Assembly (NCBI RefSeq): GCF_044324785.1
Contig: NZ_CP172127.1
Reading direction: 5' to 3' (one strand)
Length of the DNA stretch: 64,000 nt
From: Escherichia coli
GTDB taxonomy: Bacteria > Pseudomonadota > Gammaproteobacteria > Enterobacterales > Enterobacteriaceae
Positions 1 to 64,000 of this stretch are shown in pieces. The position numbers were made by a program, and so were the translations under genes. How positions within the stretch are numbered: the stretch's first letter is position 1; the number at the start of each line of letters is the position of its first letter. Under the pieces are notes generated by a model. The model saw only the letters and a program-made list of their open reading frames with translations. It was not told where the DNA came from and ran no database searches.

Positions 1-1
1 C

Positions 2-3000
2 GGTCTTGGCGTGATGACCCGCGGTGTGACCGATGACAGCGGTACCTTGCAGTTACAACATATATCGCCGGAACGTTCATACATTCTGGGTAAAGATGCT
101 GAAGGCGGCGTTTTTGTCTCCGAGAATTTTTTCTACGAAAGCGAAATCTACAACACCCGCTTGTATATCTTTACCGACCGCCCTCTGTATCGTGCAGGCG
201 ATCGTGTTGATGTCAAAGTGATGGGCCGCGAGTTCCACGACCCGTTGCATTCATCCCCCATCGTCAGCGCCCCGGCGAAGCTTTCAGTGCTGGACGCCAA
301 CGGCAGTCTGTTGCAAACCGTCAATGTCACGCTTGATGCGCGTAATGGCGGGCAGGGGAGTTTCCGCCTGCCAGAAAATGCCGTCGCCGGAGGTTATGAG
401 TTACGCCTGGCTTACCGCAAACAGGTCTATAGCAGCAGTTTTCGCGTGGCAAACTACATCAAGCCACATTTCGAGATTGGTTTAGCTCTCGACAAAAAAG
501 AGTTCAAAACAGGCGAAGCGGTCAGCGGCAAACTGCAACTGCTTTACCCGGATGGAGAGCCGGTAAAAGATGCCCGCGTGCAGTTAAGTTTGCGCGCTCA
601 GCAATTATCAATGGTCGGTAACGATTTGCGTTATGCCGGACGTTTCCCGGTGTCGCTGGAAGGCAGTGAAACGGTTTCCGACGATAATGGTCATGTGGCG
701 TTGAATCTCCCCGCCGCCGATAAACCGAGCCGTTATTTGTTAACCGTCTCCGCCAGTGACGGCGCGGCGTATCGAGTTACCACCACCAAAGAGATCCTCA
801 TTGAACGCGGTCTGGCGCATTACTCTTTAAGTACCGCCGCACAATACAGTAATAGCGGTGAATTGGTTGTGTTCCGTTATGCCGCGCTGGAATCTTCAAA
901 ACAGGTTCCTGTTACGTATGAATGGTTGCGTCTCGAAGACCGCACGAGCCACAGCGGAGATCTACCGTCTGGCGGCAAATCCTTTACCGTCAATTTCGAT
1001 AAACCTGGCAACTACAATCTGACATTACGCGATAAAGACGGCTTAATTCTCGCCGGGTTAAGCCATGCAGTCAGCGGTAAGGGCAGCACGTCGCATACTG
1101 GTACGGTAGATATCGTGGCAGATAAAACGCTGTACCAGCCTGGCGAAACCTCGAAGATGCTGATTACCTTCCCGGAGCCAATTGATGAAGCATTATTGAC
1201 GCTGGAACGCGATCGCATTGAACAGCAGTCGCTGCTATCGCATCCGGCAAACTGGCTGACGTTACAACGTTTAAACGATACCCAGTATGAAGCCCGCATA
1301 CCAGTGAGCAATTCCTTTGCGCCTAACATCACTTTTTCGGTGCTGTATACCCGTAACGGTCAGTACAGTTTTCAGAACGCCGGGATCAAAGTTGCCGTTC
1401 CCCAGCTGGATATCCGGGTGAAAACGGACAAAACCCATTACCAGCCTGGTGAACTGGTCAATGTCGAATTAACCTCGTCGCTGAAAGGTAAACCTGTTTC
1501 TGCGCAGCTAACGGTTGGTGTGGTCGATGAAATGATCTACGCGCTGCAACCGGAAATCGCGCCGAATATCGGCAAATTTTTCTATCCGCTGGGGCGTAAC
1601 AATGTGCGTACCAGCTCCAGTCTGTCGTTTATCAGCTACGACCAGGCGCTCTCCAGCGAGCCGGTTGCGCCTGGCGCGACTAACCGCAGCGAGCGGCGAG
1701 TAAAAATGCTTGAACGTCCACGGCGTGAAGAGGTGGATACCGCGGCATGGATGCCGTCACTCACAACCGATAAACAAGGCAAAGCGTATTTCACGTTCCT
1801 GATGCCTGATTCGTTAACCCGTTGGCGCATCACGGCACGTGGGATGAACGGCGACGGGCTGGTCGGGCAGGGGCGTGCTTATCTTCGTTCGGAAAAAAAT
1901 CTCTACATGAAGTGGAGTATGCCAACGGTGTATCGCATGGGCGACAAACCGGCGGCAGGACTGTTTATCTTCAGTCAGCAGGATAACGAACCGGTGGCGC
2001 TGGTGACTAAGTTTGCAGGCGACGAGATGCGCCAGACGCTGACACTGCACAAAGGGGCGAATTATATTTCGCTGGCGCAGAACATTCAGCAATCTGGCTT
2101 GTTAAGCGCAGAACTGCAACAAAATGGGCAAGTGCAGGACAGCATTAGCACAAAACTGTTTTTTGTGGATAACAGCTGGCCCGTTGAACAGCAGAAAAAT
2201 GTCATGCTTGGCGGTGGCGATAACGCGTTGATGTTGCCTGAGCAGGCGAGCAATATCCGGCTACAAAGTAGCGAAACGCCGCAGGAGATTTTCCGTAACA
2301 ATCTTGATGCGTTAGTCGATGAACCGTGGGGTGGGGTGATCAACACCGGTAGCCGTCTGATCCCGCTCAGTCTCACCTGGCGTTCACTTGCCGATCATCA
2401 AAGTGCCGCCGCTAACGACATTCGTCAGATGATTCAGGATAACCGTCTGCGGCTGATGCAACTGGCGGGGCCCGGAGCGCGCTTTACCTGGTGGGGTGAA
2501 GATGGCAATGGCGACGCCTTCCTGACGGCATGGGCATGGTACGCCGACTGGCAGGCCAGCCAGGCGCTCGGCGTAACGCAACAACCGGAATACTGGCAAC
2601 ATATGCTCGACAGTTATGCCGAGCAGACAGATAACATGCCGTTATTGCATCGGGCGCTGGTGCTGGCGTGGGCACAGGAGATGAATCTGCCGTGCAAAAC
2701 GTTGTTGAAAGGGTTGGATGAAGCTATCGCCCGGCGCGGAACTAAAACTGAAGATTTCTCTGAGGAAGACACCAGCGATATCAATGACAGCCTGATCCTC
2801 GATACACCGGAATCTCCACTGGCAGATGCGGTGGCAAACGTCTTAACCATGACGTTGCTGAAAAAAGCGCAGTTGAAGTCCACGGTGATGCCACAGGTTC
2901 AGCAATATGCGTGGGATAAAGCGGCAAACAGCAATCAGCCGCTGGCGCACACGGTTGTGCTGCTCAATAGCGGGGGCGACGCTACCCAGGCGGCTGCTAT

Positions 3001-3733
3001 TTTAAGTGGTTTGACCGCTGAGCAATCTACTATTGAGCGCGCGCTGGCCATGAACTGGCTGGCGAAATATATGGCGACAATGCCTCCGGTTGTGTTGCCT
3101 GCGCCTGCGGGCGCATGGGCCAAACATAAGTTAACTGGAGGGGGCGAATACTGGCGTTGGGTTGGTCAGGGCGTGCCGGACATTCTCTCTTTTGGTGACG
3201 AATTATCGCCGCAAAATGTGCAGGTCCGCTGGCGTGAACCGGCAAAAACGGCTCAACAAAGTAACATTCCGGTGACCGTTGAACGCCAGTTGTATCGGCT
3301 TATCCCTGGTGAAGAAGAGATGAGCTTTACTCTGCAACCGGTGACCAGCAATGAGATTGACAGCGATGCGCTGTATCTCGATGAAATCACGCTTACCAGC
3401 GAGCAGGATGCAGTTCTGCGCTACGGTCAGGTGGAAGTACCGCTCCCACCGGGAGCCGACGTTGAGCGCACAACATGGGGCATTTCGGTCAATAAACCCA
3501 ACGCCGCGAAACAGCAGGGGCAATTGCTGGAAAAAGCGCGTAATGAAATGGGCGAACTGGCCTATATGGTGCCGGTGAAAGAACTGACGGGAACGGTCAC
3601 TTTCCGCCATTTGCTGCGCTTCTCGCAAAAAGGGCAATTCGTTCTGCCTCCTGCTCGTTATGTGCGTTCCTATGCACCTGCACAGCAAAGTGTTGCGGCA
3701 GGGAGTGAATGGCCCGGGATGCAGGTGAAATAA
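2..3733 (+). CDS. yfaS: alpha-2-macroglobulin family protein, C-terminal ~1240 codons; 5' end lies upstream of the window
   Basis: Frame is open from the window edge to the stop at 3731-3733. Large secreted MG-domain-type protein, followed by the yfaQ and yfaP homologues in the order I recall from E. coli. No internal stop in the visible part. Confidence 0.75.
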
Positions 3734-5383
3734 GTGAACTGGCGCAGAATCGTCTGGCTATTGGCGTTGGTTACTCTGCCAACGCTTGCGGAGGAGACGC
3801 CGTTACAACTGGCACTGCGTGGTGCGCAGCACGATCAACTGTATCAGCTGTCGTCATCAGGCGTGACCAAAGCCTCGACATTACCTGACTCGCTCACCAC
3901 GCCGTTAGGGAGTTTGTGGAAACTGTATGTTTACGCCTGGCTGGAGGATACCCATCAACCGGAGCAGCCCTACCAGTGTCGCGGAAACTCCCCGGAAGAG
4001 GTTTATTGTTGTCAGGCTGGGGAGAGTATAACGCGCGATACCGCGCTGGTACGTTCCTGTGGGCTCTATTTTGCGCCGCAGCGGTTGCATATTGGCGCAG
4101 ATGTGTGGGGGCAATACTGGCAACAGCGTCAGGCACCTGCGTGGTTAGCGTCTCTTACTACGCTGAAGCCAGAAACCTCGGTAACGGTTAAATCGCTGCT
4201 TGATTCATTAGCGACGTTACCTGCGCAAAACAAAGCTCAGGAAGTCTTACTGGATGTGGTGCTGGACGAGGCGAAAATCGGTGTCGCATCCATGCTCGGT
4301 AGTCGGGTACGGGTGAAAACCTGGAGCTGGTTTGCCGATAATAAACAGGAAATCCGTCAGGGTGGTTTTGCCGGCTGGTTAACCGATGGTACACCGCTGT
4401 GGGTGACTGGCAGCGGCACCAGCAAAACGGTACTAACCCGTTATGCGACGGTGCTTAATCGAGTTTTGCCAGTGCCGACGCAGGTTGCCAGTGGGCAATG
4501 TGTAGAGGTGGAGCTGTTTGCCCGCTATCCGCTGAAGAAAATCACAGCGGAAAAGAGTACGACGGCAGTAAAACCCGGCGTACTTAATGGGCGCTATCGT
4601 GTGACGTTTACTAATGGTAACCACATTACGTTTGTCAGCCACGGTGAGACGACCTTACTGAGCGAAAAGGGCAAACTGAAATTGCAGTCGCATCTCGATC
4701 GTGAAGAGTACGTTGCCAGAGTTCTGGATCGCGAGGCGAAAAGTACGCCACCTGAGGCAGCGAAAGCCATGACCGTGGCGATTCGCACTTTTTTACAGCA
4801 AAACGCCAATCGGGAAGGCGATTGCCTGACCATCCCCGACAGCAGCGCCACGCAGCGTGTTTCTGCTTCGCCAGCTACCACGGGGGCGCGAACGATGACC
4901 GCCTGGACGCAGGATCTTATCTATGCGGGCGATCCGGTTCATTATCATGGCAGTCGCGCTACCGAAGGGACGCTTTCCTGGCGGCAAGCCACGGCCCAGG
5001 CGGGGCAGGGAGAGCGTTACGATCAGATACTCGCGTTTGCTTATCCCGACAATAGCCTTAGCCGCTGGGGAGCGCCACGCTCAACCTGCCAGTTATTACC
5101 CAAAGCGAAAGCCTGGCTGGCGAAAAAAATGCCGCAGTGGCGGCGTATGTTACAAGGCGAGATGGGGTACAACGAACCAGACGTGTTTGCGGTCTGTCGT
5201 TTAGTCTCAGGTTTCCCCTATACCGATCGGCAGCAGAAACGGCTGTTTATTCGTAACTTCTTTACGCTTCAGGATCGGCTGGATTTAACCCATGAGTATC
5301 TGCACCTGGCCTTTGATGGTTATCCCACCGGGCTTGATGAGAACTATATCGAAACGCTGACCCGACAATTATTAATGGACTAA
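3734..5383 (+). CDS. yfaQ: YfaQ-family protein of the alpha-2-macroglobulin operon (function unknown), 549 aa
   Basis: 549-aa ORF starting at a GTG immediately after the yfaS stop, with a hydrophobic signal-like N-terminus (MNWRRIVWLLALVTLPTLA). Size and position match yfaQ. Confidence 0.7.
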   Translation: MNWRRIVWLLALVTLPTLAEETPLQLALRGAQHDQLYQLSSSGVTKASTLPDSLTTPLGSLWKLYVYAWLEDTHQPEQPYQCRGNSPEEVYCCQAGESITRDTALVRSCGLYFAPQRLHIGADVWGQYWQQRQAPAWLASLTTLKPETSVTVKSLLDSLATLPAQNKAQEVLLDVVLDEAKIGVASMLGSRVRVKTWSWFADNKQEIRQGGFAGWLTDGTPLWVTGSGTSKTVLTRYATVLNRVLPVPTQVASGQCVEVELFARYPLKKITAEKSTTAVKPGVLNGRYRVTFTNGNHITFVSHGETTLLSEKGKLKLQSHLDREEYVARVLDREAKSTPPEAAKAMTVAIRTFLQQNANREGDCLTIPDSSATQRVSASPATTGARTMTAWTQDLIYAGDPVHYHGSRATEGTLSWRQATAQAGQGERYDQILAFAYPDNSLSRWGAPRSTCQLLPKAKAWLAKKMPQWRRMLQGEMGYNEPDVFAVCRLVSGFPYTDRQQKRLFIRNFFTLQDRLDLTHEYLHLAFDGYPTGLDENYIETLTRQLLMD

Positions 5384-5387
5384 TGCT

Positions 5388-6164
5388 ATGCGAAAGATTT
5401 TTCTTCCGTTGTTACTGGTGGCGCTTTCGCCTGTTGCCCATGGCGAAGGTGTGCAGGAAGTCGAGATTGATGCACCGCTCTCTGGCTGGCATCCGGCAGA
5501 GGGTGAAGATGCCAGTTTTTCACAATCGATCAATTACCCGGCGTCGTCCGTCAACATGGCAGATGATCAAAATATCTCAGCGCAGATCCGCGGCAAAATA
5601 AAGAATTATGCTGCGGCGGGTAAAGTTCAGCAGGGCCGGCTGGTGGTCAACGGTGCCAGTATGCCGCAGAGAATTGAATCCGATGGTTCTTTTGCGCGCC
5701 CTTATATTTTTACTGAAGGCAGCAACAGCGTGCAGGTCATCAGCCCGGATGGGCAAAGCCGACAAAAAATGCAGTTTTACTCAACGCCGGGTGCTGGAGT
5801 GATCCGCGCGCGTTTACGGCTGGTTCTCTCCTGGGATACGGACAATACCGACCTCGATCTTCACGTTGTCACACCTGATGGCGAACACGCTTGGTACGGT
5901 AACACCGTGCTGAAAAACAGTGGTGCACTGGATATGGATGTCACGACGGGGTATGGACCCGAGATTTTCGCCATGCCAGCGCCAGTTCACGGGCGCTATC
6001 AGGTGTATATCAACTACTATGGTGGGCGCAGCGAAACGGAATTGACGACCGCCCAACTGACGCTGATTACCGATGAAGGATCGGTCAATGAGAAACAGGA
6101 AACTTTCATTGTACCGATGCGTAATGCTGGCGAGTTGACGCTGGTGAAAAGTTTTGACTGGTGA
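5388..6164 (+). CDS. yfaP: YfaP-family secreted protein (function unknown), 258 aa
   Basis: 258-aa ORF with signal peptide (MRKIFLPLLLVALSPVAHG), 4 bp downstream of yfaQ. Size and synteny match yfaP. Confidence 0.7.
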   Translation: MRKIFLPLLLVALSPVAHGEGVQEVEIDAPLSGWHPAEGEDASFSQSINYPASSVNMADDQNISAQIRGKIKNYAAAGKVQQGRLVVNGASMPQRIESDGSFARPYIFTEGSNSVQVISPDGQSRQKMQFYSTPGAGVIRARLRLVLSWDTDNTDLDLHVVTPDGEHAWYGNTVLKNSGALDMDVTTGYGPEIFAMPAPVHGRYQVYINYYGGRSETELTTAQLTLITDEGSVNEKQETFIVPMRNAGELTLVKSFDW

Positions 6165-6438
6165 GCCATCCTTTCACACAACCTGGCTCTCTCTTTTTTC
6201 AGATAAGACTGCTGGGCGATCTGCCGACGCCAGGATATAACCATTAACAAGCGTCGGCAGATTGGTCATTTCTTGTTGTTCGTACGGAAAACTGTCCATT
6301 TACTCCGGCTTTCCTGATTAAGGCAATGGTTTCTAAGCGATACGCATTATTGCAATGGTGACAGAACATTGCGGTAACACGCTTTTACCGCTACCTTAAC
6401 CACACTCCATCGGTCACCTGAGGCGGAGCTTCGCCCCT

Positions 6439-9288
6439 TTGAAATACCTTGCTTCTTTTCGTACAACCCTGAAAGCCTCGCGCTACATGTTCAGAGCATT
6501 GGCGTTAGTGCTCTGGCTGTTGATTGCTTTTTCATCCGTTTTTTACATCGTTAATGCGTTACATCAGCGAGAATCGGAAATTCGTCAGGAATTTAATCTG
6601 AGTTCCGATCAGGCTCAGCGCTTTATTCAACGCACCTCTGATGTGATGAAAGAGCTGAAGTACATCGCCGAAAATCGCTTATCGGCAGAAAACGGTGTGC
6701 TTTCCCCGCGTGGACGAGAAACGCAGACGGATGTGCCTGCGTTTGAACCGCTGTTTGCTGACTCTGATTGTTCCGCAATGAGTAACACCTGGCGAGGTTC
6801 TTTGGAGTCATTGGCGTGGTTTATGCGCTACTGGCGCGATAATTTTTCTGCGGCTTACGATCTCAACCGGGTATTTTTAATCGGCAGCGATAACCTCTGC
6901 ATGGCCAATTTCGGTCTGCGTGATATGCCAGTGGAACGCGATACCGCGTTGAAAGCGTTGCATGAACGCATCAATAAATATCGAAATGCACCACAAGACG
7001 ATAGCGGCAGTAACCTCTACTGGATCAGCGAAGGTCCGCGCCCTGGCGTCGGGTATTTTTACGCGTTGACGCCAGTTTATCTGGCGAACCGGTTGCAGGC
7101 GCTTTTGGGTGTCGAGCAGACCATCCGGATGGAGAACTTTTTCTTACCTGGTACGTTGCCGATGGGGGTTACCATTCTTGATGAAAATGGTCATACCCTG
7201 ATTTCGCTTACCGGACCAGAAAGCAAAATTAAGGGCGATCCTCGCTGGATGCAGGAACGCTCCTGGTTTGGCTATACGGAAGGTTTCCGGGAGCTGGTGC
7301 TGAAGAAAAATCTGCCACCCTCATCGCTAAGCATCGTGTATTCGGTGCCGGTTGATAAGGTGCTGGAACGCATTCGCATGTTGATCCTTAACGCAATTTT
7401 GCTGAATGTGCTTGCCGGAGCTGCATTGTTTACTCTCGCGCGGATGTACGAGCGACGTATTTTCATTCCGGCGGAAAGCGATGCCCTGCGGCTGGAAGAA
7501 CATGAGCAGTTTAATCGCAAGATTGTCGCCTCCGCGCCAGTAGGTATCTGCATTTTACGTACCGCTGATGGCGTCAATATTTTAAGTAACGAACTGGCGC
7601 ATACCTATCTCAATATGCTTACGCATGAGGATCGCCAACGACTGACGCAAATTATCTGTGGGCAGCAGGTCAATTTTGTTGATGTCCTGACCAGCAACAA
7701 TACCAATCTGCAAATCAGCTTCGTCCATTCGCGCTATCGTAATGAAAACGTGGCCATTTGTGTGCTGGTGGATGTTTCTTCGCGCGTGAAGATGGAAGAG
7801 TCGTTGCAGGAGATGGCACAAGCAGCGGAACAGGCGAGCCAGTCAAAATCGATGTTCCTTGCCACCGTCAGTCATGAGCTGCGAACGCCGCTGTATGGCA
7901 TTATCGGTAACCTGGATCTGTTGCAAACCAAAGAGTTACCGAAAGGCGTCGATCGTCTGGTGACGGCAATGAACAACTCTTCCAGCCTGTTGTTGAAAAT
8001 TATCAGCGATATTCTCGATTTCTCGAAAATTGAATCAGAACAGTTGAAGATCGAACCGCGTGAGTTTTCACCGCGTGAAGTGATGAACCACATCACCGCC
8101 AACTATTTACCGCTGGTGGTACGCAAGCAGCTAGGCTTGTACTGCTTTATTGAACCGGATGTGCCAGTGGCCTTAAATGGCGACCCGATGCGTTTACAGC
8201 AGGTCATCTCCAACCTGTTGAGTAACGCCATAAAATTCACCGATACCGGCTGTATAGTTTTGCATGTTCGCGCTGATGGCGATTATCTCTCTATCCGTGT
8301 TCGCGATACCGGCGTGGGGATTCCGGCGAAAGAAGTGGTGCGCTTGTTTGATCCCTTCTTCCAGGTCGGAACGGGCGTACAGCGTAACTTCCAGGGGACC
8401 GGTCTGGGGCTGGCGATTTGTGAAAAACTGATCAGCATGATGGACGGCGACATCTCGGTAGATTCAGAACCGGGAATGGGCAGCCAGTTTACCGTGCGTA
8501 TTCCGTTGTACGGCGCTCAGTACCCGCAGAAAAAAGGCGTGGAAGGGTTGAGTGGTAAACGCTGCTGGCTGGCGGTCCGCAATGCGTCGCTCTGTCAGTT
8601 CCTGGAAACCAGTTTGCAGCGCAGCGGCATCGTCGTTACAACATACGAAGGGCAGGAACCGACTCCCGAAGATGTGTTAATCACTGACGAGGTAGTGAGC
8701 CAAAAATGGCAGGGTAGAGCGGTAGTGACCTTCTGTCGTCGCCATATTGGTATTCCGCTGGAGAAAGCGCCAGGGGAGTGGGTACACAGTGTGGCTGCCC
8801 CGCATGAGCTACCGGCATTGTTGGCGCGTATTTATTTGATCGAGATGGAGAGCGATGATCCTGCTAACGCTCTGCCGTCGACGGACAAAGCGGTCAGCGA
8901 TAACGACGATATGATGATTCTGGTCGTGGATGATCATCCGATTAACCGGCGTCTTCTGGCAGATCAGTTGGGATCGTTGGGCTATCAATGTAAAACCGCG
9001 AATGATGGCGTCGATGCGCTTAATGTACTTAGCAAGAATCATATTGATATCGTGCTTAGCGACGTCAACATGCCAAATATGGATGGTTACCGCTTGACGC
9101 AACGCATTCGTCAGTTGGGACTGACGTTGCCGGTAATCGGAGTAACTGCTAATGCGTTGGCTGAAGAGAAGCAGCGGTGTCTGGAGTCCGGTATGGACAG
9201 CTGCCTGTCGAAGCCGGTAACGCTGGATGTGATAAAACAGACGCTGACGGTATATGCCGAGAGGGTCAGGAAATCGCGGGAATCGTAG
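6439..9288 (+). CDS. rcsC: Rcs phosphorelay hybrid sensor histidine kinase RcsC, 949 aa
   Basis: N-terminus MKYLASFRTTLK, two TM segments, HisKA H-box (ATVSHELRTPLYGI), HATPase_c and a C-terminal receiver (LVVDDHPINRRL...DVNMPNMDG). 949 aa as in E. coli RcsC. Apparent TTG start. Confidence 0.93.
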   Translation: MKYLASFRTTLKASRYMFRALALVLWLLIAFSSVFYIVNALHQRESEIRQEFNLSSDQAQRFIQRTSDVMKELKYIAENRLSAENGVLSPRGRETQTDVPAFEPLFADSDCSAMSNTWRGSLESLAWFMRYWRDNFSAAYDLNRVFLIGSDNLCMANFGLRDMPVERDTALKALHERINKYRNAPQDDSGSNLYWISEGPRPGVGYFYALTPVYLANRLQALLGVEQTIRMENFFLPGTLPMGVTILDENGHTLISLTGPESKIKGDPRWMQERSWFGYTEGFRELVLKKNLPPSSLSIVYSVPVDKVLERIRMLILNAILLNVLAGAALFTLARMYERRIFIPAESDALRLEEHEQFNRKIVASAPVGICILRTADGVNILSNELAHTYLNMLTHEDRQRLTQIICGQQVNFVDVLTSNNTNLQISFVHSRYRNENVAICVLVDVSSRVKMEESLQEMAQAAEQASQSKSMFLATVSHELRTPLYGIIGNLDLLQTKELPKGVDRLVTAMNNSSSLLLKIISDILDFSKIESEQLKIEPREFSPREVMNHITANYLPLVVRKQLGLYCFIEPDVPVALNGDPMRLQQVISNLLSNAIKFTDTGCIVLHVRADGDYLSIRVRDTGVGIPAKEVVRLFDPFFQVGTGVQRNFQGTGLGLAICEKLISMMDGDISVDSEPGMGSQFTVRIPLYGAQYPQKKGVEGLSGKRCWLAVRNASLCQFLETSLQRSGIVVTTYEGQEPTPEDVLITDEVVSQKWQGRAVVTFCRRHIGIPLEKAPGEWVHSVAAPHELPALLARIYLIEMESDDPANALPSTDKAVSDNDDMMILVVDDHPINRRLLADQLGSLGYQCKTANDGVDALNVLSKNHIDIVLSDVNMPNMDGYRLTQRIRQLGLTLPVIGVTANALAEEKQRCLESGMDSCLSKPVTLDVIKQTLTVYAERVRKSRES

Positions 9289-9306
9289 GACGGATAAGGC
9301 GTTTAC
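9285..9306. repeat. Left half of a REP/palindromic unit (gtaggacggataaggcgtttac) interrupted by the IS
   Basis: REP-like sequence immediately after the rcsC stop. Its continuation (gccgcatccggca...) resumes after the IS at 10743. Confidence 0.6.
9303..9306. repeat. Target-site duplication TTAC (left copy)
   Basis: TTAC directly abuts the left IR and is repeated at 10739-10742 abutting the right IR. Confidence 0.7.
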
Positions 9307-9331
9307 TGAACTGCACCCCAAATGTTGGACA
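9307..9331. repeat. IS left terminal inverted repeat
   Basis: Begins TG...; 21 of 25 positions match the reverse complement of the right end. Confidence 0.75.
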
Positions 9332-9357
9332 TAATCTGACATCTGAAGGTGCAGTTT

Positions 9358-9879
9358 ATGAAACATTCATTTGAAGTAAAACTTGCCGCTGTAAATCATT
9401 ACCTGGCTGGTCATGCAGGCATCATTTCTACGGCAAAACTCTTTCAACTTTCTCACACCAGCCTCTCACACTGGATTAATCTTTTTCTTCTTCACGGTCC
9501 TCGGGCACTGGATTGCAGACACAAGCGTAGCTATTCTCCTGAAGATAAACTTTGCGTGGTTCTTTATGCTCTCGGGCATTCTGAGTCTCTACCCCGGGTA
9601 GCTGCCCGGTTTAACATTCCCAGCCACAACACGGTTAAAAACTGGATAAAAGGCTACCGCAAATCTGGTAATGAGGCCTTTATCAGGCGCAGGAAGGAGA
9701 AAAGCATGACCCGTTCTGATGATACCCATGAAAACGAGGCAAACATGACGCCGGAAGAGATGAAGAATGAGCTGCGTTATCTTCGCGCAGAAAATGCATA
9801 TCTGAAAGCCATGCAGGAGCATCTCCTGGAAAAAAAGCGCCAGGAGCTGGAGAAAAAACGAAAGTCATCCGGAGCCTGA
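9358..9879 (+). CDS. IS3-family transposase OrfA (HTH DNA-binding / leucine-zipper part)
   Basis: MKHSFEVKLAAVNHY... with a helix-turn-helix region and a C-terminal coiled-coil (LRYLRAENAYLKAMQEHLLEKKR) typical of IS3-family OrfA. The ORF track starts at GTG 9349; ATG at 9358 is the more likely start. Confidence 0.8.
   Translation: MKHSFEVKLAAVNHYLAGHAGIISTAKLFQLSHTSLSHWINLFLLHGPRALDCRHKRSYSPEDKLCVVLYALGHSESLPRVAARFNIPSHNTVKNWIKGYRKSGNEAFIRRRKEKSMTRSDDTHENEANMTPEEMKNELRYLRAENAYLKAMQEHLLEKKRQELEKKRKSSGA
9831..9837 (+). other. Candidate -1 programmed ribosomal frameshift heptamer A_AAA_AAG
   Basis: In the orfA frame the codons read gaA AAA AAG. orfB (stop at 10704-10706) is in the -1 frame relative to orfA, as in IS3-family OrfAB fusions. 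Confidence 0.6.
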
Positions 9880-9983
9880 GGTGCGGACACTGCCAGTCTG
9901 ACCTGTTAAAGGCTGCAGGGCTGGCCAGAAGCACGCTGTACTACCAGCTGTCACTGCAGAAGGCTAAGGACAAGTATGCTGAT

Positions 9984-10740
<757 letters not shown>

Positions 10741-10742
10741 AC

Positions 10743-10805
10743 GCCGCATCCGGCAATCGGTGCAAATGCCAGATAAGACACTAACGCGTCTTATCTGGCC
10801 TACAG
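10743..10805. repeat. Remainder of the REP/BIME palindromic units between rcsC and rcsB
   Basis: gccgcatccggcaatcggtgcaaatgccagataagacactaacgcgtcttatctggcctaca has the typical REP form (GCC-GGATG-CGGCG... / ...CTTATC-GGCCTAC). Confidence 0.6.
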
Positions 10806-10809
10806 GTGA

Positions 10810-11460
10810 TTAGTCTTTATCTGCCGGACTTAAGGTCACAGAAGAGAGATAATTCAGCAGAGCAATATCGTTCTCGACACCCAGCTTCATCATTGCAGAT
10901 TTCTTCTGGCTACTGATGGTTTTGATACTGCGGTTCAGCTTTTTAGCGATCTCGGTCACCAGGAAACCTTCCGCAAACAGGCGCAGCACTTCACTCTCTT
11001 TTGGCGAGAGACGCTTGTCACCGTAACCTCCAGCACTGATTTTTTCCAACAGGCGAGAAACGCTTTCCGGGGTAAATTTCTTCCCTTTCTGCAGCGCGGC
11101 GAGAGCTTTCGGCAGATCGGTCGGTGCACCTTGTTTCAGCACGATCCCTTCGATATCCAGATCCAATACCGCACTAAGAATCGCCGGGTTGTTGTTCATG
11201 GTCAGAACGATGATCGACAGGCTTGGGAAATGGCGCTTGATGTACTTGATTAAGGTAATGCCATCGCCGTACTTATCGCCAGGCATGGAGAGATCGGTAA
11301 TCAACACATGCGCATCCAGTTTCGGCAGGTTGTTGATCAGTGCTGTAGAGTCTTCAAATTCGCCGACAACATTCACCCACTCAATTTGCTCAAGTGATTT
11401 GCGAATACCGAACAAGACTATCGGATGGTCATCGGCAATAATTACGTTCATATTGTTCAT
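10810..11460 (-). CDS. rcsB: Rcs phosphorelay response regulator RcsB (receiver + LuxR-type HTH), 216 aa
   Basis: MNNMNVIIADDHPIVLFGIRKSL... receiver with a LuxR/FixJ HTH C-terminus. The ORF track extends 15 codons upstream; the start was chosen at the recognised MNNMN N-terminus. Confidence 0.93.
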   Translation of the reverse strand: MNNMNVIIADDHPIVLFGIRKSLEQIEWVNVVGEFEDSTALINNLPKLDAHVLITDLSMPGDKYGDGITLIKYIKRHFPSLSIIVLTMNNNPAILSAVLDLDIEGIVLKQGAPTDLPKALAALQKGKKFTPESVSRLLEKISAGGYGDKRLSPKESEVLRLFAEGFLVTEIAKKLNRSIKTISSQKKSAMMKLGVENDIALLNYLSSVTLSPADKD

Positions 11461-11476
11461 GTAATAGGCTACCTTG

Positions 11477-14149
11477 CTACAGCAAGCTCTTGACATAACT
11501 GTCAATGTCGCTGATGTATTTTTCTATTCCTGGAACTTCCTTCTCACGAATCAGATGTTCCAGCGTTTCACATAACTGCTTGCCGGGTACCAGATTTAGC
11601 ATGGCAAATACGCCTTTAAGACGATGAGCCGTTTGGGCTAACGCAGCAAAGTCACTGGTTGCTGCTTCAGTATACAGCCTCTTAACATCATCCGGTACTG
11701 TGTCTACAAAGAGCGCATAATAGCCGCTGGCATGGAGTTGCGCATTTTCATCTCCGCCCAGAGGCGATTCTGTCACCTCTTCCTGCGCCAGTTGCACTTC
11801 AATTAATTGTAAGACCGCTTCCTGCATAGCGTTGCTCATATTGAAGTTGACGCACAATTGACCAGGTCCAATTTCCCGTACGCCAGACTCATCATCGCTT
11901 AAAAGCAAGCCAGAGGCAGTAAGATTAGACGGATTATCCGTTAAAAAGATATCATAATCTTGACTAATTAATCTTTCATCGGGTGTGATACAGGTTGCAC
12001 CCCAATTTTCTAACTGGCGAGTGACAATATTCCGAATTTCTGCCGAAGTAACATCCACCATTACGCAGACATCATCCAGTAATCGCTCTTCTTCCTCTTC
12101 AACTTCCGGGTCAGCTGCGAGCATTTTGATATGCACAGAGTAGCGTGTACCAAGCCCATCCCGCGTTTTGATGTTTAAATGACCGCCCAGTTTACGCGCC
12201 AGTTGATCGCTCAGCCAGAATGCCAGCGGGTCCGCCTTGCCATAGCGATCGTTTTGGGTCTGGTTGATAAACGGGAAGTGCAAATTATCCATTTCATGAA
12301 TGCTTACGCCTTCTCCCGTGTCCAGAATGCGGAACGTCAGGCGGTCTTCGGAGGACTCATCCTGATCAACCTCAAGGGTGATTTTTCCCAATTGCGTTGA
12401 GGTCACGGCATATTGCATCAGTAGCAGCAAAATACGTCGTAAGGCATCGCGATCGCCGCGGCGCATATCGTGTGCTTTCAGATGATTGTTAATCAACAGT
12501 TGCAGACCTTTACGCTTGATAGCAGGCAACACTGAAGGCACAACTTCATCAATCAAATCCTGCACAGAGAACAGCACCGTCTCACTTTTCCAGCTATCGT
12601 CCGCAAGCATGTTCGCTAACTGTATTTCATCGACCAGCCGCACCAGCACATCTGCCTGATTCGCCAGTTGTTTGCTTTCCGGGGCGTTGAGTTTAGCCGC
12701 GCTCTCCGCCAGGGACTGTGCGGGTTCTTTCAGCGCATCGCCAATGTTTTTCATAAAGGTCATCCGCCCCTGCTGGTTTTTCTCATACAGACGCTGCGCC
12801 TGCTTGAGTTTCTTGTTTACCAGCACTTCGCGATCCTGATCGCGAATAATGAAAATTTGTGTGCGCGGCGCAACCTGGCTGCGGAACATGCGGATCTCAT
12901 ACAGCTCGTTATTAATCGTCGCCTGAATAATCCCCTGATGCTGTTCCGCCATGGTGGTGATGTTTTGCAGATTCAAATGCGGCAGCAAATGATCGGCAAT
13001 TTTGTTACTTATGACAGTGCGGTTCGATTCCTGATCGTGAACCAGCAGGCCGAGCGGCAGCAGTGAGACTATCTCTTCATTGATTGCCCGTAAAATGCGC
13101 AATTCGTTATTGACCGCCGTGTTGGGTAGACTTTCTGTACTGCGACTGGAGAAATGGCGAAATGTGGTATAGCCAAATAACGCCAGCGCCAGCAAACCGA
13201 TGTTCAGCAGCAGTGGCAGCAGAATGTTTTGCAACGTATCCAGCAATAAGGTGCCATAAGGAACCTGCCAGACCAGTCGCATATCGGTAGAGTTGAGTGC
13301 CGAGGAGATTTCAATCTTCGTACTGTTAAAGTGGATACTGACGCTATCCGTCCCTTCTTTCTCATTATCATTGTTTCCCGTTGCCGTCGCGTCTGGCTCA
13401 AGGCGGAAACTGTCCAGCGGCATACCCGGTGGGATCAAATCATTAATCGGCAGATCAAAAGCCACAACCGTTGCCAGATGTCCCGGCTGGTTGAACGTGG
13501 TACGCAAGGTAAAGTAATGACCGTTCTGCCAGGCCAGGCGGCGCATGTTAGAAAAGCTTTCGCGTTCATCGAGGGCGTTGGCCTGTTGCAACATCTCTGC
13601 ACGACGTGAATCAACAATGTCGCTGACGGTCGATTCTTTAAATCCGGAGGTGAGATCTTTAAGGGGCAGGGTTGAGATCAGCACCAGACTGTTATCCTGA
13701 CCATTAAGGTAATACATCGACCACGGTACATTTTCTGCGCCCCACAATGTGTCCAGATAGGTGGACATCCGTTGAGTCATCTCAAGCGTTGAGTTGTCGT
13801 GAGAGCCAAAGATTAACGCTTCCGTTTTGCGGCGTGGTTTCTCCAGATAGTAGACATCCTGTTTCAGGCGCGTCTCTTGTAAACCTTCGCCGGAGGAGGG
13901 GGAGGTCGTCGCGGCAATGTTGTCGTAGATCTGCCAGGTCACGTAACGCCAGGTATCGACGCGCTTTTGGATAGCGTGGGTAATGTCGACAATCTGGTAA
14001 CTTTTATCTTTCAGCCAGGCGTTAACGGCGCTTTGTACCATTACACCCATCGTCACCAGTAACACAATGATCAACAGTAAAAAGAAGCGGGTAATGCTCC
14101 CCGGTAGGAGTGAAAAGCGGGTCGTGGCCGTTGTCTCTTTCTGACGCAT
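11477..14149 (-). CDS. rcsD: Rcs phosphorelay phosphotransfer protein RcsD (YojN), 890 aa
   Basis: 890-aa membrane protein with a degenerate kinase-like core and a C-terminal HPt domain, 16 bp upstream of rcsB on the same strand. Confidence 0.9.
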   Translation of the reverse strand: MRQKETTATTRFSLLPGSITRFFLLLIIVLLVTMGVMVQSAVNAWLKDKSYQIVDITHAIQKRVDTWRYVTWQIYDNIAATTSPSSGEGLQETRLKQDVYYLEKPRRKTEALIFGSHDNSTLEMTQRMSTYLDTLWGAENVPWSMYYLNGQDNSLVLISTLPLKDLTSGFKESTVSDIVDSRRAEMLQQANALDERESFSNMRRLAWQNGHYFTLRTTFNQPGHLATVVAFDLPINDLIPPGMPLDSFRLEPDATATGNNDNEKEGTDSVSIHFNSTKIEISSALNSTDMRLVWQVPYGTLLLDTLQNILLPLLLNIGLLALALFGYTTFRHFSSRSTESLPNTAVNNELRILRAINEEIVSLLPLGLLVHDQESNRTVISNKIADHLLPHLNLQNITTMAEQHQGIIQATINNELYEIRMFRSQVAPRTQIFIIRDQDREVLVNKKLKQAQRLYEKNQQGRMTFMKNIGDALKEPAQSLAESAAKLNAPESKQLANQADVLVRLVDEIQLANMLADDSWKSETVLFSVQDLIDEVVPSVLPAIKRKGLQLLINNHLKAHDMRRGDRDALRRILLLLMQYAVTSTQLGKITLEVDQDESSEDRLTFRILDTGEGVSIHEMDNLHFPFINQTQNDRYGKADPLAFWLSDQLARKLGGHLNIKTRDGLGTRYSVHIKMLAADPEVEEEEERLLDDVCVMVDVTSAEIRNIVTRQLENWGATCITPDERLISQDYDIFLTDNPSNLTASGLLLSDDESGVREIGPGQLCVNFNMSNAMQEAVLQLIEVQLAQEEVTESPLGGDENAQLHASGYYALFVDTVPDDVKRLYTEAATSDFAALAQTAHRLKGVFAMLNLVPGKQLCETLEHLIREKEVPGIEKYISDIDSYVKSLL

Positions 14150-14461
14150 TCGTGTTTATGACCTGTTAAAACTTCGCGAAGTGATAGGGCAGTATAAAGG
14201 GTACAGTGTGAAATTCCAGACTCTTACCTGATTGATGATTCTCTATTCTCCCGTGATATTTATCATCCTGCATTGGGGAAAATAGATGTACAAGCGCCAT
14301 TTTGCTGTACAAATAACCTACAAAAAGCCCAACGAAATTAATTGCAAATAAACGAAGATTGCTGGAAATTATGCTGATGTTAATTATTTGTGAAATAGTT
14401 AACAAGCGTTATAGTTTTTCTATGGTAGCACAGAATAATGAAAAGTGTGTAAAGAAGGGTA

Positions 14462-14554
14462 AAAAAAAACCGGATGCGAGGCATCCGGTTGAAATAGGGG
14501 TAAACAGACATTCAGAAATGAATGACGGTAATAAATAAAGTTAATGATGATAGC
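14462..14554 (-). ncRNA. micF: micF antisense sRNA (represses ompF translation)
   Basis: The reverse complement reads GCTATCATCATTAACTTTATTTATTACCGTCATTCATTTCTGAATGTCTGTTTACCCCTATTTCAACCGGATGCCTCGCATCCGGTTTTTTTT, recognised as micF with its intrinsic terminator. It is divergent from ompC. Confidence 0.9.
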
Positions 14555-14709
14555 GGGAGTTATTCTAGTTGCGAGTGAAGGTTTTGTTTTGACATTCAGT
14601 GCTGTCAAATACTTAAGAATAAGTTATTGATTTTAACCTTGAATTATTATTGCTTGATGTTAGGTGCTTATTTCGCCATTCCGCAATAATCTTAAAAAGT
14701 TCCCTTCTA

Positions 14710-14769
14710 TTTACATTTTGAAACATCTATAGCGATAAATGAAACATCTTAAAAGTTTTAGTATCATAT
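14710..14769 (+). promoter_or_regulatory. OmpR-P binding sites C1-C2-C3 of the ompC promoter
   Basis: Three tandem 20-bp boxes (TTTACATTTTGAAACATCTA / TAGCGATAAATGAAACATCT / TAAAAGTTTTAGTATCATAT) about 120-180 bp upstream of the ompC ATG. Confidence 0.8.
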
Positions 14770-14873
14770 TCGTGTTGGATTATTCTGCATTTTTGGGGAG
14801 AATGGACTTGCCGACTGATTAATGAGGGTTAATCAGTATGCAGTGGCATAAAAAAGCAAATAAAGGCATATAA

Positions 14874-16016
<1,143 letters not shown>

Positions 16017-16035
16017 TCTCGATTGATATCGAACA

Positions 16036-16058
16036 AAGGGCCTGCGGGCCCTTTTTTC
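16036..16058 (+). terminator. Rho-independent terminator of ompC
   Basis: GC hairpin GGGCC-tgcg-GGCCC followed by TTTTTT. Confidence 0.75.
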
Positions 16059-16127
16059 ATTGTTTTCAGCGTACAAACTCAGTTTTTTGGTGTACTCTTG
16101 CGACCGTTCGCATGAGGATAATCACGT

Positions 16128-17183
16128 ATGGAAATAAGCTTTACCCGCGTGGCACTGCTGGCTGCCGCGCTCTTCTTTGTTGGTTGCGATCAAAAACCAC
16201 AACCCGCCAAAACCCACGCTATTGAAGTTACCGTTCTTGAAGGCAAAACCATGGGTACGTTCTGGCGTGCCAGCATTCCGGGCATTGACGCCAAACGCAG
16301 TGCCGAACTTAAAGAAAAGATTCAGACCCAGCTGGACGCTGACGATCAGCTGCTTTCGACCTATAAAAAAGATTCCGCGCTGATGCGCTTTAACGATTCG
16401 CAAAGTTTATCGCCGTGGCCGGTAAGTGAAGCGATGGCCGATATCGTCACCACCTCGCTGCGCATTGGCGCAAGGACCGATGGTGCGATGGATATAACCG
16501 TCGGGCCGCTGGTGAATCTGTGGGGCTTTGGTCCGGAACAACAGCCGGTTCAAATTCCGAGCCAGGAACAAATTGATGCGATGAAAGCCAAAACCGGCTT
16601 ACAGCACCTGACGGTCATTAATCAGTCGCATCAGCAATATCTGCAAAAAGACCTGCCGGATTTATATGTCGATCTCTCCACCGTCGGCGAAGGCTATGCG
16701 GCGGATCATCTGGCACGCTTGATGGAGCAGGAAGGGATTTCCCGCTATCTGGTGTCGGTGGGCGGCGCGCTGAACAGCCGTGGTATGAACGGTGAAGGCC
16801 TGCCGTGGCGGGTAGCGATTCAAAAACCAACCGATAAAGAAAACGCGGTTCAGGCTGTGGTGGATATCAACGGTCATGGGATTAGCACCTCTGGCAGCTA
16901 CCGTAACTATTACGAACTGGACGGCAAACGTCTTTCCCATGTTATCGATCCGCAAACCGGGCGTCCCATCGAACACAATCTGGTATCCGTGACGGTGATT
17001 GCCCCGACGGCGCTGGAAGCCGATGCCTGGGATACTGGCTTGATGGTACTGGGGCCGGAGAAAGCCAAAGAGGTTGTTCGCCGGGAAGGGCTGGCGGTCT
17101 ACATGATCACCAAAGAAGGTGATAGCTTTAAAACCTGGATGTCGCCGCAGTTTAAAAGCTTCCTTATCAGCGAAAAAAATTAA
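16128..17183 (+). CDS. apbE: FAD:protein FMN transferase lipoprotein ApbE, 351 aa
   Basis: Lipoprotein signal with lipobox (LFFVGC), ApbE-family length and position downstream of ompC. Confidence 0.88.
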   Translation: MEISFTRVALLAAALFFVGCDQKPQPAKTHAIEVTVLEGKTMGTFWRASIPGIDAKRSAELKEKIQTQLDADDQLLSTYKKDSALMRFNDSQSLSPWPVSEAMADIVTTSLRIGARTDGAMDITVGPLVNLWGFGPEQQPVQIPSQEQIDAMKAKTGLQHLTVINQSHQQYLQKDLPDLYVDLSTVGEGYAADHLARLMEQEGISRYLVSVGGALNSRGMNGEGLPWRVAIQKPTDKENAVQAVVDINGHGISTSGSYRNYYELDGKRLSHVIDPQTGRPIEHNLVSVTVIAPTALEADAWDTGLMVLGPEKAKEVVRREGLAVYMITKEGDSFKTWMSPQFKSFLISEKN

Positions 17184-17189
17184 AGCGCA
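17177..17189 (+). promoter_or_regulatory. Ada box (AAAnnAAAGCGCA) of the ada promoter
   Basis: aaattAAAGCGCA lies about 70 bp upstream of the ada ATG and overlaps the apbE stop codon. Confidence 0.7.
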
Positions 17190-17256
17190 AGATTGTTGGT
17201 TTTTGCGTGATGGTGACCGGGCAGACTAAAGGCTATCCTTAACCAGGGAGCTGATT

Positions 17257-18321
17257 ATGAAAAACGCCACATGCTTAACTGACGATCAACGCTGGCAATC
17301 TGTCTTAGCCCGCGACCCGAATGCCGACGGCGAATTCGTTTTCGCCGTGCGCACCACGGGCATCTTTTGCCGTCCGTCTTGCCGAGCCAGACATGCCTTG
17401 AGGGAAAATGTCTCCTTCTACGCAAATGCCAGCGAGGCACTGGCCGCCGGATTTCGCCCCTGCAAACGTTGTCAGCCAGACAAAGCCAATCCCCGGCAAC
17501 ATCGCCTTGATAAAATTACCCACGCCTGCCGACTTCTGGAACAGGAAACGCCTGTAACGCTGGAAACCTTAGCCGACCAGGTGGCGATGAGTCCATTTCA
17601 TTTGCATCGGTTGTTTAAAGCGACTACCGGAATGACGCCGAAAGCCTGGCAACAGACCTGGCGCGCTCGTCGTTTGCGCGAGTCGTTAGCGAAAGGGGAG
17701 AGCGTGACGACGTCTATTCTTAACGCCGGATTCCCCGACAGCAGCAGTTACTACCGCAAAGCTGACGAAACGCTGGGCATGACGGCTAAACAATTCCGTC
17801 ACGGTGGCGAAAATCTGGCGGTGCGTTACGCGCTGGCTGATTGTGAGCTGGGTCGTTGCCTGGTGGCAGAAAGCGAGCGGGGGATTTGCGCGATATTGCT
17901 GGGCGATGATGACGCGACACTAATCAGCGAGTTGCAGCAGATGTTTCCCGCTGCCGACAACGCGCCTGCCGATCTGACGTTTCAGCAACATGTGCGTGAA
18001 GTGATCGCCAGCCTCAATCAACGCGATACGCCGCTGACGTTACCGCTGGACATTCGCGGCACTGCTTTTCAGCAACAAGTCTGGCAGGCACTGCGCACTA
18101 TACCTTGTGGTGAAACCGTCAGTTATCAGCAACTGGCGAACGCCATCGGCAAACCGAAAGCGGTACGGGCCGTTGCCAGCGCCTGTGCCGCCAACAAGCT
18201 CGCTATCGTAATACCCTGTCATCGGGTAGTCCGTGGTGATGGCACACTTTCCGGTTACCGCTGGGGCGTGTCGCGTAAAGCGCAACTGCTGCGTCGCGAA
18301 GCTGAAAATGAGGAGAGGTAA
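17257..18321 (+). CDS. ada: Bifunctional transcriptional activator / O6-methylguanine-DNA methyltransferase Ada, 354 aa
   Basis: N-terminal Zn-Cys4 methylphosphotriester domain (CRPSCRARH...CKRC), AraC-type HTH, and a C-terminal MGMT active site (IVIPCHRVV). Confidence 0.93.
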   Translation: MKNATCLTDDQRWQSVLARDPNADGEFVFAVRTTGIFCRPSCRARHALRENVSFYANASEALAAGFRPCKRCQPDKANPRQHRLDKITHACRLLEQETPVTLETLADQVAMSPFHLHRLFKATTGMTPKAWQQTWRARRLRESLAKGESVTTSILNAGFPDSSSYYRKADETLGMTAKQFRHGGENLAVRYALADCELGRCLVAESERGICAILLGDDDATLISELQQMFPAADNAPADLTFQQHVREVIASLNQRDTPLTLPLDIRGTAFQQQVWQALRTIPCGETVSYQQLANAIGKPKAVRAVASACAANKLAIVIPCHRVVRGDGTLSGYRWGVSRKAQLLRREAENEER

Positions 18322-18971
18322 TGTTGGATCTGTTTGCCGATGCTGAACCGTGGCAAGAGCCACTGGCGGCTGGTGCGGTGATTTTGCACCGTTTTGCTTT
18401 CAACGCTGCGGAGCAACTGATCCGCGATATTAATGACGTTGCCAGCCAGTCGCCGTTTCGCCAGATGGTCACCCCCGGGGGATATACCATGTCTGTGGCG
18501 ATGACTAACTGTGGGAATCTGGGCTGGACGACCAATCGGCAAGGTTATCTCTATTCGCCCATTGATCCGCAAACAAATAAACCGTGGCCCGCCATGCCAC
18601 AAAGCTTTCATGATTTATGTCAACGTGCGGCTACGGCGGCGGGCTATCCAGATTTCCAGCCAGATGCTTGTCTTATCAACCGCTACGCTCCTGGCGCGAA
18701 ACTGTCGCTGCATCAGGATAAAGACGAACCGGATCTGCGCGCGCCGATTGTTTCTGTTTCTCTGGGCTTACCCGCGATTTTTCAATTTGGCGGCCTGAAA
18801 CGAAATGATCCGTTAAAACGATTGTTGTTGGAACATGGCGACGTTGTGGTGTGGGGCGGTGAGTCGCGGCTGTTTTATCATGGGATTCAACCGTTGAAAG
18901 CGGGGGTTCATCCACTCACCGCCGACTGCCGCTACAACCTGACATTCCGTCAGGCAGGTAAAAAAGAATAA
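18321..18971 (+). CDS. alkB: Fe(II)/2-oxoglutarate-dependent DNA/RNA demethylase AlkB, 216 aa
   Basis: MLDLFADAEPWQEPLAAGAVILHRFA...; its start overlaps the ada stop (ATGA), the usual ada-alkB arrangement. Confidence 0.93.
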   Translation: MLDLFADAEPWQEPLAAGAVILHRFAFNAAEQLIRDINDVASQSPFRQMVTPGGYTMSVAMTNCGNLGWTTNRQGYLYSPIDPQTNKPWPAMPQSFHDLCQRAATAAGYPDFQPDACLINRYAPGAKLSLHQDKDEPDLRAPIVSVSLGLPAIFQFGGLKRNDPLKRLLLEHGDVVVWGGESRLFYHGIQPLKAGVHPLTADCRYNLTFRQAGKKE

Positions 18972-19046
18972 AAATAAGAATTATTATTGCTGTGTGCGCG
19001 AAGATGTTTAAACTGCGGGCTGTAATTCATTGTCCGGGTTTTCTGC

Positions 19047-20690
19047 ATGGAACTTCTTGTACTTGTCTGGCGGCAGTATCGCTGGCCATTTATCAGTGTG
19101 ATGGCGCTAAGCCTCGCCAGTGCGGCATTAGGCATTGGCTTAATTGCTTTTATCAATCAGCGCCTTATCGAAACGGCGGATACCAGTCTGCTGGTGTTGC
19201 CGGAGTTTCTGGGATTATTGCTGCTGTTGATGGCAGTCACTCTCGGATCGCAACTGGCGCTCACCACTTTGGGGCATCACTTCGTTTACCGACTGCGTAG
19301 TGAATTTATCAAGCGGATTCTGGATACCCACGTCGAGCGCATTGAACAACTTGGTAGCGCCTCGTTGCTGGCGGGGTTAACCAGCGATGTGCGCAATATC
19401 ACCATTGCTTTTGTGCGTCTGCCGGAACTGGTGCAGGGGATCATTCTCACTATCGGTTCAGCGGCGTATTTGTGGATGCTGTCGGGCAAAATGTTGCTGG
19501 TAACGGCTATCTGGATGGCAGTCACCATCTGGGGTGGTTTTGTACTGGTGGCGCGGGTGTACAAACACATGGCGACCCTGCGTGAAACCGAAGACAAGCT
19601 GTACACGGATTTTCAAACCGTACTCGAAGGGCGCAAAGAGCTGACTCTGAACCGGGAACGCGCCGAGTATGTGTTTAACAACCTCTACATTCCTGATGCG
19701 CAAGAGTATCGCCATCATATTATTCGCGCAGACACCTTCCATCTTAGTGCCGTGAACTGGTCAAACATCATGATGCTGGGCGCAATCGGCCTGGTGTTCT
19801 GGATGGCGAACAGTCTCGGTTGGGCTGATACCAACGTTGCCGCGACCTATTCGTTGACGCTGTTATTCCTGCGTACGCCGCTGCTTTCGGCGGTTGGCGC
19901 ATTACCGACGCTGCTGACGGCGCAGGTGGCGTTTAACAAGCTGAACAAATTCGCGCTCGCACCTTTCAAAGCAGAGTTTCCACGCCCGCAGGCGTTTCCC
20001 AACTGGCAAACGCTGGAGCTGCGTAACGTGACGTTTGCTTATCAGGATAATGCGTTTTCCGTTGGGCCGATTAACCTCACCATTAAACGTGGCGAGCTGC
20101 TGTTTCTGATTGGTGGCAACGGTAGTGGAAAATCGACGCTGGCGATGTTGCTGACGGGCTTGTATCAGCCACAAAGCGGCGAAATCTTGCTGGATGGCAA
20201 ACCTGTCAGCGGCGAACAACCGGAAGATTATCGCAAACTGTTTTCGGCAGTGTTTACCGATGTCTGGCTGTTTGATCAACTGCTGGGGCCGGAGGGGCAA
20301 CCCGCTAACCCGCAACTGGTTGAGAAGTGGCTGGCGCAGCTGAAAATGGCTCATAAGCTTGAGTTAAGCAACGGGCGTATTGTTAACCTGAAGTTATCAA
20401 AAGGGCAGAAAAAACGCGTGGCGCTGTTGCTGGCGCTGGCAGAAGAACGCGATATTATCCTGCTGGATGAATGGGCGGCGGATCAGGACCCACACTTCCG
20501 TCGTGAGTTTTATCAGGTGTTGCTGCCGCTGATGCAGGAGATGGGTAAAACGATTTTCGCCATCAGTCATGATGATCATTACTTTATCCACGCCGACCGC
20601 CTGCTGGAAATGCGCAACGGGCAACTTAGCGAGCTGACGGGCGAAGAGCGCGATGCCGCTTCGCGTGATGCTGTTGCCCGGACGGCATAA
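19047..20690 (+). CDS. yojI: ABC exporter YojI (fused permease-ATPase; microcin J25 efflux), 547 aa
   Basis: N-terminal six-TM domain plus a C-terminal NBD with Walker A (GGNGSGKST), ABC signature (LSKGQKKR) and Walker B (ILLLDE). Confidence 0.88.
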
Positions 20691-20700
20691 TATTACGACG

Positions 20701-20730
20701 CTGACCTGGCGGACTGCTGCCGCCAGGTCA
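20701..20730 (+). terminator. Terminator-like hairpin after yojI
   Basis: Inverted repeat gacctggcgg...ccgccaggtc, with no strong T-run. Confidence 0.35.
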
Positions 20731-20895
20731 ATATGCTAAGAATCCCTTCATTTCTAATAACCCTATAATTAATCAACGAAATTATAATGTTTCTAAAATT
20801 AGAATATAATTTATAAACATTATTTAAATGTTGTTACTTAAGTGTTACCGTTGATGCCGCGCAAATCTCACCTGCAATAAAGCGACTAAAAGTAA

Positions 20896-22554
<1,659 letters not shown>

Positions 22555-22556
22555 TG

Positions 22557-22680
22557 ATGTGCCACATCCGGCATGGTATGCCGGATGTGGCGTATGCTGA
22601 TAAGACGCGCCAGCGTCGCATCAGGCAACCGGCTTGGGCGTTAGATGTCGGATGCGGCGTGACCGCCTTATCCGACCTAC
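22557..22680. repeat. BIME (several REP/palindromic units) between convergent mqo and eco
   Basis: gccggatgtggcg...gataagacgcgcc...gcatcaggc and gtcggatgcggcgtgaccgccttatccgacctac are typical REP consensus units. Confidence 0.7.
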
Positions 22681-22703
22681 GGGGTGCCGCACTTCACGGC
22701 AGT

Positions 22704-23192
22704 TTAGCGGACTACCGCGTTGTCAATTTTCTCTTCCGCCTTCCAGATGCGGTATTTCACATCCACATTGTCTGGCGTATACACCACGATAGGCAGCTTG
22801 CTGTTGTAGCGCAGCATTCCGGCATCGCCCAGATAGGCAGTGACAAATTTCTTCTCTTTTTTGCCATCCGGGCAGGCCATCATCGTGGAAACCGGCGAGC
22901 TAACTTTATCAAAGACGTAATAATCATAGCCCCAGCCTTCCAGCGTTTTGCTTTCCAGCTTCCCGCCGAGACGATGCAAATTGCAGTCGACTTCCAGCGT
23001 CTGACCGATTAACAGTTCTACTTTCAGGGTAGATTCATCTTTTTGCGGGGTTAACTGAATCACCTGACGCTTCATCCCTTTTTCAGCTTGTGGATAAGGC
23101 GCGATTTTTTCCAGTGGCTGGACGCTTTCTGCCGCCCAGGCGGAAGTGGTAGCGAAAGCGGCAAACAATACTGCAGGTAGAATGGTCTTCAT
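22704..23192 (-). CDS. eco: Ecotin (periplasmic serine protease inhibitor), 162 aa
   Basis: [47 protein letters not shown]... The ORF track extends 7 codons upstream; start set at MKTIL. Confidence 0.92.
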
Positions 23193-23451
23193 TTTTTTGC
23201 TTTCCTTCTTCATTTATAGGTTTTCACCGATGATGTCGCTGAAGGTTAACATATTCATCAGATTTATTAATTTGCTTTATGAATAACTTAAAGAACATTC
23301 AGATAATTTTACCTGCTCTTTTAGTGTTAAATTCTGATGAGGGAGCAAACCAGCAGAAATATCTCTGGCGAATTAATCGCTATATAAATATGTTTATAAC
23401 CATTTGAAATGTGAGCAAAAGCCCGTTTTTGCCACGCTTCCCGCCACTCTT

Positions 23452-23465
23452 TTGATCCTGCTACA
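23452..23465 (+). promoter_or_regulatory. Candidate FNR site of the napF promoter
   Basis: TTGATcctgCTACA is centred 20 bp upstream of the NarP site, matching the napF promoter layout I recall. The second half-site is weak. Confidence 0.4.
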
Positions 23466-23470
23466 GGTTT

Positions 23471-23486
23471 TACCCCGATCGGGGTA
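23471..23486 (+). promoter_or_regulatory. NarP/NarL 7-2-7 heptamer pair
   Basis: Perfect inverted heptamers TACCCCG-at-CGGGGTA upstream of napF. Confidence 0.75.
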
Positions 23487-23599
23487 TGCATCTTTGACAC
23501 ATCCTTTAATATCTTAGCGGCTATAAAAATGGCTTATTAATTATGCGGTTTATTTGGTCGCTCTCAATTTTCAGAGCGCGTTAATGATGGAAGGTCAAT

Positions 23600-24094
23600 G
23601 TGAAGATTGATGCATCCCGTCGGGGCATACTCACTGGTCGCTGGCGCAAAGCCAGTAACGGTATCCGTCCGCCCTGGTCCGGTGATGAATCTCATTTTCT
23701 GACCCATTGCACCCGCTGCGACGCCTGTATTAATGCTTGTGAAAACAACATTCTGCAACGCGGCGCGGGCGGCTATCCGAGCGTTAACTTCAAAAATAAC
23801 GAGTGCAGCTTCTGTTACGCCTGCGCGCAGGCTTGCCCCGAATCGCTATTTTCTCCGCGCCACACCAGGGCCTGGGATTTGCAGTTCACCATTGGGGACG
23901 CGTGCCTGGCGTATCAGTCAGTTGAATGCCGCCGCTGTCAGGATAGCTGTGAGCCAATGGCAATTATCTTTCGCCCGACGCTCTCCGGGATCTACCAGCC
24001 GCAACTTAATAGCCAACTTTGCAACGGATGTGGAGCATGTGCAGCCAGCTGTCCGGTATCAGCCATAACTGCGGAGTATCTCCATGCACACTAA
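23600..24094 (+). CDS. napF: Ferredoxin-type protein NapF, 164 aa
   Basis: Several CxxCxxCxxxCP iron-sulfur motifs; N-terminus MKIDASRRGILTGRW; first gene of the nap operon. Confidence 0.9.
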   Translation: MKIDASRRGILTGRWRKASNGIRPPWSGDESHFLTHCTRCDACINACENNILQRGAGGYPSVNFKNNECSFCYACAQACPESLFSPRHTRAWDLQFTIGDACLAYQSVECRRCQDSCEPMAIIFRPTLSGIYQPQLNSQLCNGCGACAASCPVSAITAEYLHAH

Positions 24095-24347
24095 CTGGCA
24101 AGTTTGCAGCCTGGTCGTGCAGGCCAAAAGCGAACGAATTTCAGACATCAGCACCCAACTGAACGCCTTTCCCGGCTGTGAAGTTGCTGTCAGCGACGCG
24201 CCGAGCGGTCAGCTGATTGTGGTGGTGGAAGCAGAAGACAGCGAAACGCTGATCCAAACCATTGAGTCAGTACGCAACGTAGAGGGCGTGCTGGCGGTGT
24301 CGCTGGTTTATCACCAGCAGGAAGAGCAAGGTGAGGAAACACCATGA
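24084..24347 (+). CDS. napD: NapA chaperone NapD, 87 aa
   Basis: 87-aa ORF overlapping the napF end and the napA start. Confidence 0.9.
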
Positions 24348-26830
24348 AACTCAGTCGTCGTAGCTTTATGAAAGCTAACGCCGTTGCGGCCGCTGCGGCG
24401 GCTGCCGGTCTCAGCGTGCCGGGCGTTGCCCGCGCCGTTGTTGGTCAGCAGGAAGCCATTAAATGGGATAAAGCGCCGTGCCGTTTCTGCGGTACTGGTT
24501 GCGGCGTTCTGGTCGGAACGCAGCAGGGGCGTGTGGTGGCCTGTCAGGGCGACCCGGACGCACCGGTTAACCGTGGTCTGAACTGCATTAAGGGCTATTT
24601 CCTGCCCAAGATCATGTACGGTAAAGACCGTTTGACGCAGCCGCTTCTGCGTATGAAAAACGGTAAATATGACAAAGAAGGCGAATTTACCCCAATCACC
24701 TGGGATCAGGCCTTCGATGTGATGGAAGAGAAATTCAAAACCGCCCTGAAAGAAAAAGGGCCGGAATCGATCGGTATGTTCGGTTCTGGTCAGTGGACTA
24801 TCTGGGAAGGTTATGCCGCGTCCAAGCTGTTTAAAGCGGGCTTCCGTTCGAACAACATCGACCCGAACGCGCGTCACTGTATGGCGTCGGCGGTAGTTGG
24901 CTTTATGCGTACCTTTGGTATGGATGAGCCGATGGGCTGCTATGACGACATCGAGCAGGCTGACGCGTTTGTGCTGTGGGGCGCTAACATGGCGGAAATG
25001 CACCCGATCCTCTGGTCACGCATCACTAACCGTCGTCTCTCTAACCAGAACGTCACCGTGGCGGTGCTTTCTACCTACCAGCATCGTAGCTTCGAGCTGG
25101 CGGATAACGGCATCATCTTTACGCCGCAATCTGACCTGGTGATCCTGAACTACATCGCCAACTATATCATTCAAAACAATGCGATAAATCAGGACTTCTT
25201 CAGCAAGCACGTTAACCTGCGCAAAGGGGCGACGGACATCGGCTACGGTTTACGTCCGACCCATCCGCTGGAAAAAGCAGCGAAGAATCCAGGTTCTGAC
25301 GCCTCCGAACCGATGAGCTTTGAAGATTACAAAGCCTTCGTTGCTGAGTATACGCTGGAAAAAACCGCTGAAATGACCGGCGTGCCGAAAGACCAGTTAG
25401 AACAACTGGCGCAGCTGTATGCAGATCCGAACAAGAAAGTCATCTCCTACTGGACGATGGGCTTCAACCAGCATACCCGTGGTGTATGGGCCAACAACCT
25501 GGTCTACAACCTGCACCTGCTGACCGGCAAAATTTCCCAGCCGGGTTGCGGTCCGTTCTCCCTGACCGGGCAGCCTTCCGCGTGTGGTACTGCGCGTGAA
25601 GTGGGCACCTTTGCTCACCGTCTGCCTGCGGACATGGTGGTGACTAACGAGAAACACCGTGATATTTGCGAGAAGAAGTGGAATATCCCGAGCGGCACCA
25701 TTCCGGCGAAAATCGGTCTGCACGCGGTAGCACAAGACCGTGCGCTGAAAGACGGCAAGCTGAATGTTTACTGGACCATGTGTACCAACAACATGCAGGC
25801 CGGGCCGAACATTAATGAAGAGCGTATGCCGGGCTGGCGCGATCCGCGCAACTTTATCATCGTTTCCGATCCGTATCCGACAGTCAGTGCGCTGGCCGCC
25901 GACTTGATCCTGCCGACCGCAATGTGGGTAGAGAAAGAGGGGGCTTACGGTAACGCCGAACGCCGTACTCAATTCTGGCGTCAGCAGGTACAGGCACCGG
26001 GCGAAGCGAAATCGGATCTCTGGCAGTTAGTTCAGTTCTCCCGCCGCTTCAAAACTGAAGAAGTATGGCCGGAAGAGCTGCTGGCGAAGAAACCGGAACT
26101 GCGTGGCAAAACGCTGTACGAAGTTCTGTATGCCACACCGGAAGTGAGCAAATTCCCGGTATCCGAACTGGCGGAAGATCAGCTGAACGATGAATCCCGC
26201 GAGCTGGGCTTCTATCTGCAAAAAGGGCTGTTCGAAGAGTACGCATGGTTTGGTCGCGGTCACGGTCACGATCTCGCGCCGTTCGATGACTACCACAAAG
26301 CGCGCGGTCTGCGCTGGCCGGTGGTGAACGGTAAAGAAACGCAGTGGCGTTACAGCGAAGGTAACGACCCGTACGTGAAAGCGGGCGAAGGCTATAAGTT
26401 CTACGGTAAACCGGATGGCAAAGCGGTGATCTTCGCACTGCCATTCGAACCGGCGGCGGAAGCACCGGATGAAGAGTACGACCTGTGGCTCTCTACCGGA
26501 CGCGTCCTGGAGCACTGGCACACCGGCAGTATGACTCGCCGTGTGCCGGAACTGCACCGCGCCTTCCCGGAAGCGGTCCTGTTTATTCACCCGCTGGATG
26601 CGAAAGCGCGCGATCTGCGCCGTGGCGACAAAGTGAAAGTGGTTTCTCGCCGTGGCGAAGTGATCTCGATTGTCGAAACGCGCGGTCGTAACCGTCCGCC
26701 GCAGGGCCTGGTGTACATGCCGTTCTTCGACGCCGCACAGCTGGTTAACAAACTGACGCTGGATGCGACCGATCCGCTCTCGAAAGAGACGGACTTCAAG
26801 AAGTGCGCGGTCAAACTGGAGAAGGTGTAA
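24344..26830 (+). CDS. napA: Periplasmic nitrate reductase catalytic subunit NapA, 828 aa
   Basis: Tat signal ([28 protein letters not shown]), an N-terminal 4Fe-4S cysteine cluster and a molybdopterin oxidoreductase fold. Confidence 0.95.
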
Positions 26831-26836
26831 GCCATT

Positions 26837-27532
26837 ATGTCCCGGTCAGCGAAACCTCAAAATGGTCGCCGCCGCTTTCTGCGCGATGTCGTTCGCACAG
26901 CAGGCGGGCTGGCTGCCGTGGGTGTGGCGCTGGGGTTACAACAGCAAACCGCACGCGCATCTGGCGTGCGGTTGCGCCCGCCCGGAGCCATAAACGAGAA
27001 CGCCTTTGCCAGTGCCTGTGTGCGTTGCGGTCAGTGTGTTCAGGCTTGCCCTTACGACACCTTAAAACTGGCGACGCTGGCCTCTGGTCTGTCGGCGGGC
27101 ACGCCATATTTTGTCGCACGGGATATTCCTTGCGAAATGTGTGAGGACATTCCGTGCGCCAAAGTGTGCCCAAGCGGTGCGCTGGATCGTGAGATCGAAT
27201 CGATCGACGACGCGCGGATGGGGCTGGCGGTACTGGTGGACCAGGAAAACTGTCTCAACTTTCAGGGGCTGCGCTGCGATGTTTGTTATCGCGAATGCCC
27301 GAAAATTGATGAGGCCATCACCCTGGAGCTGGAGCGCAACACGCGTACCGGTAAGCACGCCCGCTTTCTGCCGACGGTTCACAGCGACGCCTGTACCGGT
27401 TGCGGTAAGTGCGAAAAAGTGTGCGTGCTGGAACAACCGGCAATCAAGGTGTTACCGCTGTCACTGGCGAAAGGGGAGTTAGGTCACCATTACCGCTTCG
27501 GCTGGCTGGAGGGGAACAATGGCAAATCGTAA
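26837..27532 (+). CDS. napG: Ferredoxin-type protein NapG, 231 aa
   Basis: Tat-like RRRFLR signal and four 4Fe-4S cysteine motifs. Confidence 0.9.
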
Positions 27533-28382
27533 ACGTGACGCCGGGCGCGAGGCGCTGGAGAAAAAAGGCTGGTGGCGCAGTCACCGTTGGCTGGTGTTAC
27601 GTCGCCTTTGTCAGTTCTTCGTGCTGGGGATGTTTTTGAGCGGTCCGTGGTTTGGTGTGTGGATCTTGCACGGCAACTACAGCAGTAGCCTGTTATTCGA
27701 CACCGTTCCGCTGACCGATCCGCTGATGACGCTGCAAAGTCTTGCCAGCGGTCATCTGCCTGCCATGGTGGCGTTGACCGGTGCGGTGATTATTACCGTG
27801 CTCTACGCCCTGGCAGGAAAGCGATTATTTTGCAGCTGGGTCTGCCCGCTGAACCCAATTACCGACTTAGCAAATTGGTTACGCAGGCGCTTTGACCTCA
27901 ATCAGTCTGCGACGATCCCTCGCCACATTCGCTACGTGCTGTTGGTGGTCATTCTGCTGGGATCGGCCTTAACTGGCACGCTCATCTGGGAATGGATCAA
28001 CCCCGTTTCTCTGATGGGACGTAGCCTGGTAATGGGCTTCGGCAGCGGCGCGCTGCTTATTCTCGCGCTGTTTTTATTTGATCTACTGGTCGTTGAACAC
28101 GGCTGGTGCGGGCACATTTGTCCGGTTGGCGCGCTGTATGGCGTGCTGGGTAGCAAAGGTGTGATTACCGTTGCGGCCACCGATCGGCAGAAATGTAACC
28201 GCTGTATGGATTGTTTTCATGTTTGCCCGGAACCGCATGTGCTACGTGCCCCGGTGCTGGATGAACAAAGCCCGGTGCAGGTCACCAGCCGCGATTGCAT
28301 GACGTGCGGTCGCTGCGTGGATGTCTGTTCTGAGGATGTATTTACAATAACTACACGATGGAGTTCGGGAGCGAAATCATGA
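27519..28382 (+). CDS. napH: Membrane ferredoxin-type protein NapH, 287 aa
   Basis: TM segments plus C-terminal CxxCxxCxxxCP motifs. Confidence 0.9.
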
Positions 28383-28828
28383 AAAGCCATGACCTGAAGA
28401 AAGCGCTGTGTCAATGGACGGCGATGCTGGCCCTGGTGGTGAGCGGCGCGGTTTGGGCGGCAAATGGCGTCGATTTTAGCCAGTCGCCGGAAGTATCCGG
28501 GACGCAGGAAGGGGCCATTCGGATGCCAAAAGAGCAGGATCGGATGCCGCTGAACTACGTGAATCAGCCGCCAATGATCCCACATAGCGTTGAAGGTTAT
28601 CAGGTAACGACCAATACCAACCGCTGCTTGCAGTGCCACGGTGTCGAAAGTTATCGCACCACTGGCGCGCCGCGTATCAGTCCTACTCACTTTATGGACA
28701 GCGACGGCAAAGTGGGCGCGGAAGTGGCTCCGCGTCGTTATTTCTGTCTGCAATGTCACGTACCGCAGGCCGATACCGCGCCAATCGTGGGGAATACCTT
28801 TACCCCATCAAAAGGTTACGGGAAATAA
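28379..28828 (+). CDS. napB: Dihaem cytochrome c NapB, 149 aa
   Basis: Signal peptide and two CxxCH haem motifs (CLQCH twice). Start set at MKSHDLKK. Confidence 0.9.
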   Translation: MKSHDLKKALCQWTAMLALVVSGAVWAANGVDFSQSPEVSGTQEGAIRMPKEQDRMPLNYVNQPPMIPHSVEGYQVTTNTNRCLQCHGVESYRTTGAPRISPTHFMDSDGKVGAEVAPRRYFCLQCHVPQADTAPIVGNTFTPSKGYGK

Positions 28829-28837
28829 GAGGTTATT

Positions 28838-29440
28838 ATGGGAAATTCTGACCGTAAGCCTGGTCTGATTAAGCGCCTGTGGAAATGGTGGCGTACCCCC
28901 AGCCGTCTGGCGCTGGGGACGCTGCTGTTAATCGGCTTTGTTGGCGGCATCGTCTTCTGGGGTGGCTTTAACACCGGGATGGAAAAAGCCAATACCGAAG
29001 AGTTCTGCATTAGCTGCCACGAAATGCGCAACACGGTGTATCAGGAATACATGGATTCCGTGCACTACAACAACCGTAGCGGCGTCCGTGCGACCTGTCC
29101 GGATTGTCACGTTCCGCACGAGTTTGTGCCGAAGATGATACGCAAGCTCAAAGCAAGTAAAGAGCTGTATGGTAAAATTTTTGGCGTTATTGACACGCCG
29201 CAGAAATTTGAAGCTCATCGCCTGACGATGGCACAGAATGAGTGGCGGCGCATGAAGGACAATAACTCGCAGGAGTGCCGTAACTGTCACAACTTCGAGT
29301 ATATGGATACAACCGCCCAGAAATCGGTTGCCGCGAAGATGCATGACCAGGCGGTGAAAGATGGGCAAACCTGTATTGATTGCCATAAAGGGATAGCGCA
29401 CAAGCTGCCCGATATGCGTGAAGTCGAGCCAGGTTTTTAA
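28838..29440 (+). CDS. napC: Tetrahaem cytochrome c NapC (NapC/NirT family), 200 aa
   Basis: N-terminal TM anchor and four CxxCH motifs (CISCH, CPDCH, CRNCH, CIDCH). Confidence 0.92.
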   Translation: MGNSDRKPGLIKRLWKWWRTPSRLALGTLLLIGFVGGIVFWGGFNTGMEKANTEEFCISCHEMRNTVYQEYMDSVHYNNRSGVRATCPDCHVPHEFVPKMIRKLKASKELYGKIFGVIDTPQKFEAHRLTMAQNEWRRMKDNNSQECRNCHNFEYMDTTAQKSVAAKMHDQAVKDGQTCIDCHKGIAHKLPDMREVEPGF

Positions 29441-29452
29441 CAGGGTTATTGC

Positions 29453-30076
29453 GTGGGTATGCTTGAAGCCAGAGAGTTACTTTGCGAGCGGGATGAACGA
29501 ACCTTATTTAGTGGCTTGTCATTTACGCTGAACGCAGGAGAGTGGGTACAAATCACCGGTAGCAACGGCGCGGGGAAGACAACGCTTCTCCGTTTGCTGA
29601 CGGGGTTGTCTCGCCCTGATGCGGGTGACGTTCTCTGGCAAGGGCAGCCCTTGCATCAGGTACGCGACAGCTACCATCAAAACCTGTTATGGATAGGCCA
29701 TCAGCCGGGGATCAAAACCCGGCTGACGGCGTTAGAAAATCTGCACTTTTATCATCGCGATGGCGATACCGCACAATGTCTGGAAGCCCTGGCGCAGGCC
29801 GGGCTTGCCGGATTCGAAGATATTCCGGTAAATCAACTTTCTGCCGGGCAACAACGCCGCGTCGCTTTAGCGCGTCTGTGGCTGACCCGTGCCACGTTAT
29901 GGATCCTCGACGAGCCTTTTACCGCGATTGACGTCAACGGCGTCGATCGTCTGACCCAGCGTATGGCGCAGCATACGGAGCAGGGGGGGATTGTGATTCT
30001 GACTACCCACCAGCCGCTCAACGTTGCTGAAAGTAAAATTCGCCGCATTTCACTGACGCAAACGGGGGCCGCATGA
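29453..30076 (+). CDS. ccmA: Cytochrome c maturation ABC ATPase CcmA, 207 aa
   Basis: Walker A (GSNGAGKTT), ABC signature (LSAGQQRR), Walker B (ILDEP). Confidence 0.92.
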
Positions 30077-30735
30077 TGTTCTGGCGCATTTTCCGTCTTG
30101 AGCTGCGCGTAGCGTTTCGCCATAGCGCCGAAATCGCCAACCCGCTGTGGTTCTTCCTGATTGTAATTACCCTTTTTCCGCTCAGTATCGGTCCGGAGCC
30201 GCAACTGCTGGCGCGTATTGCACCGGGCGTTATCTGGGTTGCCGCACTGCTTTCATCCTTGCTGGCACTGGAGCGTCTGTTCCGTGACGATTTGCAGGAC
30301 GGCAGTCTTGAACAATTGATGTTGTTGCCGTTACCCTTGCCCGCCGTTGTGCTGGCGAAGGTGATGGCGCACTGGATGGTAACCGGTCTGCCGTTACTCA
30401 TCCTTTCGCCCCTGGTAGCAATGCTACTGGGAATGGATGTTTATGGCTGGCAAGTGATGGCGCTGACGCTGCTGCTGGGAACCCCTACGCTTGGCTTTCT
30501 CGGTGCACCGGGCGTGGCGCTGACAGTGGGACTTAAGCGCGGTGGTGTGCTGCTCAGCATTCTCGTATTACCGCTGACTATCCCATTACTCATCTTTGCC
30601 ACCGCCGCGATGGACGCGGCTTCTATGCATTTGCCCGTTGATGGGTATCTGGCAATTTTAGGCGCGTTGCTGGCAGGCACCGCGACATTAAGTCCTTTTG
30701 CGACGGCGGCAGCGTTACGAATCAGCATTCAATAA
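30073..30735 (+). CDS. ccmB: Haem exporter membrane protein CcmB, 220 aa
   Basis: Polytopic membrane protein overlapping the ccmA stop. Confidence 0.92.
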
Positions 30736-30776
30736 CGCTGGATTACTGATTTTTGTTCGAGTCTGGTATCGAAACT

Positions 30777-31514
30777 ATGTGGAAAACACTGCATCAACTG
30801 GCGATCCCACCACGGCTGTATCAAATCTGTGGCTGGTTTATACCGTGGCTGGCAATTGCCAGTGTGGTCGTGCTTACCGTCGGCTGGATCTGGGGATTCG
30901 GCTTTGCTCCGGCTGATTATCAGCAGGGAAATAGCTACCGCATTATCTACCTGCATGTGCCTGCGGCGATCTGGTCGATGGGCATTTATGCATCAATGGC
31001 GGTGGCGGCTTTTATTGGCCTTGTCTGGCAGATGAAAATGGCCAACCTGGCGGTGGCGGCGATGGCCCCCATTGGTGCCGTGTTTACCTTTATTGCCCTG
31101 GTTACCGGCTCTGCATGGGGAAAACCGATGTGGGGCACCTGGTGGGTATGGGATGCACGTCTGACTTCTGAACTGGTACTGCTGTTTTTGTATGTGGGTG
31201 TGATTGCCCTGTGGCACGCCTTCGACGACCGCCGTCTGGCGGGCCGTGCGGCAGGTATCCTGGTGCTGATTGGCGTGGTGAATCTGCCGATTATTCATTA
31301 CTCCGTGGAGTGGTGGAACACCCTGCATCAGGGATCAACGCGGATGCAGCAAAGTATCGATCCGGCGATGCGTTCGCCGCTGCGCTGGTCGATTTTTGGC
31401 TTCCTGCTGCTGTCTGCCACGCTGACGCTGATGCGGATGCGTAATTTGATTTTGCTGATGGAAAAACGCCGTCCGTGGGTGAGTGAACTGATACTGAAAA
31501 GAGGCCGTAAATGA
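30777..31514 (+). CDS. ccmC: Haem exporter protein CcmC, 245 aa
   Basis: MWKTLHQLAIPPRLYQ... with a WGxxWxWD tryptophan-rich motif (WGTWWVWDARL). Start set at MWKT. Confidence 0.92.
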   Translation: MWKTLHQLAIPPRLYQICGWFIPWLAIASVVVLTVGWIWGFGFAPADYQQGNSYRIIYLHVPAAIWSMGIYASMAVAAFIGLVWQMKMANLAVAAMAPIGAVFTFIALVTGSAWGKPMWGTWWVWDARLTSELVLLFLYVGVIALWHAFDDRRLAGRAAGILVLIGVVNLPIIHYSVEWWNTLHQGSTRMQQSIDPAMRSPLRWSIFGFLLLSATLTLMRMRNLILLMEKRRPWVSELILKRGRK

Positions 31515-31720
31515 CCCCTGCATTTGCTTCCTGGAATGAATTTTTCGCAATGGGCGGTTACGCCTTTTTTGTCTGGCTGGCGGTGGTGATGACCGTTATT
31601 CCGCTGGTGGTTTTGGTCGTGCACTCGGTGATGCAGCATCGCGCAATTCTGCGTGGCGTGGCGCAACAGCGGGCGCGTGAGGCGCGTTTACGTGCTGCGC
31701 AACAGCAGGAGGCTGCATGA
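31511..31720 (+). CDS. ccmD: CcmD, 69 aa
   Basis: Small single-TM protein between ccmC and ccmE. Confidence 0.88.
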
Positions 31721-32196
31721 ATATTCGCCGTAAAAACCGCTTGTGGATTGCCTGTGCCGTTTTGGCGGGGCTGGCGCTGACTATCGGTCTGGTGCTATAT
31801 GCGCTGCGCTCGAATATCGATCTCTTTTATACGCCGGGGGAAATTCTCTACGGCAAGCGTGAGACTCAGCAGATGCCGGAAGTCGGTCAGCGTCTGCGCG
31901 TTGGCGGGATGGTGATGCCGGGTAGTGTGCAGCGCGATCCCAATTCGCTAAAAGTAACTTTCACCATTTACGACGCTGAAGGTTCAGTAGATGTCTCTTA
32001 CGAAGGCATTTTGCCGGATCTGTTCCGTGAAGGGCAGGGCGTTGTGGTGCAGGGCGAACTGGAAAAAGGCAATCATATCCTCGCGAAAGAAGTGCTGGCG
32101 AAACACGATGAAAACTACACGCCGCCAGAAGTTGAGAAAGCGATGGAAGCCAATCACCGTCGCCCGGCGAGTGTTTATAAGGACCCAGCATCATGA
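31717..32196 (+). CDS. ccmE: Haem chaperone CcmE, 159 aa
   Basis: N-terminal TM anchor and OB-fold domain; conserved position. Confidence 0.92.
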
Positions 32197-34136
32197 TGCC
32201 GGAAATTGGTAACGGACTGCTGTGTCTGGCGCTAGGAGTTGCGCTGCTGCTGTCCGTGTATCCGCTATGGGGCGTAGCGCGCGGAGATGCGCGCATGATG
32301 GCGTCTTCCCGCTTGTTTGCCTGGCTGCTGTTTATGTCTGTGGCTGGCGCATTTCTGGTACTGGTCAATGCCTTCGTGGTCAACGACTTTACCGTCACCT
32401 ATGTTGCCAGCAACTCCAATACCCAGCTCCCGGTGTGGTATCGCGTGGCGGCTACCTGGGGCGCGCATGAAGGCTCGCTCCTGCTGTGGGTGCTGCTGAT
32501 GAGCGGCTGGACCTTTGCGGTAGCGATTTTTAGTCAGCGTATTCCGCTGGATATTGTGGCCCGTGTACTGGCGATAATGGGGATGGTCAGTGTCGGCTTT
32601 TTGCTGTTCATTCTCTTTACCTCTAACCCGTTCTCACGCACGCTGCCGAATTTCCCGATTGAAGGGCGCGATCTTAACCCGCTGTTGCAGGATCCGGGGC
32701 TGATCTTCCATCCGCCTCTGCTCTATATGGGGTACGTCGGTTTCTCGGTGGCGTTTGCTTTCGCCATTGCTTCTTTGTTGAGTGGGCGTCTGGACAGCAC
32801 CTATGCGCGTTTTACCCGTCCGTGGACGCTGGCAGCGTGGATCTTCCTGACGCTCGGCATTGTGCTCGGTTCCGCATGGGCCTATTACGAACTCGGCTGG
32901 GGTGGCTGGTGGTTCTGGGATCCGGTAGAAAACGCCTCGTTTATGCCGTGGCTGGTGGGGACTGCGCTGATGCACTCACTGGCGGTCACTGAACAACGCG
33001 CCAGCTTCAAAGCGTGGACATTACTGCTGGCAATCAGTGCCTTCTCGTTGTGTCTGTTGGGGACTTTCCTCGTGCGTTCCGGCGTGCTGGTATCGGTACA
33101 CGCGTTTGCCTCTGATCCGGCGCGCGGCATGTTTATCCTCGCCTTTATGGTGCTGGTGATTGGCGGTTCGCTGCTGCTGTTTGCCGCGCGTGGACACAAA
33201 GTTCGCTCACGCGTAAACAATGCGCTGTGGTCGCGAGAATCTCTGCTGTTAGCGAACAACGTTTTGCTGGTCGCCGCGATGCTGGTGGTGTTGCTGGGGA
33301 CGCTGCTGCCGCTGGTGCACAAGCAACTGGGACTGGGCAGTATTTCGATTGGCGAACCGTTCTTCAACACCATGTTTACCTGGCTGATGGTGCCGTTTGC
33401 GCTACTGCTGGGTGTCGGTCCTCTGGTGCGCTGGGGGCGCGATCGCCCACGTAAAATCCGCAATTTATTGATTATCGCCTTCATCTCAACGCTGGTGCTG
33501 TCGCTGCTGTTGCCGTGGCTGTTCGAAAGCAAAGTTGTGGCGATGACGGTGCTCGGCCTGGCAATGGCCTGCTGGATTGCGGTGCTGGCAATTGCGGAAG
33601 CTGCGCTGCGTATTTCACGCGGCACGAAAACCACCTTCAGTTATTGGGGAATGGTGGCGGCTCACCTGGGGCTGGCAGTGACAATTGTTGGTATTGCCTT
33701 TAGCCAGAACTATAGCGTTGAGCGTGATGTGCGCATGAAGTCCGGCGATAGCGTCGATATTCATGAATATCGCTTCACCTTCCGTGATGTCAAAGAGGTG
33801 ACTGGCCCGAACTGGCGTGGCGGTGTGGCGACTATCGGCGTAACGCGCGATGGCAAGCCGGAAACGGTGCTGTATGCGGAAAAACGTTATTACAACACTG
33901 CCGGGTCGATGATGACCGAAGCGGCGATTGACGGCGGCATCACGCGTGACCTGTACGCCGCGCTCGGTGAAGAGCTGGAAAACGGCGCGTGGGCCGTGCG
34001 TCTTTACTACAAACCGTTTGTTCGCTGGATTTGGGCGGGCGGGCTGATGATGGCATTGGGCGGGCTGCTGTGCCTGTTTGATCCTCGCTATCGTAAGCGC
34101 GTGAACCCGCAGAAAACTGCGCCGGAGGCTGTATGA
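32193..34136 (+). CDS. ccmF: Cytochrome c haem lyase subunit CcmF, 647 aa
   Basis: Large polytopic membrane protein with a tryptophan-rich WWD motif ([14 protein letters not shown]). Confidence 0.92.
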
Positions 34137-34690
34137 AGCGCAAAGTATTGTTAATTCCTTTGATTATCTTCCTGGCGATTGCCGCGGCGCTGCTGTGGCA
34201 GCTGGCGCGTAATGCCGAAGGGGATGATCCGACCAATCTGGAATCGGCGCTCATTGGCAAGCCGGTGCCGAAGTTTCGCCTCGAATCACTGGACAATCCG
34301 GGGCAGTTTTATCAGGCGGATGTTCTGACTCAGGGCAAACCGGTGCTGCTTAACGTCTGGGCGACCTGGTGTCCGACCTGCCGTGCGGAACATCAATATC
34401 TGAATCAGCTTTCTGCGCAGGGCATCCGCGTGGTCGGCATGAACTATAAAGACGATCGCCAGAAGGCAATCAGCTGGCTGAAAGAGCTGGGCAATCCTTA
34501 CGCGCTAAGCCTGTTTGATGGCGATGGCATGTTAGGGCTGGATCTCGGTGTCTATGGCGCGCCAGAAACGTTCCTTATTGACGGCAACGGCATCATTCGC
34601 TATCGCCATGCGGGCGATCTCAATCCTCGCGTCTGGGAGGAAGAGATCAAGCCGCTGTGGGAGAAATACAGTAAGGAGGCCGCACAATGA
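34133..34690 (+). CDS. ccmG: Thiol:disulfide interchange protein CcmG/DsbE, 185 aa
   Basis: Thioredoxin-fold WCPTC active site. Confidence 0.92.
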   Translation: MKRKVLLIPLIIFLAIAAALLWQLARNAEGDDPTNLESALIGKPVPKFRLESLDNPGQFYQADVLTQGKPVLLNVWATWCPTCRAEHQYLNQLSAQGIRVVGMNYKDDRQKAISWLKELGNPYALSLFDGDGMLGLDLGVYGAPETFLIDGNGIIRYRHAGDLNPRVWEEEIKPLWEKYSKEAAQ

Positions 34691-35739
34691 GGTTTTTATT
34701 GGGCGTGCTGATGCTGATGATCTCCGGCTCAGCGCTGGCGACCATCGACGTGTTGCAGTTTAAAGATGAAGCACAGGAACAACAGTTCCGTCAGCTCACT
34801 GAAGAACTGCGCTGCCCGAAATGCCAGAACAACAGCATTGCCGATTCCAACTCGATGATTGCTACCGACCTGCGCCAGAAAGTGTATGAACTGATGCAGG
34901 AAGGTAAAAGTAAGAAAGAGATTGTCGATTATATGGTGGCGCGTTACGGCAACTTCGTCACTTACGATCCGCCGTTAACGCCGCTGACCGTGCTGCTGTG
35001 GGTGCTTCCGGTAGTGGCTATTGGCATTGGCGGTTGGGTCATTTACGCCCGTTCGCGGCGTCGGGTACGCGTGGTGCCGGACGCGTTTCCTGAACAAAGC
35101 GTGCCGGAAGGTAAGCGTGCCGGATATGTTGTTTATCTGCCGGGTATTGTGGTGGCGTTAATTGTGGCTGGCGTCAGCTACTACCAGACGGGCAATTATC
35201 AGCAGGTGAAAATCTGGCAGCAGGCCACGGCACAGGCTCCGGCGTTACTGGACAGGGCGCTGGATCCGAAAGCCGATCCGCTCAACGAAGAAGAGATGTC
35301 GCGCCTTGCGCTGGGGATGCGTACTCAACTGCAAAAAAATCCGGGAGATATAGAAGGCTGGATTATGTTGGGCCGCGTTGGTATGGCGCTGGGTAACGCC
35401 AGTATCGCCACCGATGCATACGCCACTGCGTATCGCCTCGATCCGAAGAACAGCGATGCTGCACTGGGATACGCTGAAGCGTTGACACGTTCATCTGATC
35501 CCAACGACAACCGTCTCGGCGGCGAACTGCTACGTCAGCTGGTGAGAACGGACCATAGCAATATCCGTGTGTTAAGCATGTATGCGTTTAATGCCTTTGA
35601 GCAGCAGCGATTTGGCGAAGCCGTTGCCGCGTGGGAGATGATGTTGAAACTCTTACCTGCCAACGATACTCGCCGTGCGGTGATTGAACGTAGTATCGCG
35701 CAGGCGATGCAACATTTGTCGCCGCAGGAGAGTAAATAA
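34687..35739 (+). CDS. ccmH: Cytochrome c maturation protein CcmH (fused CcmH/CcmI type), 350 aa
   Basis: LRCPKCQNNS motif, a TM segment and a C-terminal TPR-like region. Confidence 0.9.
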   Translation: MRFLLGVLMLMISGSALATIDVLQFKDEAQEQQFRQLTEELRCPKCQNNSIADSNSMIATDLRQKVYELMQEGKSKKEIVDYMVARYGNFVTYDPPLTPLTVLLWVLPVVAIGIGGWVIYARSRRRVRVVPDAFPEQSVPEGKRAGYVVYLPGIVVALIVAGVSYYQTGNYQQVKIWQQATAQAPALLDRALDPKADPLNEEEMSRLALGMRTQLQKNPGDIEGWIMLGRVGMALGNASIATDAYATAYRLDPKNSDAALGYAEALTRSSDPNDNRLGGELLRQLVRTDHSNIRVLSMYAFNAFEQQRFGEAVAAWEMMLKLLPANDTRRAVIERSIAQAMQHLSPQESK

Positions 35740-35773
35740 AAAGAGGCCCGATGGTGATGCCATCGGGCTATTT

Positions 35774-36421
35774 TTATTGTGCCCCGCGTTGTTGCAGGAA
35801 CAGAATGGTGGCCGCCACGCGTGAGCGGACATTGAGTTTACGCAGCAGATTGCGAATGTGTACTTTTACTGTCTGCTCGGAAATATTCAACACCGAGGCA
35901 ATCTGTTTATTTGACAGCCCCTGTGCCAGCTCGTGCAGAACATCCAGTTCGCGCTCCGTCAGCACGCTGAAGGGATCTTCTTCCGCGCCAAACATTTCAC
36001 GTTCACGTAAGTACTGATTGACGCGTTCGCTAAAGACTTTGCTGCCTTTCGCTCCGGCACGAATCGCTTCCAGCAACACTTCCGGGTCGCTGTCTTTCAA
36101 CAGATAACCGTCTGCGCCTGCGTCTATCAGCGCAAAGACATCGCTGGAGGCATCGGATACGGTCAGGATAATAATTTGCGCGGTAACGCCATCCCTGCGC
36201 AAGGCATTGAGGGTATCCAGGCCACTCATACCTTTCATATTGAGATCCAGCAAGATCACGTCGATATCCAGTCTATTCGCCAGATCGATCGCGCTCGCGC
36301 CGTCGCCCGCTTCGGCGACCACTTCAAAGCCAGGATCAAGCTCCAGTAACTGACGAACACCGCGTCGCATAAGTGGATGATCATCCACAATCATCACCTG
36401 AAAAGGCGTTGCTTCAGGCAT
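35774..36421 (-). CDS. narP: Nitrate/nitrite response regulator NarP, 215 aa
   Basis: MPEATPFQVMIVDDHPLMRRGVRQLL... receiver with a LuxR-type HTH. Start set at MPEAT; the ORF track has 10 extra codons. Confidence 0.92.
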   Translation of the reverse strand: MPEATPFQVMIVDDHPLMRRGVRQLLELDPGFEVVAEAGDGASAIDLANRLDIDVILLDLNMKGMSGLDTLNALRRDGVTAQIIILTVSDASSDVFALIDAGADGYLLKDSDPEVLLEAIRAGAKGSKVFSERVNQYLREREMFGAEEDPFSVLTERELDVLHELAQGLSNKQIASVLNISEQTVKVHIRNLLRKLNVRSRVAATILFLQQRGAQ

Positions 36422-36741
36422 AGTAGTCTCCTGAGGTTTTATTAGAATCATTATGTTTGAGCGTAGCGTTGGTAACGCTACCAGGCGCGTGAATGTTACC
36501 CCATTTTATGTATGGACATGTAGTGAAAACTACAACCTTGTCGTTCGCTTTGGCATCATTTTCATTATAAAGACGGAATTTTGCATCAGCTTCTCATCAA
36601 GAAAAACAACTAAAAAATCAATCACAATACTTGTGCATTTCTTTAAACAGTTTTTAAAAAACTGACTCCGGGTATGGAGCTATGGGTATTTTCTTTACCC
36701 AATGCTTTTAACAGCAATTAATTTCATAGGATGAAAGCTCA

Positions 36742-39333
36742 ATGCATCAATCTGGTTCTGTTTCTCTTTGTCGTTCCGCAATATCTGTTCTGGTGGCTAC
36801 AGCGTTATATTCACCCATAGCATTGGCATCAACTGTTGAGTATGGTGAGACAGTTGATGGTGTTGTCCTGGAAAAAGATATCCAGCTGGTTTATGGGACC
36901 GCCAATAATACGAAAATCAATCCTGGCGGAGAACAGCATATAAAAGAATTTGGTGTAAGTAGTAATACTGAAATTAACGGAGGGTATCAGTACATTGAAA
37001 TGAATGGCACCGCAGAATACTCAGTATTAAATGACGGTTATCAAATTGTTCAAATGGGTGGCGCGGCAAACCAGACTACCCTCAATAATGGTGTGCTACA
37101 GGTTTATGGCGCAGCGAATGATCCCACGATTAAAGGCGGGCGCTTAATCGTTGAAAAAGATGGGATTACCGTCCTTGCCGCTATCGAAAAGGGAGGATTA
37201 CTGGAGGTTAAAGAGGGGGGATTAGCGATTGCGGTAGATCAGAAAGCAGGCGGTGCGATTAAAGCAAGCACGCGGGTCATGGAGGTATTCGGAACAAACC
37301 GTCTCGGTCAGTTCGAAATCAAGAATGGTATTGCTAACAATATGCTGTTGGAAAACGGCGGAAGTTTGCGAGTTGAAGAAAATGACTTCGCTTATAATAC
37401 CACTGTGGATAGTGGCGGCTTACTGGAGGTTATGGATGGCGGGACTGCAACTGGCGTTGATAAAAAAGCAGGCGGAAAATTAATTGTCTCAACGAATGCG
37501 CTGGAAGTGAGTGGTACAAACAGTAAAGGCCAATTTAGTATAAAAGATGGTGTGTCAAAAAATTATGAACTGGATGATGGTTCCGGGCTCATTGTTATGG
37601 AGGACACGCAGGCCATTGACACTATCCTTGATGAGCATGCCACTATGCAATCGCTGGGAAAGGATACTGGGACGAGAGTGCAGGCAAATGCGGTATATGA
37701 TCTCGGTCGATCAGATCAGAATGGAAGTATCACGTATTCCTCAAAAGCCATCTCTGAAAATATGGTTATCAACAATGGCCGCGCTAACGTCTGGGCTGGC
37801 ACAATGGTTAACGTTTCAGTCAGAGGGAATGATGGCATTCTTGAAGTCATGAAGCCGCAAATAAATTATGCGCCCGCAATGTTGGTGGGTAAGGTAGTGG
37901 TTTCTGAGGGCGCTTCTTTTAGAACGCATGGTGCCGTGGATACCAGCAAAGCGGATGTTTCGCTCGAAAATAGCGCATGGACCATCATTGCCGATATCAC
38001 TACGACGAACCAAAACACCCGCCTCAATATAGCCAACCTTGCGATGTCTGGCGCAAATGTGATTATGATGGCTGAGCCAGTGACTCGTTCATCTGTGACG
38101 GCAAGTGCGGAAAATTTCATTACGTTGACCACTAATACCCTGTCGGGAAACGGCAATTTTTATATGCGTACCGATATGGCCAATCATCAGAGCGATCAGC
38201 TCAACGTGGCCGGACAGGCAACAGGTGATTTCAAAATATTCGTGACGGACACCGGTGCCAGCCCGGCAGCAGGAGATAGCCTTACACTGGTAACAACGGG
38301 CGGCGGTGATGCTGCATTTACGTTGGGCAATGCCGGAGGCGTTGTTGATATCGGTACGTATGAATATACCTTGCTGGATAATGGCAACCATAGCTGGAGT
38401 TTGGCAGAGAATCGCGCGCAAATTACCCCTTCAACCACTGATGTGCTGAATATGGCGGCCGCACAACCGCTGGTATTTGATGCAGAACTGGACACCGTGC
38501 GTGAGCGTCTTGGTAGCGTAAAAGGCGTTAATTACGATACGGCGATGTGGAGTTCGGCAATTAACACCCGCAACAACGTGACCACTGATGCGGGAGCTGG
38601 CTTTGAGCAAACATTGACGGGGCTGACGCTCGGTATCGATAGCCGTTTCTCCCGTGAAGAAAGCAGCACAATTCGCGGCTTGTTCTTTGGTTACTCTCAT
38701 TCTGATATTGGTTTTGATCGCGGCGGCAAAGGCAATATTGATAGCTACACCTTGGGGGCTTATGCCGGTTGGGAGCATCAGAACGGTGCCTATGTTGATG
38801 GGGTGGTGAAAGTTGACCGTTTTGCCAACACCATCCATGGCAAGATGAGTAATGGGGCAACAGCGTTTGGCGATTACAATAGTAACGGCGCGGGTGCTCA
38901 TGTCGAGAGCGGGTTCCGTTGGGTTGACGGATTGTGGAGTGTTAGACCCTATCTCGCCTTTACCGGCTTTACCACAGATGGTCAGGACTACACGTTATCA
39001 AACGGCATGCGCGCGGATGTGGGAAATACCCGGATATTACGCGCTGAAGCGGGAACGGCGGTAAGCTATCACATGGACCTGCAAAACGGTACGACGTTGG
39101 AACCCTGGCTGAAAGCCGCCGTGCGTCAGGAATACGCCGATTCTAACCAGGTGAAAGTTAATGACGATGGCAAATTTAATAATGATGTGGCTGGAACCCG
39201 TGGCGTTTATCAGGCTGGGATAAGGTCATCGTTTACCCCGACGTTAAGCGGTCATTTGTCTGTCAGCTATGGCAATGGCGCAGGGGTAGAATCACCGTGG
39301 AATACTCAGGCGGGTGTGGTCTGGTCGTTCTGA
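36742..39333 (+). CDS. yejO: Putative autotransporter adhesin YejO, 863 aa, apparently intact
   Basis: Signal-like N-terminus, glycine/threonine-rich repetitive passenger domain, and a C-terminal beta-barrel translocator ending in the aromatic residue typical of outer-membrane proteins (...AGVVWSF). Sits between narP and proL as yejO does in E. coli. Confidence 0.8.
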   Translation: MHQSGSVSLCRSAISVLVATALYSPIALASTVEYGETVDGVVLEKDIQLVYGTANNTKINPGGEQHIKEFGVSSNTEINGGYQYIEMNGTAEYSVLNDGYQIVQMGGAANQTTLNNGVLQVYGAANDPTIKGGRLIVEKDGITVLAAIEKGGLLEVKEGGLAIAVDQKAGGAIKASTRVMEVFGTNRLGQFEIKNGIANNMLLENGGSLRVEENDFAYNTTVDSGGLLEVMDGGTATGVDKKAGGKLIVSTNALEVSGTNSKGQFSIKDGVSKNYELDDGSGLIVMEDTQAIDTILDEHATMQSLGKDTGTRVQANAVYDLGRSDQNGSITYSSKAISENMVINNGRANVWAGTMVNVSVRGNDGILEVMKPQINYAPAMLVGKVVVSEGASFRTHGAVDTSKADVSLENSAWTIIADITTTNQNTRLNIANLAMSGANVIMMAEPVTRSSVTASAENFITLTTNTLSGNGNFYMRTDMANHQSDQLNVAGQATGDFKIFVTDTGASPAAGDSLTLVTTGGGDAAFTLGNAGGVVDIGTYEYTLLDNGNHSWSLAENRAQITPSTTDVLNMAAAQPLVFDAELDTVRERLGSVKGVNYDTAMWSSAINTRNNVTTDAGAGFEQTLTGLTLGIDSRFSREESSTIRGLFFGYSHSDIGFDRGGKGNIDSYTLGAYAGWEHQNGAYVDGVVKVDRFANTIHGKMSNGATAFGDYNSNGAGAHVESGFRWVDGLWSVRPYLAFTGFTTDGQDYTLSNGMRADVGNTRILRAEAGTAVSYHMDLQNGTTLEPWLKAAVRQEYADSNQVKVNDDGKFNNDVAGTRGVYQAGIRSSFTPTLSGHLSVSYGNGAGVESPWNTQAGVVWSF

Positions 39334-39400
39334 TAACAGACAATAAACAGGCCGTGATGTGTCGCGGTCTGTTTATCGAATTAAATGCAGATATAAAAAA

Positions 39401-39428
39401 ACCAACCGTAAAGGTTGGTTTTTTTTTG
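39401..39428. terminator. Bidirectional intrinsic terminator between yejO and proL
   Basis: Hairpin AACCAACC-gtaa-AGGTTGGTT flanked by an A-run upstream and a T-run downstream. Confidence 0.7.
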
Positions 39429-39435
39429 GGATTTT

Positions 39436-39512
39436 TGGTCGGCACGAGAGGATTTGAACCTCCGACCCCCGACACCCCATGACGGTGCGCTACCAGGCTG
39501 CGCTACGTGCCG
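39436..39512 (-). tRNA. proL: tRNA-Pro (anticodon GGG)
   Basis: The reverse complement reads CGGCACGTAGCGCAGCCTGGTAGCGCACCGTCATGGGGTGTCGGGGGTCGGAGGTTCAAATCCTCTCGTGCCGACCA: a 77-nt cloverleaf with encoded CCA. Confidence 0.9.
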
Positions 39513-39586
39513 ACTCGTGGCTGCTAATACTACCGTTTTCCACACCGATTGCAAGTAAGATATTTTGCTAACTGATTTATAATTAA

Positions 39587-41347
39587 TCAGTTAGCGATAA
39601 AACGCTTCTCGTCTGTCAGTACTTGCAATAACAAACTTAACTGTGGTTTTTCATCTTTCACTCTTTCACCACGTAAGTTGTAAGTACGGTATTTACCGTT
39701 ATTGTTCAGCACCAGCGTCTTTTTCGGGGTGGTAATTGCCAGCGTATCGTTATCCGCGGCGGTAACCCAGTAATGACGGCGTTGAGGGTTGAACAAATCC
39801 TGACCTTGCGAATATTCGCTGGCAGGTGTGCTGACATGTAGCAGGCGTTGCATCAGCGTCGTCATCAGATCGGTATGATCAGTCAGAGCATTAATACGCT
39901 GCGCCGGCGTGCCTGGCCAGTGAATCACTAATGGTACCTGCAGATGACCGTGAGACCAGTCAAAGGTTTCTTCCTCTTCGCTCAGCGGAATACCCCGACC
40001 GGCAGTGATAATCACCACCGTATTGTCCAGTTTGCCAGAATCACGCAGTGCATTGAGCACGCGGTTGATCTGGTCATCGACATTGCCTGCCGCCCGGCTA
40101 TATTTCCGTGAAAATGCCTGCTGATTGCTGTCGTCAATGTTAGTGCCATTGAAAGAGACCCACGAGAACCAGCGGTTATCTTCTTGTGCGTAGCGGCCCA
40201 GCCAGTTGATCCACTGCGTGGCGGTCTGCTCGTCGGATTGGGTACGTACGCTCGGCATCGAGAAATCTGACAACAATGCCTGGCGATACAGCGGGCTGGT
40301 AAAGCCATCCGACGAGAATAACCCCAGCTGATAGCCTTGCTGATTAAGCGCAGTAATTAACGCCGCAGGCGTACGAGTCGACAGAATGCCGTCCATATAG
40401 CTCGGCGAGATGCCATAGAACAGGCCAAAGATGCCGTTGTCTGTAGTGTTGCCGGAGCTCATATGGCGCGTGAACGAAATATTTTGCTCAGCAAAACCTG
40501 CCAGCGCAGGCATCTGCTTCTCGAAGCGTGAGTAGTTCAGGCCATCGACAGTAATCAACAGCACATTCTGCCCGGTGCCCATATCGCGATAGCGCAGTTC
40601 GCTTAACGGATACTGAACGGAAACGGCGTCTGGATTACCTTGCTCAATGAGACGGCGTTGATATTCCTGCGCATCCAGCAGACCATGCTTCTCAAGAAAA
40701 CGTCGCGCCGTCATCGGATACGAAAGCGGCAGGTTAGCGCGCTGCATGGTGATCGGGCGATAGAAGTTGGCATCGGCCCAGATATACACCACATGCGAGG
40801 CGATAAAGGCGATAAATAAGAATGCGGCCAGCGGGCGCGCGAAGCGTCGACGACGCGTCAGGCTTCGCAGCTTTTGCCAGCTCCACGTCGCAAACACCAG
40901 TTCAAGCAATAAAATAACCGGCACGCTGATGAACATCAGCTGCCAGTCGCGCGCCATCTCATTTTCGTCTGGGTTGATAATCAGCTGCCAGACGATGGGA
41001 TTAAGATGGAGATGGAAACGAGTAAAGACTTCGCTATCGATCAGTAATAGCGTCATTCCCGCCGTTGCCAGAATGACGGACAAAAACCTCATCAGCCTCT
41101 GGGAGCCGACGATAAAGGTCAGCGGGAAGAGGATCAGCAAGTAGGTGGCGAACACCAGGAAGCTGAAATGGCCGATAATGCTTACGTAGGAATAAATGCG
41201 ACCAGCAAGCGTTGTCGGCCAGTCGGCGATAAACAGGTAACGGCTGCCAATGACGAGCGAAAGCAGAATATTGAACAGTGCAAACCAGTGCCCCCAACTG
41301 ACCATCTGGGAGACTTTTTCACGGTAGCGCTGACGATGAGTTACCAT
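39587..41347 (-). CDS. yejM: Inner membrane protein YejM (PbgA/LapC; sulfatase-like periplasmic domain), 586 aa
   Basis: Five N-terminal TM helices plus a periplasmic alkaline-phosphatase-superfamily domain; correct size and synteny. Confidence 0.9.
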   Translation of the reverse strand: MVTHRQRYREKVSQMVSWGHWFALFNILLSLVIGSRYLFIADWPTTLAGRIYSYVSIIGHFSFLVFATYLLILFPLTFIVGSQRLMRFLSVILATAGMTLLLIDSEVFTRFHLHLNPIVWQLIINPDENEMARDWQLMFISVPVILLLELVFATWSWQKLRSLTRRRRFARPLAAFLFIAFIASHVVYIWADANFYRPITMQRANLPLSYPMTARRFLEKHGLLDAQEYQRRLIEQGNPDAVSVQYPLSELRYRDMGTGQNVLLITVDGLNYSRFEKQMPALAGFAEQNISFTRHMSSGNTTDNGIFGLFYGISPSYMDGILSTRTPAALITALNQQGYQLGLFSSDGFTSPLYRQALLSDFSMPSVRTQSDEQTATQWINWLGRYAQEDNRWFSWVSFNGTNIDDSNQQAFSRKYSRAAGNVDDQINRVLNALRDSGKLDNTVVIITAGRGIPLSEEEETFDWSHGHLQVPLVIHWPGTPAQRINALTDHTDLMTTLMQRLLHVSTPASEYSQGQDLFNPQRRHYWVTAADNDTLAITTPKKTLVLNNNGKYRTYNLRGERVKDEKPQLSLLLQVLTDEKRFIAN

Positions 41348-41366
41348 AACCTGTTATCTGTTTCCC

Positions 41367-41594
41367 TTAGTGCGCTTTGTCTTCGTTGATAGAGGACTGT
41401 AAGGCGCGGGCAAAAGAGTTGGCAATTGCCTGGCGTTGGGCCGGGGCAATGCTGGTGTTGATAAGGTTAGTGACCATGTTGCCTAACACCATCAGGGAAA
41501 GGTCGGTCGGAGCCTTATGTTTTTCCAGTACGTTGAGCAGCTCTGCGAGCAATTGTTCAACCTGTTCATCACTGTAGCGGGAAATTTGTGGCAT
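41367..41594 (-). CDS. yejL: UPF0352 protein YejL, 75 aa
   Basis: [32 protein letters not shown]...; conserved small protein upstream of yejM. Confidence 0.88.
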
Positions 41595-41775
41595 AAATCG
41601 AAATCAGTTAGTTGATGAAAGGGCAACATATTACCGTAGCAACGGTTTTTTTTCTGCTTTTTTATGCGTTAAATCATTCTCGTTACGCCGCCTTCTGTAA
41701 AATGACCGCCATCTTTTATTGCGTCGCTTAACCGGCGGTGGTTGAATACCGCCCGGTCTTAAAGGAGAGTTTATC

Positions 41776-42783
41776 ATGAGTCTGGATATCAACCAGATTG
41801 CTCTGCACCAGCTTATCAAGCGTGATGAGCAGAACCTTGAGCTGGTGTTGCGCGATTCATTGCTGGAACCGACGGAAACCGTCGTTGAGATGGTGGCAGA
41901 ACTGCATCGGGTCTATAGCGCCAAAAATAAAGCTTACGGCTTGTTTAGCGAAGAGAGTGAACTGGCGCAGACGCTGCGCTTACAGCGTCAGGGCGAAGAG
42001 GACTTTCTGGCATTTAGCCGCGCGGCAACCGGTCGCCTGCGTGACGAATTAGCGAAATATCCTTTTGCTGACGGTGGATTCGCGCTGTTTTGCCACTATC
42101 GCTATCTGGCGGTGGAGTATTTGCTGGTGGCAGTTCTGAGCAATCTGAGCAGTATGCGCGTTAACGAAAATCTCGACATCAACCCAACTCATTATCTTGA
42201 TATCAATCATGCGGATATTGTTGCGCGTATCGATTTAACCGAATGGGAAACCAATCCAGAGTCGACCCGCTATCTCACTTTCCTGAAAGGGCGAGTGGGG
42301 CGCAAAGTGGCTGATTTCTTTATGGATTTCCTCGGTGCCAGCGAAGGGTTGAACGCGAAAGCGCAAAACCGTGGGCTGTTACAAGCGGTCGATGATTTCA
42401 CTGCCGAAGCACAACTGGATAAAGCAGAGCGACAGAACGTGCGCCAGCAGGTTTATAGCTACTGTAATGAGCAGCTGCAGGCAGGTGAAGAGATTGAACT
42501 GGAATCGCTGTCGAAAGAGCTGGCAGGCGTCAGCGAAGTGAGCTTCACGGAGTTTGCGGCTGAAAAAGGCTACGAACTGGAAGAGAGCTTCCCGGCAGAC
42601 CGTAGCACACTGCGTCAGTTGACGAAGTTTGCCGGTAGCGGCGGTGGCTTGACTATTAATTTTGATGCGATGCTGTTGGGCGAACGGATTTTCTGGGATC
42701 CGGCGACCGATACCCTGACTATTAAAGGCACGCCGCCGAATTTGCGCGACCAATTGCAGCGCCGGACGTCTGGCGGCAATTAA
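41776..42783 (+). CDS. yejK: Nucleoid-associated protein YejK (NdpA), 335 aa
   Basis: [30 protein letters not shown]... recognised YejK sequence. Confidence 0.9.
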
Positions 42784-42801
42784 TCGGTTTTGTGTTCTGA
42801 A

Positions 42802-42836
42802 TGCCAGATGCGGCGTGAACGCCTTATCTGGCCTGC
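42802..42836. repeat. REP element downstream of yejK
   Basis: gccagatgcggcgtgaacgccttatctggcctgc is REP-like. Confidence 0.6.
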
Positions 42837-42876
42837 GAAAAATAGCAATACCGTAATCAGGCATAATTTGCAGAGA

Positions 42877-42906
42877 CAAAAAACCCCGCCGGAGCGGGGT
42901 TTTTTA
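42877..42906. terminator. Bidirectional intrinsic terminator between convergent yejK and rplY
   Basis: aaaaaaCCCCGCcggaGCGGGGtttttt. Confidence 0.8.
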
Positions 42907-42921
42907 CAACTTATTCAGCAA

Positions 42922-43314
<393 letters not shown>

Positions 43315-43330
43315 TCAATCAAAACTACCA

Positions 43331-45091
43331 TTAACCTCGTAATTCGTGCGCCCGACGAAAACGACCTTCGTAATCGAACACTTTTTCACGCACTTGCCAG
43401 TACTGACCTTTCATGCGGGCGACGACAAAATCCGGGTGTCGCAGTAAGGCTTGCTGGGCGAGGATATCGGCGGCGGTGATCCAGCGCAGAGGGATGCCCG
43501 GTGTGCGCGTATGCGGGCGGATAAAAAGCTGCTCGAAGGCGGTACGCTGGGCGGGCGTTTGCAGACGGAAACGCTCACTCACATCCGCGCCGTCTTCATC
43601 GTAATAGGTGATTTTCAACCATTCGCCTTTCTCGTCGTGCCCATGCTGCAAAGACATGCCGCTACAGCGTAATACCAGCGCGTCTTTCAGTCGTAGCGCC
43701 GCTTTTAACATATCATCCGGATCAACCAGTACGGTGTCACATTCGCGGCAGCGGCGGGCGGCAATATCATTTTCTGCGTTACATTGCGGGCAATTTTTAA
43801 AACGGAAACGGAAGTCACACTGTTCGCGATGACCGTCGTCATCTTCAAACCATCCCTGACAGCGGCGACCAAAGTGTTCAATCAATGTCCCGTCGGCGGT
43901 CGTTTTCCCCCAAAAGGTGTTGGCAAAACCGCAGGCAGGGCAGAAAACCTGTACCGGAACGTTGTCACTTTTGCCTTTCGGTGTACCAACTTCCGGCGCG
44001 TAGAGATCGTGAGGATTACCCGCATAATCAAGAATTAAGCAATCAGTCTTGCCAGGAGCGAGACGCAGACCGCGCCCGACAATTTGTTGGTAAAGACTCA
44101 CCGATTCGGTAGGGCGCAGAATAGCAATAAGATCGACGTGTGGGGCGTCAAATCCGGTGGTCAGTACCGCGACGTTGACCAGATAGCGAAAACGCTGGGC
44201 TTTAAAATCTTCAATTAACACATCGCGCTCAGCGCCGGGTGTGTCGCCAGTAATCAGTGCTGCATCTTCGGCAGGCAGCAGTCCCACTATCTCCTTGGCG
44301 TGTTCAACGGTGGCGGCGAAAATCATCACTCCTTTGCGCGTTGCGGCAAACTCCATGATCTGGCTGATGATGTGCGGGGTAATGCGTTGCTGTTTTTTCA
44401 GCTCGCGGTTGAGATCGGCTTCGCTGAAAAGCCCGTTACTCTGTGCCTGCAAGCGGCTGAAATCGTATTGCACTACCGGCATATCCAGCCGTTCTGGCGG
44501 CGTCAGATAGCCGTGTTTAATCATATAACGCAGCGGCAGCTCATAAATGCAGTCACGGAAAAGGGCTTTCTCATCCCCGCGTAACATGCCGTGATAATGG
44601 AACTGATAAATCCAGCCTTTGCCCAGTCGAAAAGGCGTGGCAGTCAGCCCCAGCAGGCGTAAGTGGGGATTCACTTTGGTCAGGTGAGTGAGGATTTGCT
44701 GATACTGGCTCTCTTCATCGTCACCAATACGGTGACATTCATCGACAATCAACAGCGAAAATTCTCCCTGAAAGGCATCAAGATTACGGGCGACCGACTG
44801 CACGCTGCCAAATACCACTTTACCGTGGCTCTCTTTGCGCTTTAGCCCGGCGGCAAAAATATCGGCTTCCAGCCCCAGCGCCTGATATTTTGCATGGTTT
44901 TGCGCCACCAGTTCTTTAACGTGTGCCAGCACCAGCACGCGACCACGAGCCAGCCGTGCCAGTTCCGCTATCACCAGGCTTTTACCTGCACCGGTGGGCA
45001 GCACGATAACGGCAGGGGTTTTATGACGACGAAAATGGTTGAGCGTGGCATCCACGGCTTCTTGCTGATATGGGCGGAGTGTAAAAATCAT
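43331..45091 (-). CDS. radD: Superfamily-2 DNA repair helicase RadD (YejH), 586 aa
   Basis: Walker A (LPTGAGKS), DECH box ([10 protein letters not shown]) and a C-terminal zinc-ribbon cysteine cluster. Confidence 0.9.
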
Positions 45092-45240
45092 GGTCTCGCG
45101 TAGGTAGATTATTCTGCTAATAGTATGCCACGGATCTTTTTCCCTTGAGGGATGTTATTAGACCGCTATACTGGGCAGACAACAGTTCAGATTTTCGGGT
45201 CATTACCCGACCTCCGTTTTTTACAGGCAAAATCACACAC

Positions 45241-45936
45241 ATGCGACTTGATAAATTTATCGCACAGCAACTCGGCGTTAGCCGTGCTATTGCCGGGCGT
45301 GAAATCCGCGGCAATCGTGTCACCGTCGATGGCGAAATCGTCCGTAATGCAGCGTTCAAACTGCTCCCTGAACATGATGTCGCTTACGATGGCAACCCGC
45401 TGGCGCAGCAACACGGTCCACGTTACTTCATGCTCAATAAGCCTCAGGGCTATGTTTGCTCCACGGACGACCCGGATCACCCAACGGTGCTCTATTTTCT
45501 GGATGAACCGGTAGCGTGGAAACTGCACGCCGCAGGGCGTCTGGATATCGATACCACCGGTCTGGTGCTGATGACAGATGATGGTCAGTGGTCGCACCGC
45601 ATTACTTCTCCGCGCCATCATTGCGAGAAGACCTATCTGGTGACGCTGGAAACACCCGTAGCTGACGATACGGCAGAGCAATTTGCTAAAGGCGTGCAGC
45701 TGCATAACGAAAAAGATCTCACTAAGCCGGCGGTACTGGAAGTGATTACCCCAACGCAGGTTCGTCTGACCATCAGCGAAGGGCGTTATCATCAGGTGAA
45801 ACGCATGTTCGCCGCCGTGGGTAACCACGTGGTTGAGCTGCATCGTGAACGTATTGGCGGCATTACGCTGGATGCTGATTTAGCCCCCGGTGAATATCGT
45901 CCGTTAACTGAAGAAGAAATTGCCAGCGTCGTCTAA
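45241..45936 (+). CDS. rsuA: 16S rRNA pseudouridine-516 synthase RsuA, 231 aa
   Basis: [32 protein letters not shown]... S4 domain plus pseudouridine synthase core. Start set at MRLDKF. Confidence 0.9.
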
Positions 45937-45963
45937 CTTTTTAATGACTTTCAGGAGCCCGTT

Positions 45964-47154
45964 GTGACCACCCGACAGCATTCGTCGTTTGCTATTGTTT
46001 TTATCCTTGGCCTGCTGGCCATGTTGATGCCGCTGTCGATTGATATGTATCTGCCTGCGCTACCGGTAATTTCAGCGCAATTTGGTGTACCGGCGGGCAG
46101 TACGCAGATGACCCTGAGTACTTATATTCTGGGCTTTGCGTTGGGGCAGTTAATCTACGGGCCGATGGCAGACAGTTTCGGGCGTAAGCCGGTGGTTCTT
46201 GGCGGTACGCTGGTGTTTGCCGCCGCCGCGGTGGCGTGTGCGTTGGCAAACACCATCGATCAGCTGATTGTGATGCGTTTCTTCCACGGACTGGCGGCTG
46301 CTGCGGCCAGCGTGGTTATCAACGCTTTGATGCGTGATATCTACCCGAAAGAAGAGTTCTCGCGGATGATGTCGTTTGTCATGCTGGTGACGACCATTGC
46401 ACCGCTGATGGCACCGATAGTTGGCGGTTGGGTGCTGGTGTGGCTGAGCTGGCATTACATCTTCTGGATCCTCGCCGTGGCGGCGATTCTGGCTTCGGCA
46501 ATGATCTTCTTTCTGATCAAAGAAACCTTACCACCGGAGCGTCGCCAGCCTTTTCACATTCGTACCACTATTGGTAACTTTGCGGCGCTGTTCCGTCATA
46601 AGCGTGTCCTGAGTTATATGCTGGCCAGCGGTTTCAGCTTTGCCGGGATGTTCTCGTTCCTGAGCGCCGGACCGTTTGTCTATATTGAAATTAACCACGT
46701 CGCGCCGGAAAACTTTGGTTATTACTTTGCGCTAAACATTGTTTTCCTGTTCGTAATGACCATCTTTAACAGCCGCTTCGTCCGCCGAATTGGCGCGTTA
46801 AATATGTTCCGCTCGGGGTTGTGGATACAGTTTATTATGGCGGCGTGGATGGTCATCAGTGCGCTGCTGGGGCTGGGATTCTGGTCTCTGGTGGTTGGCG
46901 TTGCGGCGTTTGTGGGCTGCGTGTCGATGGTGTCATCCAATGCGATGGCGGTCATTCTTGATGAGTTTCCCCATATGGCGGGAACGGCATCTTCGCTGGC
47001 AGGAACCTTCCGTTTCGGCATAGGGGCAATTGTTGGCGCATTACTTTCTCTTGCGACCTTTAACTCTGCATGGCCGATGATTTGGTCAATTGCATTCTGC
47101 GCAACCAGCTCCATTCTCTTCTGTCTGTACGCCAGTCGGCCGAAAAAACGGTGA
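45964..47154 (+). CDS. bcr: MFS multidrug efflux transporter Bcr (bicyclomycin resistance), 396 aa
   Basis: 12-TM MFS transporter immediately downstream of rsuA. Confidence 0.9.
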
Positions 47155-47486
47155 TCTATTGCACAACGAGGAAGCTAAAAGGCTTCCTTTGTTGATGCAT
47201 GTCAACCACAAATCCATCATTCCCCCGATATATGTTTATTTTATGTAAAATCAATTTGTGTAAAAAGTCACATCATTGTAGTTAAAAAGGTTGAGTTAGA
47301 TCGCAGAAACGGGTACATATAGCCCCGCAAACGTGACCACGCCCGCAGATATTATTTAAATCAGAGCCATAGAGGCCACGCTGGCGAGGCATCAATCTTT
47401 ACGATCTGTATAAAGACGGATTGTTGATGATGCGTTAAAATTGATGTAAACAAATTGTGAAGTAAATGTGCTTCCGGGGAAAATAA

Positions 47487-47831
47487 GTGACTTCATTACA
47501 ACTCTCAATCGTCCATCGACTGCCGCAGAACTATCGCTGGTCTGCTGGTTTCGCAGGTTCGAAGGTTGAACCGATTCCGCAAAATGGACCGTGCGGTGAC
47601 AACAGCCTGGTGGCGCTTAAATTGCTTAGCCCGGATGGTGATAATGCATGGTCGGTGATGTACAAACTAAGCCAGGCGTTAAGCGACATCGAAGTTCCAT
47701 GTTCGGTGCTGGAGTGTGAAGGTGAGCCGTGCCTGTTTGTAAATCGCCAGGACGAGTTTGCTGCAACATGCCGATTGAAAAATTTTGGTGTGGCAATTGC
47801 CGAACCCTTTTCAAACTACAATCCTTTTTAA
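47487..47831 (+). CDS. yejG: Uncharacterised protein YejG, 114 aa
   Basis: 114-aa ORF at the conserved position between bcr and the yejABEF operon. Confidence 0.8.
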
Positions 47832-47834
47832 GCG

Positions 47835-49424
47835 TCAGCTCAACGCCAGTAGCTGACGCGTATACTCCTGCTGCGGTGCGGCAAACACGCGCGCGCACGG
47901 TCCTTGTTCCACTACTTCCCCTTGTCGCAGTACGATAACCTGATGACATAACGCGCGGACAACGTGCAAATCGTGACTGATAAACAAATAGGCCAATTGA
48001 TGCTTTTGTTGCAATGATTTCAATAGCGTCAATATTTGCGCCTGTACCGTTTTGTCGAGCGATGATGTTGGTTCATCAAGAATGATCAGCGAGGGCTTAA
48101 GAATTAACGCCCTGGCAATCGCAATACGTTGCCGCTGACCACCAGAGAACTCCGCCGGATAACGGTGGCGTGTTTCAGGATCTAATCCCACTTCATGCAT
48201 CACGGCTATCACTTGTTGTTCGCGTTGTGCGGCAGAAAGCGTCGGCTGGTGAACCCGTAAGCCTTCCTCAATAATCTGCAAAACGTTGAGTCGTGGGTTG
48301 AGCGAGGAGTTTGGATCCTGAAATACCACCTGAATGCGATGACGAATAGGTAACAGCTGGCGGCGATTTAAATCTTGCAGTGGCTGACCGTCAAAGATAA
48401 TACTGCCCTGAGAGGTAATCAGTCGCAGCAGCGCCAGTCCCGTCGTGCTTTTTCCGGAACCGGACTCGCCCACTAAACCCAGTGTTTCACCCGCCCGTAG
48501 CGTAAAACTGATGTTTTTCACCACCACATTATGATCCACAATGCGCTTCAAAATCCCTTTGCGAATGGGGAAGGCAACCTGCAGCTGTTCAACATCCAGC
48601 AACGTTGAGGCAGGTTCTGGCAATGGCACCGGGTCGCCTGACGGTTCACTGTTGAGTAGCTTTTGTGTGTAAGGATGAGTGGGTGAGGCAAATAGCGTAG
48701 CAGCGTTATTTTGCTCGACACAGCGACCGTTTTGCATTACCGCCACGCGGTGGGCCAGTTTTCTGACAATGCTGAGGTTATGAGTAATAAACAGCATGCC
48801 CATATTCAGCTCGCCTTGCAGTTCGCGCAACAGCTGTAAAATCTGCGCCTGGACAGAGACGTCCAGCGCGGTGGTTGGTTCATCGGCAATTAATAATTCC
48901 GGTCGCGTTAACAGCGCCATCGCAATCATCACCCGCTGGCGTTCGCCGCCGGAGAGCTGATGCGGATAATCTGTCAGCCGTTTTGCCGCCTGGCGGATAC
49001 CGACGCGATCAAGGCAGTTAAGAATTTCGCCACGAGCAGCTTCCCGACGCATCCCGCGGTGGAGTGAAAGCACTTCATAAAGCTGTTTTTCCAGGGTATG
49101 CAATGGATTTAATGACACCATCGGCTCCTGAAAAATCATGGCGATCTTATTACCGCGTACACCGCGCAACGTTTGATCGCTGGCATGAAGCAGCGATTCG
49201 CCATGAAAACGAATATCGCCGGAGAGATATTCAACCGGCGGGGAAGGGAGCAGGCGTAAAATTGACAGCGCGGTAACGCTCTTACCTGAACCAGACTCAC
49301 CCACCAGCGCCAGCGTTTCGCCAGCCTCAATCTGTAGTGAAACATCATTGACTACTGTGCGTACGGTTTGCTGATGGCGAAAACCCACCGACAAATTTTC
49401 AATCGCTAACAGAGTTTGCGTCAT
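47835..49424 (-). CDS. yejF: ABC transporter ATPase YejF (duplicated NBD), 529 aa
   Basis: Two Walker A motifs (GESGSGKS twice) and two signature motifs ([16 protein letters not shown]). Start set at [11 protein letters not shown]. Confidence 0.9.
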
Positions 49425-49425
49425 G

Positions 49426-50451
49426 CTACACCGCCTTATTAGGATCAAATGCGTCGCGGACGGCTTCACCAATAAAGATCAGCAAAGACAACAATATCGC
49501 CACCGACAAGAAGGCGGTGATCCCAAGCCACGGGGCCTGAAGGTTATTTTTCCCTTGTAACAGCAGTTCGCCGAGTGACGGTGAACCGAGCGGCAGACCG
49601 AAGCCGAGGAAATCGAGTGAGGTCAGGGTGGTTATCGAACTACATAAAATAAACGGTAAAAAGGTGAGGGTAGCGACCATGGCATTTGGCAACATATGAC
49701 GCAGGATGATACTGCGATCGCTGACGCCAAGCGCCTGCGCCGCGCGGATGTAGTCGAAATTACGGGTACGTAAAAACTCCGCCCGCACCACGCCGACCAG
49801 ACTCATCCAGCCAAACAAGACAGTAATTGCCAGCAGCCACCAGAAGTTAGGCTGTACGACGCTGGAAAGTAAAATAATCAAAAACAGCGTCGGCATCCCC
49901 GACCATACTTCAATAAAGCGTTGTCCCCAGAGATCGACTTTACCGCCGTAATAGCCTTGTAGCGCCCCCGCCAGCACGCCCATCACGCTGGAACAGAGAG
50001 TCAGCATCAGGCCAAACAGAACTGAGATCCGCGTGCCATAGAGAATGCGCGCCAGCACATCGCCGCCATTGGCATCCGTTCCCAGCCAGTTTTGCCGGGA
50101 GGGTGGGGAGGGGAAGGGCTTGTCAGTAGAAAAGTTGATACTGGTAGCGCCAAAGCGAATCGGTGCCCACAGTACCCAGCCTTTATCTTCCAACCGCTGT
50201 TTCAGCCACGGGTCCTGATAATCAGCCTGGCTTGCCAGCGGGCCGCCAAAATCGCTTTCGCTGTAGTTTTTCAACAACGGGAAATACCAACTGCCGTCAT
50301 AACGTACCAGCAACGGTTTATCGTTGGCGATCAGTTCAGAACACAAACTCAAACCAAACAAAACGAGGAAAATCCATAACGACCAGTAGCCGCGACGGTT
50401 ATGACGAAAACGCGCCCAACGGGCCTGATTGACGGGGCTGAGTCGCGACAT
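49426..50451 (-). CDS. yejE: ABC transporter permease YejE, 341 aa
   Basis: Opp/Dpp-type permease, adjacent to yejF and yejB. Confidence 0.9.
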   Translation of the reverse strand: MSRLSPVNQARWARFRHNRRGYWSLWIFLVLFGLSLCSELIANDKPLLVRYDGSWYFPLLKNYSESDFGGPLASQADYQDPWLKQRLEDKGWVLWAPIRFGATSINFSTDKPFPSPPSRQNWLGTDANGGDVLARILYGTRISVLFGLMLTLCSSVMGVLAGALQGYYGGKVDLWGQRFIEVWSGMPTLFLIILLSSVVQPNFWWLLAITVLFGWMSLVGVVRAEFLRTRNFDYIRAAQALGVSDRSIILRHMLPNAMVATLTFLPFILCSSITTLTSLDFLGFGLPLGSPSLGELLLQGKNNLQAPWLGITAFLSVAILLSLLIFIGEAVRDAFDPNKAV

Positions 50452-51545
50452 TAACGTCCCTCAAAATCTATACGCGGATCGACCAGCGTATAGCTGATAT
50501 CACTGACAATATTCAGCAGCAGGCCAATCAGGGTGAAAATATACAAGGTACCAAACATTACAGGATAATCGCGCGAGACGGTCGCTTCGTAGCCCAGTAA
50601 GCCAAGACCATTGAGTGAAAACATCACCTCAATCAGCAGCGAGCCGGTAAAAAACATGCTGATAAACGTCGCCGGAAAACCGGCAATCACCAGCAGCATG
50701 GCGTTGCGGAACACATGTTTCCAGAGAATATTTTTTTCACTTACCCCTTTCGCTCGGGCGGTCACCACGTATTGCTTACGCACTTCATCAAGGAATGAGT
50801 TTTTTGTCAGCATGGTCAGCGCCGCAAAGCCGCCAATCACTGTCGCCAGCACCGGCAGCGTGATATGCCACAGATAATCGGTGATTTTCTGATACCACGG
50901 CAGCGAATCAAAGTTAGCGGAAACCAGGCCGCGCAGAGGGAACAGGTCGAAATAGCTGCCGCCCGCGAAGAAGACAATCAGCAGGATGGCAAACAAAAAG
51001 GCCGGAATGGCGTAGCCGATGATGATAAATGCACTACTCCAGACGTCAAAGCGGCTACCATTATAAACAGCTTTGCGAATGCCTAACGGAATCGACACCA
51101 GATAGATAATCAGCGTGCTCCATAATCCGAGGGTGATGGAAACTGGCAGACTATCTTTAATCAGCGTCAGCACCGAGGCGCTGCGAAAAAGGCTGTCGCC
51201 AAAATCAAAGCGGATGTAGTCCCAGAGCATTTTGAAGTAACGTTCGTGGATCGGCTTATCGAAACCGTAGCGATGAGTGATCTCGGCGATCACTTCTGGA
51301 TCTAATCCGCGTCCACCACGGTAATTACTGTCGCTGATATTGCCGACGCCCGTTTGCGCATGGCTGGCGCGAACACCTTCACCGCTTGCGCCGGGTAATA
51401 CTCCGGCATTACCAAACTCAATGGCGGCGATAGCCTGGTCGACCGGACCGCCAGGCGCAATTTGCACTATGAAAAAGTTGATAGTGATAATCGCCCATAA
51501 CGTTGGGATCACCAGCAACAGACGGCGAATCAGATAAGCGCCCAT
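50451..51545 (-). CDS. yejB: ABC transporter permease YejB, 364 aa
   Basis: Opp/Dpp-type permease. Confidence 0.9.
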
Positions 51546-53360
51546 CTACTCTCCCTGTTGTCTGGCTGACGGCAGTTTGGCCGCTTTATTAACGTCATAC
51601 CACCAGGTATCGATACCCAGGCTGTAAACAGGGCGTACAGCGGGTTGGGAGAATTTATCCCACCAGGCGAGACGGTCTTCCGCCATATACCACATTGGCA
51701 GCATGTAATAATTCCACGTTAATACGCGATCCAGTGCTCGCCCCAACGGCAGTAATTTTTCTTTATTTCCCTGCGCGGCAATAATTTGATTGATCAGCGA
51801 GTCGATAACCGGGCTTTGCACGCCGGGGGCATTATAAGTGGAATTGATATATTCCGATGACCAGGAAATCTGTAAATCGGAACTGGGCCACGGCATCGCC
51901 CGCCATAGGCGCGGCATCATGTCATAGTCGCGACTGCGCATGCGGTTGGTGATTTGCGAGTTATCCACTTTGCGAATGTCCATGTTGATACCCAGCCGTT
52001 GCAGGCTGTGCTGGAACGGCAATACCCACTGACTATTGCTGCTTGCGGGAAGCAATAATTCAAAGCTGAGCGGCTGACCCGTTGTGGCATTAACGCGTTG
52101 CTGACCCTTCAGCACCCAGCCCGCTTCGTTGAGAAGTTTGTCGGCTTTTAACAGGTTGTCACGATCGTAACCATCGCCTTTGGATACCGGCGGCTGGTAG
52201 ATTTGCGTGAAGACTTCTGGCGGTAGATCTTTTTTCATTGGTGCCAGAAGCACCAGCTCCGCGGCGTCGGGGTAATTTCTGGCCGCGTATTCGGTATTCT
52301 GAAAATAACTGTTCGTGCGACTCCAGGCATTGTAAAACAACGCTTTGTTCATCCATTCAAAGTCAAAGGCGAGAGTGATCGCTTCCCGCACCCGGCGATC
52401 GCTGAATACCGGACGTTGGATATTAAACGCCAGCCAGCGCGTATCCTGGGCTGATTCGTTCTTTTGCTCATCTTTGATGATGTATTTCTTATCGAAATTT
52501 TTACCGGTATAGCGCGTGGCCCAGTTTTTGGCGTCGTTTTCCATACGCAAATCAAAGGCACCGGCTTTAAACGCTTCAAAGGCGACATTATCATCGAGGT
52601 AATAATCGTAGCGAATAGTGTCGAAATTCCAGCGTCCACGGTTTACCGGTAAGTTTGCTGCCCAGTAATCTTTCACGCGGGAATAGACAATATTTTGCCC
52701 CATTTTCCAGGACGTAATTCGGTACGGACCACTGGCAAGCGGAGGCGTGGCGAGCGGGTCGCTAAGTTTGTGATTCTTCCAGTACTTTTCTGGAAATACC
52801 GGCAGCGAAAACAGACTCAGCATATCTTCTTTGCCGGGTTTAGCTAACTCAATACGCACGGTTAATGGTGCAATGGCTTTGACGGTGGTGCCTTTGTAGA
52901 CCAGACGAAATTGCGGCACGCCTTCGGTCATAAATTTTTGAAAAGTAAACTCTACATCGCGGGCAGTAATGGGCGAACCATCATGAAAACGGGCGCGCGG
53001 ATTAATAGCGACCTCCACCCAGGAATAATCGTCAGCATAGCGTGCGCTTTCGGCAATCAGCGGGTAATAACTGCCTGGTTCGTCATCGGAAGTTGTAAAT
53101 AGCGTGTCGTACAGCTGCTCGGTGCGTGCGCCCGGGTTGCCGCGCAGTGCATAGCGGTTGAAATTATCGAAGGTGCCGAGGGCTGACAACGTTATCTGCC
53201 CCCCTTTTGGCGCGGCGGGGTTCACATAATCAAAATGGTTGAAATTAAACGCGTACCGGGGTTCGCCCAGCACGGCAAAGGCATAGCTTTCCTTGATAGC
53301 CTGCGCCTGCGCACCAAAGGTGAACAGAGCGATAAACAGCAGCAGTATGCGCACAATCAT
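51546..53360 (-). CDS. yejA: Periplasmic substrate-binding protein YejA (microcin C / peptide uptake), 604 aa
   Basis: Signal peptide and a family-5 solute-binding protein. The ORF track starts at TTG two codons upstream; start set at MIVRILLL. Confidence 0.88.
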   Translation of the reverse strand: MIVRILLLFIALFTFGAQAQAIKESYAFAVLGEPRYAFNFNHFDYVNPAAPKGGQITLSALGTFDNFNRYALRGNPGARTEQLYDTLFTTSDDEPGSYYPLIAESARYADDYSWVEVAINPRARFHDGSPITARDVEFTFQKFMTEGVPQFRLVYKGTTVKAIAPLTVRIELAKPGKEDMLSLFSLPVFPEKYWKNHKLSDPLATPPLASGPYRITSWKMGQNIVYSRVKDYWAANLPVNRGRWNFDTIRYDYYLDDNVAFEAFKAGAFDLRMENDAKNWATRYTGKNFDKKYIIKDEQKNESAQDTRWLAFNIQRPVFSDRRVREAITLAFDFEWMNKALFYNAWSRTNSYFQNTEYAARNYPDAAELVLLAPMKKDLPPEVFTQIYQPPVSKGDGYDRDNLLKADKLLNEAGWVLKGQQRVNATTGQPLSFELLLPASSNSQWVLPFQHSLQRLGINMDIRKVDNSQITNRMRSRDYDMMPRLWRAMPWPSSDLQISWSSEYINSTYNAPGVQSPVIDSLINQIIAAQGNKEKLLPLGRALDRVLTWNYYMLPMWYMAEDRLAWWDKFSQPAVRPVYSLGIDTWWYDVNKAAKLPSARQQGE

Positions 53361-53441
53361 CTGCAACGGATTTCCTTTTACTCATCATTAGCCGCAATCC
53401 GGCATGCTTTCACTATGAATAATAAGGGACGTAAGCACACC

Positions 53442-54998
53442 TTACCACTGCGGCGTATACGGTTTCTTCAGCCAGCGGACAAAATCGTCCAGCGGTAACG
53501 GGCGACTAATCCAGTAGCCTTGCATGAAATTAACGCCGCGTTCGCTTAGCCATCGCGCCTGTTCCGGCGTTTCGACCCCTTCAGCAACCGTCAGCATATT
53601 GAGACGTTTCGCCAGCGTCAGCACCGCATCAAGTACGGGTGAAGTGATCGTTTCCGTACCGATGGCGTTGATAAATCCACGGTCAATTTTCAGATAATCG
53701 AGCGTAAAACGCTCAAGGTAGATAAGCGCGCTGTGCCCGGTACCGAAGTCATCAATAGCAATTTCTACGCCGACCGAGTGTAGCCAGGCAAAGAGTTGCG
53801 TGGCTTCTTGCTCTTTCAGCATATCGCGCTCGGTAATTTCCAGCACAATCTGGAAATGGTGTGCGGGCAGGGAAGTGAGCAGTTTCTGGATATCTGCTTT
53901 AAAGCTTTCGCTGTGCAGATGGTCCGGCGCAATGTTAATGCCAAATTTGACGCCTACCGGCAGTACTTTTTCTAATTCTGCGGCATCGCGGGCAATCAAC
54001 TCAAACAGGTGCTGAGTCAGTGGCACAATCATCTTTTGCGATTCGGCAAAGTTAATGAAGGCATCCGGGGGTATTTCTCCCGCTACAGGATGCCGCCAGC
54101 GTAGCAGTACTTCCAGGCCCGTTACCCGCAAAGCTTGTGTATCCACCACCGGTTGATACGCCACGTAAAATTGTTCGCGCTTGATGGCGGTCATGATTTC
54201 TCTGCCGGGGCGCATACGTACGCTCATCAGGTAATAGCAAAGCAGGCCAACGACAGTTCCACTCATGCCGCCCAGTAAAAATGCGTACCACACATCGTTC
54301 CATGTCCAGTCATCCGCATAAAGCCGAACGGTCAGAGGAATGCCCGCAATTTTAGTTTCACGGACCGGCATGTCGGTTAATTCATTAACGTTCATCAAAC
54401 GTGAAGAAAAGGTAGATAGCGCAGTATTGCCAATAATGAGGGCGACGCCATCGTAATCTTCCTGCCGTGAACTATAAAAGAGAGAAGGCGTCAGATTGAG
54501 ATTCAGCGCGGCAAACACGCCGCTATTTTTCAGCAAAGGGTTGCGATACCAGATGACGATTGCGGGTTTGTTCGGCACCATCGGCGTGCCGGGTAAGATC
54601 GCCATATCGACGTTTTTATTAATGTCGAGCGCCGGAATCAATTCATTGAGTGGAATGTCCATCTCACCAGTCGCAGATGAACAGAATGTTTTTTTATCTT
54701 TTACCAGCACAAACGTACGGACATTCATGCTAAACGCCGCGCGGGCAGTCAGTTCGGGGTTAGCCTGCTGGCAGGTATCTAAGGTCAGCGGCTGGAGCCG
54801 GTCAGTAGTGGATTTCAGGTCGGCAAAATAGGTATCGAGATACTTTTGTACGTCGGTAATCAGTGTGTCGTATTTGACTTCGTGCTTATGCCAGGCCACT
54901 AAAAACTGAAGGCAGCTCACCAGTATCGCAATCATCACGCCTGCAACAATGCAGGTAAGCAGGAGCTTACGTCCAGAATTGGGAGCGCGTATGAACAT
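53442..54998 (-). CDS. pdeN: CSS-motif EAL-domain c-di-GMP phosphodiesterase PdeN (Rtn), 518 aa
   Basis: N-terminal TM-flanked periplasmic CSS domain and a C-terminal EAL domain. Confidence 0.88.
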   Translation of the reverse strand: MFIRAPNSGRKLLLTCIVAGVMIAILVSCLQFLVAWHKHEVKYDTLITDVQKYLDTYFADLKSTTDRLQPLTLDTCQQANPELTARAAFSMNVRTFVLVKDKKTFCSSATGEMDIPLNELIPALDINKNVDMAILPGTPMVPNKPAIVIWYRNPLLKNSGVFAALNLNLTPSLFYSSRQEDYDGVALIIGNTALSTFSSRLMNVNELTDMPVRETKIAGIPLTVRLYADDWTWNDVWYAFLLGGMSGTVVGLLCYYLMSVRMRPGREIMTAIKREQFYVAYQPVVDTQALRVTGLEVLLRWRHPVAGEIPPDAFINFAESQKMIVPLTQHLFELIARDAAELEKVLPVGVKFGINIAPDHLHSESFKADIQKLLTSLPAHHFQIVLEITERDMLKEQEATQLFAWLHSVGVEIAIDDFGTGHSALIYLERFTLDYLKIDRGFINAIGTETITSPVLDAVLTLAKRLNMLTVAEGVETPEQARWLSERGVNFMQGYWISRPLPLDDFVRWLKKPYTPQW

Positions 54999-55178
54999 GA
55001 TTCCGTTAATTTCCTGAAATTACGACAACATTTAAAAGATAACAATGACCGGACTATAGCCTGGATCAAGACGCGGAAACATCATTTTCTCTGATGAATG
55101 AAAACAAAAAAGCACTGCCTAAGCAGTGCTTTCAGTTAACTCGTCAGGATAGCCAAGGGATTGCATCCAAACGGTTTA

Positions 55179-55745
55179 TTAGCTGCGGCTGAGAACCCGG
55201 CGTGCTTCGTTGTAACGCTTCTTCCAGTACGGTTCATTCATGCTGGAAATAATAACACCACTGCTGGTGGAAGCATGGACAAACTGATTGTTGCCGATAT
55301 AAATACCGACATGGCGTCCCGTTGAACCGGCACGGAACAGAACTAAATCACCCGTACGCAAATTACTGCGGGAAACAGATTTACCCATTTCCTGCTGTTC
55401 GTAAGTCGAACGCGGAAGTTCTAAGCCAAATTGCTCACGGAATGTACGCTGTACGAAACCAGAACAATCGATACCTTTTTTAGTGCTGCCGCCCAGACGA
55501 TAGCGTACGCCTTTCCAGTCAGCATACTGATCCATAATTCGCGATTTTACGTCGACATTACGAACCAGGTTTTCAAATTCATCCTGAGAAGCTTGCAGTG
55601 ATGATGTTTCACTACCCACTGCACGTGTCTCAGGATGCATATTCTTTGCGGTGTTATTTGCACTACATGCAGAAAGCAGAACCGCTACTGCAATCGCGGG
55701 AATCCCGCGCAAGATATATCTCAAAATCGGTTGAGATTTGACCAT
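55179..55745 (-). CDS. mepS: NlpC/P60 peptidoglycan endopeptidase lipoprotein MepS (Spr), 188 aa
   Basis: Lipobox (LLSAC) and NlpC/P60 catalytic Cys (GIDCSGFVQ). Confidence 0.92.
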
Positions 55746-56156
55746 GTTGTTTGTTTTCCCTTGAAGTCCTTAACGACAAATATCGTTATAAAAAAATGCC
55801 AAGCGACATGAGACTAATTACCTGGGCATGTTGAAACAATTCCTTAAGGCCAAATCTGTGGACTAACGCACAAAATTATATGCTGTGAGGATAATCTACC
55901 GCCGAGGCAAAACGAGTTCGAGATTACCCGATTGGTGCGGTCTTGGCGAGCGGTTTTACATGATTTTTTATAAGAAAAAGTGATACAGAAAGTTAATAAA
56001 CGGGATTGGTCAATTAAAGTACGATTGAGTGAAACGCATGCAATCCATTCATTTACTTAGAGAATGATTTTTACGCGCGATGGATGAAAGCACGGTGCGC
56101 ATCATCAGGATTATCCTCACTATAAAAATAACCCTGATGATGTTAATTACTGTGAG

Positions 56157-56870
56157 TTATTTGTTTTGGAAATGTTTGTTTTTTCCCGGTAGTGATTTGT
56201 CAAAAAAGGTGATTAATCGATCACTTAATGGCGTCAGCAACACCCAGGGCAAACCGATCAATATCACGGTCATCGAACCGACAATGATGTCAGTAAACCA
56301 GTGTGCGCCAATCATTACTCTGGGAAACGCAAAAACCACAAAAATAATAAGGGCGATAAGGCCTGCAACTTTGCCGAAATAACGCCACATGAATGCCGAA
56401 AAAATAAGCAGCATCATACCGTGATCGCCGGGAAAGCTATCTCGTGAGGCATCTTTCGTGGGAACAGAGAGCAGTTCGCTGACGCGGTTAATATCGGTAA
56501 AAGTCAATGTTGGGCTGGCCCGTTTTACAGGAATTAATGCCTGACCCAGCTGGTTTAATACCACTGCAGTTAATAGCATGACCAGACCAATAATCACGAT
56601 ACGTCGTCTGCCTGGGGCGTTTTCTTTCAGCCAGAAACTCAGCATCAACATTCCCATCGCCAGCAGTGAACAACCGTCGAAAGCGCGATTGTTGGTCAAT
56701 GCAACCAGCCACAAAAAGGCCTTACTTTCGACCAGTTTCTGATTAAAGAAATAAAAAATATCCGCATCAATCGGCAACCAGAATCCATGATTAACGGGTA
56801 TATACCAGGAAAGAAACAGCGCGAGGCCGACAATATTCAACAACACTATTTGCGGCAAATTTTTAATCAT
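56157..56870 (-). CDS. lpxT: Lipid A 1-diphosphate synthase LpxT (YeiU), PAP2 family, 237 aa
   Basis: MIKNLPQIVLLNIVGLALFLSW... PAP2 membrane phosphatase. Start set at MIKN. Confidence 0.88.
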   Translation of the reverse strand: MIKNLPQIVLLNIVGLALFLSWYIPVNHGFWLPIDADIFYFFNQKLVESKAFLWLVALTNNRAFDGCSLLAMGMLMLSFWLKENAPGRRRIVIIGLVMLLTAVVLNQLGQALIPVKRASPTLTFTDINRVSELLSVPTKDASRDSFPGDHGMMLLIFSAFMWRYFGKVAGLIALIIFVVFAFPRVMIGAHWFTDIIVGSMTVILIGLPWVLLTPLSDRLITFFDKSLPGKNKHFQNK

Positions 56871-56908
56871 ATTTTCTCTAATTATCTTACTGAAAAACGC
56901 AGGCAACC

Positions 56909-57895
56909 TTACGCGGTAGTCGCTAAACGAAGCTTCAACAGCGCGCTCTGCAAGGCATTCCAGTCAGCTTCGCTGCTGGAAATCAGCTCAATACGACTGT
57001 CCGGTGGCGCAACGTTTTGCGTTTCAATGTGCAGGTCATCGCCCTGACGGTTGATTCGCACCAGCCCTTCGGGAATACGCATCACGCCTTTGACGCGTTC
57101 CACCGGTGCAAGTCGCGCCCATTCCAGAATGCCGATGGTGTCGAATACCGTATCAGCGTCGAATATCCAGCCACAGGCCTGATGCCCTTGTCCGCTGTTC
57201 AGACTGCGACGCCAGCGTTGATGCTCTGGCAGGCTTAATGCTGCTAACCCTTTTTTCACGCTATGCTGATGAGAATGCGCGGCGCTGGCGGGCAACTCGG
57301 CTAAATTGCGACGCGGCAAATCCAGAAGATGACCGTCAATTTTCCCATGCTCGCTGTGAATTAATTGCCGATCGCCACCATTTTGCTGCCACCAGCGCTG
57401 TAGCGCTTGCTCACTTTCGGGCGTCGCACGGTCGGATTTATTGGCGACAATAATGTCTGCGGCAGCCAGCTGGTCACGGAAGTTTTCATTGCTGGCGCTT
57501 TTTTCGTCCAGCAGCAGGCGTGGATCGAGAATGCACAACGTGGCGCGCAGATCTATCCACGGTTCATACACGGGCGCGGTTAAGAGATCGAGGATCTGTT
57601 TCGGATGACCCAGCCCGGTCGGCTCTATCAACAAGCGGTCTGGTTTTCCCTGACGCAGTAAGGTATTCAACCCTACCTGCATGGGTAAACCATTAACGCA
57701 GCACATACAGCCGCCGGGGATCTCTTTCAGCAATGCGCCGCTATCGGCGAGCAAAGCACCATCAATTCCGACTTCCCCAAATTCATTAACCAGTACCGCC
57801 CATTTTTCGTTGGGATCTTTATGGGCTAACAGATGAAGAATCGACGTGGTTTTCCCGCTGCCGAGAAAACCGGTGATGAGGTTGGTCCTGGTCAC
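56909..57895 (-). CDS. yeiR: CobW/COG0523-family zinc-associated GTPase YeiR, 328 aa
   Basis: P-loop GFLGSGKTT plus a CxCC motif (GGCMCC). Confidence 0.88.
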   Translation of the reverse strand: MTRTNLITGFLGSGKTTSILHLLAHKDPNEKWAVLVNEFGEVGIDGALLADSGALLKEIPGGCMCCVNGLPMQVGLNTLLRQGKPDRLLIEPTGLGHPKQILDLLTAPVYEPWIDLRATLCILDPRLLLDEKSASNENFRDQLAAADIIVANKSDRATPESEQALQRWWQQNGGDRQLIHSEHGKIDGHLLDLPRRNLAELPASAAHSHQHSVKKGLAALSLPEHQRWRRSLNSGQGHQACGWIFDADTVFDTIGILEWARLAPVERVKGVMRIPEGLVRINRQGDDLHIETQNVAPPDSRIELISSSEADWNALQSALLKLRLATTA

Positions 57896-58012
57896 AACGG
57901 CTCCGCAATACTCTTAAAAGTTAACTGAGCGTTAATCCTGGCTAAAAACGGCAGAAAAGAGAAGGGGAGAGCGGACGAAGGCGAGCTTCATCCGCTTTAA
58001 CCGCAGAAATCG

Positions 58013-59479
58013 TTAAATTTTGAGGGTGTTTAATAGCGCCTGATGCGCGCCGAATTGTGCGATTTGTTGCCAGGCTTGTTCGATGGTCTGCACAAAATGC
58101 GGGTTATCTGGCAGATCATCACCGAAAACTTCACGCAGGGAAAGCAGGGCGGTGACGCGTTGTTCACTGCTGCTGCCCGCAACAAGTTCGCGAATTTTAT
58201 CGCTAAGCGGATCGCGAACATCAATGGCATTTCCGGCATCATCAACGCCGCTGACGTAACGCATCCAGCCTGCAACGCCTAATGCCAGCATCGACCAGTC
58301 CGTTTCGCGCCCCAGATGTATGCGAATACCTGCCAGCATGCGTTGCGGTAATTTCTGGCTACCATCCATTGCGATTTGCCAGGTCTTATGTTTCAGCGCC
58401 GGATTAGCAAAACGTGCAATTAACTTATCCGCATATTGTGTTAAATCGACATCTTTAATTCGCAGTGTCGGCGCTTGCTCATCCAGCATTAATGCTCTGG
58501 CGGCATGGCGAAATGCGCGATCCTGCATGCAATCACTGATATGGGCGAATCCTGAAAGGTAACCCAGATAAGCGAGAAAAGAGTGGCTGCCATTAAGCAT
58601 ACGTAGTTTCATCTCTTCCCATGGCAGGACATCATTCACCATTTGTACACCTGCGACTTCCCAGGCAGGACGCCCAGCGACGAAGTTATCTTCCACCACC
58701 CACTGGATAAACGGTTCGCAGCTAATCGCGCAGGGATCATTCACCCCCAGATGCTGGCTGATTTCCGCCAGTGATTCGTCGGTTGCTGCCGGAACAATAC
58801 GGTCGACCATGGTTCCCGGAAAACTGACGTGTTCTTTTATCCACCCGGCGAGTTCTGGTGAACGTTTTTCCGCCATCCCCAGCACCGCGTTTTTCACCAC
58901 ATGGCCATTGTCGGGAATATTGTCGCAGGAGAGTACGGTAAACGGTGCAAGGCTGCGTTCACGGCGTCGTTTCAGTGCCTCGACGAGAATACCCGGCGCG
59001 GAGTGAGGTTCTTCAGGATTTTGAAGATCGTGAATAATCCGCAGATTGCTGGTGTCGAGTGCACCGGTGGCCGGGTCAATACAATAGCCTTTTTCGGTAA
59101 TCGTCAGGGAAACAATTGCCACCTGTGGCTCGCAAAATTTCTCAATAATTGCCGCTAAGGAATCCAGTTTTGCATTCAGGCATTCGTTAACGGCACCGAC
59201 AATTATCGCCTGATTGCCGTCCGCCCCTTTCTCCAGCACGGTATATAAATGGTTCTGTGCGCGGAGCTGGCTCATCAGTTGATCACCGCTGAACAAGCTG
59301 ATTTCACAGATCCCCCAGTCGCCGCCCTGGGCATTCAGCACACGATCGGTCAGTAACGCCTGATGTGCGCGGTGAAAGGCTCCAAAGCCAAAATGAACGA
59401 TACGTGATTGCAACTGCTGGCGATCGTAGCGTGGAGCGTGTACATGATGCGGGAGCGTAACGGAGGCGATTGTATTCAT
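58013..59479 (-). CDS. yeiQ: Mannitol-dehydrogenase-family oxidoreductase YeiQ, 488 aa
   Basis: MNTIASVTLP... with an N-terminal Rossmann fold (HFGFGAFHRAHQA). Confidence 0.88.
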   Translation of the reverse strand: MNTIASVTLPHHVHAPRYDRQQLQSRIVHFGFGAFHRAHQALLTDRVLNAQGGDWGICEISLFSGDQLMSQLRAQNHLYTVLEKGADGNQAIIVGAVNECLNAKLDSLAAIIEKFCEPQVAIVSLTITEKGYCIDPATGALDTSNLRIIHDLQNPEEPHSAPGILVEALKRRRERSLAPFTVLSCDNIPDNGHVVKNAVLGMAEKRSPELAGWIKEHVSFPGTMVDRIVPAATDESLAEISQHLGVNDPCAISCEPFIQWVVEDNFVAGRPAWEVAGVQMVNDVLPWEEMKLRMLNGSHSFLAYLGYLSGFAHISDCMQDRAFRHAARALMLDEQAPTLRIKDVDLTQYADKLIARFANPALKHKTWQIAMDGSQKLPQRMLAGIRIHLGRETDWSMLALGVAGWMRYVSGVDDAGNAIDVRDPLSDKIRELVAGSSSEQRVTALLSLREVFGDDLPDNPHFVQTIEQAWQQIAQFGAHQALLNTLKI

Positions 59480-59701
59480 AGGAGTCACGTCTTAGTAACG
59501 ATTAATTAACAATGACAGTGTAAAGTTATATGACAGCAATTGAAATTGGTCTGGATTGTTAATGCGATGAAGTGTGAGGGCGATCAATCAACGAGTGAAA
59601 ATTGAGGACGTAAGGTGTTCAGGAAGCGCAAAATAGAAGATTGGTATAATAAATTAAAAAAGGGACAGCCTGAGCTATCCCTTTTCTGCATGCGGCTGAA
59701 G

Positions 59702-60274
59702 TTAGTCAGCACGCCCCATATAACGGCGTTCTTCGATATGGATACGAATTTTTTCGCCCGGGCTTAAGTATTCTGGTACCTGAATCACCAGACCAGTGCT
59801 CAATGTCGCCGGTTTGTTACGGGCGCTGGCAGATGCCCCTTTGATGCCTGGTGCGGTTTCAACGATTTCCAGATCAACGGTCTGCGGCAGCTCAAGCGCC
59901 AGCAGTTGACCGTCCCAGGTCAGCACCTGCATGTCCGGCATGCCGCCCTCAGGCATAAACAGCAACTCTTCTTCAATCTGATCTTTGGTGAAGGTATACG
60001 GGGTATAGTCTTCTTTATCCATAAAGACATATTCGTTGCCATCGACATAGGAGAAGTCAACGTAACGGCGGGTCAGCGTCACGGTGTCAACGATATCATC
60101 ACCTTTGAAACGCTCTTCTACTTTCAGCCCGGTACGGACATCAGAAAAACGCATTTTGTACAGCGTAGCGGCACCGCGGGCAGTGGGCGACTGAATATCA
60201 ATGTCCTTAACCAGCAGCAGTTTGCCGTTGTAATTCAGTACCATACCTTTTTTAATTTCGTTCGCTCTTGGCAT
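59702..60274 (-). CDS. yeiP: Elongation factor P-like protein YeiP, 190 aa
   Basis: [30 protein letters not shown]... EF-P fold. The ORF track's 275-aa version is an upstream extension. Confidence 0.9.
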
Positions 60275-60428
60275 CGAAAAATTCCTGTAGTCGAAAATGT
60301 CAAAAATATCGCGACAAAGTACTCGCGACGGGCCTTTCGGGCAAGTGGTATTCGCACTTTTGCTGGTGCAAAAAAGGTGGTACTGTGCGCGCTCATCAAT
60401 CCGGTGGTTAACCTTAAGAGAACAACGT

Positions 60429-60683
60429 ATGGAATGCCGTCCGGGTTGCGGGGCGTGTTGCACCGCCCCTTCAATTTCCAGCCCTATTCCCGGTATGCCA
60501 GATGGCAAGCCCGCCAATACGCCCTGCATTCAGCTTGATGAACAGCAACGCTGTAAAATTTTCACCTCGCCACTGCGACCGAAAGTTTGTGCGGGCTTAC
60601 AAGCCAGCGCTGAAATGTGCGGTAACTCGCGTCAGCAGGCAATGACCTGGCTTATCGATCTGGAAATGCTGACCGCGCCTTAA
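60429..60683 (+). CDS. yeiW: Cysteine-cluster small protein YeiW, 84 aa
   Basis: [19 protein letters not shown]...C...C...C; 84 aa from the internal ATG; conserved position between yeiP and setB. Confidence 0.75.
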
Positions 60684-61861
60684 ACATCTTTAATCCGCAG
60701 TAAGCAAAACAGAGTGGCGATAATCATCACCATCGCAAACCAGAACACAGCGTGATAATTCCAGATCTCGGCGACGATGCCCGCCACTGATCCTGCGATG
60801 ATCCAGCCTACGCGCGAAGTGTTGGTATAGAGCGTGGTGGCTGAACCTGCCTGACCGGGCATTAAATCCTGAAAATAGAGCATCCCAATGCCGCCCAGAA
60901 TGCCAATAAAAATAGCATTTAGCAGCTGCAAGCCCAACAGAATGGCAGGTGAATGCGCCATCAGCATTCCTGCGTAAAAACAGACGCCACCCACGGCAGC
61001 AACGCGCATTAAGAAGCGCTTGCCCAGACGTTTGGCGAAATATCCGGCAATCAACATGGTCGGAATTTCCAGCCCGGCGGCGGTCCCCATCATCACACCG
61101 GCCAGTTTCTCGGGAAGATGCAGTTCGTTGATAATAAATAGCGGCATGTTGATGATGTACAGGCTGTTCGAGCCCCACATCAATGTACAAATGACAAACA
61201 GCAGCAGTGTATCGCGACGGTTACGGCGCGGCGCTTCAACCGTGCCGGTCGCCAGCGGAAGTTCTTTTTGCATCGACGGTAAAAACAGCCACACCATCAC
61301 GCCGCAAACAATAAACGCTACCGCTGCGCTCAGATACATTACCGTAAAGCTGAAACCCATCGCTAAGGCATAAGCCAGCGGCGGGCCAATGACCCATGCC
61401 AGTGAAACCTGAGCGCGTAAAAAAGAGCTGAACATCACCGCTTCACGTCCGGTTTTGTCAGCATGTTCACGGGCAAGGGCAAACATTTGCGGGTTAGCGG
61501 TCGAGCCAAAGCTGCTAAGAAAGACGCCAACGAATAGCAAAACAAAGTAGTTGCGATTCCAGGCAAAAAGGGTGCAGGCCAGCACGCCTAACAGGCAGCA
61601 AAAGACAATCAGCGATTTGCGATCGCCGCGCTTATCAGAGCGCCCGGCGAGAAACTGACTGACCAGAATCCCAATGACAGCGCTGCCGGTAAAGAAGAAT
61701 CCCACCATCGCTGGACGGGCATGTACTTCATCGGTAAGAAAAATGCTGAGTGTCGGGGTTTGCAGAGCGCCCGCAATACCGGTGAGAAAGGCAACGATTA
61801 AAAACGCCGTCGAGGTCAGGTCAAACGATTTCGCGCTGGAGACTGCGGGGGAGTTATGCAT
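60680..61861 (-). CDS. setB: MFS sugar efflux transporter SetB, 393 aa
   Basis: 12-TM MFS transporter, [21 protein letters not shown]... Confidence 0.9.
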
Positions 61862-62128
61862 GCTGGTCGATCACTGGAAGAGGAAGACGCGGAGTTTACG
61901 CTGCTTGTCAGAAAATAAACAGACAGCGAAATCAAAAGCGCCACGAATAATCAAAATGCCATTTCACTGTTGCTGATTGGCTGCTGACGCTGCTGAAATG
62001 AAATTGCTGATAACGGATTTTCCCATCAGCAATTAGGAAAAATGACAAAAAATTGTGCAGCACATCAAACTTTTGCTCATAACTTTACGGCTTTCCTTGC
62101 GTGCTGAAACAGAAGTATTATGCTTTCT

Positions 62129-62142
62129 TGAAACGTTTCAGC
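62129..62142 (+). promoter_or_regulatory. Cra (FruR) operator, distal
   Basis: TGAAACGTTTCAGC palindrome in the fruB promoter region. Confidence 0.65.
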
Positions 62143-62193
62143 GCGATCTTGTCTTTAACCCTAAGCCAGGTTGGCGCTTTTTTTCTCATAGAA

Positions 62194-62214
62194 GCTGAAT
62201 CGTTTCAATTCAGC
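62194..62214 (+). promoter_or_regulatory. Cra (FruR) operator, proximal
   Basis: GCTGAATCGTTTCAATTCAGC, 15 bp upstream of the fruB ATG. Confidence 0.7.
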
Positions 62215-62228
62215 AAGAGAGGAGAACT

Positions 62229-63359
62229 ATGTTCCAGTTATCCGTACAGGACATCCATCCGGGCGAAAAGGCCGGAGACAAAGAAGAGGCTATTCGCCAA
62301 GTCGCTGCGGCGCTGGTGCAGGCCGGTAATGTAGCTGAAGGCTACGTCAATGGCATGCTGGCGCGCGAACAGCAAACCTCTACGTTCCTCGGCAATGGTA
62401 TTGCTATTCCACACGGCACTACCGACACCCGCGATCAGGTGCTGAAAACCGGCGTTCAGGTATTTCAGTTCCCGGAAGGCGTCACCTGGGGTGACGGCCA
62501 GGTAGCGTACGTGGCGATCGGTATTGCTGCCAGCTCGGATGAACATTTGGGCCTGCTACGCCAGCTGACCCACGTACTGAGCGATGATTCCGTTGCTGAA
62601 CAACTGAAGTCAGCAACAACAGCAGAAGAACTTCGCGCATTGCTGATGGGCGAAAAGCAGAGTGAGCAGCTGAAGCTCGACAACGAAATGCTGACGCTGG
62701 ATATCGTCGCCAGCGATCTGCTGACTCTTCAGGCGCTGAACGCTGCTCGTCTGAAAGAGGCGGGGGCAGTTGACGCCACTTTCGTCACCAAAGCCATCAA
62801 TGAACAACCGCTGAACCTCGGACAGGGTATCTGGCTGAGCGATAGCGCCGAAGGCAATCTGCGTAGCGCGATTGCGGTAAGCCGTGCGGCAAATGCTTTT
62901 GATGTGGACGGCGAAACGGCAGCCATGCTGGTGAGTGTGGCGATGAATGACGATCAGCCCATTGCGGTTCTTAAGCGTCTCGCTGATTTGTTACTCGACA
63001 ATAAAGCTGACCGCTTGCTGAAAGCGGATGCGGCAACGTTGCTGGCGCTGCTGACCAGCGATGATGCGCCGACCGACGACGTGTTAAGCGCGGAGTTTGT
63101 GGTGCGCAATGAACACGGCCTGCATGCTCGTCCAGGTACCATGCTGGTCAATACCATTAAACAATTTAACAGTGATATTACCGTGACAAACCTTGATGGC
63201 ACCGGCAAACCGGCAAACGGACGTAGTCTGATGAAAGTTGTGGCACTTGGCGTTAAGAAAGGTCATCGCCTACGCTTTACCGCCCAGGGTGCAGATGCTG
63301 AACAGGCGCTGAAAGCCATTGGCGACGCTATCGCTGCTGGTCTTGGGGAGGGCGCATAA
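62229..63359 (+). CDS. fruB: Fructose PTS multiphosphoryl transfer protein FruB (EIIA-M-FPr), 376 aa
   Basis: [22 protein letters not shown]... EIIA(Fru) domain and a C-terminal HPr-like domain ([14 protein letters not shown]). Confidence 0.92.
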
Positions 63360-64000
63360 TGAGCAGACGTGTTGCTACTATCACCCTTAATCCGGCTTAT
63401 GACCTTGTTGGTTTCTGCCCGGAAATTGAACGCGGCGAAGTGAACCTGGTGAAAACCACCGGTCTGCATGCGGCGGGTAAAGGCATCAACGTGGCCAAAG
63501 TATTAAAAGACCTGGGAATTGATGTCACCGTTGGTGGCTTCCTCGGTAAAGACAATCAGGATGGTTTTCAGCAACTGTTCAGCGAGCTGGGCATTGCCAA
63601 CCGTTTCCAGGTTGTACAGGGGCGCACCCGAATTAACGTTAAGCTGACGGAAAAAGACGGCGAAGTGACCGACTTCAACTTCTCGGGTTTTGAAGTCACT
63701 CCCGCCGACTGGGAACGCTTTGTGACTGATTCTCTGAGCTGGCTCGGTCAGTTCGATATGGTCTGTGTCAGCGGAAGCTTACCGTCAGGCGTCAGCCCGG
63801 AAGCGTTCACCGACTGGATGACTCGCCTGCGTAGTCAGTGTCCTTGCATTATCTTTGATAGTAGCCGTGAAGCGTTAGTGGCAGGTTTGAAAGCGGCACC
63901 GTGGCTGGTGAAACCTAACCGCCGCGAGCTGGAAATCTGGGCAGGCCGTAAACTGCCTGAAATGAAAGATGTGATTGAAGCTGCGCATGCGCTGCGTGAA
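63359..64000 (+). CDS. fruK: 1-phosphofructokinase FruK, N-terminal part; 3' end beyond the window
   Basis: [49 protein letters not shown]... pfkB-family kinase overlapping the fruB stop. Confidence 0.9.
   Translation, partial: MSRRVATITLNPAYDLVGFCPEIERGEVNLVKTTGLHAAGKGINVAKVLKDLGIDVTVGGFLGKDNQDGFQQLFSELGIANRFQVVQGRTRINVKLTEKDGEVTDFNFSGFEVTPADWERFVTDSLSWLGQFDMVCVSGSLPSGVSPEAFTDWMTRLRSQCPCIIFDSSREALVAGLKAAPWLVKPNRRELEIWAGRKLPEMKDVIEAAHALRE

Follow-up and report, generated by a model that had tools for sequence, protein, structure and literature searches.

Does an alpha-2-macroglobulin (A2M) operon whose central protein lacks the thioester motif, and whose central gene is annotated as a pseudogene in K-12, still encode a working system in Escherichia coli, and if so, of what kind? 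The window, a stretch of 64,000 nt, begins inside such an operon: its positions 1-6164 hold the last three genes of the second A2M operon of E. coli, all of them open (Table 1). Frame 2 runs without a stop from nt 2 to its TAA (3731-3733), a total of 1243 sense codons (the ORF listing reports yfaS as 11..3733, 1240 aa, counting from the first GTG), and by our own arithmetic such a run has a chance of about (61/64)^1243, or roughly 1e-26. Alignment to K-12 places the window start at codon 292 of 1534, leaving 291 N-terminal codons of yfaS outside, along with yfaT, yfaA and the promoter. The first-pass annotation had described the yfaS, yfaQ and yfaP frames as unbroken and tightly coupled, and both the ORF listing and the junctions bear this out; of the gaps it gave, the 4 nt between yfaQ and yfaP stand, and the single base between yfaS and yfaQ does not, as yfaQ begins at the base after the yfaS stop (0-nt gap). 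Positions 1-6164 are the distal three genes of a five-gene operon, yfaA-yfaT-yfaS-yfaQ-yfaP. The atoSCDAEB cluster, which in K-12 lies at the yfaP-rcsC spacer, is absent here.

Table 1. Features of the operon segment and its downstream spacer (positions in the window).
Feature	Position	Strand	Basis
yfaS, 3' 81% (codons 292-1534 + stop), type II (MagD-type) bacterial A2M	2..3733	+	Open frame, Pfam
MG2 macroglobulin domain, visible aa 53-149	158..448	+	Pfam PF01835, E 2.8e-26
A2M bait-region domain, visible aa 370-515	1109..1546	+	Pfam PF07703 (A2M_BRD), E 1.7e-17
TNRSERR, counterpart of MagD bait ANRSERG	1679..1699	+	Family alignment
All-helical TED-like domain without thioester, visible aa 760-1023	2279..3070	+	AF2 model, Foldseek
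EPWGGVIN, lost thioester position (ECAM YPYGCLEQ)	2321..2344	+	BLASTP, hhalign, family columns
WWGEDGNGD, conserved TED motif downstream of thioester site	2489..2515	+	Aligned to ECAM 'ALWDKNGDE'
TGG (Trp; visible residue 1077, full-length 1368), TGA in K-12	3230..3232	+	Alignment to K-12
C-terminal macroglobulin domain (bMG10/CTMG)	3353..3679	+	Pfam PF17973
yfaQ, GTG to TAA, 549 aa, secreted, magE counterpart by gene order	3734..5383	+	ORF, Pfam, gene order
YfaQ N-terminal class-D beta-lactamase/PBP-like fold (predicted), aa 24-250	3803..4483	+	Model
YfaQ SpoIID-like segment, aa 312-374 (REEYVARVLDRE334A ... DSSATQ)	4667..4855	+	
YfaQ C-terminal invariant DLTHEYLHLAF (HExxH-like string)	5282..5314	+	Family alignment A3
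yfaP, from ATG, 258 aa, signal peptide, magF counterpart, magA = paralogue	5388..6164	+	ORF, Pfam PF09906, gene order in L027 and L028
yfaP-rcsC spacer	6165..6438	.	K-12 map; matches spanning 1-6400 vs only 1-6164; SCU-102 and related loci

The upstream part of the operon could be read in a contig (L007) that shares 9519 nt with the window at 100% identity and that carries a complete 1534-codon yfaS together with yfaT and yfaA. An upstream stop or frameshift, which had been named as the outcome that would overturn the reading of an open gene, does not occur in this contig, which suggests that the upstream portion is intact. The YfaS encoded there starts MDTQRF...FSGAIAAC25LSLSLVGTGLANA/DD; the ANA/DD site fits the A-x-A/[DE][DE] of the orthologues, and IAAC is also lipobox-like.

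The K-12 gene (b4500) is annotated as a pseudogene, as the first-pass annotation had stated, and the codon that carries the K-12 lesion is open in the present sequence. This lesion is a single in-frame TGA (TGG>TGA) at codon 1368 of 1534; the two genes are 97% identical at the nucleotide level and align with no indel, and the disruption is a nonsense change, not a frameshift. The TGA allele was found in 364/5426 complete genomes, and among the matches listed all carriers (12/12) were lab or K-12-type strains. The locus itself is present in 5357/5426 complete genomes, of 18 evenly sampled E. coli genomes 16 have an intact yfaS and 13 an intact operon throughout, yfaA and yfaT lie upstream of yfaS in every sampled E. 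coli genome, and the 90% cluster that holds the intact protein contains 40,950 member sequences. Comparison with K-12 gave dN/dS values of 0.081 for yfaS, 0.118 for yfaQ and 0.051 for yfaP, with 0.096 for the TED-like part of yfaS alone. E. coli normally has an intact yfaS, the operon is intact here as in most wild strains, and yfaS, yfaQ and yfaP are under purifying selection. Independent inactivating lesions nevertheless occur in 5/18 sampled genomes, in addition to K-12: a frameshift in SCU-102, a frameshift and a yfaQ stop in O157:H7 493/89, a yfaT stop in ETEC4085, a yfaA frameshift in ST38, and, in MBT-5, loss of yfaA along with the 5' portion of yfaT. The operon is therefore dispensable in many settings. 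The protein database also contains many clusters of truncated YfaS.

Pfam profiles recognize MG2, A2M_BRD, A2M (E 2.4e-12) and bMG10 in YfaS, plus a weak MG4; the profile search returned no match to the Pfam TED families. The last 543 aa, modelled with AF2 (pLDDT 80.9), form helices (residues 60-323 of the model) and then a beta domain, and the best Foldseek matches of this model are 4U48 (native Sa-A2M), 4ZIU and 5A42 (ECAM), at E ~1e-15, with higher TM scores against native than against activated forms. In the family alignment the bait sequence is nearly invariant and the whole-molecule A2M architecture strongly conserved. By its tandem MG domains, bait-region domain, TED fold and C-terminal MG domain, YfaS belongs to the A2M/C3/TEP superfamily, and the absence of CxEQ is compatible with this membership, since the accepted members C5 and MagD also lack the motif.

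The visible YfaS has a single cysteine, residue 898 (nt 2693-2695), and C-x-E-Q is missing from all six frames of 1-3733, in agreement with what had been noticed at first pass. As had been proposed, this protein therefore cannot trap covalently by way of a Cys-Gln thioester. The first-pass annotation had suggested that WWGEDGNGD might be the equivalent of the thioester, and here BLASTP and hhalign (YfaS against ECAM: probability 98.1%, E 1.3e-13, 772 columns) gave a different answer: this string, whose W830, W831 and G832 do not vary across the family, aligns ~50 residues downstream of the thioester position, and the site itself is EPWGGVIN. In these alignments Y1183-P-Y-G-C1187-L-E-Q1190 of ECAM falls on E774-P-W-G-G778-V-I-N781 of YfaS, a register confirmed by orthologues that still read YPYGCVEQ in the same column. 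Cys has thus become Gly778, Glu has become Ile780 and Gln has become Asn781. Among the pocket residues that shield the thioester (Tyr/Tyr in the TED and Met/Tyr in the CTMG; PMC4498604), Tyr1183 is replaced by Glu774 and Tyr1185 by Trp776, and R-S-Y-A-P of YfaS (3665-3679) corresponds to S-M-Y-V-P of ECAM, with Met changed to Ser1223 and Tyr kept (Y1224). Over the seven thioester and pocket positions (E774, W776, G778, I780, N781, S1223 and Y1224), Cys, Glu, Gln and at least two of the four pocket residues have been replaced, five of seven by one count. The GV[IV]N state is common to YfaS and to proteins of Superficieibacter, Serratia and Yersinia at 53-75% identity, and a thioester-less protein has therefore been maintained for a long time.

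Type II A2Ms have been defined by the absence of CXEQ (PMC5764988). Among 40 full-length representatives of 50%-identity clusters of the YfaS/MagD family, however, 31 keep CxEQ, and its absence therefore does not define the family. The members that keep it read YP[YW]G-C-x-E-Q, the Met-Tyr pocket pair was kept in 4/4 CVEQ orthologues inspected, and the distant relatives with CxEQ lie in the same DUF2138-MagC-A2M-DUF2300-YfaP_C operon type. Across the family, at least nine different residues replace the thioester Cys.

YfaQ matches Pfam DUF2300 twice (aa 84-205 and 412-532) and SpoIID above the gathering score; no sequence-level match to beta-lactamase or PBP families was found for it. In the model (overall pTM 0.47), its N-terminal domain adopts the alpha/beta plus all-alpha fold of PBPs and serine beta-lactamases. 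Two invariant strings, PLGS60xWK63L (3902-3925) and RVK195T196WSW (4310-4330), would provide the corresponding motifs: S60-L-W-K63 starts helix 59-72 and K195-T196-W lies on strand 192-200. For the middle motif (SxN, SxV/YxN) the only candidate is S108-C-G, and an SxN-type motif is not recognizable. As in class-D beta-lactamases, BlaR1/MecR1 sensor domains and PBP transpeptidase domains, there is an SxxK at a helix start and a KT on a strand, but YfaQ has KTW for KTG and no clear SxN/SxV, and it differs from class-D beta-lactamases/PBPs and from SpoIID/SleC lytic transglycosylases by fusion to a second DUF2300 repeat with the HEYLH string. Its central domain matches both the family model and the fold of SpoIID, and the invariant E334 aligns in 4RWR with the Glu of the SpoIID '...ASEM...' segment, the putative catalytic Glu of SpoIID/LytB lytic transglycosylases. 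In the model YfaQ joins a class-D beta-lactamase/PBP-like domain to a SpoIID-like one, any activity being predicted at the level of the fold. H520, E521 and H524 of the C-terminal DLTHEYLHLAF are invariant, and a metal site here is a speculative reading because the string sits at the repeat position equivalent to RVKTWSW. YfaP has a DUF2135/YfaP_C domain (PF09906) at aa 199-244 (nt 5982-6119).

The first-pass annotation called the function of YfaS, YfaQ and YfaP unresolved, which is only partly so: work on MagD and MagA-F of P. aeruginosa (PMC3735191, PMC5764988, PMC12663445) has dealt with the type II class, which lacks the thioester, and with its operon partners. The operon is the enterobacterial version of mag: YfaA is MagB (DUF2138), YfaT MagC (DUF1175), YfaS MagD, YfaQ MagE and YfaP MagF/MagA. 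MagD is found in the periplasm, in association with the inner membrane (PMC3735191). It lacks CXEQ, and when its bait ANRSERG was replaced by a TEV site it was cut at the bait and retained TEV non-covalently, in an experiment in which cleavage was incomplete and trapping was seen in vitro only (PMC5764988). MagA, MagB and MagF bind MagD 1:1, MagB anchors it, and MagE forms no stable binary complex with it (PMC5764988). By analogy with this system, YfaS, a type II A2M encoded in a mag-type operon, is probably periplasmic and probably traps hydrolases non-covalently. YfaA/MagB would anchor the complex to the inner membrane, on its periplasmic side; an incoming hydrolase would cut the exposed bait TNRSERR, the cut would trigger a conformational change, and the enzyme would then be held sterically, with no covalent bond. 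YfaP may bind and stabilize the macroglobulin, and YfaQ, like YfaT, may tie the complex to peptidoglycan and be needed for macroglobulin processing.

The mag operon gives protection from T6SS effectors that target peptidoglycan, and MagD protects P. aeruginosa from VgrG3 (lysozyme-like) and Tae1 and not from other effector classes; the same 2025 study termed the true function unclear, with protection against lysozyme-like and amidase/peptidase effectors rather than classical proteases (PMC12663445). Such specificity points to an alternative, in which the complex is mainly a device for guarding or repairing peptidoglycan instead of a protease trap, with YfaS as a scaffold or decoy for T6SS effectors and lysozymes and with YfaQ, through its PBP/beta-lactamase-fold and SpoIID-fold domains, and the NlpC/P60-like YfaT acting on or sensing the sacculus. 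The invariant S60-x-x-K63, K195-T196 and E334 of the YfaQ family are consistent with it, as are the YfaT family, which Pfam names MagC and which has a faint NLPC_P60 match, and the pairing of type I A2M with PBP1c. We nevertheless consider this alternative rather unlikely: the conserved bait and A2M architecture fit a trap triggered by cleavage, MagD retains a protease and has no stable binary complex with MagE (PMC5764988), and the activity of YfaQ is predicted from a fold of overall pTM 0.47 with inferred motif placement and no recognizable SxN-type motif. A decaying remnant, in which YfaS has had little function since losing its thioester and the open frames are merely those that a lesion has yet to strike, would account for the replaced thioester and pocket residues, the independent lesions and the many truncated clusters, but is very improbable given the low dN/dS of all three genes and of the TED-like region, the near-universal locus, the intact genes of most sampled genomes and a GV[IV]N state common to several genera.

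A thioester-less macroglobulin operon is a real but ordinary observation; what goes beyond it is that CxEQ is kept by most of the distant relatives that have this operon type, and the fold model of YfaQ. We see an even chance that the yfa/mag-type family is not intrinsically thioester-less, that YfaS and MagD represent secondary, independent losses along a series CVEQ -> GVEQ -> GV[IV]N, and that YfaQ/MagE is a fused PBP/beta-lactamase-fold and SpoIID-fold protein acting on peptidoglycan. If true, each bacterial A2M type would have a PBP-fold protein as its genetic partner (PBP1c for type I, YfaQ for type II), the two types would have to be redefined by operon and lineage instead of by the thioester, and nature would have supplied, in YfaS and its CVEQ orthologues, a matched pair for assessing the contribution of the thioester to trapping.

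Among known systems, complement C5 and other thioester-less A2M/C3/TEP members likewise keep the TED fold without the thioester. C5 chains are the best PDB sequence matches of YfaS (E 1e-4) and come just after the bacterial A2Ms by fold; these proteins are, however, eukaryotic, secreted and two-chain, with unrelated partners and function, and all that the likeness shows is that a TED may outlast the loss of the bond. ECAM (YfhM) and Sa-A2M (5A42, 4ZIU, 4U48) share the superfamily and the order of MG, bait, TED and C-terminal MG domains. ECAM, in contrast, is ~21% identical to YfaS, has CLEQ (C1187-Q1190), the full Tyr/Tyr/Met/Tyr pocket and covalent trapping, features that YfaS lacks, and its gene yfhM adjoins pbpC in K-12, whereas yfaS neighbours yfaQ, yfaP and rcsC. 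YfaS is a type II and not a type I (ECAM/YfhM-type) bacterial A2M, a class already described. The visible YfaS shares 53-54% identity, over 99-100% of its length, with Pseudomonas proteins annotated as YfaS/A2M family; MagD and YfaS both lack the thioester Cys and conserve the bait (A/T)NRSER, and the mag gene order (DUF2138, MagC, A2M, DUF2300, YfaP_C) is the same in Pseudomonas and E. coli and recurs in Yersinia and three distant metagenomic loci (Pseudomonas locus L027, with L028 and L029-L031). Close Pseudomonas relatives read YP[YW]GGVEQ, with Cys alone lost (for MagD, GVEQ is inferred from the statement of 'no Cys' in PMC3735191), whereas YfaS, with EPWGGVIN, is also without Glu, Gln and one of the pocket Tyr residues, and the E. 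coli operon differs from mag in having five genes, without the leading magA paralogue of yfaP.

As the first-pass annotation had described, the yfaS frame is open over its whole visible length, with a single cysteine in the visible protein (residue 898; residue numbers of YfaS refer to visible residues unless called full-length) and no C-x-E-Q; the motif is absent from all six frames of the yfaS stretch. The ORF list entry for yfaS (11..3733, 1240 aa) is numbered from the first GTG. The gaps of 1 and 4 nt that had been claimed within the operon were half right: 4 nt separate yfaQ from yfaP, and the gap between yfaS and yfaQ is 0 nt, with an AGGTGA positioned 6-11 nt 5’ of the yfaQ GTG. Promoter and terminator scans inside the operon gave nothing above chance, and NCBIfam held no meaningful model for any of YfaS, YfaQ and YfaP. 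PADLOC returned no match for the yfa genes and so does not count them among anti-phage defence systems.

For the part of the operon upstream of the window, we relied on contigs sharing this allele, found by an exact-protein look-up with YfaQ. One of these contigs, L007, matches the window at 100% identity across the full 9519 bases that they share; two others, L009 and L006, depart from the window by 1 and 2 bases, respectively. By proxy of L007, the expectation of a full-length yfaS accompanied by yfaT and yfaA is upheld, with no upstream stop or frameshift: the yfaS frame runs stop-free through 1553 codons, an ATG preceded by GGAAGGA yields a 1534-aa protein equal to the product annotated in K-12, and neither yfaT (207 aa) nor yfaA (562 aa) is disrupted, with gyrA upstream. 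The automatic annotation of L007 starts yfaS at a GTG (L007 5396 versus 5486 for the two starts) and yields 1504 aa; annotators should be aware that this start cuts off the hydrophobic signal sequence, which the ATG 90 nt upstream, overlapping the end of yfaT, restores (MDTQRF...GLANA/DD). C25 (full-length) is unlikely to be a lipobox cysteine, as the ANA/DD aligns in orthologues with ordinary signal-peptidase-I sites of the A-x-A form.

The yfaS-yfaQ-yfaP stretch is present in nearly every complete E. coli genome. Window positions 1-6400 were matched in 5425 of 5426 complete genomes, and in 5357 of them a single place covered at least 80% of this query at 95-99% identity, the genes beneath it bearing the labels alpha-2-macroglobulin family protein, yfaQ and yfaP. 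In K-12 MG1655, yfaS (b4500, between yfaT and yfaQ) is flagged as a pseudogene, in agreement with the first-pass annotation. Its alignment with the window contains no indel in 6164 nt, ruling out a frameshift; the lesion is a single TGA that replaces, in frame, the TGG of the window at codon 1368 of 1534. When we queried the K-12 allele with 55 nt designed so that no 28-nt seed word misses the variant base, it was present in 364/5426 genomes, and the 12 genomes shown were all lab or K-12-type strains. The K-12 pseudogene is a lineage-specific nonsense mutation, and outside this lineage an intact yfaS is the rule: among the annotations of 18 genomes sampled at even steps along the match ranking, yfaS was intact in 16 and all five operon genes in 13. 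The operon lesions of K-12 and of five of the sampled genomes (loci L001, L002, L010, L014, L015 and L023) are each different and independent. The main YfaS protein cluster at 90% identity has 40,950 member sequences, and Nei-Gojobori dN/dS values against K-12 are 0.081 for the visible yfaS (0.096 for its TED-like part alone, TED being the thioester domain), 0.118 for yfaQ and 0.051 for yfaP. In E. coli GPEC617 (L016 2519-7066), yfaS is annotated as intact although it measures 4548 nt, an excess of 33 nt over the usual length that implies an in-frame insertion of 11 codons.

The atoSCDAEB cluster, which fills the yfaP-rcsC spacer in K-12, is absent from the window, so that rcsC directly follows yfaP; the breakpoint is directly 3’ of the yfaP stop, and ato is missing likewise in 7/24 genomes of a spread sample. 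Between rcsC and rcsB lies an IS3-family element that shares 98.8% identity with annotated IS1397 copies, at a site that is empty in SCU-102 and K-12 and occupied in the near-identical contigs L004 and L005. Four Rfam matches elsewhere in the window are ordinary E. coli chromosome content.

Features of the window, operon lesions in other E. coli genomes, and thioester-bearing relatives of YfaS
Feature	Location (window unless stated)	Strand	Remark
yfaS, visible part	2-3733	+	frame 2; stop-free from nt 2 to TAA 3731-3733, 1243 sense codons; window starts at codon 292, 291 codons outside
YfaS TNRSERR	1679-1699		counterpart of MagD bait
YfaS EPWGGVIN	2321-2344		thioester-equivalent site
YfaS WWGEDGNGD	2489-2515		conserved TED motif
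TGG codon of yfaS	3230-3232		TGA in K-12
yfaQ	3734-5383		GTG start at 3734; 549 codons
yfaP	5388-6164		ATG start at 5388; 258 codons
yfaP-rcsC spacer	6165-6438		ato cluster absent
rcsC	6439-9288
IS3-family element	~9358-10706
MicF	14462-14555	-	upstream of ompC-like ORF; Rfam gathering-level
naRNA4	22595-22677	-	Rfam gathering-level
tRNA	39439-39512	-	Rfam gathering-level
L25 ribosomal-protein leader	43228-43253	-	Rfam gathering-level
SCU-102 lesion	yfaS, window position ~2106		+1 C frameshift
O157:H7 493/89 lesion	yfaS and yfaQ		yfaS frameshift and yfaQ stop
ETEC4085 lesion	yfaT		stop
ST38 isolate lesion	yfaA		frameshift
MBT-5 lesion	yfaA and 5’ part of yfaT		gone, adjoining nleA-bearing insertion
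CxEQ (CVEQ or CTEQ) macroglobulin in mag-type operon	L027 (Pseudomonas) 8001-12545		relative of window 2-3733
CxEQ (CVEQ or CTEQ) macroglobulin in mag-type operon	L029 (distant metagenomic) 341-4966		relative of window 2-3733
CxEQ (CVEQ or CTEQ) macroglobulin in mag-type operon	L030 (distant metagenomic) 7001-11683		relative of window 2-3733
CxEQ (CVEQ or CTEQ) macroglobulin in mag-type operon	L031 (distant metagenomic) 7001-11548		relative of window 2-3733

We then located the position in YfaS that corresponds to the thioester of other alpha-2-macroglobulins (A2Ms). Pfam recognized MG2, A2M_BRD, A2M and bMG10 domains in YfaS, and no TED family on its TED region at E up to 10. A single-sequence phmmer search of PDB sequences with YfaS gave no more than weak matches to C5 and CD109 and missed ECAM (YfhM, the type I A2M of E. 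coli), so that the thioester could not be placed by this search. With hhalign, a profile built from 20 orthologues of YfaS could be laid along YfhM in one continuous stretch of 772 columns (probability 98.1%, E 1.3e-13), and its pairing agrees with that of a weak BLASTP HSP against K-12 YfhM, whose pairs of YfaS and ECAM strings include YPYGCLEQTASGLFP as a partner in one and FALWDKNGDEEYWLTAY as a partner in the other. These alignments equate ECAM C1187 and Q1190 with YfaS G778 and N781 (G1069 and N1072 in full-length numbering), and the thioester-equivalent site of YfaS is accordingly EPWGGVIN. The first-pass annotation had suggested WWGEDGNGD for this position, a placement that both alignments reject; this string is a separate conserved TED motif, ~50 residues downstream. 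In the alignment of the 20 orthologues, several Pseudomonas proteins carry YPYGCVEQ in the column block at the site and others carry YP[YW]GGVEQ; the proteins of Escherichia, Superficieibacter, Serratia and Yersinia have EP[WYF]GGV[IV]N there. These column states independently confirm the register.

The decay extends beyond the motif itself. In bacterial A2Ms, the thioester is protected by a pocket to which the TED contributes two tyrosines (ECAM Y1183 and Y1185) and the C-terminal MG domain a Met-Tyr pair (Fyfe et al., PMC4498604). In YfaS these four positions hold Glu, Trp, Ser and Tyr, and 5/7 of the thioester-site and pocket residues are replaced. Modelled with ColabFold (pLDDT 80.9, pTM 0.80), YfaS 701-1243 comprises a helical domain (aa 760-1023) followed by a beta domain; its best PDB matches were native Salmonella A2M (4U48) and ECAM (4ZIU/5A42; E 6e-16 to 3e-15), with C5, A2ML1, CD109 and TEP1 ranking lower. 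By this model YfaS retains the TED fold; its thioester chemistry is lost.

Most full-length relatives of YfaS retain the motif. An exhaustive phmmer search with YfaS 701-1243 against 1.84 billion cluster representatives yielded only 206 clusters (E up to 1e-3), which we aligned to an HMM of the motif region. At the position of G778-N781, C-x-E-Q (as CVEQ, CIEQ, CAEQ or CTEQ) occurs in 31/40 full-length (>=1300 aa) representatives; the other nine have lost the cysteine in diverse ways (GVEQ twice, GVEL, SLEQ, GAEG, SAEQ, GVEH, TVEQ and DVEH). All four CxEQ-bearing relatives with contexts examined (P0080, P0243, P0278 and P0328) reside in mag-type operons; the contig of P0243 stops a short way upstream, so that its Pfam labels are limited to the A2M, DUF2300 and YfaP_C genes. 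The four CVEQ orthologues among the 20 aligned also keep YPYG and R-M-Y-A-P, and with them the Tyr/Tyr and Met-Tyr residues of the pocket. By these counts, most of the yfa/mag family carries the thioester motif, which contradicts the usual statement that the YfaS/MagD class lacks a thioester; among the 15 papers listed by our literature search on macroglobulins, none contains the term ‘CVEQ’. Parsimony with type I and eukaryotic proteins suggests that the motif is ancestral in the family, in which case E. coli and P. aeruginosa would represent secondary losses; the CxEQ of the relatives is a putative bond-forming motif. If mag-type A2Ms usually keep the thioester, the division into types I and II is mis-stated in its accepted form, and the natural CVEQ, GVEQ and GVIN orthologues offer a ready experimental series.

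No solved structure was related in sequence to YfaQ or YfaP. For YfaQ, searching with a profile gave only marginal SpoIID matches, the Pfam SpoIID model scored above its gathering score, and a ColabFold model built on a 21-sequence alignment (pLDDT 81.2, pTM 0.47) matched two kinds of solved structure. YfaQ is predicted to be a class-D beta-lactamase/PBP-like domain fused to a SpoIID-like domain, folds that both act on peptidoglycan. The strings invariant in the family appear consistent with both folds: helix 59-72 begins with PLGS60-x-W-K63-L, strand 192-200 contains RVK195-T196-WSW, and the SpoIID-like part holds REEYVARVLxRE334A together with DSSxxQRV. We did not adopt the invariant C-terminal HEYLH as a zinc site, as its place within the DUF2300 repeat is that of RVKTWSW in repeat 1; no metallopeptidase fold match was found for YfaQ.

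Budd et al. (2004), as cited in later literature, are said to have recognized in E. coli a second form of A2M that lacks the thioester motif. Bacterial A2Ms fall into two classes (Dessen and Attree groups), type I carrying CXEQ and adjoining pbpC, and E. coli has both (PMC5764988; PMC3735191). The first-pass annotation regarded the function of YfaS, YfaQ and YfaP as unresolved, which holds only in part, since the Mag literature provides partial answers. MagD, the type II A2M of P. aeruginosa, has no cysteine, does not respond to methylamine, and is periplasmic and associated with the inner membrane (PMC3735191). With its bait ANRSERG swapped for a TEV site, it is cut by and co-elutes with TEV with no covalent bond; MagA, MagB and MagF each bind MagD 1:1, MagB serving as anchor and stabilizer, and deletion of magE blocks MagD processing (PMC5764988). 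The MagD bait has a counterpart in YfaS, TNRSERR, whose N561, S563 and R565 do not vary across the family. In the Pseudomonas locus L027, the gene order is YfaP_C (268 aa), DUF2138 (575), MagC (216), A2M (1514), DUF2300 (545) and YfaP_C (268). This order, together with the complex masses reported in PMC5764988, suggests that MagA and MagF are YfaP-like, and that MagB, MagC and MagE correspond to YfaA, YfaT and YfaQ, respectively.

We consider it probable, by analogy with Mag, that the yfa complex is a periplasmic, membrane-tethered bait-and-trap device that forms no covalent bond. Integrity, domains, site decay, selection and synteny were computed here, and export, tethering, trapping and partner roles are carried over from Pseudomonas. 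YfaP would bind YfaS directly and stabilize it; YfaQ would be needed for maturation and, on the fold evidence, is probably in contact with peptidoglycan. A PBP-like and SpoIID-like YfaQ, if true, would be a concrete link of these complexes to peptidoglycan, and such a link fits a 2025 CRISPRi study in which the mag operon shields P. aeruginosa from the peptidoglycan-targeting T6SS effectors VgrG3 and Tae1 (PMC12663445). It is unlikely, in our estimation, that the true targets are peptidoglycan hydrolases and the complex chiefly a wall-guarding device. Simple decay of the yfa locus is highly improbable: yfaS, yfaQ and yfaP have been repeatedly lost in single lineages, yet are under purifying selection.

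The finding of an intact YfaS without the thioester motif is real, correctly placed and biologically meaningful, yet it is the normal state of a known system. Yersinia and E. coli have a five-gene form of the operon, lacking the leading YfaP paralogue of the Pseudomonas locus, and just as type I A2M is paired with PBP1c, YfaS is paired with a YfaQ of predicted PBP-like fold.

Follow-up and report, generated by a model that had tools for sequence, protein, structure and literature searches.

In Escherichia coli K-12 (MG1655), the genes run in the order rcsC, atoS, atoC, atoD, atoA, atoE, atoB, yfaP and the rcsC-yfaP interval measures 7490 bp, whereas in the 64-kb stretch of E. coli DNA analysed here (the window) the same two genes are 274 bp apart. 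Does such a short interval represent an ancestral site that never received the ato operon, or the scar left by its deletion? The sequence-only reading that drew attention to the locus assumed a K-12 gene order, rcsC-atoSCDAEB-yfaP, which proved to be right, and left both answers standing. We addressed the question by comparing the spacer with K-12, with 5426 complete E. coli genomes and with other Escherichia species.

The yfaP-rcsC junction and its parts

The features of the locus, with the evidence on which each was delineated, are listed below.

5388-6164, plus strand: yfaP (DUF2135), the final gene of the yfa (alpha-2-macroglobulin) cluster; ORF list, Pfam PF09906, 96.3% identity to K-12 up to 6164
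6165-6189, no strand: putative junction or filler of the deletion, 25 bp, not alignable to K-12
6174-6299, minus strand: ORF of 41 codons (MDSFPYEQQEMTNLPTLVNGYILASADRPAVLSEKRESQVV, plus stop) running through the atoS remnant; translation
6189-6269, minus strand: probable decayed 5' coding remnant of atoS, equivalent to AtoS residues 23-49; blastn, alignment and tblastn
6219-6230 and 6251-6262, no strand: perfect 12-bp inverted repeat with a 20-nt loop, inside the atoS remnant
6300-6353, minus strand: probable decayed former leader/promoter region of atoS; weak K-12 alignment with an 11-bp gap
6354-6438, plus strand: rcsC-proximal 85 bp of the rcsC-atoS intergenic region; 100% identity to K-12
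6439-9288, plus strand: rcsC, intact, 949 aa; ORF list, RcsC, HisKA, HATPase and REC domains

Both gene boundaries given by the sequence-only reading stand, namely the yfaP stop at 6164 and the rcsC start at 6439 (a TTG codon, the same in the window and in K-12), but the spacer between them, 6165-6438, had been given as 275 bp and is one base pair shorter. The claim that no ato operon separates the two genes also holds: tblastn with the six K-12 Ato proteins found no ato gene in the spacer or in the whole 64-kb window, the only strong matches being to the paralogous kinase and receiver domains within rcsC. Homology to K-12 covers yfaP, ends exactly at its TGA stop (6164) and restarts at 6318, 121 bp upstream of rcsC. 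The last 85 bp before rcsC, presumably its promoter and 5' UTR, keep 96-98% identity in other Escherichia species (a difference of 2-4%). A terminator-like hairpin, GCGGTAAAAGCGTGTTACCGC followed by AATGTTCTGT, is found at 6371-6391 on the minus strand (the atoS sense), within this fully conserved rcsC-proximal part. Scanning 6000-6600 revealed neither a promoter-like site nor a plus-strand terminator in the spacer.

On the other side of rcsC, between this gene and rcsB, lies a copy of IS1397 (IS3 family; 1432 bp, 9307-10738), with orfA at 9349-9879 and orfB at 9984-10706. The element interrupts the loop of a REP palindromic unit, being preceded by GGCGTTTAC and followed by TTACGCC, with TTAC apparently duplicated; the rcsC-rcsB interval of K-12 has two BIME copies and no IS.

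The sequence-only reading further stated that the spacer has no ato-like coding sequence, which is wrong in detail, as a 27-codon remnant of the 5' part of atoS, which inspection by eye would miss, occupies 6269-6189 on the minus strand. By blastn, window positions 6190-6257 match atoS nt 79-145 with 78% identity (E=8e-9), on the strand and in the order expected for an atoS gene diverging from rcsC, and colinear with the retained intergenic region. Translated in frame, the remnant reads MTNLPTLVNGYILASADRPAVLSEKRE where AtoS 23-49 reads MVIVPTLTIGYIVETEGRSAVLSEKEK; 14 of the 27 residues are identical by tblastn, the common ones including PTL..GYI......AVLSEK, and tblastn gave no AtoS-specific match elsewhere in the window. 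In the alignment to K-12, a gap of 52 bp corresponds to approximately codons 6-22 of atoS, and the atoS start codon aligns to ACG.

A functional atoS would be an ORF of about 608 aa encoding PAS, HisKA and HATPase_c domains, of which about 27 codons are left here. Homologues of AtoS, down to 54% overall identity, show hardly any variation in the segment PTLxIGYIVETEGRSAVLSEKEKKLS; in the remnant, the conserved IGYIVETEGRS has become NGYILASADRP, with non-conservative changes at invariant residues. The signs of relaxed constraint thus comprise the lost start codon, the 52-bp and 11-bp gaps, the changes at invariant residues and stops in the sequences of strain EDL933 and of E. whittamii, all this in a sequence whose homology to atoS is in the native position and orientation, as in a deletion scar or pseudogene remnant. 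A divergent working allele of atoS was also considered and rejected: among diverse AtoS N-termini none is closer to the remnant than that of K-12, and the divergent atoS of Escherichia sp. GCA_004745155 matches it at 75%, against 78% for K-12 atoS. Given the changes at conserved AtoS positions, 6189-6269 is a decayed pseudogene fragment of atoS and not a divergent working allele.

Since the spacer keeps both rcsC-atoS intergenic DNA and a colinear, in-frame fragment of atoS, and a never-occupied site would hold neither, the choice left by the sequence-only reading falls on a deletion scar. We consider it very probable that an old deletion of about 7.2 kb encompassing ato left the spacer as its scar, that the spacer still carries a decayed remnant and exists as a standing allele, and that the inverted repeat and the ORF are by-products of decay. 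The deletion would have taken atoS from about codon 49 on, then atoC, atoD, atoA, atoE, atoB and the atoB/yfaP bidirectional terminator. What it would have left, leftward from rcsC on the minus strand, is the intact 85 bp, the decayed atoS leader, the decayed atoS 5' fragment and about 25 bp of filler.

The filler (6165-6189) stands where K-12 has a 73-bp atoB-yfaP spacer with the bidirectional terminator (AAAACACCCGATAACTTTCGCTATCGGGTGTTTTT), which sequence comparison shows to be absent from the window. It is traceable to no K-12 sequence and displays 45-65% mismatch among scar-bearing species. Alignment to K-12, which the sequence-only reading had recommended for finding breakpoints and flanking repeats, located the atoS edge of the remnant, and inspection of the K-12, window and E. 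whittamii sequences revealed no repeat or microhomology at either breakpoint. The junction is too decayed for the mechanism (microhomology, IS or other) to be deduced from it, and the untraceable filler obscures the yfaP-side breakpoint.

The inverted repeat, the conserved block and the minus-strand ORF

The inverted repeat noticed in the sequence-only reading has its arms, CTGCCGACGC at 6221-6230 and GCGTCGGCAG at 6251-6260, exactly where they were claimed, and its perfect stem actually extends to 12 bp; in RNA form, 6219-6262 has about 14 pairs. In 2000 dinucleotide-preserving shuffles of the spacer, a perfect repeat of at least 12 bp was never obtained and one of at least 10 bp was obtained in 10, and a perfect 12-bp palindrome is very unlikely to arise by chance. 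The whole window contains five perfect inverted repeats of this length or more. Within an 86-nt context the hairpin reaches -30.7 kcal/mol (z -3.3). At the same site in K-12 atoS only 5 of the 12 positions pair, and the hairpin is absent from the functional gene.

E. whittamii and Escherichia sp. GCA_004745145 carry the same scar, colinear throughout, at 90.7% and 87.1% identity, respectively. The comparison among species involves five distinct scar sequences from three species. A 27-nt block at 6192-6218 (TCTTTTTTCAGATAAGACTGCTGGGCG) is almost invariant across these three, and 20 of its nucleotides are identical to functional atoS. Divergence between species amounts to 4-14% in this block and the hairpin versus 16-27% in the neighbouring scar DNA (16-24% in the former atoS leader, 6300-6353), a level of conservation that would not be predicted by pure neutral decay.

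One explanation is that the core 6192-6218 and the hairpin 6219-6262 have been co-opted as a partial terminator, a 3'-end stabiliser or an insulator shielding rcsC from transcription of the yfa operon. With the ato genes gone, the yfa operon runs straight towards rcsC in the same direction and the original terminator no longer separates them, so that transcription of the two might in principle become coupled. That the scar supplies a replacement terminator or insulator is conceivable because the lost atoB/yfaP terminator was the only canonical one between the yfa operon and rcsC; no canonical plus-strand terminator is found between yfaP and rcsC in the window. Consistent with such a role are the folding energy of a hairpin unexpected by chance and absent from functional atoS, the reduced divergence of the core, and the U-rich stretch (AUUGGUCAUUUCUUGUUGUU) that follows the hairpin on the plus strand. 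The scar hairpin indeed resembles the intrinsic terminator of K-12 atoB/yfaP in having a strong GC-rich stem downstream of a stop codon and then a U-rich stretch. It differs from intrinsic terminators, which we defined by a GC-rich stem, a loop of 3-8 nt and a run of at least five T within 8 nt after the stem, in that its loop of 20 nt is un-terminator-like, its U-tract is interrupted and its stem is not kept in relatives; the scan makes no plus-strand terminator call in 6165-6438.

The comparison among species likewise argues against co-option. No compensatory change was seen in the hairpin among the five distinct scar alleles, and 6 of the 12 pairs are broken in at least one of E. whittamii, Escherichia sp. 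GCA_004745145 and SM107, by unpaired positions only. A search of 5900-6700 against Rfam with E up to 10 returned two chance miRNA matches only (best E>5), so that the hairpin has neither the compensatory changes nor the curated family that characterize a conserved structured RNA. The best-conserved block lies upstream of the hairpin and not at the U-tract, in what is a very small sample of scar sequences. Unlike repeated extragenic palindromes (REP/BIME), which occur in many copies, the scar is present at no more than two places per genome. We regard a co-opted core as unlikely; it is in any case an addition to the deletion scar and does not replace it.

Neutral decay of the atoS fragment is the most likely source of the 12-bp repeat. 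Template switching that "corrects" quasi-palindromes, a process of mutation described in E. coli, may provide an alternative origin, as no selection would then be needed for a perfect 12-bp palindrome to appear in non-functional DNA. The remnant and K-12 atoS differ by 20 substitutions, 10 of which fall in the 24 arm positions, each of these 10 increasing pairing. The difference from this mechanism is that K-12 atoS, with 5 of 12 positions pairing, offers no quasi-palindrome here, and the enrichment in the arms is marginal.

The ORF that crosses the remnant on the minus strand (6299-6174) could be taken to encode a functional small protein derived from the AtoS N-terminus: it is open in the window allele, has a good Shine-Dalgarno (GGAG 5 nt upstream of the ATG) and is annotated by PGAP as a hypothetical protein in one genome, R32_14_1F. 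A stop nevertheless interrupts it at codon 9 in the majority allele (EDL933, SM107, SE11-type) and in E. whittamii, where the shorter ORF from an internal ATG is broken too, and the 41-codon ORF does not begin at the ancestral start codon of atoS, whose counterpart in the window is ACG. A functional product is thus highly improbable, and the ORF is most likely fortuitous, a further by-product of neutral decay.

Direction, age and distribution of the change

Could the yfaP-rcsC site never have held ato, the K-12 lineage having acquired it by insertion? Outside Escherichia (Superficieibacter, Citrobacter youngae, Enterobacillus), neither ato nor rcsC is detectable beside yfaP by blastn, the operon is mobile enough to be carried by the LAA island (PMC5539235), and it appears to have been exchanged between species, all of which would suit a gain. 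A never-occupied junction would be free of ato-derived sequence, but the spacer has the colinear in-frame atoS fragment together with the atoS-side half of the intergenic region; moreover, the AtoS segment concerned is conserved in the homologues of other genera and so was not made from local sequence at insertion. We give very little credence to an ancestral empty site.

The deletion scar, queried as window 6165-6355, was found in 1541 of the 5426 complete E. coli genomes (~28%), always on the chromosome and with a median of one copy and a maximum of two per genome. Carriers include O157:H7 EDL933, O104:H4, SE11 and PCN033. The window allele is 100% identical to that of PCN033 and reaches at least 99% identity in 51 genomes, while the majority allele (O157:H7/SE11-type) has 96.3% identity to it. 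DNA of the ato operon is present in 3932 of the 5426 genomes, and those free of the scar mostly carry ato; the sum of 1541 and 3932 exceeds 5426, which means that a minimum of 47 genomes contain ato DNA as well as the scar. One ato match in this collection is on a plasmid.

The contig search across genomes yielded 17 loci, among which E. fergusonii, E. marmotae and E. ruysiae are not represented. Two divergent YfaP clusters (P0079 and P0086) considered as outgroups were dropped, both being frameshift-ridden ato-positive E. coli assemblies. Whereas Escherichia sp. GCA_004745145 bears the scar, its sister genome GCA_004745155 has the ato operon. Most sub-regions of the scar diverge by 16-27% between species, compared with 21-41% at the 4-fold sites of yfaP/rcsC; with divergence near the 4-fold-site level, the ato deletion would either predate the diversification of E. 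coli or have crossed species borders.

A recent strain-specific deletion, be it a private mutation or an adaptation to laboratory or host, is scarcely credible despite the independent recent losses at this locus in PCP06171, MOD1-EC7003 and BS-04, since the breakpoints seen in the window recur unchanged in two other species and in the 1541 E. coli genomes, which represent several lineages, and since a remnant that differs from atoS by 22%, and by indels as well, has accumulated far more change than a recent event would allow. The scar is instead a standing allele.

The three other losses differ from it in structure. In Escherichia sp. MOD1-EC7003 (locus L004, 10784-11535), atoS nt 1-302, with 96% identity to K-12, is joined to atoB nt 1063-1185, and REP-like sequences lie between yfaP and the atoB remnant. 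In E. coli PCP06171 (locus L033, 2501-4155), an IS1A truncates atoS at nt 417 and bounds a deletion that extends from there through ato and yfaP into yfaQ. In E. coli BS-04 (locus L022), the common scar has been shortened further.

Several observations point to recombination around the locus. Identity to K-12 falls from 100% to <70% at window position 6354, and the 5' end of rcsC in the window is 99.8% identical to that of an ato-positive strain. In E. albertii (loci L025 and L027, 10851-18101), the ato genes have 96-99% identity to K-12 whereas yfaP and rcsC have 90% and 87% identity, respectively, to the E. coli copies of the window, a contrast that suggests a recent exchange of ato between species. 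Escherichia sp. GCA_004745155 (locus L031, 10851-18096) harbors a second ato haplotype of great divergence and mosaic structure, its identities to K-12 being 75% for atoS, 77% for atoC, 84% for atoD, 83% for atoE, 90% for atoA and 95% for atoB. From these comparisons we infer that scar and ato alleles appear to have been exchanged among lineages; homologous recombination in the flanking genes would be the vehicle.

Over the first 25 kb of the window (1-25000), the best match among the 5426 complete E. coli genomes reaches only 97.8-97.9%, and single segments of this region show 99.8-100% identity to differing strains. The region may be a mosaic; alternatively, the isolate may come from a lineage of which few genomes have been sampled.

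One may go further and picture scar and ato as a long-lived trans-species polymorphism, kept up or repeatedly exchanged by recombination and perhaps by niche-dependent selection on the use of short-chain fatty acids, with a functional core of about 70 nt acting for instance as a terminator or insulator; this combination we view as rather improbable.

Metabolic meaning and comparison with known systems

The sequence-only reading expected the strain to be unable to grow on acetoacetate via Ato. The absence of ato is established for the 64-kb window, and the phenotype is conditional on the rest of the genome. Provided that there is no second copy, the cell would be devoid of the AtoSC regulator, the AtoDA CoA-transferase, the AtoE transporter and the AtoB thiolase, and is predicted not to use acetoacetate, butyrate, valerate or short-chain fatty acids via AtoDAEB, the Ato route for acetoacetate and short-chain fatty acids being that of Pauli and Overath 1972 and Jenkins and Nunn 1987, as cited in PMC9602453. 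A second copy, atoSC-atoDAEB, is carried in some strains by the LAA pathogenicity island adjoining pheV (PMC5539235, PMC6174562, PMC9729726), and the at least 47 genomes with both scar and ato DNA are consistent with this island copy at pheV. A base-rate estimate from the two counts, 1541 and 3932, would leave roughly 97% of the scar-bearing genomes without any ato DNA. Beyond strain typing and metabolic prediction, the deletion scar matters little; its age and its spread over species would make the locus a neat illustration of how recombination in flanking DNA can carry the presence or absence of a whole operon from one species to another.

The closest known system is the published polymorphism of ato itself, an accessory operon whose prevalence differs by >50% between E. 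coli phylogroups A and B1 (PMC9602453). The locus is the same: ato is absent in many B1 and O157:H7-type strains and present in K-12 and phylogroup A, and our counts on 5426 genomes reproduce this presence/absence polymorphism. Variable presence of ato in E. coli is therefore already published, and the scar is an ordinary gene-content difference. The difference lies in the junction, as the atoS 5' remnant, the common breakpoints and the occurrence in E. whittamii and another Escherichia are not described there. In the searchable literature we found no description of the yfaP-rcsC junction and no paper naming yfaP, rcsC and atoS together, and papers matching both atoS and O157 either dealt with the copy on the LAA island or had no bearing on the locus.

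Decayed gene remnants at conserved backbone junctions are routine in comparative genomics. Perna et al. 2001 are said to have described K-12-specific "K-islands" that are missing from O157:H7. Scars of the K-island type resemble the one analysed here: at a conserved backbone junction with recombined flanks, a short stretch that is decayed or unrelated stands in for a block of K-12 genes. The ato scar differs from them in that the direction of loss can be read from the atoS remnant, and in that the allele would be older than the species.

Follow-up and report, generated by a model that had tools for sequence, protein, structure and literature searches.

The window analyzed here, a 64-kb (64,000-nucleotide) stretch of Escherichia coli DNA, carries five genes on the plus strand in the order ompC-apbE-ada-alkB-yojI. 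The ompC gene occupies 14889-16016, apbE (also called ftp; 351 codons plus a TAA stop) 16128..17183, ada 17257..18321, alkB 18321..18971, with its start overlapping the stop of ada (TAATG), and yojI 19047-20690. The products of all five matched NCBIfam equivalog models (OmpC, ApbE, Ada, AlkB, and YojI), with scores of 723 bits for apbE (NF007774) and 750 bits for ada (NF011964), and the gene identities agree with the RefSeq annotation of K-12 and of strain N3. Upstream of ompC, rcsD and micF lie on the minus strand, and an Rfam search of positions 14000-19500 returned MicF as its sole match. Between 16900 and 17500 the sequence was 100% identical to strain N3 and approximately 96% identical to K-12, and this region was matched in 5421 of 5426 complete E. 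coli genomes. The ada and alkB genes are known members of the Ada regulon and stand directly downstream of an Ada site; Ada-dependent induction of ada transcription by methylating agents is established for K-12 (PMC6505713, PMC8643705). The Ada protein encoded here retains C38, R45, C69, R71, F114, H115, and R118 in its N-terminal domain, as seen by alignment to PDB entries 1WPK, 1ZGW, and 1U8B. Among these residues, R45 and R71 touch the A box of the Ada site, F114, H115, and R118 touch the B box, and C38 is the sensor cysteine (PMC3788762).

On the upstream side, apbE is separated from ompC by an intrinsic terminator on the plus strand (16035..16062), with an 8-bp G+C-rich stem at 16035-16054 followed by a T run (AAAGGGCCTGCGGGCCCTTT and TTTTCATTGT). 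In a published tiling array, the apbE segment starts only about 25 nt upstream of the apbE ATG (PMC6505713 supplement). The strong ompC terminator and the start of the apbE array segment argue against taking the earlier note's "ompC-side apbE transcript" to mean an ompC-apbE cotranscript. Expression of apbE on the array was weak but detectable, with a log2 value of 10.3 versus a floor of 9.0 (PMC6505713). The gene probably has a weak promoter of its own, located past the ompC terminator.

The 3' end of apbE reads AGC GAA AAA AAT TAA, with AAT at 17178-17180 and TAA at 17181-17183. Across this end lies the classical Ada box, AAANNAAAGCGCA, on the plus strand at 17177..17189 in the form AAATTAAAGCGCA, so the earlier note, which had the box begin within the last codons of apbE and span its TAA stop, was correct to the base. 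In the Ada recognition site, six bases separate an A box (AAT) from a B box (GCAA) (PMC3788762, PMC4437013), and this AAT-N6-GCAA feature of ada- and aidB-type Ada promoters was present as AAT (17178-80), TAAAGC, and GCAA (17187-90). The final sense codon of apbE (Asn351, 17178..17180) serves as the A box, the stop codon TAA (17181..17183) provides the first three bases of the 6-nt spacer TAAAGC between the A and B boxes, and the B box, GCAA at 17187-17190, starts 4 nt past the stop and runs into an extension that is conserved across species (GCAAGATTG; box and extension, 17187..17195; all on the plus strand). Of the Ada box proper, seven bases are within the coding sequence and stop of apbE; for the Ada/alpha-CTD site of roughly 20 nt, the overlap is about 9 nt. 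The gap between apbE and ada is 73 nt (17184-17256), with the ada ATG at 17257, a distance that the earlier note also had right. The exact 13-mer occurs only once in the 64-kb window, compared with 0.08 copies expected from shuffled sequences. When one mismatch was allowed, the Ada box was not enriched in the window (4 observed versus 2.8 expected); thus, it is the position of the match, and not the motif alone, that gives it meaning.

Downstream of the box, a conserved GGTTTTT tract followed by TTGCGT forms a candidate -35 region of P_ada (17198..17208, plus strand), with the tract marked by conservation and the hexamer a putative assignment. A conserved CA.A.T pattern places the candidate -10 region at 17222..17232 on the same strand, where the hexamer may be either CAGACT (17222-27) or TAAAGG (17227-32). 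Comparison with K-12 and allele counts revealed an A/C polymorphism at 17225, inside the candidate -10 region, with A in the present sequence and C in K-12. The array segment of apbE, which was unchanged, extends over U00096.2 2308447-2309581 on the minus strand (PMC6505713 supplement), and the transcript induced by MNNG covers ada, alkB, and yojI (PMC6505713). After coordinate conversion, the apbE segment would run from approximately 16103 to approximately 17237 in the window, which would put the boundary of the induced segment at approximately 17237 and the probable start zone of ada transcription at 17233..17239 (plus strand). With a start in this zone, the conserved block 17178-17196 would fall at about -59 to -41, which would be consistent with the location between -60 and -40 that Landini and Volkert reportedly assigned to the Ada/alpha-CTD site in 1995; in promoters of this type, the site is expected upstream of a weak -35 region. 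The Shine-Dalgarno (SD) sequence of ada, GGGAG (17246..17250, plus strand), precedes the ATG by 6 nt, and its GGAG is conserved across species.

We compared the ada loci of 80 species-level Enterobacteriaceae genomes from the genera Escherichia, Citrobacter, Salmonella, Enterobacter, Kluyvera, Kosakonia, Raoultella, and Klebsiella. The order ompC-apbE-ada-alkB was kept in all 80 loci, and in all 80 the box occupied positions -4 to +8, counted from the first base of the apbE stop. The two genes apbE and ada were 66 to 83 nt apart, except in one locus with an insertion. The sequence AATTAAANNGCAAG was present as one copy per locus in 79 of the 80 species, each time at the apbE stop, with the exception carrying CAT for AAT, and the terminal apbE codon was accordingly AAT in 79 of 80. 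Among the 80 species, A17179, T17180, TAAA at 17181-84, and GCAAG at 17187-91 did not vary at all, and the most conserved block of the interval was AATTAAAnnGCAAG, which ranked ahead of the adjacent apbE codons. In E. coli itself, a 45-nt megablast query across the box was matched in 3847 of 5426 genomes, a shortfall that we suspect reflects low-complexity masking of the A run plus single-nucleotide polymorphisms (SNPs) at 17196, 17206, or 17208. SNPs at these three positions did occur in the sampled strains, none of which varied within the box itself.

The fixation of the last two apbE codons exceeded that of comparable positions. All 71 full-length apbE genes ended with AAT for the terminal asparagine, whereas six other asparagine columns of the gene (conserved at 95% or more) used both AAT and AAC, the major codon accounting for a fraction of 0.5 to 0.86, and only 2 of 53 conserved two-codon columns were as fixed as the terminal AAT. 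The apbE stop was TAA in 80 of 80 species; the stops of ada were divided among TAA, TGA, and TAG (52, 23, and 4), as were those of alkB (61, 14, and 3). Since AAT and TAA are frozen while other asparagine codons and the stops of ada and alkB vary, the proposal of the earlier note that promoter and coding constraints are superimposed in this short interval is supported. Shared ancestry could account for part of the invariance of AAT-TAA; the mixed control codons argue against this, as a comparison of columns without a formal phylogenetic test. At the protein level, the asparagine was found at the terminus in 111 of 111 clusters of Enterobacteriaceae-type ApbE. ApbE relatives with less than 50% identity had C-terminal tails of differing sequence and length, and N was the last residue in only 8 of 143. 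This outgroup came from an exhaustive search of representatives; a word-indexed search had given close Enterobacteriaceae relatives only. In the two nearest outgroup apbE genes, the next gene was an unknown gene in one case and nqrM in the other, and not ada. Judging from these sequences, the terminal asparagine is dispensable for the ApbE family.

Taken together, these results identify the interval, with high probability, as the canonical methyl-Ada-activated sigma-70 promoter from which the ada-alkB operon is transcribed, set directly against the end of apbE; we met no evidence contradicting this identity. Methylated Ada reads AAT and GCAA at their six-base separation and recruits RNA polymerase. 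The overlapping register probably arose once, in the ancestor of the Enterobacteriaceae, and has since been maintained by selection that acts on the DNA as such, beyond what the ApbE protein alone would impose. Bacteria often have short intergenic gaps and promoters that extend into upstream genes, and the overlap could on these grounds be a product of chance compaction with no selective meaning. We regard this as highly improbable, given that the register was the same in all 80 species and that AAT and TAA were fixed where synonymous alternatives are used freely elsewhere.

No terminator-like site was detected at 17184-17256 in the window, and none was detected between apbE and ada in any of the 80 species, which bears out the earlier note's observation that no intrinsic terminator follows apbE. 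The interval folded no better than shuffled sequences (z = 0.08). Its best local hairpin, at 17185-17208, in which the B-box region pairs with TTTTGCGT, had a predicted energy of -8.4 kcal/mol with two G-U pairs, and was followed by GATGGTGAC, with no T run or U tail. There was essentially no conserved RNA structure in the interval, with an RNAalifold consensus energy of -1.29 kcal/mol. The intergenic RNA is G-rich, with a C/G ratio of 0.57 to 0.8, and is therefore a poor loading site for Rho, whose terminators call for about 80 nt of C-rich, G-poor RNA that is neither structured nor translated. The early ada reading frame (its first 250 nt), behind its good SD sequence, is C-rich, with C/G ratios of 1.3 to 2.15 across 17240-17520. 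Because intrinsic terminators are absent from all 80 species, read-through from apbE into ada, which the earlier note held to be possible, would, as far as the sequence can tell, meet no visible barrier, and polymerases leaving apbE would be expected to move into the ada promoter. When single molecules were counted at the native locus, an uninduced cell held approximately one Ada, and AlkB was missing from most cells (PMC8643705, PMC6818145). Thus, productive read-through can be only a very small fraction of apbE transcription, or zero, and the share of apbE polymerases that enter ada productively in uninduced cells would have to be tiny.

Whether apbE transcripts contribute to ada expression was weighed against the possibility that they end within the junction. 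Full-text literature searches found no relevant discussion of apbE-ada cotranscription; the supplements of the SMRT-Cappable-seq study and of an eLife study of 3' ends do not mention apbE or ada, and the OperonSEQer supplement was uninformative. Under one reading, transcripts of apbE would cross an unoccupied P_ada into ada-alkB and supply the rare basal Ada that primes the adaptive response. This agrees with the missing terminator, the G-rich gap, and the good SD sequence of ada. RNA polymerase is said to bind P_ada only with methylated Ada (PMC4437013), which would leave room for another source of basal expression, and models take a constant basal rate from P_ada as an assumption (PMC6818145). 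The reading nevertheless seems unlikely, in that the scarcity of Ada and AlkB in uninduced cells limits read-through to a small fraction of even the weak apbE transcription, and in that an extra ada copy, expressed from P_ada on a MiniF plasmid of very low copy number, brought Ada up far enough to abolish the subpopulation with a delayed response (PMC6818145). The MiniF result suggests that basal ada expression needs no upstream apbE, with read-through on the plasmid also possible. Somewhat less unlikely, but still tentative, is an arrangement in which apbE transcripts end without a canonical hairpin-U terminator, either by Rho action in the C-rich early ada reading frame at times of poor translation or by trimming of the 3' end as far as the weak hairpin at 17185-17208. 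The climb in the C/G ratio at the start of ada fits the Rho route, and the very low basal levels of Ada and AlkB despite the lack of a terminator fit both. However, the strong SD sequence 6 nt from the ATG should couple translation to transcription and shield the RNA from Rho, and the hairpin is both weak and not conserved as a structure.

If RNA polymerase does not bind P_ada without methyl-Ada and apbE lacks a terminator in all 80 species, basal Ada could partly be a product of read-through. We consider it doubtful, even more so than read-through in general, that the basal, Poisson-distributed Ada comes in part from occasional apbE read-through instead of leaky firing of P_ada. Whether a cell answers alkylation damage promptly or turns into a transient mutator is decided by these rare basal Ada molecules. 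If the proposal were true, a neighboring housekeeping gene, apbE, would set the noise of the adaptive response, and the tight, conserved fit of the Ada site to the apbE stop would belong to the design. The source of basal Ada, which governs cell-to-cell heterogeneity in alkylation repair, has so far been assumed and not mapped; with no terminator at the junction, apbE read-through is a candidate for it that can be tested.

We also considered masking of the ada SD sequence in read-through RNA, in which apbE codons at 17157-17164 (AGCUUCCU) would pair with the SD region at 17245-17252 (AGGGAGCU), so that only transcripts begun at P_ada would be translated. The helix appeared in both the minimum-free-energy and the centroid folds of 17150-17270. 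The overall fold was, however, no better than that of shuffles, as already noted, and over 37 species the helix was 72.6% paired, the same as the shuffled mean (72.6%), with 297 of 500 shuffles scoring as high. When the partner was slid by +1, 74% was paired, and RNAalifold did not predict the helix. With no covariation and an equal slid control, masking is hardly credible and was rejected, the helix being what pyrimidine-rich Phe-Leu codons are expected to form with a purine-rich SD sequence.

The promoter itself, a textbook case of dependence on an activator, is already known: it is P_ada, and not a relative of P_ada. The E. coli K-12 MG1655 promoter is at the same locus upstream of ada-alkB, and has the same Ada box, with the same A and B boxes at the same spacing; within the 73-nt intergenic sequence, a single base differs (17225, A here versus C in MG1655), and the remaining difference is strain background. 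The Ada box is reportedly due to Teo et al. and to Nakabeppu and Sekiguchi in 1986, the A and B boxes to He et al. in 2005, and the AAT-N6-GCAA feature to Landini and Volkert in 1995. In the searchable literature, we found no description of the Ada box as overlapping the apbE stop; apbE was named later than the work on the ada promoter. What the present comparison would add is a small comparative detail, read from sequence, namely, that the A box is the codon of Asn351 and the stop lies in the spacer, with both frozen across 80 Enterobacteriaceae species. The junction shows cleanly, in a natural setting, how a downstream promoter can constrain a protein terminus and a stop codon. Additionally, it calls for caution in strain construction when the 3' end of apbE is tagged or deleted or when ada-alkB is replaced "from the promoter."

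Related promoters share this logic to different degrees. The ada promoter of Salmonella enterica, of the form GAATTAAAACGCA, has the same register on the apbE stop, and two loci of our set, L025 and L026, carry the published form exactly (PMC3788762). It differs from the present sequence in the first base of the box and in the base 5' of the B box, and its gap is 80 nt; the Ada protein of Salmonella reportedly activates less strongly (PMC3788762). The aidB and alkA promoters, both outside the window, share the A/B box logic with ada. They have A at the base 5' of the B box, where the present sequence has C, a difference reported to raise the affinity of Ada at ada approximately 10-fold (PMC3788762). 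At the alkA promoter, the Ada site is nearer to the -35 region than it is at ada. More generally, the junction resembles promoters inside the 3' end of an upstream gene on the same strand, a general class and not a family, in which regulatory DNA is shared with coding sequence and no terminator stands between the genes.

The inferred -10 region of the ada promoter (P_ada; 17222-17232) carries an A/C polymorphism at 17225, where the window reads CAGACT and the reference strain K-12 MG1655 reads CAGCCT. An exact 41-mer of the window allele was found in 3057 of the 5426 complete E. coli genomes, while the corresponding K-12 41-mer was exact in 1186 of the 5426. The A at this position is nearer TATAAT than the C of K-12 and, in the column conservation of the species loci, was present in all six of the other Escherichia lineages. 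Thus, the K-12 allele, which was the substrate of the classic promoter work on P_ada, is a minority allele and probably the derived one. The apbE-ada junction region (16900-17500) reached at least 99% identity with a single complete genome, that of strain N3, and showed 95 to 99% identity with most others. The 375-amino-acid OmpC of the window (14889-16016) was 91% identical to K-12 OmpC.

A further difference, this time between genera, was observed immediately 5' of the B box (GCAA, 17187-17190). Among the ada loci compared (L009 to L082), the base at 17186 is C in Escherichia (AAAGC|GCAA), whereas most Enterobacteriaceae have an A (AAAAA|GCAA); a C before GCAA also occurred in a few other lineages, some of them with a different base preceding it. 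Since a C at this position is reported to increase the affinity of Ada approximately 10-fold (PMC3788762), the autoregulatory gain of ada may differ between genera. In the same loci, a conserved inverted repeat of short length (17187-17196) has the B box as its left arm. Most genera share the form GCAA-GA-TTGC, and E. coli has GCAAGATTGT. The repeat is too short to act as an RNA hairpin; one possible explanation is that the second helix-turn-helix of Ada, or RNA polymerase, makes contacts there.

In the Citrobacter sedlakii locus (L024), an insertion of approximately 150 nucleotides (about 2340-2500 of that locus) separates the conserved ada core promoter from the ada SD, giving an apbE-ada gap of 227 nucleotides compared with 66 to 83 in the other loci. 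The Ada box of this locus still lies on the apbE stop codon.

Downstream, the ada stop codon overlaps the alkB start in the window (TAATG, 18319-18323), and in most other genera a few nucleotides separate the two coding matches, as judged from the ends of the tblastn matches. No terminator-like site was found on the plus strand of the alkB-yojI interval (18971-19047), and a tiling-array study reported a single MNNG-induced segment covering ada, alkB, and yojI (PMC6505713). Therefore, the MNNG-induced ada transcript may run into yojI, the microcin J25 efflux gene.

Follow-up and report, generated by a model that had tools for sequence, protein, structure and literature searches.

Autotransporters related to YejO

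Antigen 43 (Ag43, Flu/Cah; 7koh, 7ko9 and 4kh3) is the best match to the passenger of YejO, in structure as well as in sequence. The two proteins have AIDA-type strand-loop-strand repeats, a β-solenoid, a pertactin-like junction and a type Va barrel in common, but share only ~25 % amino acid identity. Ag43 expression is toggled via Dam and OxyR at GATC sites, whereas a reading of the sequence upstream of yejO revealed no GATC sites. YejO also resembles AIDA-I and TibA (4mee, 4q1q), glycosylated adhesins of diarrhoeagenic E. coli carrying the same Pfam AIDA domains. The resemblance includes three stretches of YejO that match the heptosyltransferase-target repeat TIGR04415 and a transport-unit fold common to both. 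However, YejO has far fewer repeats and its gene, flanked by narP and proL, has no adjoining heptosyltransferase gene. In Bordetella, the β-domain of BrkA superposes on the barrel of YejO (TM 0.90), and Vag8 and P.69 align to its pertactin domain and barrel. These proteins differ from YejO in that they come from another genus, share 16-23 % identity and have passengers with unrelated functions (serum resistance, C1-inhibitor binding). Membership of the Ag43/Cah family was rejected, YejO scoring 130.5 bits against the equivalog model NF033177 of NCBIfam with its cutoff of 1200, which marks the likeness to Ag43 as one of fold. Membership of the AIDA-I family was rejected likewise (NF033176, 70.2 bits, cutoff 1200).

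For yejO, disruption by IS5 in K-12 and uneven intactness among pathotypes have been described before (PMC11005336, PMC5654935 and, by way of a passage in PMC3426408, Wells et al. 2010); PMC11677980 likewise reports the disruption in K-12. The literature searched yielded no experimental work on intact YejO.

The yejO locus

The gene described here lies in a stretch of 64,000 nucleotides of E. coli DNA (contig NZ_CP172127.1), referred to below as the window. The locus comprises the following features:

36452..36741, + strand: narP-yejO intergenic region, 290 bp, AT-rich (GC profile), 99.3 % identical to K-12
36742..39333, + strand: yejO coding sequence, 863 codons and TGA, intact (ORF listing, Pfam, TIGR01414)
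39343..39376, + strand: hairpin with a 15-bp stem, from 10 nt past the yejO stop codon (RNA fold)
39395..39425, no strand assigned: hairpin with A-tract, 13-bp stem and U-tract, AAAAAAACCAACCGTAAAGGTTGGTTTTTTTTT, the second stem in the RNA fold
39436..39512, - strand: proL, tRNA-Pro(GGG), 3' end toward yejO, without inserted element in the window (ARAGORN)

The initial annotation had described a single 863-codon ORF, and the ORF listing of the window indeed holds one of 863 amino acids at these coordinates on the + strand, starting with ATG and encoding a protein that ends in ...AGVVWSF. An in-frame TAG five codons upstream makes this ATG the earliest possible start, and an AGGA motif is located 10 nt 5' of it. 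A run of 863 random codons would be free of stop codons with a chance of ~1e-18. The only tRNA that ARAGORN reports for the window is tRNA-Pro(GGG), 102 nt from the yejO stop codon and close to the 100 bp first estimated. The gene order ccmH-narP-yejO-proL-yejM is the same as in K-12.

The intergenic region presumably contains the promoter and 5' UTR of yejO and, on the opposite strand, the narP promoter. GC content is 0.37-0.38 over 36400-37000, compared to 0.53-0.58 in the flanking genes, and the 5' half of yejO is also lower in GC than its neighbours. At the threshold of the scan no sigma-70 consensus match was found upstream of yejO on the + strand, by a method that also overlooked an obvious terminator hairpin later found by folding. 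The promoter has been termed "uncharacterized PyejO" (PMC11677980). Downstream, RNA folding of 39334-39435 gave a minimum free energy of -38.1 kcal/mol, against -17.2 +/- 2.9 for shuffled sequences (z = -7.3). The hairpin at 39395..39425 looks like a bidirectional intrinsic terminator that would serve yejO on the + strand and proL on the - strand. The presence of terminator-like hairpins directly 3' of the stop codon suggests that yejO is a self-contained transcription unit.

Identity with yejO of K-12

The window gene shares 97.6 % nucleotide identity with K-12 yejO and, judged by its sequence and gene order, is the orthologue of this pseudogene (b2190). The name YejO, proposed at the outset, agrees with the RefSeq naming of matching genes ("autotransporter YejO") and with the public record of exactly this 863-aa protein as "autotransporter YejO [Escherichia coli]", present on 298 contigs. 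The protein also falls within a 90 % cluster of 16,859 members that includes YejO-named proteins.

36805..36808, + strand: TTAT, the insertion site of IS5 (IS5K) in K-12, unbroken in the window

The initial annotation had described the K-12 gene as interrupted, and alignment bears this out by placing IS5 between codons 22 and 23, in the part coding for the signal peptide, with a TTAT duplication on either side. K-12 reads ...GCGTTAT, followed by IS5 and then TTATATTCACCC, where the window at the same point reads GCGTTATATTCACCC. The BLAST alignment fell into two pieces, query positions 1-67 and 64-2592, overlapping by the 4 nt TTAT. When K-12 yejO was rebuilt in silico without IS5, no further ORF defect appeared. 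With its signal-peptide coding region split by IS5, K-12 is unable to make YejO, while the window strain, free of this lesion, has the coding capacity for the protein. From its sequence this strain would be able to encode a surface protein that is absent from K-12, and it may display it.

Domain organization of the predicted protein

The coding sequence divides into the following parts, all on the + strand:

36742..36828, + strand: predicted Sec-type signal peptide, residues 1-29 (n-region MHQSGSVSLCR, h-region SAISVLVATALYSPI, c-region ALA)
36829..38421, + strand: passenger, residues 30-560, predicted right-handed β-solenoid (AF2, Foldseek, phmmer)
37138..37581, + strand: two tandem 74-aa repeats, approximately residues 133-206 and 207-280 (two Pfam AIDA domains)
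38032..38406, + strand: pertactin-like junction (autochaperone), residues 431-555 (Pfam PF03212)
38428..38517, + strand: linker α-helix, residues 563-592 (AF2)
38539..39330, + strand: predicted 12-strand outer-membrane β-barrel (translocator), residues 600-863 (PF03797, TIGR01414, AF2, Foldseek)

By heuristic n/h/c and AXA criteria rather than a trained predictor, the N-terminus, which the initial annotation had called signal-like, is a canonical signal peptide, so that the lack of a functional leader, which would have spoken against the initial reading, finds no support in this prediction. Its hydrophobic core ISVLVATAL has a mean Kyte-Doolittle value of 2.5 over 9 residues and is preceded by R11. 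Cleavage is predicted at ALA|ST (residues 27-31), after A29, in accordance with the -3/-1 rule, and an AxA motif is kept at this position in a consensus built from 64 homologues. Residues 1-27 have AF2 pLDDT values below 50, as expected of a flexible leader.

The passenger is rich in Gly (12.4 %), Ala (9.2 %), Thr (9.0 %), Val (8.7 %) and Asn (8.7 %), in line with its earlier description as Gly/Thr/Asn-rich. The "VFGTN/SGTN" blocks pointed out before are real: they occur at residues 181 (EVFGTN) and 255 (EVSGTN), with a spacing of exactly 74 residues, within the two tandem repeat units. When the protein was aligned with itself, shifted by 74 residues, a match of 91 aa with 45 % identity appeared (E 6e-24). 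Pfam AIDA (PF16168) matches two stretches and the heptosyltransferase-target strand-loop-strand repeat TIGR04415 the three mentioned above. A natural allele of 789 aa is short of exactly one repeat unit (222 bp, in frame). A repeat search at the DNA level inside the ORF returned nothing more than short chance pairs; the units are visible at the protein level alone because they have diverged to 45 % amino acid identity. The AF2 model, with a mean pLDDT of 85.7, consists of a solenoid, a helix and a barrel, and shows short regular strands over residues 30-561 with pLDDT mostly above 80. The β-helix-like passenger first suggested from the repeats is accordingly predicted as a right-handed β-solenoid. 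In a Foldseek search it matched Ag43 (7koh and 7ko9; E 7e-26, 25 % identity, target-normalised TM 0.57-0.59), and phmmer against the PDB returned Ag43, Vag8, TibA, BrkA and pertactin.

The junction aligns with positions 2-120 of the 121-position Pertactin profile PF03212 (E 1.3e-45). It holds most of the invariant residues of the family (L467, G469, G471, G505, F526, G538, Y542 and W552), and the window YejO as a whole retains 16 of 16 invariant and 38 of 39 near-invariant residues. The helix formed by residues 563-592 is the only long one in the AF2 model and directly precedes barrel strand 1. Pre-cleavage structures of the EspP and BrkA β-domains, which were matched, have the same helix arrangement, and by analogy the helix probably runs through the barrel pore.

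PF03797 (Autotransporter) covers residues 602-841 (E 6e-46) and TIGR01414 residues 456-863 (E 4.8e-111); TIGR01414 and each of the three Pfam autotransporter domains score well beyond their cutoffs. In the AF2 model the barrel is built of long antiparallel strands with pLDDT above 90. Its Foldseek matches are the BrkA β-domain (3qq2, at the TM given above, rmsd 2.7-3.2 A), EspP, Hbp and NalP (TM 0.73-0.84), and AIDA-I too. A barrel ending in VVWSF had been claimed, and the 12 predicted strands do end in an aromatic β-signal, with F at -1, W at -3 and V at -5. As far as sequence and model can tell, none of the parts of a classical type Va autotransporter is missing. Those of the AIDA-I type are found as well, namely two PF16168 domains, PF03212 and a right-handed β-helix that matches Ag43.

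Ancestry of yejO and integration at proL

Since yejO adjoins a tRNA gene, it was considered whether it is the horizontally acquired cargo of a tRNA-associated island at proL. The lower GC content of its 5' half would fit such an origin, and in other strains mobile elements do integrate at proL. Alignments of some genomes with the window stop at query position 3039 or 3055, within the tRNA 3' end, and these genomes have, between yejO and proL, elements that resemble phage satellites or bear an integrase; proL is also where the S. flexneri 1c gtrIC prophage integrates (PMC4924310). These elements however sit between yejO and the tRNA, which places yejO outside them. In the window no integrase or tRNA-end direct repeat is found beside yejO. 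Furthermore, of 5,426 complete genomes 5,421 carry at least part of yejO, on the chromosome every time, and the order ccmH-narP-yejO-proL-yejM is kept even where the flanking core genes have no more than 88-92 % identity. An island origin is thereby largely refuted and is considered highly improbable. The link between the tRNA and strain variability, proposed in the initial annotation, did not hold: the proximity is incidental. From the conserved gene order yejO is judged ancestral at its present locus in Escherichia, and its variation from strain to strain is decay in place, not gain of an island.

Intact and inactivated alleles

YejO of other E. coli has the narP/proL locus, the length of 863 aa and the domain order in common with the window allele. 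Nucleotide identity to other sampled E. coli alleles is 97.1-98.4 %, and 99.9 % to strain N3; 10-28 amino acids differ from the sampled intact alleles, mostly in the passenger. Full-length orthologues count 863 aa in E. coli, and those of divergent Escherichia 862-865 aa, which disposes of the concern that the window ORF might be truncated. An N-terminal defect suspected in ETEC1702, where PGAP reports a "shorter" YejO, was rejected, the full 863-codon ORF being intact.

A survey of intactness across E. coli, as had been advised, was carried out by sampling. An intact 863-aa ORF is estimated to occur in ~40-45 % of complete E. coli genomes, the remainder having varied lesions. More than half of the genomes sampled carry an inactivated yejO, and the gene is therefore dispensable. 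At least eight distinct lesions were encountered in this small sample: insertions of IS5, IS50R and a Mu-like prophage; two 1-nt deletions, W789*, E797* and a change of the ATG start to ATT; and K68* with large deletions. W789* is a recurrent and widespread allele, and ST131 strain JJ1886 has a large-deletion remnant. The window allele lacks the K-12 IS5 as well as the W789*, E797*, ATT-start, frameshift and deletion lesions of other strains. A 20-mer common to all sampled yejO alleles had one chance match, in a Schlesneria MAG, in a species-representative collection; the E. coli representative genome may belong to the 3'-deletion lineage.

With so many different lesions in a small sample, the window allele might be a still-unbroken relic, intact by luck and nonfunctional, of a gene in decay throughout E. 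coli. Its nearest relative, strain N3, is annotated as frameshifted, but this concerns a G5-to-G4 homopolymer change and may be an assembly error. Intact alleles show dN/dS values of 0.08-0.26 overall and 0.02-0.13 in the barrel, and 0.21 against an orthologue at dS 0.81, indicating maintenance of yejO in the lineages that have kept it. Such strong purifying selection, in the barrel above all, argues against a relic, as does the retention of every invariant family residue. Among 14 genomes sampled at random, 4 share one identical intact protein (WP_000554226.1), and yejO of O157:H7 is intact (WP_000554210.1). A chance survivor is thus regarded as improbable. The gene might be under antagonistic, niche-dependent selection, a reading put forward because purifying selection on intact alleles is found alongside many independent lesions. 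YejO would then be an "anti-virulence" or immune-exposed surface protein, the loss of which is adaptive in some lineages; this is a speculative, rather unlikely explanation.

Expression and possible role of YejO

The window very probably holds an intact allele of an ancestral Escherichia chromosomal gene encoding a classical type Va, AIDA-I/Ag43-like monomeric autotransporter. Following established autotransporter biology, YejO would be exported by Sec, with removal of the leader after Ala29, and BAM would insert the barrel with the linker helix in its pore. The passenger would be threaded outward, folding from the autochaperone end, and would remain at the cell surface. There it would most likely act as an adhesin or self-association factor like Ag43, a putative role suggested by analogy from the fold resemblance at 25 % identity.

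AT-rich upstream DNA in E. coli often accompanies silencing. The intact ORF may thus be cryptic, silent under ordinary conditions, for instance if nucleoid proteins silence the AT-rich 5' region, in which case display would be no more than in K-12. The low GC content around the start codon, the outcome of the sigma-70 scan and the description of the promoter as uncharacterised are consistent with this. A literature search combining yejO and H-NS returned nothing relevant. K-12 yejO is among the least-detected transcripts (PMC10392735), but these data come from the copy disrupted by IS5. Silence in the laboratory would also be compatible with induction in the host, and the low dN/dS values, even at dS 0.81, argue that the protein is made and important in some natural settings. 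On balance, silence under ordinary conditions is a serious possibility that falls somewhat short of an even chance.

The gene, its disruption in K-12 and its uneven intactness are on record and the exact protein is public, and the significance beyond sound annotation is small. K-12 is the exception here: about four in ten of the complete E. coli genomes have the coding capacity for full-length YejO. The intact window allele is usable material for simple expression and aggregation work. If niche-dependent selection does act on yejO, this allele, from a rarely sampled lineage, would be a natural reference.

The yejO gene and its genomic context

The ORF and its surroundings in the window are as follows.

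36742-39333 (+): yejO, a single ORF of 863 codons with an ATG start
ccmH and narP (-): neighbours upstream of yejO
39436-39512 (-): tRNA-Pro(GGG), proL, the only tRNA gene in the 64-kb window
proL (-) and yejM (-): neighbours downstream of yejO

An ORF listing of the window confirmed the single 863-codon frame described in the initial annotation. It ends in ...AGVVWSF, and the probability of a stop-free run of this length arising by chance is ~1e-18. An AGGA motif lies 10 nt before the ATG, which is the first possible start because an in-frame TAG is located 5 codons upstream. The gene order ccmH/narP/yejO/proL/yejM is shared by K-12 and all E. coli genomes inspected. A match of some extent to the ORF was found in 5,421 of 5,426 complete E. 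coli genomes, on the chromosome every time, and at least 80 % of the ORF in one place in 4,281 of them. RefSeq names the matching gene "yejO: autotransporter YejO". The exact 863-aa protein is public under the YejO name (UniParc UPI0005A87D67, seen on 298 contigs). At 90 % identity it belongs to a cluster of 16,859 member sequences. The gene, its K-12 lesion, its patchy intactness and the exact protein were all previously known or deposited, and the core interpretation of the initial annotation is supported.

Protein anatomy and structural similarity

The domain assignments of YejO are typical of an autotransporter.

AIDA (Pfam): two stretches, E 2e-51
Pertactin (Pfam): residues 431-555, E 1e-45
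Autotransporter beta-domain (Pfam): residues 602-841, E 6e-46
TIGR01414 autotransporter barrel (NCBIfam): residues 456-863, E 5e-111
TIGR04415 strand-loop-strand repeat (NCBIfam): three copies

The N-terminus, described earlier as signal-like, has the properties of a putative signal peptide: a basic R11, a hydrophobic core (ISVLVATAL, mean Kyte-Doolittle value 2.5) and a predicted cleavage site ALA|ST satisfying the -3/-1 rule, with the AxA motif kept at this position across a 64-sequence family alignment. The passenger (residues 30-560) is indeed rich in Gly (12.4 %), Thr (9.0 %) and Asn (8.7 %). The recurring VFGTN/SGTN blocks were also recovered, as EVFGTN (residue 181) and EVSGTN (residue 255), each inside one of two tandem 74-residue units (45 % identity over 91 aa, E 6e-24 in self-comparison). 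An AlphaFold2 model built on the family alignment (mean pLDDT 85.7) agrees with the beta-helix-like passenger and beta-barrel translocator proposed before: a disordered stretch (residues 1-27) is followed by a regular beta-solenoid (residues 30-561), one long helix spans residues 563-592, and residues 600-862 form long antiparallel strands, counted as 12 barrel strands.

Foldseek searches against the PDB gave E. coli antigen 43 (Ag43; 7koh) as best match for the passenger (E 7e-26, 25 % identity) and the Bordetella BrkA beta-domain for the barrel (TM 0.90, rmsd ~3 Å), followed by the translocators of EspP, Hbp, AIDA-I and NalP. A PDB sequence search, returning Ag43, Vag8, TibA, BrkA and pertactin, agrees with this. 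YejO scored far under the cutoffs of the NCBIfam equivalogs for Ag43/Cah, AIDA-I and BafA. The family consensus residue is present at 16 of 16 invariant and 38 of 39 near-invariant positions, and the window YejO was shown to hold the full set of type Va autotransporter sequence and fold elements undamaged.

Inactivation of yejO in K-12 and other E. coli

The interruption of yejO in K-12, as given in the initial annotation, was borne out when the two genes were aligned. In MG1655 the gene is split, and PGAP annotates a 69-nt stub, an IS5 transposase and a yejO "missing N-terminus". Read side by side with the window, IS5 lies after ORF nucleotide 67 (codon 22 plus one base; equivalent to window 36805-36808), in the hydrophobic core of the signal peptide, with a TTAT duplication on either side. 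Taking the IS out in silico leaves a K-12 ORF without any further defect.

The state of yejO was surveyed in 60 genomes taken at even spacing down the BLAST ranking of complete E. coli genomes.

State of yejO in the sampled genomes
Full-length yejO DNA: 44/60
In-frame variant of 2,370 bp: 3/60
Large-deletion remnants: 12/60
Truncated by a Mu-like prophage: 1/60

The 2,370-bp variant (~5 % of the sampled genomes) is shorter by precisely one AIDA repeat unit of 74 aa (222 bp, in frame) and codes for a 789-aa protein. In the copy of strain AR24.2b (locus L005) the missing unit corresponds to window 37243-37464, and the junction lies in a short AAAGCAGGCGG motif common to both sides. The annotation treats this variant as an intact protein (WP_000554212.1). 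In strain STEC388 (locus L007) yejO ends after 231 bp at the insertion point of a prophage whose genes include Mu-like ones (Mor activator, Gp27-family, Ash, Icd-like). K68* is present as well in both remnants examined, which come from ST131 strain JJ1886 and CSF isolate N41.

Judged from the BLAST table alone, four of the 44 full-length copies have IS insertions (IS5 in three K-12 derivatives, IS50R in one), two have 1-nt deletions and in two others the alignment starts only at ORF nucleotide 4; one of the latter, EC11, combines an ATG-to-ATT start change with W789*. Of the remaining 2,592-bp copies 14 were sampled regardless of state. The 863-codon ORF was intact in ten, four of which encode the identical protein WP_000554226.1, while three carry W789* (TGG to TGA) and one E797*; either stop removes barrel strands 9-12. 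W789* is a recurrent pseudogene allele, found in four sampled genomes overall (loci L003, L009, L011 and L015), in two of them together with the ATG-to-ATT change (window equivalents 39106-39108 and 36742-36744, respectively). This allele accounts for the many 771-aa YejO entries (residues 19-788) in protein databases, a truncated form that also heads the YejO-like matches in a 50 %-identity representative library. By extrapolation, a gene for full-length YejO is expected in ~40-45 % of complete E. coli genomes (rough range 30-55 %).

The O157:H7 gene is intact. According to Wells et al. 2010, as cited in PMC3426408, YejO is present in commensal and diarrhoeagenic genomes and truncated in all uropathogenic genomes. 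YejO is also reported to be missing from ST131 (PMC5654935). The intactness pattern is already published. Strain N3, the closest relative, has a yejO 99.9 % identical to that of the window and annotated as frameshifted; its lesion, G5 to G4 at codon 671, may be an assembly error.

Selection on intact alleles

Given so many inactivated copies, the window allele might be regarded as an unbroken relic. Nei-Gojobori comparisons with seven intact E. coli alleles argue against this: dN/dS is 0.08-0.26 overall, 0.02-0.13 for the barrel and 0.08-0.40 for the passenger. Comparison with a divergent orthologue (dS 0.81) gave a dN/dS of 0.21. These ratios indicate that yejO is under purifying selection where it is retained. 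Such selection on intact alleles may stand in contrast to the many independent inactivations.

proL and the origin of yejO

The tRNA gene lies 102 nt past the yejO stop codon, close to the 100 bp noted initially. proL does serve as an integration site: some genomes show an alignment break within the tRNA 3' end, and in these a phage-satellite-like or integrase-bearing element lies between yejO and proL. Strains 7_12_15B and SX23 (loci L027 and L028) carry different elements at the proL 3' end, on the yejO side. One, which resembles a capsid-encoding phage satellite, codes for a phage major capsid protein, a small terminase, a RepA helicase and Icd-like and Ash proteins; the other has two tyrosine recombinases and a DUF6387 gene. 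A Shigella flexneri prophage is also inserted at this site (PMC4924310).

The implied link of yejO with surface factors borne at tRNA loci was not supported, as the gene lies outside the proL-integrated elements and the order ccmF-dsbE-ccmH/narP/yejO/tRNA-Pro/yejM/yejL/yejK is found in two more distant genomes as well. In one, the flanking genes are 96-98 % and yejO 93.6 % identical to the window; in the other the flanks are 88-92 %, the passenger 75 % and the barrel 87 % identical. This conserved order indicates that yejO is ancestral at the locus in Escherichia. Its variability is decay in place, and its association with the tRNA gene is incidental. The lower GC content of the 5' half of yejO (0.37-0.47) could stem from acquisition long ago or from biased amino-acid usage in the repeats.

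Export, expression and possible function

From knowledge of the family, YejO would be exported by Sec and cleaved after Ala29, its barrel would be placed in the membrane by BAM with the linker helix in the pore, and the passenger would be secreted C-to-N. The pertactin-like junction would nucleate passenger folding, finally exposing the beta-helix at the cell surface. The balance tips slightly towards a role as adhesin or self-association factor, by analogy with Ag43, in view of the fold similarity at 25 % identity and the AIDA repeats in common.

Expression of Ag43 is switched on and off via Dam and OxyR acting at GATC sites. Reading of the region upstream of yejO revealed no GATC sites, and a promoter scan detected no consensus sigma-70 promoter for the gene. 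Transcripts of K-12 yejO are seldom observed (PMC10392735), although the K-12 copy is disrupted.

RNA folding of the yejO-proL gap (39334-39435) revealed two strong hairpins (z = -7.3 vs shuffles).

39343-39376: hairpin 1 downstream of yejO, 15-bp stem
39395-39425: hairpin 2 downstream of yejO, A7-stem-U9

The second, missed by a consensus terminator scan and recovered by RNA folding, looks like a bidirectional intrinsic terminator common to yejO and proL.

Other observations in the window

An IS1397 copy (IS3-family, 1,455 bp, 99.3 % identical to the copy of strain 300033) occupies 9291-10745, directly past the rcsC stop codon between the convergent rcsC and rcsB. REP/PU palindromes are the known target preference of IS1397, and this copy, flanked by GGATAAGGCGTTTAC on one side and TTACGCCGCATCCGGC on the other, looks to split such a palindrome. 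The ato operon (atoSCDAEB, ~7.4 kb in strain 300033) is wholly missing. The yfaS 3' part, yfaQ and yfaP make up positions 1-6164, and a junction of ~195 bp (6165-6359) separates yfaP from rcsC. N3 has the opposite arrangement, with ato present, the yfa genes absent and gyrA adjoining atoB.

The lineage of the source strain is poorly represented among the 5,426 complete RefSeq E. coli genomes: judged by per-record identity bands, only 1-2 of these are at least 99 % identical across the 25-kb flanks. For window 1-25000 the top-ranked record has 97.8 % identity and shows rearrangements, and N3, from a human rectal swab, is nearest for 10739-64000 (99.3-99.5 %).
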